24,427 nucleotides of DNA from Kofleriaceae bacterium (GTDB lineage Bacteria > Myxococcota_A > Polyangia > Haliangiales > Haliangiaceae): positions 1 to 24,427 of the forward strand of contig JBKJLC010000049.1 of the NCBI GenBank assembly GCA_046597055.1, written 5' to 3'. Every line of letters begins with the position of its first letter. Positions within the stretch are counted from its first letter, which is position 1. Below, piece by piece: positions 1 through 24,427 of the stretch. Below the pieces are notes generated by a model. It was not told the origin of the DNA and did not search any database. It was given only the letters and a program-made list of their open reading frames with translations. The position numbers were made by a program, and so were the translations under genes.

Positions 1-201
1 CAGGGCGCCGGCGCCGATCGCGGCGCTGCGCAGATCCGTGATCAGGAAGCCCGGATTCAGCGCGAACAACCGGCGCGCGGCCCGGCCGTCGTCGGTCGAC
101 GCCACCGTCAGCCCGGCTCTGGTGAGGACGAGGTCGAGGGCGGTGCGCACGTCACGATCGAGCTCAACCAGCAGCACGCGGCGATTCGGTTGTTGCGACA
201 T
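1..201 (-). CDS. Response-regulator receiver (CheY-like) domain protein, 5' part only (runs off the window)
   Basis: Manual translation from ATG 201 gives MSQQPNRRVLLVELDRDVRTALDLVLTRAGLTVASTDDGRAARRLFALNPGFLITDLRS. This matches the receiver pattern VLLVE..., xDG and LITDL. It is absent from the ORF track because there is no stop in the window. Confidence 0.75.
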   Translation of the reverse strand, partial: MSQQPNRRVLLVELDRDVRTALDLVLTRAGLTVASTDDGRAARRLFALNPGFLITDLRSAAIGAGAL

Positions 202-308
202 TGTCAGTACGGTAAGGCGGCGCGCGCCCGGATCCTGTCAGCCATGATCACCCGGGAGGTTGTAGGAACCGGACGACGGAAAGGCTCGCAACCCGACCTG
301 TAGGTGCT

Positions 309-328
309 ACCTTTTGCCGGCAAAAGGT
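309..328. promoter_or_regulatory. Perfect 20-bp palindrome ACCTTTTGCCGGCAAAAGGT overlapping the start of the nitrilase-fold gene; putative operator
   Basis: The sequence equals its own reverse complement and is AT-rich for this window. It lies in a divergent promoter region. The operator role is inferred. Confidence 0.55.
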
Positions 329-1643
329 GTCCGGTCTCCGAACGTTCGGCGCCGCCCTCGACCCGGTCCTCGTCGAGCTGCGCGCCCGCCCCGCGATCCA
401 CGTCACCGAGGTGCTCGCGGCGCTCCTGCGGGTCTGTCGCGCTCACGAGGACTTCCTGGTCCGTCACAAGGTGGCTCACGAGCACTTCGCGGCGGTGGCC
501 ACGCTCGAGGCTCGCCTGGCGCGGGTCTGTGCCGACCATGGACGCGAACGCTGGCAGGCCGCGACGCTCGGCGCGCTCGCCACCGAGCTCGAGCTCGCGG
601 CGCAGATCGTCCCGCCGCCGCTGGTCGCGCTGTCGGCGGCGCGCTGGATCGAGCGGCAGCACCGCGCCCACCTGATCCACTATTTTCGCGACCACGACCG
701 CGTCGTGCACGCCGGCGATCCGTGGCCGATCCTCGACTCGCCGGCCGGCTGCTACCCGCGGCCGACCGGCAATCCGCAGAGCCGCGGGCGCGCGGCCGAC
801 CGCGGCGAGTGGTTGACGCTGGTGCCCGAGTACACCGCCGGGCTCGAGATCCGCCTGCGCTGGTGCGGCCCCCACCTGCCGGTGCTGCGCCGCGGCAGCC
901 GGATCGCGGTCGGCGTCCTTGCCAAGGACGTCGGCGACTTCGAGTTCGACCGCCTCAGCCCCGGCGGCGCGCCGCGGTTCTACCGGGTGCGCCCCCGGGT
1001 CCCCGCCTACTGGGCCCGCATCGAGGCCGTGCTGGCCCACGCCCACGCCGCCGGGGCCGAGGTCCTGGTCCTCCCCGAGCTGGCGCTGACCGAGGAGCTG
1101 CACGCCCGCCTGCTCGCGCACCCGCTCACCGCCGAGATCCCGCTGCTGGTCGCCGGCAGCCGCCACGTCGCGCGCGACGGCGACGAGCCCGGCCGCAACG
1201 TCACGACCGTGATCGCCCGCGGCCGCGTGCTGGCCGAGCACGCCAAGCTGTCGGACTTCTTCTTCCGCGACAGCGGCGTGGATCGGTTCGAACACATTCA
1301 CCCCGGAGGGGTGATGACTGTGCTGGTCTCCGACCGTGCCAGCGCGCTGGTCCTCATCTGCAAGGACGTGCTGCGTGCCGACTGGCAGCACCTCACGGCC
1401 CAGCTGGCCCCGCGCCTGCTGCTGGTTCCGTCGATGACGTACGAATACAGCGATTTCAATGCGTTCGCCGAGCGCATGGCCCGCGACCCGCAGGCCCACA
1501 CCTTCGTGGCCAACGTGGGGCCAGCGCCCGCGATCGTTGGTCGTCCATGCCGGCAAGACCCGGTGATCGTGATGGATTCCGATGTGGGCCGCTGCGTCAT
1601 CTACGAGATCGGCGAGGCTGTGGTAAACGAGATCAGTTCCTGA
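327..1643 (+). CDS. Carbon-nitrogen hydrolase (nitrilase-fold) domain protein with an unknown ~190-aa N-terminal region
   Basis: Glu-Lys-Cys triad motifs AEVLVLPEL, HAKL and LICKD, plus GS, RN and LLVPS/VAN elements, in canonical order. Start codon (GTG) uncertain. Confidence 0.75.
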   Translation: MSGLRTFGAALDPVLVELRARPAIHVTEVLAALLRVCRAHEDFLVRHKVAHEHFAAVATLEARLARVCADHGRERWQAATLGALATELELAAQIVPPPLVALSAARWIERQHRAHLIHYFRDHDRVVHAGDPWPILDSPAGCYPRPTGNPQSRGRAADRGEWLTLVPEYTAGLEIRLRWCGPHLPVLRRGSRIAVGVLAKDVGDFEFDRLSPGGAPRFYRVRPRVPAYWARIEAVLAHAHAAGAEVLVLPELALTEELHARLLAHPLTAEIPLLVAGSRHVARDGDEPGRNVTTVIARGRVLAEHAKLSDFFFRDSGVDRFEHIHPGGVMTVLVSDRASALVLICKDVLRADWQHLTAQLAPRLLLVPSMTYEYSDFNAFAERMARDPQAHTFVANVGPAPAIVGRPCRQDPVIVMDSDVGRCVIYEIGEAVVNEISS

Positions 1644-1665
1644 TGGCAACCATCGTCGAATTAGC

Positions 1666-1698
1666 ACGTTGACGGTAACGTAAATTACCTGTCAGACT
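1666..1698 (+). promoter_or_regulatory. Putative sigma-70-type promoter (-35 TTGACG 1669-1674, -10-like CAGACT 1693-1698) overlapped by inverted repeats
   Basis: AT-rich island containing ACGTT-N6-AACGT (1666-1681) and TGACGGTAA-N6-TTACCTGTCA (1670-1694, one bulge), upstream of the HTH gene. Confidence 0.45.
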
Positions 1699-1771
1699 GC
1701 AATCGACCCGAACACCTCGACTGGTTCCCCAGCTGGCCCGACAGCCAGCAGCCGTACGAAAGGGGGCTCCC

Positions 1772-2962
1772 ATGGAGCGCGCCGCACTGATGCAGACCGG
1801 AACCCGCGAGGCCGACGTGGCGGCGGGAGAGCCGTCTCGGGACGACCGCTCGGATCTGATCAGCCTGCTGACGTCGACCGACCCGGCCGACCTGGCCGAG
1901 GCGTCGCGGGCGCTGGGCCGCGACCTCGCCAACCATCGGCACCAGGCGGTGGACCAGGTCCGCCGCCACCTCGACGGCATGCTGCACGGTGACGCGGCGC
2001 CGTTCGTGCGCGGGGTCGCGCTGGCGCTCGAGCACGTCGCCAGCGCGTTCGCGGTCGCCGAGACCGAGGTGGCCGAGCTGGCGCCGCTGGTGCGCTCGGT
2101 GCAGCTGCGCGCGGGCTGGAAGAAGGTGCTGCTCGCGCTCGCGGATGGCGCGCTGCGTCCGTCCGAGCTGGCCGCGCGCACCGCGGTCTCGCGCGGCCGG
2201 GTCAGCCACGTGCTGGCCGGGCTCGAGCGGGTCAGTCTGGTCGAGCGGTCGCGGGTCGACGGCGATGGCCGCGAGCGGATGTGTCGGCTGTCGCCGCTCG
2301 GCCACCGGGTGCTGACCGACGTCGACCGCGGGCCGTCGCCGGTCGCGGTCGACCTCGACGCCGCGGTGGTCGCGACCACCTACATGCTGGCCAAGCTGTG
2401 CGCGCGCGGCCGGGCCTCGCGCAGCGCGCTCGAGGACGCGCTCGCCGAGCACCTCGAGCGCGGCGCGGTCCCCCAGATCGCCGACACCATCCTGCGCGCG
2501 GCCCGCAACGCCGGGCTGGCGGTGGTCTCGGCCGACTTCGCGGTCACCCTCGCCGAGGTCCACCTGCAGGACATCCTCAACGACGCGCTCGAGCACGCGT
2601 TCGACGACGACGGCCCGCTGATCCCGGTGATCGACCTGGCGCGCGCGCAGGCCCCGGCCGGCGGGCTGGTGGTGGTGCGCTCGGAGCTGCGCCGCCAGCG
2701 CTGGGACCTCGTCATCGCCAAGCGACGGCTCGACGATCTGCGCCTGGTCGCGTCGGCCGACTGGCTGACCGGCGAGGTCGACCGGATCGTCGACCGCGAC
2801 CGGCCCTACGTCATTGTCTACGACAGCCCGCCCCTGGTGCGGTCCGAGCGCGCTGGCGACTCGCCCGCGCGCCAGCTGCTCGGCGATGCCACCGGGGTGT
2901 TCTGCTACGCGGTGACCGGCACCACCTTGCCCGAGGGCGTTACCCCGCTGGAGCTGGCGTGA
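1772..2962 (+). CDS. Winged helix-turn-helix (MarR/ArsR-like) multidomain protein
   Basis: Central wHTH LADGALRPSELAARTAVSRGRVSHVLAGLERVSLVERSRVDGDGRERMCRLSPLG. Purine-rich RBS-like AAGGGGG upstream of the ATG. N- and C-terminal regions not recognised. Confidence 0.75.
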   Translation: MERAALMQTGTREADVAAGEPSRDDRSDLISLLTSTDPADLAEASRALGRDLANHRHQAVDQVRRHLDGMLHGDAAPFVRGVALALEHVASAFAVAETEVAELAPLVRSVQLRAGWKKVLLALADGALRPSELAARTAVSRGRVSHVLAGLERVSLVERSRVDGDGRERMCRLSPLGHRVLTDVDRGPSPVAVDLDAAVVATTYMLAKLCARGRASRSALEDALAEHLERGAVPQIADTILRAARNAGLAVVSADFAVTLAEVHLQDILNDALEHAFDDDGPLIPVIDLARAQAPAGGLVVVRSELRRQRWDLVIAKRRLDDLRLVASADWLTGEVDRIVDRDRPYVIVYDSPPLVRSERAGDSPARQLLGDATGVFCYAVTGTTLPEGVTPLELA

Positions 2963-3639
2963 GGCGCGCGGTGGATCGCCCGACCCGGGCGGCCACCGAC
3001 GCCGAGATCCAGGAGGTGGTGGTGGTGCAGCCGCGGCGCGGCTTGCCCGCGCTGATCGAGCGCGCGCTGGGGACCTCGGGTGCGCTGCTGCGCGGACACT
3101 TCGGGCTACAAGGCGGCAAGCACACCGAATATTTCATCCGCTTCCGCGCGCTCGCCCGCGATCCCGCGGTGCTCGACGAGCTCGCGCGGCACCTGCTGGC
3201 CGGCGCCGACGTCCCCGCCGGCGCGACCGTGCTGGTCCCGGAGTCGGCCGGCTACTTTCTGGGCGAGGCGATCCGCGCCCGCATCGGCGGCACGCTCGCG
3301 GTCGCCCGCACCGACCTGCAGCGGCGGCCGGCGCGCGCGCTGCTCCACGGCGCGCTCGCCGCCGACACGCCGGTGGTGGTGGTCAACGACGTGGTCACCA
3401 CCGGTGCCTCGCTCGAGCCGCTGCTCGACCTGGTCGCCGACCGCGGCGCGGTGGTCAGCGCCGCGCTGGTGTTCGGCGCGCTCGACGGCACCGGCTTCCG
3501 CGCGATGCTGGGCCGCCGCCGCCTGGTCGGCGACCACCTGGTCGAGGCCGGCCCGGCGTGGAGCTACTACCAGCCCGAGGCGTGTCCGGCCTGTCTCGCC
3601 GGCGCGCCCCCGCTGTTCGCGGCCGCCGAGCTGAACTGA
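2959..3639 (+). CDS. Type I phosphoribosyltransferase, divergent orotate PRTase (PyrE)-like
   Basis: GTG 2959 overlaps the upstream stop (GTGA). Motifs: GALLRGHFGLQGGKHTEYF, PRPP-binding VVVVNDVVTTGASL, C-terminal YQPEACPAC. Confidence 0.8.
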   Translation: MRRAVDRPTRAATDAEIQEVVVVQPRRGLPALIERALGTSGALLRGHFGLQGGKHTEYFIRFRALARDPAVLDELARHLLAGADVPAGATVLVPESAGYFLGEAIRARIGGTLAVARTDLQRRPARALLHGALAADTPVVVVNDVVTTGASLEPLLDLVADRGAVVSAALVFGALDGTGFRAMLGRRRLVGDHLVEAGPAWSYYQPEACPACLAGAPPLFAAAELN

Positions 3640-3659
3640 GCGCCCGGGCTCACCGCGCG

Positions 3660-4346
3660 TCAGCACGTCGAGCAGGTGGCCGGCTGCGAGCTGCAGCCCG
3701 GGCCCCGTACGCACGCGGCCGCCGGGCATTCCGCCCCCCCGAGGCAGGAGCCCACGCCGGTGCAGGTGACGTCGCAGGCGCACGTGTCCTTGCACTTCAC
3801 CTCGTTCCGGCACGCGTCGGCGCCCGAACATTCGACGTCGCACGGGCCGCGATCGCAGTGCACCTCGTTCATGCAGCTGCTGGGCCCGCTGCACTCGACC
3901 TCGCACGCCGCCATGCCGTGGCATCGCACGCCGCCGTTGCAGGCGCCGGTCCCGCTGCACGTGACCCGGCACGGGATGTTGCGGGGACACTCGACGGTCG
4001 CCGCACACGCGCCATCGCCACACGCGATCGTGCACACGCCGCCGACGCAGGTGCCCTGGGTGCACAGGAGCTCGCACGCGCTCTGCGAGGCGTCGGTCGC
4101 GGGGGCGTCGACCGGTGGGGTGCCATCGGTGGGCTCGGCGGCATCGGCGAGGCCACCGTCGAGGTAGGCGGCGCACTGGCCCGCGATCGCCTCGGCCGCG
4201 CACCACCCGTCCGCGCCACACACCTGACCCGAGGCGCAGTCTCCGGCCGCGACGCACGTGACCGTGCAGTTGCGTAGGGACGGGTCGTAGCAGGCCGCGG
4301 CCAGGACCATGGTCGCGACGAGGACTGCCAGGCCCGGGATGCGCAC
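3660..4346 (-). CDS. Cysteine-rich lipoprotein with about 5 tandem C-x-V-x-C-x-G-x3-C repeats
   Basis: Signal peptide with lipobox LAAAC, a D/A/P-rich linker, and repeats such as CRVTCSGTGAC, CEVECSGPSSC, CDVECSGADAC, CDVTCTGVGSC. Confidence 0.8.
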   Translation of the reverse strand: MRIPGLAVLVATMVLAAACYDPSLRNCTVTCVAAGDCASGQVCGADGWCAAEAIAGQCAAYLDGGLADAAEPTDGTPPVDAPATDASQSACELLCTQGTCVGGVCTIACGDGACAATVECPRNIPCRVTCSGTGACNGGVRCHGMAACEVECSGPSSCMNEVHCDRGPCDVECSGADACRNEVKCKDTCACDVTCTGVGSCLGGAECPAAACVRGPGCSSQPATCSTC

Positions 4347-4426
4347 CGATCGAAGCTACCGGATCGCGCCAGGTTCGCCCAGTCGGGCGCGGGGGCGTCG
4401 TCGGGCGCACCGGCCCCGACCGGCGC

Positions 4427-4594
4427 TCAGCAGCTGCGACAGCCGGCCGGGACCGAGCTGCAGCCGAGGCCGGTGTCGCAGGCCGCGGCCGGGCACTCGG
4501 TGGCGCCCCGGCACGCGCCCCTGCCGGTGCACTCGACGTCGCATGCGCAGGCGTCGGCGCACCGGTTGGTGTTCGGGCACGCGTTCCTGCCGGT
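4427..4594 (-). pseudogene. 3' remnant (55 codons) of a paralog of the adjacent Cys-rich lipoprotein gene
   Basis: Translates to TGRNACPNTNRCADACACDVECTGRGACRGATECPAAACDTGLGCSSVPAGCRSC*. This is colinear with the neighbour's C-terminus SGADACRNEVKCKDTCACDVTCTGVGSCLGGAECPAAACVRGPGCSSQPATCSTC. It has no start codon of its own. Confidence 0.75.
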
Positions 4595-5995
<1,401 letters not shown>

Positions 5996-6000
5996 GACGC

Positions 6001-6066
6001 AGCCTAGCCCGTGGCGCCCGCCGCGACAGGGGGTCGCGTCGTCCGGGCGTGCGCCCAGGTTAGAGT
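6001..6066. promoter_or_regulatory. Back-to-back -10 boxes for fumC (TAGGCT, - strand) and cydA (TAGAGT, + strand); leaderless-type
   Basis: Each TANNNT lies 5-6 nt before its start codon, with no Shine-Dalgarno. A CGCGAC-N5-GTCGCG palindrome (6022-6038) lies between them. Confidence 0.5.
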
Positions 6067-6072
6067 GCCGGC

Positions 6073-7356
6073 GTGGATGACATCCTGTTCGCACGCTGGC
6101 AGATGGCGATGTCGCTCGGCTTTCACATCGTGTTCGCCGCGGTCGGCGTGGCGATGCCGGTGCTGATGGTGGCGGCCGAGATCGCGTGGCGCCGCAGCGG
6201 CGATCGCATGTGGCTGGCGCTGGCCCGCAAGTGGGCCAAGGGCACCGCGGTCATGTTCGCGGTCGGCGCGGTGTCGGGCACGGTGCTGTCGTTCGAGCTC
6301 GGCCTCCTGTTCCCCGGCTTCATGGAGCAGGCCGGGCCCATCATCGGGTTCCCGTTCTCGCTGGAGGCGTTCGCGTTCTTCACCGAGGCGATCTTCCTCG
6401 GGCTCTACCTGTACGGCTGGGATCGGCTGAAGCCGGCCCTGCACGTGTTCGCCGGCGTGATGGTGGCGGTGTCGGGGCTGGCCTCGGCGGTGTTCGTCAC
6501 CTTCGTCAACGCGTGGATGAACTCGCCGCGCGGCGCCGAGCTGGTCGACGGCAAGATCGTCTCGATCGATCCGCTGGCGGCGATGAAGGCGCCGTTCGCG
6601 CTGCACGAGATCCCGCACACCGCCCTGGCCTGTTACCTCGCGACCAGCCTGGCGGTCGGCGGCATCCACGCCTGGGGCCTCGTCCGGCGACCGGACAGCA
6701 AGTTCCACGCGCGCGCGCTGGTGCTGGCGATCGGCATGACCATCCCGTGCGCGTTCCTGCAGCCGGTGGTCGGGCACTTCGCCGGCCAGCAGGTCGCCGC
6801 GTACCAGCCGCTCAAGTTCGCGGCGATGGAGGGCCTGGCGCGCACCCAGGCCGCGGTCCCGCTCGAGCTGGGGCCGCTCGCGATCCCGGGCGGGTTGTCG
6901 TGGATGGCCACCAACGATCCCGACGCGACCCTGCTCGGCCTCGACGCGTTCCCGCCGGAGGACCACCCGCCGGCGGTCACCCATGTCGCGTTCCAGATCA
7001 TGGTGGTGCTCGGCATGCTGATGGTGCTGTACAGCGGGATCGCGATCCTGCGCCGGCTGCGCGGGCAGCCGCTCACCACCGGGAAGTGGTGGCTGCGCGC
7101 GACCATCGCGCTGGCGCCGACCGGCGTGATCGCGATGGAGGCCGGCTGGATCGTCACCGAGGTCGGCCGCCAGCCGTGGACGGTGTACGGCCTCCTGCGC
7201 ACCCGCGATGCGGCCACGCCGCTCGGCACCATGTGGCTGCCGCTGATCGGGTTCGCCCTCATCTATCTGCTGCTCGCCGCGGTGGTCGTCATCATCTTGC
7301 GCCAGCAGATCCGCGAGACCACCGAGCCGGCTGTCACCGAGGCGGTGGCGCCGTGA
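6073..7356 (+). CDS. cydA: Cytochrome bd ubiquinol oxidase subunit I (short Q-loop type)
   Basis: ARWQMAMSLGFHI, GAVSG, EAFAFFTEAIF, NAWM, QPLKFAAMEG, FQIMV and EVGRQPW motifs. Confidence 0.95.
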   Translation: MDDILFARWQMAMSLGFHIVFAAVGVAMPVLMVAAEIAWRRSGDRMWLALARKWAKGTAVMFAVGAVSGTVLSFELGLLFPGFMEQAGPIIGFPFSLEAFAFFTEAIFLGLYLYGWDRLKPALHVFAGVMVAVSGLASAVFVTFVNAWMNSPRGAELVDGKIVSIDPLAAMKAPFALHEIPHTALACYLATSLAVGGIHAWGLVRRPDSKFHARALVLAIGMTIPCAFLQPVVGHFAGQQVAAYQPLKFAAMEGLARTQAAVPLELGPLAIPGGLSWMATNDPDATLLGLDAFPPEDHPPAVTHVAFQIMVVLGMLMVLYSGIAILRRLRGQPLTTGKWWLRATIALAPTGVIAMEAGWIVTEVGRQPWTVYGLLRTRDAATPLGTMWLPLIGFALIYLLLAAVVVIILRQQIRETTEPAVTEAVAP

Positions 7357-8309
7357 CCCTCGAGCTGCTCACCGCCGGGATCATGCTGATCGGGCTGGCG
7401 ATCTACGCGGTCAGCGGCGGCGCCGACTTCGGCGGCGGCATGTGGGATCTGCTGGCGCGCGGGCCGCGCGCGGCGGCCCAGCGCAAGGCGATCGAGCGCG
7501 CGCTGGCCCCGGTGTGGGAGGCCAACCACGTCTGGCTGATCTTCGTGGTGGTGATCTTGTTCACCGCGTTCCCCCGGGCCTACGCCCGGATCGGCACCGA
7601 GCTGCACATCCCGATCACGATCTTGCTGTTCGGCATCGTCACCCGCGGCTCGGCGTTCGTGTTCCGCCACTACGGCTCGGAGCGGCTGGCCGCGCGCTGG
7701 GGCCGGGTGTTCGCGGTGTCGTCGCTGGTCACGCCGTTCGGGCTGGGGGTGGCGCTCGGCGCCATGACCGCCGGCCCGGCCTGGTGGCGTCCGTTCCCGC
7801 TCGCCGCGGGCGCGCTGGTCGTGTGCGCCTTCGCGTTCCTCGCCGCGGTCTACCTGGTGGTCGAGGCCACCGACGCCGAGCTGCGCGCCGACTTCCGGCG
7901 CCGCGCGGTCGGCGCCGCGGTCGCGCTGGTGATCACGGCGGCGGTCGGGGCCCTGGTCGCGCACACCGACGCGCCCCGGTTCGGCGCCCGCCTGCTCGGG
8001 GCCTGGTGGTCGATCCCGCTGATCACCGCCGCGGTCGGCACGATGGCCGGCACCCTGCTCGCGCTGCGCGCCCGTCGCGATCGGCTGGCCCGGGTCAGCG
8101 CGGTCGCGCTGGTCGTGGTGCTCGTGGTCGGCTGGGGCCTGGCCCAGCACCCGGTGCTGGTCGCGCCCGATCTGACCCTGGCCAGCGCGGCCGCCCCCCA
8201 CGCGACCTTCGTGTACCTGGTGCCGGTGCTCCTGACCGGCGCGGTGGTCATGCTGCCGGCGCTGTGGTGGCTTCTGCGGGTGTTCAAGGCCGAGCGCACC
8301 CAGCGGTGA
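7353..8309 (+). CDS. cydB: Cytochrome bd ubiquinol oxidase subunit II
   Basis: GTGA overlap with cydA. Motifs [23 protein letters not shown] and RGSAFVFR. Multiple transmembrane segments. Confidence 0.93.
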
Positions 8310-9832
8310 TCAGGGACGCAGCAGCCGGGCCAGCTTGTTGCGGCTGATCCCGAGCGTGCGGGCGGCGGCCGACTGGTTGCCGTCGGCGCGCTCGACCGCG
8401 GCCGCCGCGTACCGGCGGTCGACCTCGTCGAGGCGCAGGTCGTGGGCGAGCACCACGCCGTCGGCGGCCGGCGGCGGCGCCAGCGCGCGATCGAGCCCGA
8501 GCGTGCCGGCGTCGATCTGGGGCCCGCGCGCCAGCACCACCGCGCGCTCGATCGTGTGCTCGAGCTCGCGCACGTTGCCCGGCCACGGATGTCGGGCGAG
8601 CGCGGCCAGCGCGTCGGCGGTGAGCACCGGCGTGGTCTTGACGTGGCGCCGGCCGTACACGCCGGCGAAGTGCTCGGCCAGCCCGACGATGTCATCGCGG
8701 CCGCGCTCGCGCAGCGGCGGCAGCTCGATCGCGACCACGCGCACGCGGAAGTAGAGATCGCTGCGGAAGCTGCCCGCCTTCACCATCGCGGCCAGATCGC
8801 GGTTGGTCGCGACCACCAGGCGCACGTCGCTGGTGCGCAGCTCGCGGCCGCCGACCCGCTCGAACTGGCGCTCCTGCACGAAGCGCAGGAGCTTGCCCTG
8901 CAGCTCGAGCGGGAGCTCGCCGAGCTCGTCGAGGAACAGGGTGCCGCCGGCGGCGGCCTCGACCTTGCCGATCACGCGGGCGTCGGCGCCGGTGAACGCG
9001 CCGCGCTCGTGGCCGAACAGCTCGCTCTCGACCAGGTTGGCCGGCAAGGTCGTGCAGTCGACGTGGACGAACGGCGCGGCCCGCCGCTCGCTGTTGACGT
9101 GGATCGCGCGGGCGAACAGGCCCTTGCCGGTGCCGGTCTCGCCATGGAGCAGCACGGTGGCGTCGGTGGCGGCCGCGCGCAGGATGACCTCGTAGACCTC
9201 CTGCATGATCGGCGACCGACCGATCACGTGGTTGAAGCGGCCGCGGACCGCGACGCCGGGGCGCTCGCGCTCGCCGCGCAACGACGTGTACTCGAGCGCG
9301 CGGCCGATCTGCGCGGCCAGCGCGGCGGCGAACCCGGCGTCGTCCGCGGCCCAGCCGCCCGGCTTGTTGAGCACCTGGATCACGCCGCGGCGGCCGCCAC
9401 CGGCCTCGACCGGCACGCACAGCATCGAGCGGGTGGTGTAGCCGGTGCGGGCGTCGAACTCGCGGACCCAGCGCGGATCGTTGGCGACGTCGGCGATCGC
9501 GACCGCCTCGCCGGTGCGGGCGACGTGGCCGGCGACGCCGCGGCCGAGCGGCAGGCGCAGGTCCTCGGCCGAGACCCGGTCGGCGACCCGGGCCCGGAGC
9601 TCGCCCGAGCTAGCGTCGATCAGCCACAGGCTGGCGCGATCGGCGCCCATCGCCCGCGCGACCCGGTCGGCGAAGCTGGCGAGCAGCTCGTCGAGCTCGA
9701 CCTCGCGCGCGATCATCGCGCCGAGGTCGGCCAGCAGCTCGAAGCGACGCTCTTCCTCGCTCATCGCCCTGGGCGCGGCCAGCATAGCGCGGCCGCCGGG
9801 ACCGTGCGCCGCGGTGATCACGGTCGTGCGCG

Positions 9833-9836
<4 letters not shown>
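8310..9836 (-). CDS. Sigma-54-dependent transcriptional activator (GAF - AAA+ - Fis HTH)
   Basis: N-terminal GAF ([23 protein letters not shown]), [35 protein letters not shown] and [14 protein letters not shown]. The ATG overlaps the upstream stop (ATGA). Confidence 0.93.
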
Positions 9837-10705
<869 letters not shown>

Positions 10706-10731
10706 ACCGGACCCTCCTGCCCGGTCTCTCG

Positions 10732-10748
10732 TGCAGCCGGCGCGCCAG
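10732..10748 (-). promoter_or_regulatory. Sigma-54 -24/-12 promoter for the MBL hydrolase / activator operon
   Basis: Minus strand CTGGCGCGCCGGCTGCA (GG-N10-GC), 26 nt upstream of the ATG. Confidence 0.7.
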
Positions 10749-10964
10749 CTGAATGTGCCCAGTATCCGAGGCGTTGCCGATGGGCGCCGCGACGCCGGCG
10801 CTCGATCCTGGAGCAGGTGCTCCGTGGTGGAGCAGCGAATGGCTGGTGCCGTCCGGTTGTCGGGGATCCGGACGCTGAAATCGGCGCTTGCGGAGACCGG
10901 CCCCCGAATCTCTGAGCCTCGCGCGGGGAGAGCCTACCGGGTCCTTCCGTACTATCTCGACAGA

Positions 10965-12886
<1,922 letters not shown>

Positions 12887-12887
<1 letters not shown>

Positions 12888-13585
12888 TGCGGTCACTCCT
12901 CGCGCTCGGCGCGCTCGGACTCCTCGCGTGCGCACCGCGCTCCACCAAGGAGCCCGCGGGCGCCGAAGCCGGAAAGGGCACTACCATGACCACCCAGGAC
13001 GCCGCTGCCGGCGGTTGCGCCAGCGCCGATCCCGCGCTGCGCGCCACGCTCACCGACCAGTCGATCGCCTCGTTCGTTCTGCCCCAAGGCGCAGGCCGAC
13101 AGGCGCTGGTCAAGCTCGCGGTCAAGCCCGACACCCTGATGGCCGTCGGGATGGATCCGACCTGTCCCAACCGCGTGCGCTTCGCCGCGTTCGAGGGCTG
13201 GATCGCCGTCGCGGGCGAGGCGGCGCTGGGCAAGGTCGACGACGCGACCGCGGCGGCGATGGCGTCGGTCCAGGCCGAGGCGATCCGCACCGCCGAGGAC
13301 GCCAGCCTGTGGGGGCTGCCACCCGACGTGACCGCGTCGGAGGTGTCGCGCCACCTGGTCGTCCTCGGCCGCCGCGTGCTGCCCCACCTGCGCCCGCTCC
13401 TCGATGACGCCCGCGAGCTGCCGATCGCCGGCAGCGAGACCTCGGCGATCGCGGCGCTGCACCAGTACCGGGTGAGCGACCTGGCGGCGGGCTTGATCGC
13501 GGTCATCGTCGGGACGCCGTACCAGAACGGCAAGACCCCGGCCGAGCGCGACGCCCAGCTCGCGATCTTGCGCACCGCGTCCTGA
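12887..13585 (+). CDS. Lipoprotein of unknown function; candidate immunity protein
   Basis: TGATG overlap with the upstream gene. Lipobox in MRSLLALGALGLLAC. Mostly helical, HEAT-like body. Confidence 0.75.
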
Positions 13586-13619
13586 CGCAGCGCGCCGCCG
13601 GAATCACGCCCACGCAAGG

Positions 13620-13786
13620 GGGATCCCGAGTCCGTACTTCAGGCAGAGGGCGAAGCCGGATGAGCGCAGGCTCGGGTTCGCAGGATGATGCAGGCCCGCA
13701 AAGGGCTCGCCCCCCTCTGCCTCGCGTCGCACCCCCCGCACCGGTTGCCATCACCCAGGGCATCCGACGCACGACTCGGCCATCCC
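13620..13786. other. Nested multi-stem structured element (ncRNA or REP/MITE-like) between convergent genes
   Basis: Complementary pairs 13620-13635/13771-13786, AGGCAGAGGG/CCCTCTGCCT and GCGTCG/CGACGC, plus small internal hairpins. Confidence 0.5.
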
Positions 13787-13859
13787 AGCTGCGCACCACC
13801 GCGGTTGGCTCCGGCGCCTACCGACCCGCAGTTGGCGGCGGATCCTCTGGGGCGAGGTA

Positions 13860-15335
13860 CTACGGCTCGCGGCGCTTGCGGACGAGGTCCTTCAGCAGGC
13901 CGATCAGGTCGTGCGCGGTGTCCCGACAGACGACCAGCGCCACCGCCACGTACACCACCGCACCGACCACGATCTCGAGCGCGAGCGAGAGCGCCGGATG
14001 GGGTTCGAAGGCCTGCGCGAGCAGCATGCGCAGGCCGAGGATCACCCCGGCCATGGCCGCGCACGCGATCAGAGGCCGGACGAAGCCGAGCACCAGGACC
14101 CGCGCCGACGGCCCCCGCGGTCCGTCGCGCAGCACCAGCCACACGCCGGCGATCGTGTGCAGGCCGAACGCGATGCCGACCGCGAAGGTCGCGGCGCGGA
14201 TGCCGAGCGGCGACAGCAGCGCCATGCCACCGAGCAGGGCGACGACCTTGCCCAGCTCGAGGAACATGAGCGGCCGGTTGCGCTCCTGGGTCAGCAAGTA
14301 CGACGACACCACCCAGGCGATCGGGCGGACCACCGACAGCACCGCCAGCACGGTCAGGAGCGGCGCGACGCCCTGCCACTCGTCGGACAGGACCAGCTCG
14401 ATCAGCGGCTGGGCGACCACGCCGAGCCCGACCGCGAGCGGGAAGATGATGAGCGACAGGAGCGCTGTCGCGCGCTCCAGCGCGCGCGGCCGGCGCTCGG
14501 GCTCGAGCCGCGCCAGCGACGGAAACAGCACGACGCCGATCTGCTCGCCGATGTAGATCGCCGGGATGTCGGCGAGGTTGTAGGCGAGGTTGTAGAGGCC
14601 GGTCGCGTGAGTGCCGAACAGGCGGCTCACCGCCAGGTTGTCCCAGTAGCGGGACGCGTTGTGGGCGATCGACTCGAAGGCGAGCGGCCAGCCGAAGCCG
14701 AACATGTCGCGGAACCGCGCCGACGACAGCGGCACCCGCCGCAGCCAGCTCAGGCCGGCCGAGCCGATGATGATGACGCTCATCAGCGTGTTCTGCGCGA
14801 GGTTGCCATACACGACCGACATGCCGCCGTGGCCGGTCGCGGCGAACGTCACGGTGGTGGCCGCGTAGGTGGCCTCGCCGAGCGCCGACGCGATCCCGAG
14901 CGCGCGAAAGTGGAGCTGGCGGATCAGGACCTTCTCGGGGATGAGCGAGACGCGGCGGATCATGATCGCCAGCGCCATGCCCGGGATGTAGCGGGCCGCC
15001 TGCTCCGCGTTGAGCAGCGCCGTCAGCGGATCGGCGAACAGCGCGACCGCGCCGAGGCCGAGCACGCCCAGGCCGAGCACCGCCACGGTTGCGTGCCAGA
15101 CGACCTCCGGCCCGGTCTCGGCGCCGCCGCGGACGATCACGTACTGACCGAACCCGATGTTGGTCACCCAGTTGGCGGTCATCACCATGATCGTCGCGAC
15201 GCCGACCTCGCCGACGATCTCCGGTTCGAGGTAGCGAGTGATGATCAGCGTACCGATCACCCCCAGCGCGCGGCCGCCGATGCTGGACAGGATGGTCCAC
15301 ACGGCCCCCCGGGCTGCACGGTGCGCGAGCGACAT
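13860..15335 (-). CDS. Polysaccharide flippase / lipopolysaccharide biosynthesis protein (Wzx/PST, MOP superfamily)
   Basis: MSLAHRAARGAVW start, RYLEP, FRDMFGFGWP, DNLAVSRLFG, GLYNLAYNLA and LFPSLAR. Many transmembrane helices. Confidence 0.88.
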   Translation of the reverse strand: MSLAHRAARGAVWTILSSIGGRALGVIGTLIITRYLEPEIVGEVGVATIMVMTANWVTNIGFGQYVIVRGGAETGPEVVWHATVAVLGLGVLGLGAVALFADPLTALLNAEQAARYIPGMALAIMIRRVSLIPEKVLIRQLHFRALGIASALGEATYAATTVTFAATGHGGMSVVYGNLAQNTLMSVIIIGSAGLSWLRRVPLSSARFRDMFGFGWPLAFESIAHNASRYWDNLAVSRLFGTHATGLYNLAYNLADIPAIYIGEQIGVVLFPSLARLEPERRPRALERATALLSLIIFPLAVGLGVVAQPLIELVLSDEWQGVAPLLTVLAVLSVVRPIAWVVSSYLLTQERNRPLMFLELGKVVALLGGMALLSPLGIRAATFAVGIAFGLHTIAGVWLVLRDGPRGPSARVLVLGFVRPLIACAAMAGVILGLRMLLAQAFEPHPALSLALEIVVGAVVYVAVALVVCRDTAHDLIGLLKDLVRKRREP

Positions 15336-15436
15336 CGGTCCGGCATCCTCGACCGTGGCGCGCGCGGGCGCAAGCGAACCGGTCAGCTCGGCGAGCCGGG
15401 GGGGCCGGCGGTCAGTCCCGAGTCAGCGGCAGGCGA

Positions 15437-16126
15437 TCAGAACGCGTAGCCGACGCGGAAGTAGCCGTTGAAAAAGATCTCCTCGTCGTTGCCGTAGTCG
15501 TACTCGTTCTCGGGCTCGTCGGCGGCCAGGTTGCGACCGAGGCCGGCGGCGGCGGCCACGTTGAAGCCGCTGTCCCAGGTCAGATGCCAGCCGAAGAGCA
15601 TCTGGGGACCTGCCACGAGGTCGGTCGCAACGGAGGACGGGCCCTCGTGGTAGTTGCCGTCCTGGTCGTACGAGCCCCCGTGGTCGCGGGTCTCCCGGCT
15701 GCCCCGGGCGATGATGCCCGGCTCGATGAACGCGCCCTGGTAGGTGCGCTTCAGGTAGAGCGGCACGCCGACACCGACCTCCCAGAGCTGGGTCGAGTCG
15801 TTGTCGACGAAATCGATGTAGTTGACGTCGGCGCGCACCGCGATGTTGTTGCTGACCGCGTGACTGGCCGAGACGCCGTAGAAGCCGGCGAGCCAGCCCA
15901 CCGGGTTGGACGAGATGTTGGTGCGGCGGAAGGTCTTCAGGTACTCGTTGCTCTCGCCGACCTTCACGACCTGGCCGTTGATGTGGCTCACGCCGTCCCA
16001 CCCGTGGGTCTGCGGCGCGGCCGCGGCGGGAACGACGGTCGGCGTGGCGGGCGTGGCGGCGGGCTGCGCGAGGGCAGTGCTGGAGGCAGCGAGGAGAAGC
16101 GCGGCGGCGAGGAGGCTCTTCGACAT
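15437..16126 (-). CDS. Outer-membrane beta-barrel protein (DUF3575-like), paralog A
   Basis: Signal peptide ending STALA, amphipathic beta strands and C-terminal beta-signal GYFRVGYAF. Confidence 0.75.
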   Translation of the reverse strand: MSKSLLAAALLLAASSTALAQPAATPATPTVVPAAAAPQTHGWDGVSHINGQVVKVGESNEYLKTFRRTNISSNPVGWLAGFYGVSASHAVSNNIAVRADVNYIDFVDNDSTQLWEVGVGVPLYLKRTYQGAFIEPGIIARGSRETRDHGGSYDQDGNYHEGPSSVATDLVAGPQMLFGWHLTWDSGFNVAAAAGLGRNLAADEPENEYDYGNDEEIFFNGYFRVGYAF

Positions 16127-16141
16127 GATGAACGGGAGAAG

Positions 16142-16158
16142 AGCAACTGCCGGGCCAG
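16142..16158 (-). promoter_or_regulatory. Sigma-54 -24/-12 promoter of paralog A
   Basis: Minus strand CTGGCCCGGCAGTTGCT (TGGC-N7-TTGC). Confidence 0.75.
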
Positions 16159-16399
16159 CCACGGGCGCGCCCGTAACCCGTGGTGTCCGCGCGGCGTGGC
16201 AAGGTCGGCCGTGTCAGGAGCTGTCGATCGAGGGTGTCGGTATGGTGACCGCTCGACAGGCCGGGATGGACACGTGAGTGGGTGGGTGGCGGTGTGCCGG
16301 GATGCCGGCGCCGAAAACGCAACGACCGCGCGGGCGGGTGCCGGCGCGGTCGGGGAGAGAGCAGGAGTGAGCGGGGCGCGTGGGGCGCGCGGGCGGAGG

Positions 16400-16513
16400 G
16401 GAGCGGGAGAGGGAGAGGGAGAGGGAGACGGAGACGGAGACGGAGACGGAGACGGAGACGGAGACGGAGCGGGAGCCGGAGACGGAGACGGAGACGGAGA
16501 CGGAGCGGGAGCC
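16400..16513. repeat. Intergenic hexamer tandem repeat GGAG(AC/AG/CG/CC) x19
   Basis: Unit order: GGAGCG, (GGAGAG)3, (GGAGAC)7, GGAGCG, GGAGCC, (GGAGAC)4, GGAGCG, GGAGCC. Confidence 0.95.
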
Positions 16514-16533
16514 GGGAGGGAGAAGGAAGAGGG

Positions 16534-17295
16534 CTAGAACGCGTAGCCGACGCGGAAGTAGCCGTTCGGGAAGATCTGCGAGTACTCGCTGTCGGTCGAC
16601 CAGTTGCGACCGACGCCGGCCGCGACCGCCAGGTTGAAGCCGCTGTCCCAGGTCCAGTGCCAGCCGAACAGCATCTGGGGCCCGGCCACGGTGGCGCTCG
16701 AGTCGCGGCAGTCGGTGCAGCCGCTGTAGTAGCCGTCGGTGCTGCGCTTGACGGTCATGAGCGCGAAGCCCGGCTCGAGGAACGGGCCGCGGTAGGTGCG
16801 CTTGAGGTAGAGCGGGGCGCCGACGCCGACCGAGAAGCCGGTCGTGTTCTCGTCGAGGTAGTTCGACAGGAAGCCGACGTCGCCGCGGATCGCGACGTGG
16901 TCGTTGATGCCATAGCTGACCGAGACGCCGTACGAGCCGATGATCCAGCCGATCGGATTGGTCGAGATGTTCGTGCGCTTGTACGACTTGAGATAGTCGT
17001 CGCTCTCGCCGACCTTCACGACCTGCCCGTTGATGTGATTGACGTTGTTCCAGTCTTGATTCTGCGCCGGGGCGGGCGCCGCCGGCGTGGCCACGACCGC
17101 GGGTGCGGCGGCCGGCTGGGTCACGACGACCGGGCCGGGCGAGACCACCACGACCGGCTGCGCGGCGACCACAGGCGCGGTGGCAACGGGGGCGTCGGCT
17201 GCCGGGGGCGGTCCTGCAGCCGGCGCGGTCTGCGCGAGGGCGGTGGTGGCGGTGGAGACGAAGAGGAGGGGAAGGAGCGCAGCGCCGAGCTTCAT
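16534..17295 (-). CDS. Outer-membrane beta-barrel protein (DUF3575-like), paralog B
   Basis: Signal peptide and Pro/Ala/Val-rich linker. Shares HINGQVVKVGES, PLYLKRTY, GPQMLFGWH, WDSGFN and GYFRVGYAF with paralog A. Confidence 0.78.
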   Translation of the reverse strand: MKLGAALLPLLFVSTATTALAQTAPAAGPPPAADAPVATAPVVAAQPVVVVSPGPVVVTQPAAAPAVVATPAAPAPAQNQDWNNVNHINGQVVKVGESDDYLKSYKRTNISTNPIGWIIGSYGVSVSYGINDHVAIRGDVGFLSNYLDENTTGFSVGVGAPLYLKRTYRGPFLEPGFALMTVKRSTDGYYSGCTDCRDSSATVAGPQMLFGWHWTWDSGFNLAVAAGVGRNWSTDSEYSQIFPNGYFRVGYAF

Positions 17296-17313
17296 GTTGG
17301 TGCTGAATCCCTA

Positions 17314-17330
17314 AGCAACCCTCGCGCCAG
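17314..17330 (-). promoter_or_regulatory. Sigma-54 -24/-12 promoter of paralog B
   Basis: Minus strand CTGGCGCGAGGGTTGCT (TGGC-N7-TTGC). Confidence 0.78.
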
Positions 17331-17421
17331 CTAGAGAGTCACAGCGTAAGCATTTGTACTTGTTCGTCTTTCCTGGATTTGCCGCCCGGCGGTGGAGCAG
17401 CGTCCCGTTCACACCTCCACA

Positions 17422-17454
17422 CCGTGACGCAATTTCCGGACACCCGTGTCACGG
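17422..17454. promoter_or_regulatory. Putative upstream activator site for a sigma-54 enhancer-binding protein
   Basis: CCGTGAC...GTCACGG inverted repeat with an embedded TGACGCAATTTCCGGACA, about 90-125 bp upstream of the -24 box. An AT-rich tract lies in between. Confidence 0.4.
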
Positions 17455-17522
17455 ATCGGGGCGCCGGCGATGAACATGGCCCACGGGTCGCCGGGTCGCG
17501 CCGGCGGTCGCCGATCGAGCGA

Positions 17523-18740
17523 TCAGAGCCAGTTGCGGATGCGGAACGAGAGCCAGGCCAGCGACTTCTGCCACCAGCGCAGGCGGCTCCACTCCGCGAG
17601 CTCGAACACGGCGGTCAGCCCCTCGTCCTTGCGGAAGTGGGCCTCCATCGCAGCGCCGACGTCGGCGTCGAGGATCTCCACGATGACCTCGAGGTTGTAG
17701 CGGAGGCTGCGGTTGTCGAGGTTGTAGCTGCCGATCGCCGACCAGATGCCGTCCACCACCGCGGTCTTGGCGTGCATCATCGGCCCCTTCCACCGCAGGA
17801 TGCGCAGCCCGCGCGCCGCCATCTTCCGGTAGATGTAGTGCCCCGCGTACTCGACGGCGCGGATGTCCGAGCTGCCCGGCACGATCACCGCGACCTCGAC
17901 GCCGCGCGCAACCGCCTTGTACAGCGCGCGCCGCAGCCGCCGGTCAGGCAAGAAGTAGGCGTTCTCCAGCAGGATCGTCCGCCGCGCGCCGGAGATCGCG
18001 CTGACGTACGCGCGCCGGATGGCGCCGCGCCGTCGGAGCTTGGTGTTGTCGACGACGCGGACCGCGATGTCGCCAGGTCGGTCCTGCACGTCGTCGGCGC
18101 GCTTCGGCACCGGGTAGCGCGAACCGCCCTCCGCGATCCACAGACTCCGGAACAGCCGGGCCAGGTCGGCGACCACCGGGCCGCGCAGCTCGCACTGGAC
18201 GTCGTGCCAGCCGTGGCCACCGTCTTCCTTGGCGGCGTAGTCGTCGGCGATGTTGATGCCGCCGGTGAACCCGACCTCGTCGTCGACCACGAGGATCTTG
18301 CGGTGGTCGCGCTTCGACAGGTTGAAGCGCGCGCGCCACGGCGCGATCGGGTGGTACTCGAGGACCTGGACGCCGGCCGCGGTCATCTTCTGGACGAACG
18401 CGTCGCTCATGCCGAAGCCGCCGATCGCGTCGTAGATCACCCGCACGGTCACCCCGGCCCGGGCCCGGTCGATCACCGCCTCGGCGAAGCGGGTGCCGAT
18501 GTTGTCGTCCTCCCAGATGTACGTCTCCAGGCAGATCGAGCGACGGGCGCCGGCGATCGCGGCCAGCATCGCGCGGTAGGTCGGGCCCCCGCCCACCAGC
18601 ACCTTGACCGCGTTGCCGCGCCGGATCCGGTACAGGCTGCGCGCGTAGCGGGTCACCGCGACCAGCAGGGACGTGGTGTGCGGGGTGGCGTCCGGGCGGA
18701 CTGCCTCGGCGACGGCGGCGGGGCTCGGCTTGGCGGTCAC
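17523..18740 (-). CDS. clsB: Cardiolipin synthase (ClsB-like phospholipase D family)
   Basis: Two HKD motifs (HRKILVVD, HAKTAVVD), plus ETYIW, GGINI and GSYNLD. No N-terminal TM hairpin. Confidence 0.82.
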   Translation of the reverse strand: MTAKPSPAAVAEAVRPDATPHTTSLLVAVTRYARSLYRIRRGNAVKVLVGGGPTYRAMLAAIAGARRSICLETYIWEDDNIGTRFAEAVIDRARAGVTVRVIYDAIGGFGMSDAFVQKMTAAGVQVLEYHPIAPWRARFNLSKRDHRKILVVDDEVGFTGGINIADDYAAKEDGGHGWHDVQCELRGPVVADLARLFRSLWIAEGGSRYPVPKRADDVQDRPGDIAVRVVDNTKLRRRGAIRRAYVSAISGARRTILLENAYFLPDRRLRRALYKAVARGVEVAVIVPGSSDIRAVEYAGHYIYRKMAARGLRILRWKGPMMHAKTAVVDGIWSAIGSYNLDNRSLRYNLEVIVEILDADVGAAMEAHFRKDEGLTAVFELAEWSRLRWWQKSLAWLSFRIRNWL

Positions 18741-19237
18741 GGGTAGCGTACGCCCGTGACCGTGTACGAGACGGCGCCCTTGGGTCGCTGCACCGTGACC
18801 TCGTCGCCCGCGCGCTTGCCGAGCAGCGCGCGCGCGACCGGCGCGTCGCAGCTGATCCAGCCGATCTTGGGGTCGAACTCGTCGGCGCCGACGATCCGGT
18901 ACTCGAGCTCGGCGCCGTCGTCGTCCTCCAGCTTGACCCAGGCGCCGAACGCGATTCGTTGCCGGTCGGTGGGCGGCTCGGTCACCACCACCAGGCGCTC
19001 GAGGCGCTTGGCGAGGAACTCGAGGCGGCGATCGATCTCGCGCAGCCGCCGCTTGCCATAGATGTAGTCGGCGTTCTCCGACCGGTCGCCGAGCGCGGCG
19101 GCGTCCCCGACCGCGCGGGTCACCCGCGGCCGCTCGACGGTGACCAGCCAGTCGAGCTCCTCGCGCAGCTTCCGGGCGCCATCCGGCGTGATGTACTGGG
19201 AGCTGGGTGGCCTGGGAGTTCGGTCGCGGACCGACAT
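18737..19237 (-). CDS. greB: Transcription elongation factor GreB
   Basis: YITPDG, GDRSENADYIYGKRRLREIDRR, FGAWV and YRIVGADE. Its stop overlaps the cls start. Confidence 0.93.
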   Translation of the reverse strand: MSVRDRTPRPPSSQYITPDGARKLREELDWLVTVERPRVTRAVGDAAALGDRSENADYIYGKRRLREIDRRLEFLAKRLERLVVVTEPPTDRQRIAFGAWVKLEDDDGAELEYRIVGADEFDPKIGWISCDAPVARALLGKRAGDEVTVQRPKGAVSYTVTGVRYP

Positions 19238-19297
19238 CGCGCGGAGTCTACCGGGAAACGTGCGCCGGGGGCGGGTTCGGGTATGCTCGCGCCGCCC

Positions 19298-20617
19298 GTG
19301 TTCGAGCTCCTGGTGATCTTGGCGTTGACGCTCGCCAACGGCATTTTCTCCGGCGCGGAGATCGCGATCCTCTCGATCCGCAAGACGCGGCTCACCGAGT
19401 TCGTCCGCCGGCGCGACCGCCGCGCGATGGCGGTCCAGTACCTGCGCGACCATCCCGAGCGCTTCCTCGCCACCGTCCAGATCGGCATCACGGTGGTCGG
19501 CACCGCGGCCGCGGCGTTCGGCGGTGCCGCGGTCGCGCTCATCATCGCCGACCTCCTGCGCGACCTGGGCGTGGGCGAATCCGCCGACGAACTCGGGTTC
19601 GGGCTCGTGATCGCCTTCGTGTCGTTCCTCAACCTGGTCCTCGGCGAGCTGGTGCCGAAGTCGCTCGCGCTGCGCTTCTCCGACAGCTACTCGTTCGCGG
19701 TCGGGCGCCCGCTGCTGGCGCTGTCCTACGGGATGCGGCCGCTGGTGTGGTTCCTGACGATCTGCTCGAACGTGATCCTCCGCCTGTTCGGCGACAAGAC
19801 CACGTTCACCGAGGCCCGGCTGTCGCGCGACGAGCTACAGCAGCTGGTCGAGGAGGCGGCCAAGACCGGCTCGGTCGACCCTCGCGCCAGCGAGATCGCC
19901 TCGCGCGCGCTCGACTTCGAGGCGGTGACGGTCGCCGAGGTGATGGTGCCCCGGACCCGGGTGGTCGCGATGCGCCGGGGGGCGCCCTCGGAGGAAGTGC
20001 AGCGAGTGCTCCTCGAGGAGGGCCACTCGCGCATGCCGGTCTACGAAGGCAACATCGACACCATCGTCGGCTACGTGGTCGCCCGCGACGTGCTCGCCCT
20101 GGCCTGGGAGAAGGGCCTGATCGTGCTCGAGGACATCGTGCGGCCGGCTTACGCGGTCAGCGAGCGGACCCGGGCCCTCGACCTGCTGCGCGAGATGCAG
20201 CTGCGCCGGGTCCAGATGGCGGTGGTCACCGACGAGCACGGCGGCCTGGCCGGGCTGGTCACCATCGAGGACCTGGTCGAGGAACTGGTCGGCGACATCT
20301 TCAGCGAGGACGACAAGCCCGACACCTCGGTCGTGCGCGAGCCGCTCGGGACCGCGCTCGTCCTCGGGTATGCGCCGGTCCGCAAGGTCAATCGTGAGCT
20401 GGACCTCGACCTGCCGGTGGGCGCCGACCGCACCACGATCGCCGGCCTGTGCATGTCGCTGGCCCAGGCCATCCCTCAGGCCGGCGAGCGGCTCACCACC
20501 GAGGACGGGACCATCCTCGAGGTCGTCGAGGCGTCCCCGCGGCGCGTGCGCAAGGTTCGCATCCACCCGGTCGGCGTGGTCGGGGAGCCCCCCGCGCCGA
20601 CGGACGACCAGAGCTGA
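19298..20617 (+). CDS. Hemolysin-family / CNNM protein (DUF21 - 2xCBS - CorC_HlyC)
   Basis: NGIFSGAEIA, FLATVQIGIT, GELVPK, VMVPR, HSRMPVY and DEHGGLAGLVTIEDLVEELVGDI. Alternative start ATG 19283. Confidence 0.9.
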   Translation: MFELLVILALTLANGIFSGAEIAILSIRKTRLTEFVRRRDRRAMAVQYLRDHPERFLATVQIGITVVGTAAAAFGGAAVALIIADLLRDLGVGESADELGFGLVIAFVSFLNLVLGELVPKSLALRFSDSYSFAVGRPLLALSYGMRPLVWFLTICSNVILRLFGDKTTFTEARLSRDELQQLVEEAAKTGSVDPRASEIASRALDFEAVTVAEVMVPRTRVVAMRRGAPSEEVQRVLLEEGHSRMPVYEGNIDTIVGYVVARDVLALAWEKGLIVLEDIVRPAYAVSERTRALDLLREMQLRRVQMAVVTDEHGGLAGLVTIEDLVEELVGDIFSEDDKPDTSVVREPLGTALVLGYAPVRKVNRELDLDLPVGADRTTIAGLCMSLAQAIPQAGERLTTEDGTILEVVEASPRRVRKVRIHPVGVVGEPPAPTDDQS

Positions 20618-20656
20618 CCCCTCGAAGATGAGATCCGCTACAATGGCCGTCGCCCG

Positions 20657-21568
20657 ATGAGCCAGGTCGTCGCGAGAGACACGGTCGCCGCCGATCACCT
20701 GGTGTATCCGTGGCCATATCCGCTCGGCGGTCAGATCGAGATCTCGTGCGCCGAGGGGGAGATCGCCGTGATGTGCCCGGCCTGGGCGGTCGGCGAGCGG
20801 CTCGGGCCCGGCCGCCACAGCTGGCGGTCGCCGGAGCCATCCAAGCCGGTCGGCGTCTACTTCGTGCTCACCGGCCCGGTCGAGGTGCCGTTCGACATGG
20901 TCGCGACCTTCGCGCTGCCGTCGACCGGCCAGGCCGCGACCATGCGGGCGCGCGGCAGCGTGCTGGTCCGGGTCGCCGACCCGGGCCTGCTGGTCGCGCA
21001 GTTCGTGGGGCTGCCGTTCGATCGCGTCAACGACGGCCTCATGCACTCGGTGTTCAGCTCGGTCGAGCGCATGATCGGCAAGGTCCTGCCGCGCAAGGTC
21101 GCGCTGGCCGGCAGCCTCGGCGTGGTCGCCGATCCGGTCGCGTGGCCGGCGCTGATGGACGAGCTGTCGTCGTACAACCCGGCGGTCGGCGCGGTCCACG
21201 GCGTCCAGTTCGTGCGCTTCAACCGGCTCGAGATCACGACCAACGATCCGGGCAGCTGGAAGCCGGCGCCCGCGGCGCAGGAGTGGCACAACAACGCGCA
21301 GGATTCGACCGCGCGTGGCCAGGTGATCTCCGGGGAGATCGTATCCGGCGAGATCAACTCGTCGCCGAAGCTGGTCGCGCCGAAGTCGGATCCGGTGATG
21401 CAGATTCCCGAGATGCCGCCGGGGACCCGGGTGCTGGTGGCGCTGGCCGACGGGCTGTTGCACTCGGCGATCGTGCGGCAGGCGCTGCAGGGGTATTACG
21501 AGCTCGAGGTCGGGGATACCAGCGAGACCGTGTGGGTGCCGATGACCCAGGTCGCGCCGCAGCTGTAG
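20657..21568 (+). CDS. SPFH/band-7-like domain protein with a C-terminal Tudor/SH3-like module
   Basis: Segments LGPGRH, VYFV and RARGSVLVRVADP resemble the SPFH-like YdjI pattern. The C-terminal PGTRVLVALADG...YELEVGD...VWVP resembles a small beta-barrel. Assignment is by pattern only. Confidence 0.55.
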   Translation: MSQVVARDTVAADHLVYPWPYPLGGQIEISCAEGEIAVMCPAWAVGERLGPGRHSWRSPEPSKPVGVYFVLTGPVEVPFDMVATFALPSTGQAATMRARGSVLVRVADPGLLVAQFVGLPFDRVNDGLMHSVFSSVERMIGKVLPRKVALAGSLGVVADPVAWPALMDELSSYNPAVGAVHGVQFVRFNRLEITTNDPGSWKPAPAAQEWHNNAQDSTARGQVISGEIVSGEINSSPKLVAPKSDPVMQIPEMPPGTRVLVALADGLLHSAIVRQALQGYYELEVGDTSETVWVPMTQVAPQL

Positions 21569-21609
21569 CCACTGGGGGGCGACCCACCAGCGAGCGCTAC
21601 TGTCACAGC

Positions 21610-21858
21610 ATGAGCGACCCCAGCGACGACCGATCCGGCGGCCTGGCCTCGTGGCAGTGGGGGCTCTACCCAGCCGGCCACGTCGATCGGCGCAACCTGA
21701 TCCTCCACGGCCGCGGTCACAAGCTCGAGCCCACCGCGCCGGTGCGGTTTCGCGGCCCCGGCGACTTCGCGGCCCGGATCTTCATCGAGCAGTGGTTCAC
21801 GTTCCCGCGCTACGTGCTCACCGGCCAGCTCGCGCGCGCGTGGCGAGCGGCGCGCTGA
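21610..21858 (+). pseudogene. Small DUF962/Mpo1-like gene with an apparent internal in-frame deletion
   Basis: WQWGLYPAGHVDRRNLILH is joined directly to GRGHKLE...EQWFTFPRYVL. The hydrophobic segment I recall between these motifs in homologs is absent. Confidence 0.5.
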
Positions 21859-21900
21859 CCGGCCCGCGCCCCGCTCGTGCCCGACGAGCCAGCGGGTGAA

Positions 21901-22923
21901 TCATTCGCTTCCCACCCTCCCTTGCGCTCGGTCGTCTTGGTGCCATGGCCGGCTCGGATCGTCGGCGCGCGCGAGCGGCGCGCTGACCGTCGCGGCGCGC
22001 ACGGCCGGGTGATCGGTGACCAGTCGCAGCAGGGCGGTGTCGAGCCCGCGGCCGCGCCACGCCGCGGCCACCACCAGCTCGTGCAGCCACGCCCGGGGGC
22101 CACCATCGGCGAGCGCGCGGGCGCTGGCGATCAGCCGGCCGTTGGCATCGCGGGCGCCGACCCACACGCTCGCGCGCTGGTGGGCGCGGACCAGCCGGTC
22201 GCGCTCGCCGGCCTCGGCGCCGCCGCTCGCCACGATGAGCGCGGCGGCGTCCCCGGCCGCGGTGGTGGGGAGCCAGGCGTGCAAGATCGTTCCCGCGGGC
22301 CCGGCCAGGAAGGCCGGCGTCGCGGCCAGCGGGTTGGCGGCGCGCACCAGCTCGACCGCGCGCGGATCCTCGGGCAGGCCCCGTTTCCACAGCTGCTCGA
22401 GCAGCGTGACGACCTGCGCTGGCGTGCGGTTCTGCGCCAGCTTGGCCTTGCCGGTGACGTGGTCGAGGCGGATCCCGGCCACCAGCAGCCCGTTCACCGG
22501 GCCCCGGTAGCGGCGATCGTCAGCGGTGATCGGCGCGTATCCGCCCTCGGGCTGGAGCTTCTCCATCAGCGCTTGCAGCACGCGCGCCTTCACCGGTGGA
22601 TCCACGAGCTCCTCGACCACGCCGTGGACCTGCACGCTGCGGTAGTAGGTCGTGGCCGGACACGCCTTCACGGGATCGAAGAACGTGCTGGGCACGGTCG
22701 CGACCACCTCCTCGGCCTGGACCACCGCGACCCGGCCGACCAGCCCGGTCTTCTCGCCCTTGGGCGCGGCGTGGAACGCGATCCAGCCGGGCTCGATCAC
22801 GTGATGGAGCGTGCGCAGGATCGGCGCGCCGTCGGCGAGCGTGCTGGCCAGGTGGATCGTGGGCAGCGCGGTGAGCAGGGCCTCGGCCTCGCCTGGCGAC
22901 ATCATGAACTCGGTGCGGCGCAT
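21901..22923 (-). CDS. Pyridoxamine 5'-phosphate oxidase-like / PaiB-type FMN-binding domain fused to a GNAT acetyltransferase
   Basis: FHAAPKGEK, PATTYYRSVQVHG and VTGKAKLAQNR, then GNAT ASARALADG...LVVAAAWRGRGL. Confidence 0.8.
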   Translation of the reverse strand: MRRTEFMMSPGEAEALLTALPTIHLASTLADGAPILRTLHHVIEPGWIAFHAAPKGEKTGLVGRVAVVQAEEVVATVPSTFFDPVKACPATTYYRSVQVHGVVEELVDPPVKARVLQALMEKLQPEGGYAPITADDRRYRGPVNGLLVAGIRLDHVTGKAKLAQNRTPAQVVTLLEQLWKRGLPEDPRAVELVRAANPLAATPAFLAGPAGTILHAWLPTTAAGDAAALIVASGGAEAGERDRLVRAHQRASVWVGARDANGRLIASARALADGGPRAWLHELVVAAAWRGRGLDTALLRLVTDHPAVRAATVSAPLARADDPSRPWHQDDRAQGRVGSE

Positions 22924-22943
22924 GCCCGCAAGGTGCCGGCTTG

Positions 22944-22989
22944 CTGGTCCATCGAGAAGGGCCAGTTCTCACAGGTCAGCTAGACCAGT
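22944..22989. promoter_or_regulatory. Putative MocR-family operator (one inverted plus two direct motifs)
   Basis: CTGGTCC-N8-GGGCCAG inverted repeat, and GGCCAGT/GACCAGT direct repeats 23 bp apart, in the divergent spacer. Confidence 0.6.
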
Positions 22990-23006
22990 CGTGGTACACC
23001 CGTCCG

Positions 23007-24427
23007 ATGACCTGGCCGGTCGCGCTCGACCTCGGCGGCAGTGGCCCGCAGTTCCTGCGCATCGCGCGCGCGATCGCCGACGACGTCCGCCGCGGTCGGC
23101 TGGTCGCCGGCCAGCAGCTGCCGGGCAGCCGCACGCTGGCGACCCAGCTCGGCGTCCACCGCAATACTGTGCTCGCGGCGCTGGCCGAGCTCGAGGCCCA
23201 GGGCTGGCTGGTCACCGAGCCGGCGCGCGGGACCTTCGTCGCGGCGGCGTTGCCGGAGCCCGGCCCCGCCGGTCGGCGCACGCGGGCGCGGGCTGGCTTC
23301 GCGTTGCCGCCGCAGCGGGTGGCGGCCGAGCCGCCGCCACCGCCGATGGGCCGCGGTCACCTCTGGATGTCGAGCGGCGTCCCGGATCCGCGGCTGTTCC
23401 CGGTCGACGCGCTGGCGCGCGCGTGGCGCCGCGTGGTCCGGCGCGAGGGTCGGCGCCTGCTCACCTACGGTCCGCCCGAGGGCCACCCGGCGCTGCGCGA
23501 GGCGCTGGCCGCGATGCTGCGCGCGGTGCGCGGCATGAGCTGCACCGCCGACGAGGTGGTGGTGACCCGCGGCAGCCAGATGGGGATCGATCTGTGCGCG
23601 CGCGCCCTGCTGCGGCCCGGCGATCTTGTCGCGGTCGAGGCGATCGGCTACCGGCCGGCGTGGGACGCGTTGCGTCTGGCCGGGGCCGAGCTGGTGCCGG
23701 TGCCGGTCGACGCTGACGGGCTGGACCTCGCGCGCCTGGCCGCGATCGCCGCGCGTCGCAGGATCCGCGCGGTGTACCTGACCTCGCACCACCAGTATCC
23801 GACCACGGTCGTGCTGACGCCGGCCCGGCGGATGGCGCTGGCCGCGCTCGCGCGCCGTCATCACCTGCTGGTGCTCGAGGACGACTACGACCACGAGTTC
23901 CACTACGAAGGTCGGCCGGTGCCGCCGCTGGCCGCCGGCGACGACGGTCACGTCGTCTACCTCGGCACGCTGTCGAAGATCCTGGCCCCGGGCCTGCGGC
24001 TTGGCTTCGTGGTCGCGCCACTCGACGTCGTGCCGCGCCTGGCGGCGCTGCGGGTCGCGATGGATCGCCAGGGCGACCGACCGATGGAGGCGGCGGTCGC
24101 CGAGCTGATCGACGACGGCGAGCTCGAGCGGCACGTCCGCCGCATGCGCACGACCTACCGCGCACGCCGCGACGCGCTGGTCGACGCGCTGGCGCGCCGG
24201 CTACCGACCGCGCTCACCGTCGACGTCCCGCGCGGCGGCCTCGCGCTGTGGGCGCAGGTCGCGCCCGAGCTCGACGTCGCGCGCTGGGTGGCCGCCTGCG
24301 CGGCGCGCGGCATCCACATCAGCCCCGGCGCGCGCTACACGTTCGACGGCCGCGAGCCCGGGGCCCTGCGGCTGGTCTACGCGCCGCTGACCGCGGCCGA
24401 GCTCGACCGGGCGGTGACCGCGATGGC
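23007..24427 (+). CDS. MocR/GabR-family regulator (GntR wHTH + PLP-dependent aminotransferase-like domain), 3'-truncated by the window edge
   Basis: Manual translation shows LPGSRTLATQLGVHRNTV, TRGSQ, HQYPT, EDDYDHEFHY and GTLSKILAPGLRLGF. No stop before the window end. Confidence 0.93.
   Translation, partial: MTWPVALDLGGSGPQFLRIARAIADDVRRGRLVAGQQLPGSRTLATQLGVHRNTVLAALAELEAQGWLVTEPARGTFVAAALPEPGPAGRRTRARAGFALPPQRVAAEPPPPPMGRGHLWMSSGVPDPRLFPVDALARAWRRVVRREGRRLLTYGPPEGHPALREALAAMLRAVRGMSCTADEVVVTRGSQMGIDLCARALLRPGDLVAVEAIGYRPAWDALRLAGAELVPVPVDADGLDLARLAAIAARRRIRAVYLTSHHQYPTTVVLTPARRMALAALARRHHLLVLEDDYDHEFHYEGRPVPPLAAGDDGHVVYLGTLSKILAPGLRLGFVVAPLDVVPRLAALRVAMDRQGDRPMEAAVAELIDDGELERHVRRMRTTYRARRDALVDALARRLPTALTVDVPRGGLALWAQVAPELDVARWVAACAARGIHISPGARYTFDGREPGALRLVYAPLTAAELDRAVTAM

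Follow-up and report, generated by a model that had tools for sequence, protein, structure and literature searches.

The 24,427-nt contig analyzed here, hereafter the window, comes from a Kofleriaceae bacterium, a soil myxobacterium, and carries three co-oriented ORFs on the + strand, as stated in the original prediction. Gene 1 (327-1643, GTG start, 438 aa) is a nitrilase-superfamily C-N hydrolase, gene 2 (1772-2962, ATG start, 396 aa) is a multidomain MarR-type winged-helix protein, and gene 3 (2959-3639, GTG start, 226 aa) has a PRTase fold derived from Thermus-type OPRTases. Third-position GC of 0.91-0.95 in all three ORFs is typical of real genes in this contig of 72% GC. The overlap described earlier for the last two genes is present as a GTGA (2959-2962) common to the stop of gene 2 and the start of gene 3. 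Among 21 loci with both genes, the distance between them was -4 nt in eight and -1 nt in four, and it lay within 14 nt in 17.

The gene order 1-2-3 is kept in 13 of 15 loci of the genus, the other two being cut by contig ends, and the gene 3 type was found in all 16 of 16 genus genomes. Outside the genus, other genera and families of Myxococcota retain this order at identities as low as 25-45% (seven distant loci, plus L080, L081, and L092); this is the co-occurrence that had been named as a test of the original prediction. When the search started from gene 3 only, a gene 1 homolog lay upstream in 3/3 loci outside the genus. Genes 1-3 are real, belong together, and form a conserved module. Its flanking genes are housekeeping genes and recur across the genus, with a T2SSE ATPase upstream in 11/15 and a member of the sigma-54 activator family downstream in 8/15 genus loci. 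No pyr-pathway family occurs among the 19 other ORFs of the window, again as claimed before. The window contains no mobile-element genes, and the locus gave no plasmid or phage matches; it is chromosomal and vertically inherited within the genus. Phylum-wide, the distribution is patchy (gene 3 type in 4/401 genomes, gene 1 family in 10/401). Genomes may hold two to four paralogs, making the module multi-copy, and in three comparable genomes its proteins diverge more than two flanking genes (60, 64-68, and 74-76% vs. 79-85%).

The structure model of gene 1 (pLDDT 92.1) has the alpha-beta-beta-alpha sandwich fold of nitrilases in both VIA-align and Foldseek comparisons. In VIA-align, residues 188-430 superimposed on mouse Nit2 with Z 20.4 and an rmsd of 3.2 over 215 aligned residues, and 24 nitrilase-superfamily chains matched at Z of at least 15.6, with the next chain at Z 6. 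NAD synthetase glutaminase domains were among the tied top structural matches (Z 19.2 and 18.8), and the best Foldseek match was a Nesterenkonia amidase (E 2.2e-11). With 15.8 bits, the CN_hydrolase score (PF00795) falls below the Pfam gathering cut-off of 23.2. Gene 1 hence belongs to a divergent branch of the nitrilase superfamily, with a membership founded on fold and active site. The latter comprises E251 (nt 1077-1079), K307, E322, and C345 (nt 1359-1361), presumably with the canonical catalytic roles, which we assign by motif position rather than by structural superposition. Cys345 lies in the ICKD motif that had been pointed out earlier. The Glu-Lys-Cys triad and the second Glu vary little or not at all among 29 sequences, and throughout the family they are kept in 178 (E251), 176 (K307), 175 (E322), and 171 (C345) of 178 members. 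Judged by this intact Glu-Lys-Glu-Cys site, gene 1 is predicted to be a catalytically competent amidase. It shares fold and site with Nit2 omega-amidase, the Nesterenkonia amidase, and NAD synthetase glutaminase (Z 18.8-20.4). In contrast to these amidases, it has a Pfam score below cut-off, near-invariant H280, N291, and D347 (each in 177/178 members), a winged-helix partner, and a family-specific extension of 187 residues. This extension (residues 1-187) is helical up to residue 120 and beta-rich thereafter, and it found no clear structural match, the best reaching Z 5.0.

The gene 1 family is large, and in the loci examined its members are always paired with a winged-helix gene; for most paralogs this is a short winged-helix gene only. 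In six of 178 relatives the catalytic Cys is replaced while the remaining site is intact, and in one more it is not aligned. This pattern fits a binding role better than plain metabolism and counts against the metabolite-sensing reading discussed below. Fusions to a TIR or NUDIX domain occur in a few relatives: among the 12 longest of the top 150 representatives we found TIR_2 in two and NUDIX in five. The gene 3-bearing clade includes, nested within it, two relatives whose N-terminal domain is TIR (SH-aLRT 98 in a quick tree). TIR domains are mostly parts of immune systems. The nucleotide targeting originally proposed for the module is in part sustained by these fusions, which fit a nucleotide or NAD theme.

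Gene 2 starts with a helical region (residues ~27-112), followed by a MarR-type winged helix (residues 116-186), a putative second winged-helix-like unit (residues 195-260) proposed from the order of secondary-structure elements only, and a C-terminal alpha/beta domain (residues 285-396). MarR_2 matches with 34.7 bits (cut-off 27), and MarR-family chains align to residues 96-192 of the model (pLDDT 82.5, pTM 0.51) at Z ~11-12.8, and to residues 103-192 at Z ~11-12. A typical MarR regulator is a compact single-domain protein of ~150 aa, whereas gene 2 with its additional domains has 396 aa. Its invariant residues include W311, D330, Y350, and P353. In the loci examined, the long form with the C-terminal docking domain occurs only alongside gene 3; where gene 3 is missing, the winged-helix gene is short (~157-236 aa).

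Gene 3 scores 19.4 bits with Pribosyltran (PF00156; cut-off 26.3). With gene 1 and gene 3 below cut-off, and the MarR_2 match of gene 2 embedded in a multidomain protein, all three proteins are indeed the atypical family members they had been taken for. The gene 3 family profile nevertheless relates it to solved type I PRTases in PDB sequences (32 matches at E ≤ 0.01), the best being the OPRT 4paw_A (E 5.6e-17). Thermus/Helicobacter-type OPRTs (TIGR01367; PDB 4paw) are its best sequence relatives and share with it a GHF-x-L-x2-G-x-H stretch near the N terminus, a TTG PRPP loop, and a C-terminal CxxC. The PRPP loop of gene 3, VVVVNDVVTTGAS (nt 3373-3411), was compared with a pattern of four hydrophobic, two acidic, and two hydrophobic residues followed by T-T/S-G. 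In this loop D144, T148, and G149 are invariant, with N or S in place of the first acidic residue in the whole gene 3 clade. Further invariant residues include H47, F48, H55, R61, E95, D119, R122, C209, C212, and E224. In nine Thermus-type OPRT relatives, ED is uniform, DR is kept in 9/9, and KPGS in 8/9. In contrast, all 10 aligned members of the gene 3 clade have replaced the ED, DR, and KPGSR motifs, which we take to be ribose- and orotate-binding. ED has become ND or SD, neither DR nor the KPGSR tail is left, the flexible loop has been remodeled, and a new, conserved acidic tail accompanies the CxxC at the C terminus. The scores with the pyrE models lie far below their equivalog cut-offs (TIGR01367 pyrE_Therm, 39.9 bits vs. 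150.25; TIGR00336, 32.1 bits vs. 106.8), and a canonical pyrE is found on another contig, C153 (110.2 bits vs. 106.8). In our reading, gene 3 is not the orotate PRTase of the cell, and the original prediction survives the objection that gene 3 might be the only pyrE of the genome.

In co-folding, gene 2 (residues 24-396) and gene 3 reached a score of 0.83, and the best control scored 0.00. A mark of 0.83 was attained by 116 of 157 solved complexes and by 2 of 215 mismatched pairs. The runs shared at least 70% of contacts, with a pLDDT of at least 88 for the partners. On the gene 2 side, the predicted interface consists of residues 274, 277, 309-317, and 328-339. It would span the pyrophosphate loop, the flexible loop, and the C-terminal tail of gene 3, and it falls on residues that are invariant in the families, near W311 and D330 in gene 2 and at L44, R61, E95, R122, G131, and E224 in gene 3. 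The modeling thus supports binding of the gene 2 C-terminal domain to gene 3 without demonstrating it, and it lends weight to the link between winged-helix protein and PRTase drawn in the original prediction. It also speaks against a chance assembly, in which an ordinary amidase and an ordinary MarR repressor would happen to adjoin a spare pyrE paralog. Each of these domain families is common and the flanks are housekeeping genes, as one would expect of three unrelated neighbors. Such an assembly is, however, contradicted by the synteny across genera and families at 25-45% identity, by the conserved stop-start overlap, by the confinement of the long gene 2 to loci with gene 3, and by the loss of the OPRT-type motifs, and we regard it as highly improbable.

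The regions in front of the genes suggest how the module may be read. Ahead of gene 1, a candidate extended -10-like element, TGCTACCTT (305-313, + strand), lies ~14 nt before the start codon and would hence leave a very short leader. A TG-n-TA-nnn-T-like motif, read by eye, stands 10-25 nt before the gene 1 start in most genus orthologs; a sigma-70 consensus scan of positions 1-4400 found no promoter. Palindromes had been announced before genes 1 and 2. The first exists as a perfect 20-nt palindrome (309-328; 10-nt arms, no spacer) that runs into the GTG start codon of gene 1. None of the 21 other upstream regions inspected has it there, and on this comparison it is specific to this species and not conserved. 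Before gene 2 we could not confirm the second, as no inverted repeat of at least 10 nt was detected by the tool and just 5-bp arms were seen by eye. Instead, a conserved block occupies positions 1658-1699 (+ strand) between genes 1 and 2, consisting of an AT-rich GAATTA, a -35-like TTGACG (1669-1674), a conserved 18-nt spacer, and a -10-like CAGACT (1693-1698). The block is present in 15/15 aligned genus loci with an invariant TTGAC, at a mean column identity of merely 48%, and was missed by a strict sigma-70 consensus scan. In the distant loci L057-L059 and L062, CATAGTTGA directly follows the gene 1 stop, with C as the next base in three of them and A in L057. We infer that the block serves as an internal promoter, perhaps including an operator, from which genes 2-3 are transcribed. 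With genes 2-3 having their own conserved promoter-like block, the module is not simply one operon but seems to comprise two transcription units, gene 1 and genes 2-3.

This arrangement bears on a biosynthetic role, in which ammonia or a carboxylated heterocycle from gene 1 would be joined to PRPP by gene 3, under the regulation of gene 2. Ammonia supply could be modeled on the nitrilase-type glutaminase domain of NAD synthetase, which is among the tied top matches of gene 1, and the two enzymes would then form a non-homologous analog of amidophosphoribosyltransferase. An enzyme using ammonia would not need the DR motif, presumably base-binding in OPRT-type enzymes, which the nine relatives keep and gene 3 lacks. 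Alternatively, gene 3 could perform the PRTase step of a nucleoside antibiotic such as tubercidin, in whose synthesis PRTase and NUDIX enzymes are reported to act together (PMC6112128). However, most gene 1 paralogs have no adjoining PRTase, gene 1 is apparently transcribed apart from genes 2-3, and the co-fold of genes 2 and 3 predicts gene 2 as the partner of gene 3. Other biosynthetic genes are not conserved beside the module, and we consider this explanation improbable.

An RT-independent immune or conflict module is a more probable alternative, with genes 2-3 possibly acting as a split counterpart of type III retron effectors. The PRTase would be kept inactive by gene 2, which would also sense a trigger, e.g., foreign nucleic acid; once released, gene 3 would either deplete PRPP or produce an aberrant nucleotide. 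Gene 1 could act as a second effector or clear an NAD-derived amide, and the TIR-fused relatives would be versions with a built-in NADase. In retrons of type III, a PRTase-like protein is combined with a winged-helix protein that is encoded separately or fused to it (PMC7736814); in Retron-Eco11 (type III-A3) the two are fused. Activation of the Retron-Eco11 effector lowers PRPP by ~50%, and the active effector has a PRPP motif that, like the gene 3 loop, keeps the second acidic residue and misses the first (PMC12746101). ShosT, in turn, is reported to be a PRTase defense toxin (PMC11961720). As in type III retrons, the PRTase fold and the winged helix of the module are encoded by adjacent genes and are predicted by the co-fold to be one physical unit.

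The module differs from these retrons by its reversed order with the winged-helix gene first, its extra nitrilase gene, its chromosomal, genus-wide locus, and the lack of a PADLOC match. Moreover, the ancestry of gene 3 lies with OPRTases rather than with the PRTase clusters of retrons; the Eco11 effector, by contrast, is similar to purine PRTases (PMC12746101). The combination of RT and msr-msd ncRNA beside a PRTase that marks type III retrons is missing at the locus. No RT was found among the window ORFs and no Rfam family in the window; the only RVT_1 match of the genome is on contig C157, so that the RT-independence proposed originally stands. DRT1 (UG1) is an RT fused to a nitrilase domain. 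It resembles the module in having a nitrilase-fold domain in a proposed anti-phage setting, and one NUDIX-fused gene 1 relative weakly matches the PADLOC DRT model RTasNitrilase (E 2.5e-6), but the module has no RT.

In PADLOC-DB 2.0, neither gene 1 nor gene 3 matched any family with E ≤ 1, gene 2 matched just Csa3 and CARF models, weakly and through its winged helix, and the module proteins corresponded to no system model. The scan covered 62 proteins, including 54 neighbors from related loci and five window proteins, and its matches (kinase, ABC-ATPase, sigma-54-activator, Csa3-type winged-helix, and PLD (DrmC)) each belong to widespread domain families. Pfam searches of 128 neighbors from 24 loci, the 54 among them, likewise gave generic matches only. 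Vertical descent, the lack of convincing defense neighbors, and the lack of PADLOC, plasmid, or phage matches argue against a mobile defense island, and the anti-phage context suggested at the outset found no support. The TIR-bearing relatives inside the gene 3 clade, the patchiness in the phylum, the paralogs, and the divergence faster than that of the flanks still favor immunity and count against the metabolite-sensing reading discussed below. On balance we judge immunity possible, though on the doubtful side. A fuller version, in which social soil bacteria would have an RT-free immune module fixed in the chromosome, is unlikely: here, the gene 2 sensor would release the OPRT-derived PRTase on a trigger; PRPP would be drained or a toxic or signaling phosphoribosyl compound built; gene 1 would destroy a carboxamide metabolite (nicotinamide or an NAD-derived product) and so block rebuilding of the pool; and the relatives fused to TIR or NUDIX would combine the same attack on NAD and nucleotides in a single chain.

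We favor metabolite-sensing regulation over RT-independent immunity and give it a probability of roughly 40%. Its model is Bacillus subtilis PurR, a winged helix fused to a PRTase-fold PRPP sensor. Like PurR, the module couples a winged helix to a PRTase fold that has departed from its catalytic family; unlike in PurR, a distinct alpha/beta domain would join two polypeptides, and the PRTase belongs to the OPRT type. Family-profile searches gave no sequence match to PurR, and PyrR appeared only with E 0.033.

From these parts we infer the physiological role of the module. The first unit would be gene 1, an amidase freeing ammonia and carboxylate from a small amide or nitrile, with a substrate that is probably the same family-wide because the active site is almost invariant. 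The second would be the translationally coupled genes 2 and 3, with the gene 2 alpha/beta domain docked onto gene 3 to give a split sensor-regulator of winged helix and PRTase, in a PurR-like trigger-enzyme arrangement. PRPP or a base bound or turned over by gene 3 could be signaled to gene 2, which may act on the block in the spacer between genes 1 and 2, presumably by binding DNA, and thereby set module expression. Salvage of NAD would be one version of this role. PF04095 (NAPRTase) was not found in the 94%-complete source genome, and across the family it occurs in 7/23 genomes with gene 3 vs. 40/78 without, a difference that is carried by one genus, with mostly weak matches (27-38 bits), seven genomes having both, and two unpublished genomes (G076 and G081) among the counts. 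The NAD-salvage version thus is without clean phyletic support.

The combination is a so far undescribed, predicted winged-helix/PRTase complex plus amidase. In the metabolite-sensing reading, it would be a vertically inherited module of Haliangium/Kofleria-type myxobacteria, with two transcription units that provide an amidase and a split sensor-regulator. The parts are most consistent with a chemistry by which an N-heterocycle or pyridine nucleotide that bears a carboxamide would be turned over or salvaged, and in which gene 1 may convert the amide to the acid and gene 3 may carry out a PRPP-dependent step or sense PRPP.

The three genes of the module, encoding a nitrilase-superfamily C-N hydrolase (gene 1, 327-1643, 438-aa ORF), a multidomain MarR-type winged-helix protein (gene 2, 1772-2962, 396-aa ORF) and a PRTase-fold protein (gene 3, 2959-3639, 226-aa ORF), all lie on the forward strand. 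Their third-position GC of 0.91-0.95 is the reason to regard them as real genes. The start of gene 3 overlaps the gene 2 stop in GTGA; across 21 loci, the gap between the two is -4 in eight and at most 14 nt in 17. Gene 1 occurred in 30 of 101 family genomes and, like the gene 3 type, in all 16 genomes of the genus. All three genes stood in the same order in 13 of 15 genus loci, the other two being cut by contig ends, and the order was kept at 25-45% identity in seven loci of other genera and in one further locus. In a phylum sample started from gene 3, 4 of 401 genomes were positive. Three gene 3 loci outside the genus all had a gene 1 homolog upstream; a winged-helix gene lay between in two of them, and the 1.3-kb gap between gene 1 homolog and gene 3 in the third gave no gene 2 match. 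The module is real and conserved and, within the literature searched, undescribed, just as the original prediction had found no named system for this combination.

The window is a complete 24,427-bp contig from a genome bin of 8.4 Mb (94% complete, 72% G+C); the names that its relatives bear put it with Kofleriaceae-like Myxococcota. Its remaining genes include those for fumarase, cytochrome bd, a sigma-54 activator and functions of that kind. No gene of the pyr pathway, of an RT or of a mobile element was found among them, in agreement with the earlier statement that pyr-pathway neighbors are missing, and the window contained no Rfam family. An upstream response regulator was considered as a module member and rejected, since it was seen in just one other genome, that of the closest relative. 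The reverse strand immediately behind gene 3 has a 228-aa ORF (3660-4346) that is rich in cysteine, begins like a lipoprotein and matched no Pfam family; weak relatives lie close to the module in two genus loci (L050 and L051). A codon-bias caller preferred an overlapping forward frame (3676-4167), and the 228-aa ORF is thus a candidate frame. The window also encodes a 640-aa protein (10965-12887) that combines an eCIS_core domain (PF13699) with a LysM domain at its C-terminus; a relative that has eCIS_core lies close to a gene 1 paralog at locus L072.

Gene 1 matched CN_hydrolase at 15.8 bits against a cut-off of 23.2. Its structure model, built from 29 homologs (pLDDT 92.1), and fold searches including Foldseek assign a nitrilase fold to residues 188-430. 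Mouse Nit2 gave a Z score of 20.4, and 24 superfamily chains scored at least 15.6, with the next chain at 6; Nit2, a Nesterenkonia amidase and NAD synthetase glutaminase domains tied as closest structural matches. Residues 1-187 had no clear structural match (best Z 5.0). E251, K307, E322 and the catalytic C345, together with the family-specific H280, N291 and D347, were each kept in 171-178 of 178 family members. The C345 position is Gly in five members, Asp in one and unaligned in one more, with the other site residues kept. These Cys-replaced relatives (P0042, P0066, P0107, P0139, P0151 and the protein of locus L059, G029:C4), which conserve the E, K, E, H, N and D residues, may be pseudoenzymes that bind without cleavage; at L059, the neighboring genes 2 and 3 are intact. 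A protein atlas returned only unnamed or partly CN_hydrolase clusters for gene 1, and BFVD a single generic CN hydrolase, from Prochlorococcus phage P-SSM2 (E 1.1e-5).

Gene 3 likewise scored below its family cut-offs, with 19.4 bits for Pribosyltran (cut-off 26.3) and 39.9 bits for the Thermus-type pyrE model (cut-off 150.25), so that the family scans bear out the original description of the proteins as atypical. The gene 3 family profile was closest to orotate PRTases (best 4paw_A, E 5.6e-17), with which it shares a GHF motif and a C-terminal CxxC. Alignment of the gene 3 clade with nine Thermus-type OPRT relatives revealed, however, that ND or SD replaces ED in the PRPP loop, that neither the DR motif nor the KPGSR tail is retained, that the flexible loop is remodeled and that an acidic tail is new. 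The ED, DR and KPGSR-type motifs presumably serve ribose and orotate binding. With these OPRT motifs lost and a canonical pyrE (110.2 bits) on another contig of the same genome, gene 3 was rejected as the pyrE of the cell. The original prediction had staked itself on co-occurrence of the three families elsewhere and on gene 3 not being the only pyrE; since both were found, the module stands unrefuted by these tests. In the protein database search, the gene 3 clade was confined to Kofleriaceae, Haliangium, Sorangium and other Myxococcota, and below it scores dropped sharply to ordinary OPRTases. In one relative from the genus (L041:10764-11422, G041:C39), gene 3 is split over two frames of 74 and 146 aa, by a frameshift or an assembly error.

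Gene 2 matched MarR_2 above the cut-off (34.7 against 27 bits). In its structure model (pLDDT 82.5, pTM 0.51), an N-terminal helical region is followed by a MarR-type winged helix (residues 116-186, Z about 11-12.8), a winged-helix-like unit recognized by secondary-structure order only (195-260) and an alpha/beta domain (285-396). Neither fold searches nor the protein atlas identified this last domain; the winged helix filled the whole-model fold searches, which thus barely probed the C-terminal domain, and the atlas gave no usable match for residues 190-396. Profile-profile comparison of genes 1 and 2 found no common domain (probability 0.3). In the loci examined, gene 2 in its long form, alpha/beta domain included, occurred only alongside gene 3.

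Co-folding, one of the checks suggested with the original prediction, supports binding of gene 2 to gene 3. Gene 2 residues 24-396 with gene 3 gave a predicted complex at 0.83 (runs 0.79, 0.84 and 0.83), and the best of three controls 0.00. Of 157 solved complexes, 116 attain the 0.83 mark, as do 2 of 215 mismatched pairs, a calibration that is only rough because author-built alignments were used. Runs agreed in at least 70% of contacts, with partner pLDDT of at least 88. In the model, gene 2 would contribute two helices of the alpha/beta domain (309-317 and 328-339), and gene 3 residues 41, 44 and 61-67, the loop and helix after the PE-x-AG strand (95-103), the flexible loop (115-131) and tail residues 220 and 224-226. 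Many interface residues are invariant within the gene 2 and gene 3 families. The gene 3 surface would probably correspond to the face that in OPRTases holds the active site and the dimer contact.

We propose, with a probability of roughly 0.4, that genes 2 and 3 together make a winged-helix/PRTase unit, split over two proteins, that controls the module, and that gene 1 is an amidase with a carboxamide metabolite as its substrate. The complex would work as a sensor-regulator that sets module expression, and gene 1 would cleave the metabolite. The stretch that separates genes 1 and 2 holds a block (1658-1699) that was kept in 15 of 15 genus loci. Within it, TTGAC is invariant and is followed by a conserved spacer and a CA-n-ACT element, as against a mean column identity of 48%; in distant loci, CATAGTTGA directly follows the gene 1 stop, and then C in three and A in L057. 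A strict sigma-70 scan found no promoter. The block is interpreted as a putative internal promoter of genes 2-3, likely with an operator. The palindrome reported before gene 1 is real in the window and perfect over 20 nt at 309-328; conservation did not follow, and its absence from all 21 other upstream regions led us to reject it as a conserved operator. By eye, a TG-n-TA-nnn-T element recurs 10-25 nt upstream of the gene 1 start codon, and this position suggests a very short gene 1 leader.

The gene 1 family extends well beyond the module. Its profile found 3673 cluster representatives at E ≤0.001, mostly full-length, with 462 below 1e-30. Thirteen further family loci carry gene 1 paralogs without a PRTase. 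In 11 of these 13, a short winged-helix gene (about 157-236 aa) follows, and in nine a 5'-nucleotidase gene lies upstream. One other gene separates paralog and winged-helix gene at L063 and L068, and at L010 the distance is 770 nt with no gene called between; at L065, no short winged-helix gene was found downstream. The genome under study has such a pair on contig C141 (L010:2498-5267), a gene 1 homolog of ~31% identity plus a MarR_2 winged-helix gene (219 aa) without a PRTase, directly preceded by a 590-aa 5'-nucleotidase (Metallophos and 5_nucleotid_C, weak NadN_C match). This trio was seen at nine loci in three genera.

Among the 12 longest of the top 150 representatives, two carry an N-terminal TIR_2 and five a C-terminal NUDIX domain, with Propionicimonas proteins within one NUDIX cluster. 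In a quick tree, the TIR fusions are nested in the main gene 3-bearing clade (SH-aLRT 98), and the NUDIX fusions make up a separate clade. The TIR fusions P0107 and P0097 had no relative in the metagenome contigs scanned, nor the NUDIX fusion P0145 in the genome contigs scanned. Used as query in 147 genomes of the order, P0107 brought up no protein joining TIR to gene 1; the only find was a TIR protein standing by itself in a TIR-rich locus. A search for longer gene 1 fusions was likewise negative, which is weak evidence. At L091 (G097:C634:3000-14683), two consecutive large ORFs begin TIR-like and a third has a TIR-like motif near its start, as judged by eye; one, the sole search match among the three, is 42% identical to the TIR part of P0107 and has no nitrilase part. 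L091 looks like a TIR-rich conflict locus.

Such TIR and NUDIX fusions fit the main rival explanation, an RT-independent immunity system, which we consider somewhat less likely than the sensor-regulator reading. Also in its favor, distribution in the phylum is patchy (gene 3 type in 4 and gene 1 family in 10 of 401 genomes), genomes hold 2-4 gene 1 paralogs, and in three genomes the module diverges faster than two flanking genes (60, 64-68 and 74-76% versus 79-85%). There are published precedents: in type III retrons, a PRTase-like protein goes together with a winged-helix protein, either fused to it or separate (PMC7736814), the Eco11 effector reduces PRPP by about half when activated (PMC12746101), and ShosT is a PRTase defense toxin (PMC11961720). 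The locus is, however, common to the genus: of 15 loci, 11 have a T2SSE ATPase upstream, and 8 have a member of a sigma-54 activator family downstream. Proximity to defense islands was named as a check with the original prediction; no convincing defense gene emerged among 128 neighbors scanned with Pfam or, in a PADLOC scan of 62 proteins, among 54 of these neighbors and five window proteins. Genes 1 and 3 themselves drew no PADLOC match, and gene 2 drew only weak ones, to winged-helix models. A PLD-family protein in the window (17523-18740, reverse; two PLDc motifs) gave weak DrmC matches (E about 3e-12); it adjoins greA and is therefore probably a phospholipid enzyme rather than a defense gene. 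Plasmid and phage sequences contained no tblastn match to gene 1. The only RT found in the genome is on another contig, in line with an RT-independent module.

Displacement of PncA and PncB by genes 1 and 3 was considered as well and gained no clear support. PF04095, the NAPRTase family, was not found in this 94%-complete genome. Across the family, it was present in 7 of 23 genomes with gene 3 versus 40 of 78 without, a difference carried by one genus, with mostly weak matches behind it. Both unpublished genomes, G076 and G081, are included in these counts. The substrate of gene 1-type enzymes would tell NAD or nucleotide housekeeping from immunity, and since the cultured Haliangium ochraceum has a gene 3 homolog (P0263), the question is testable at the bench.

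Within the nitrilase superfamily, the 462 representatives below 1e-30 make up a large branch as yet without a name, in which the active site is fixed, a winged-helix protein is the partner and TIR or NUDIX fusions occur occasionally. If the predicted complex holds, a PRTase fold would here have been recruited in nature to serve a DNA-binding protein as a separate subunit. The winged-helix/PRTase pair would then be intermediate between PurR-type regulators and the PRTase and winged-helix effectors of retrons; in contrast to retrons, the module needs no reverse transcriptase.
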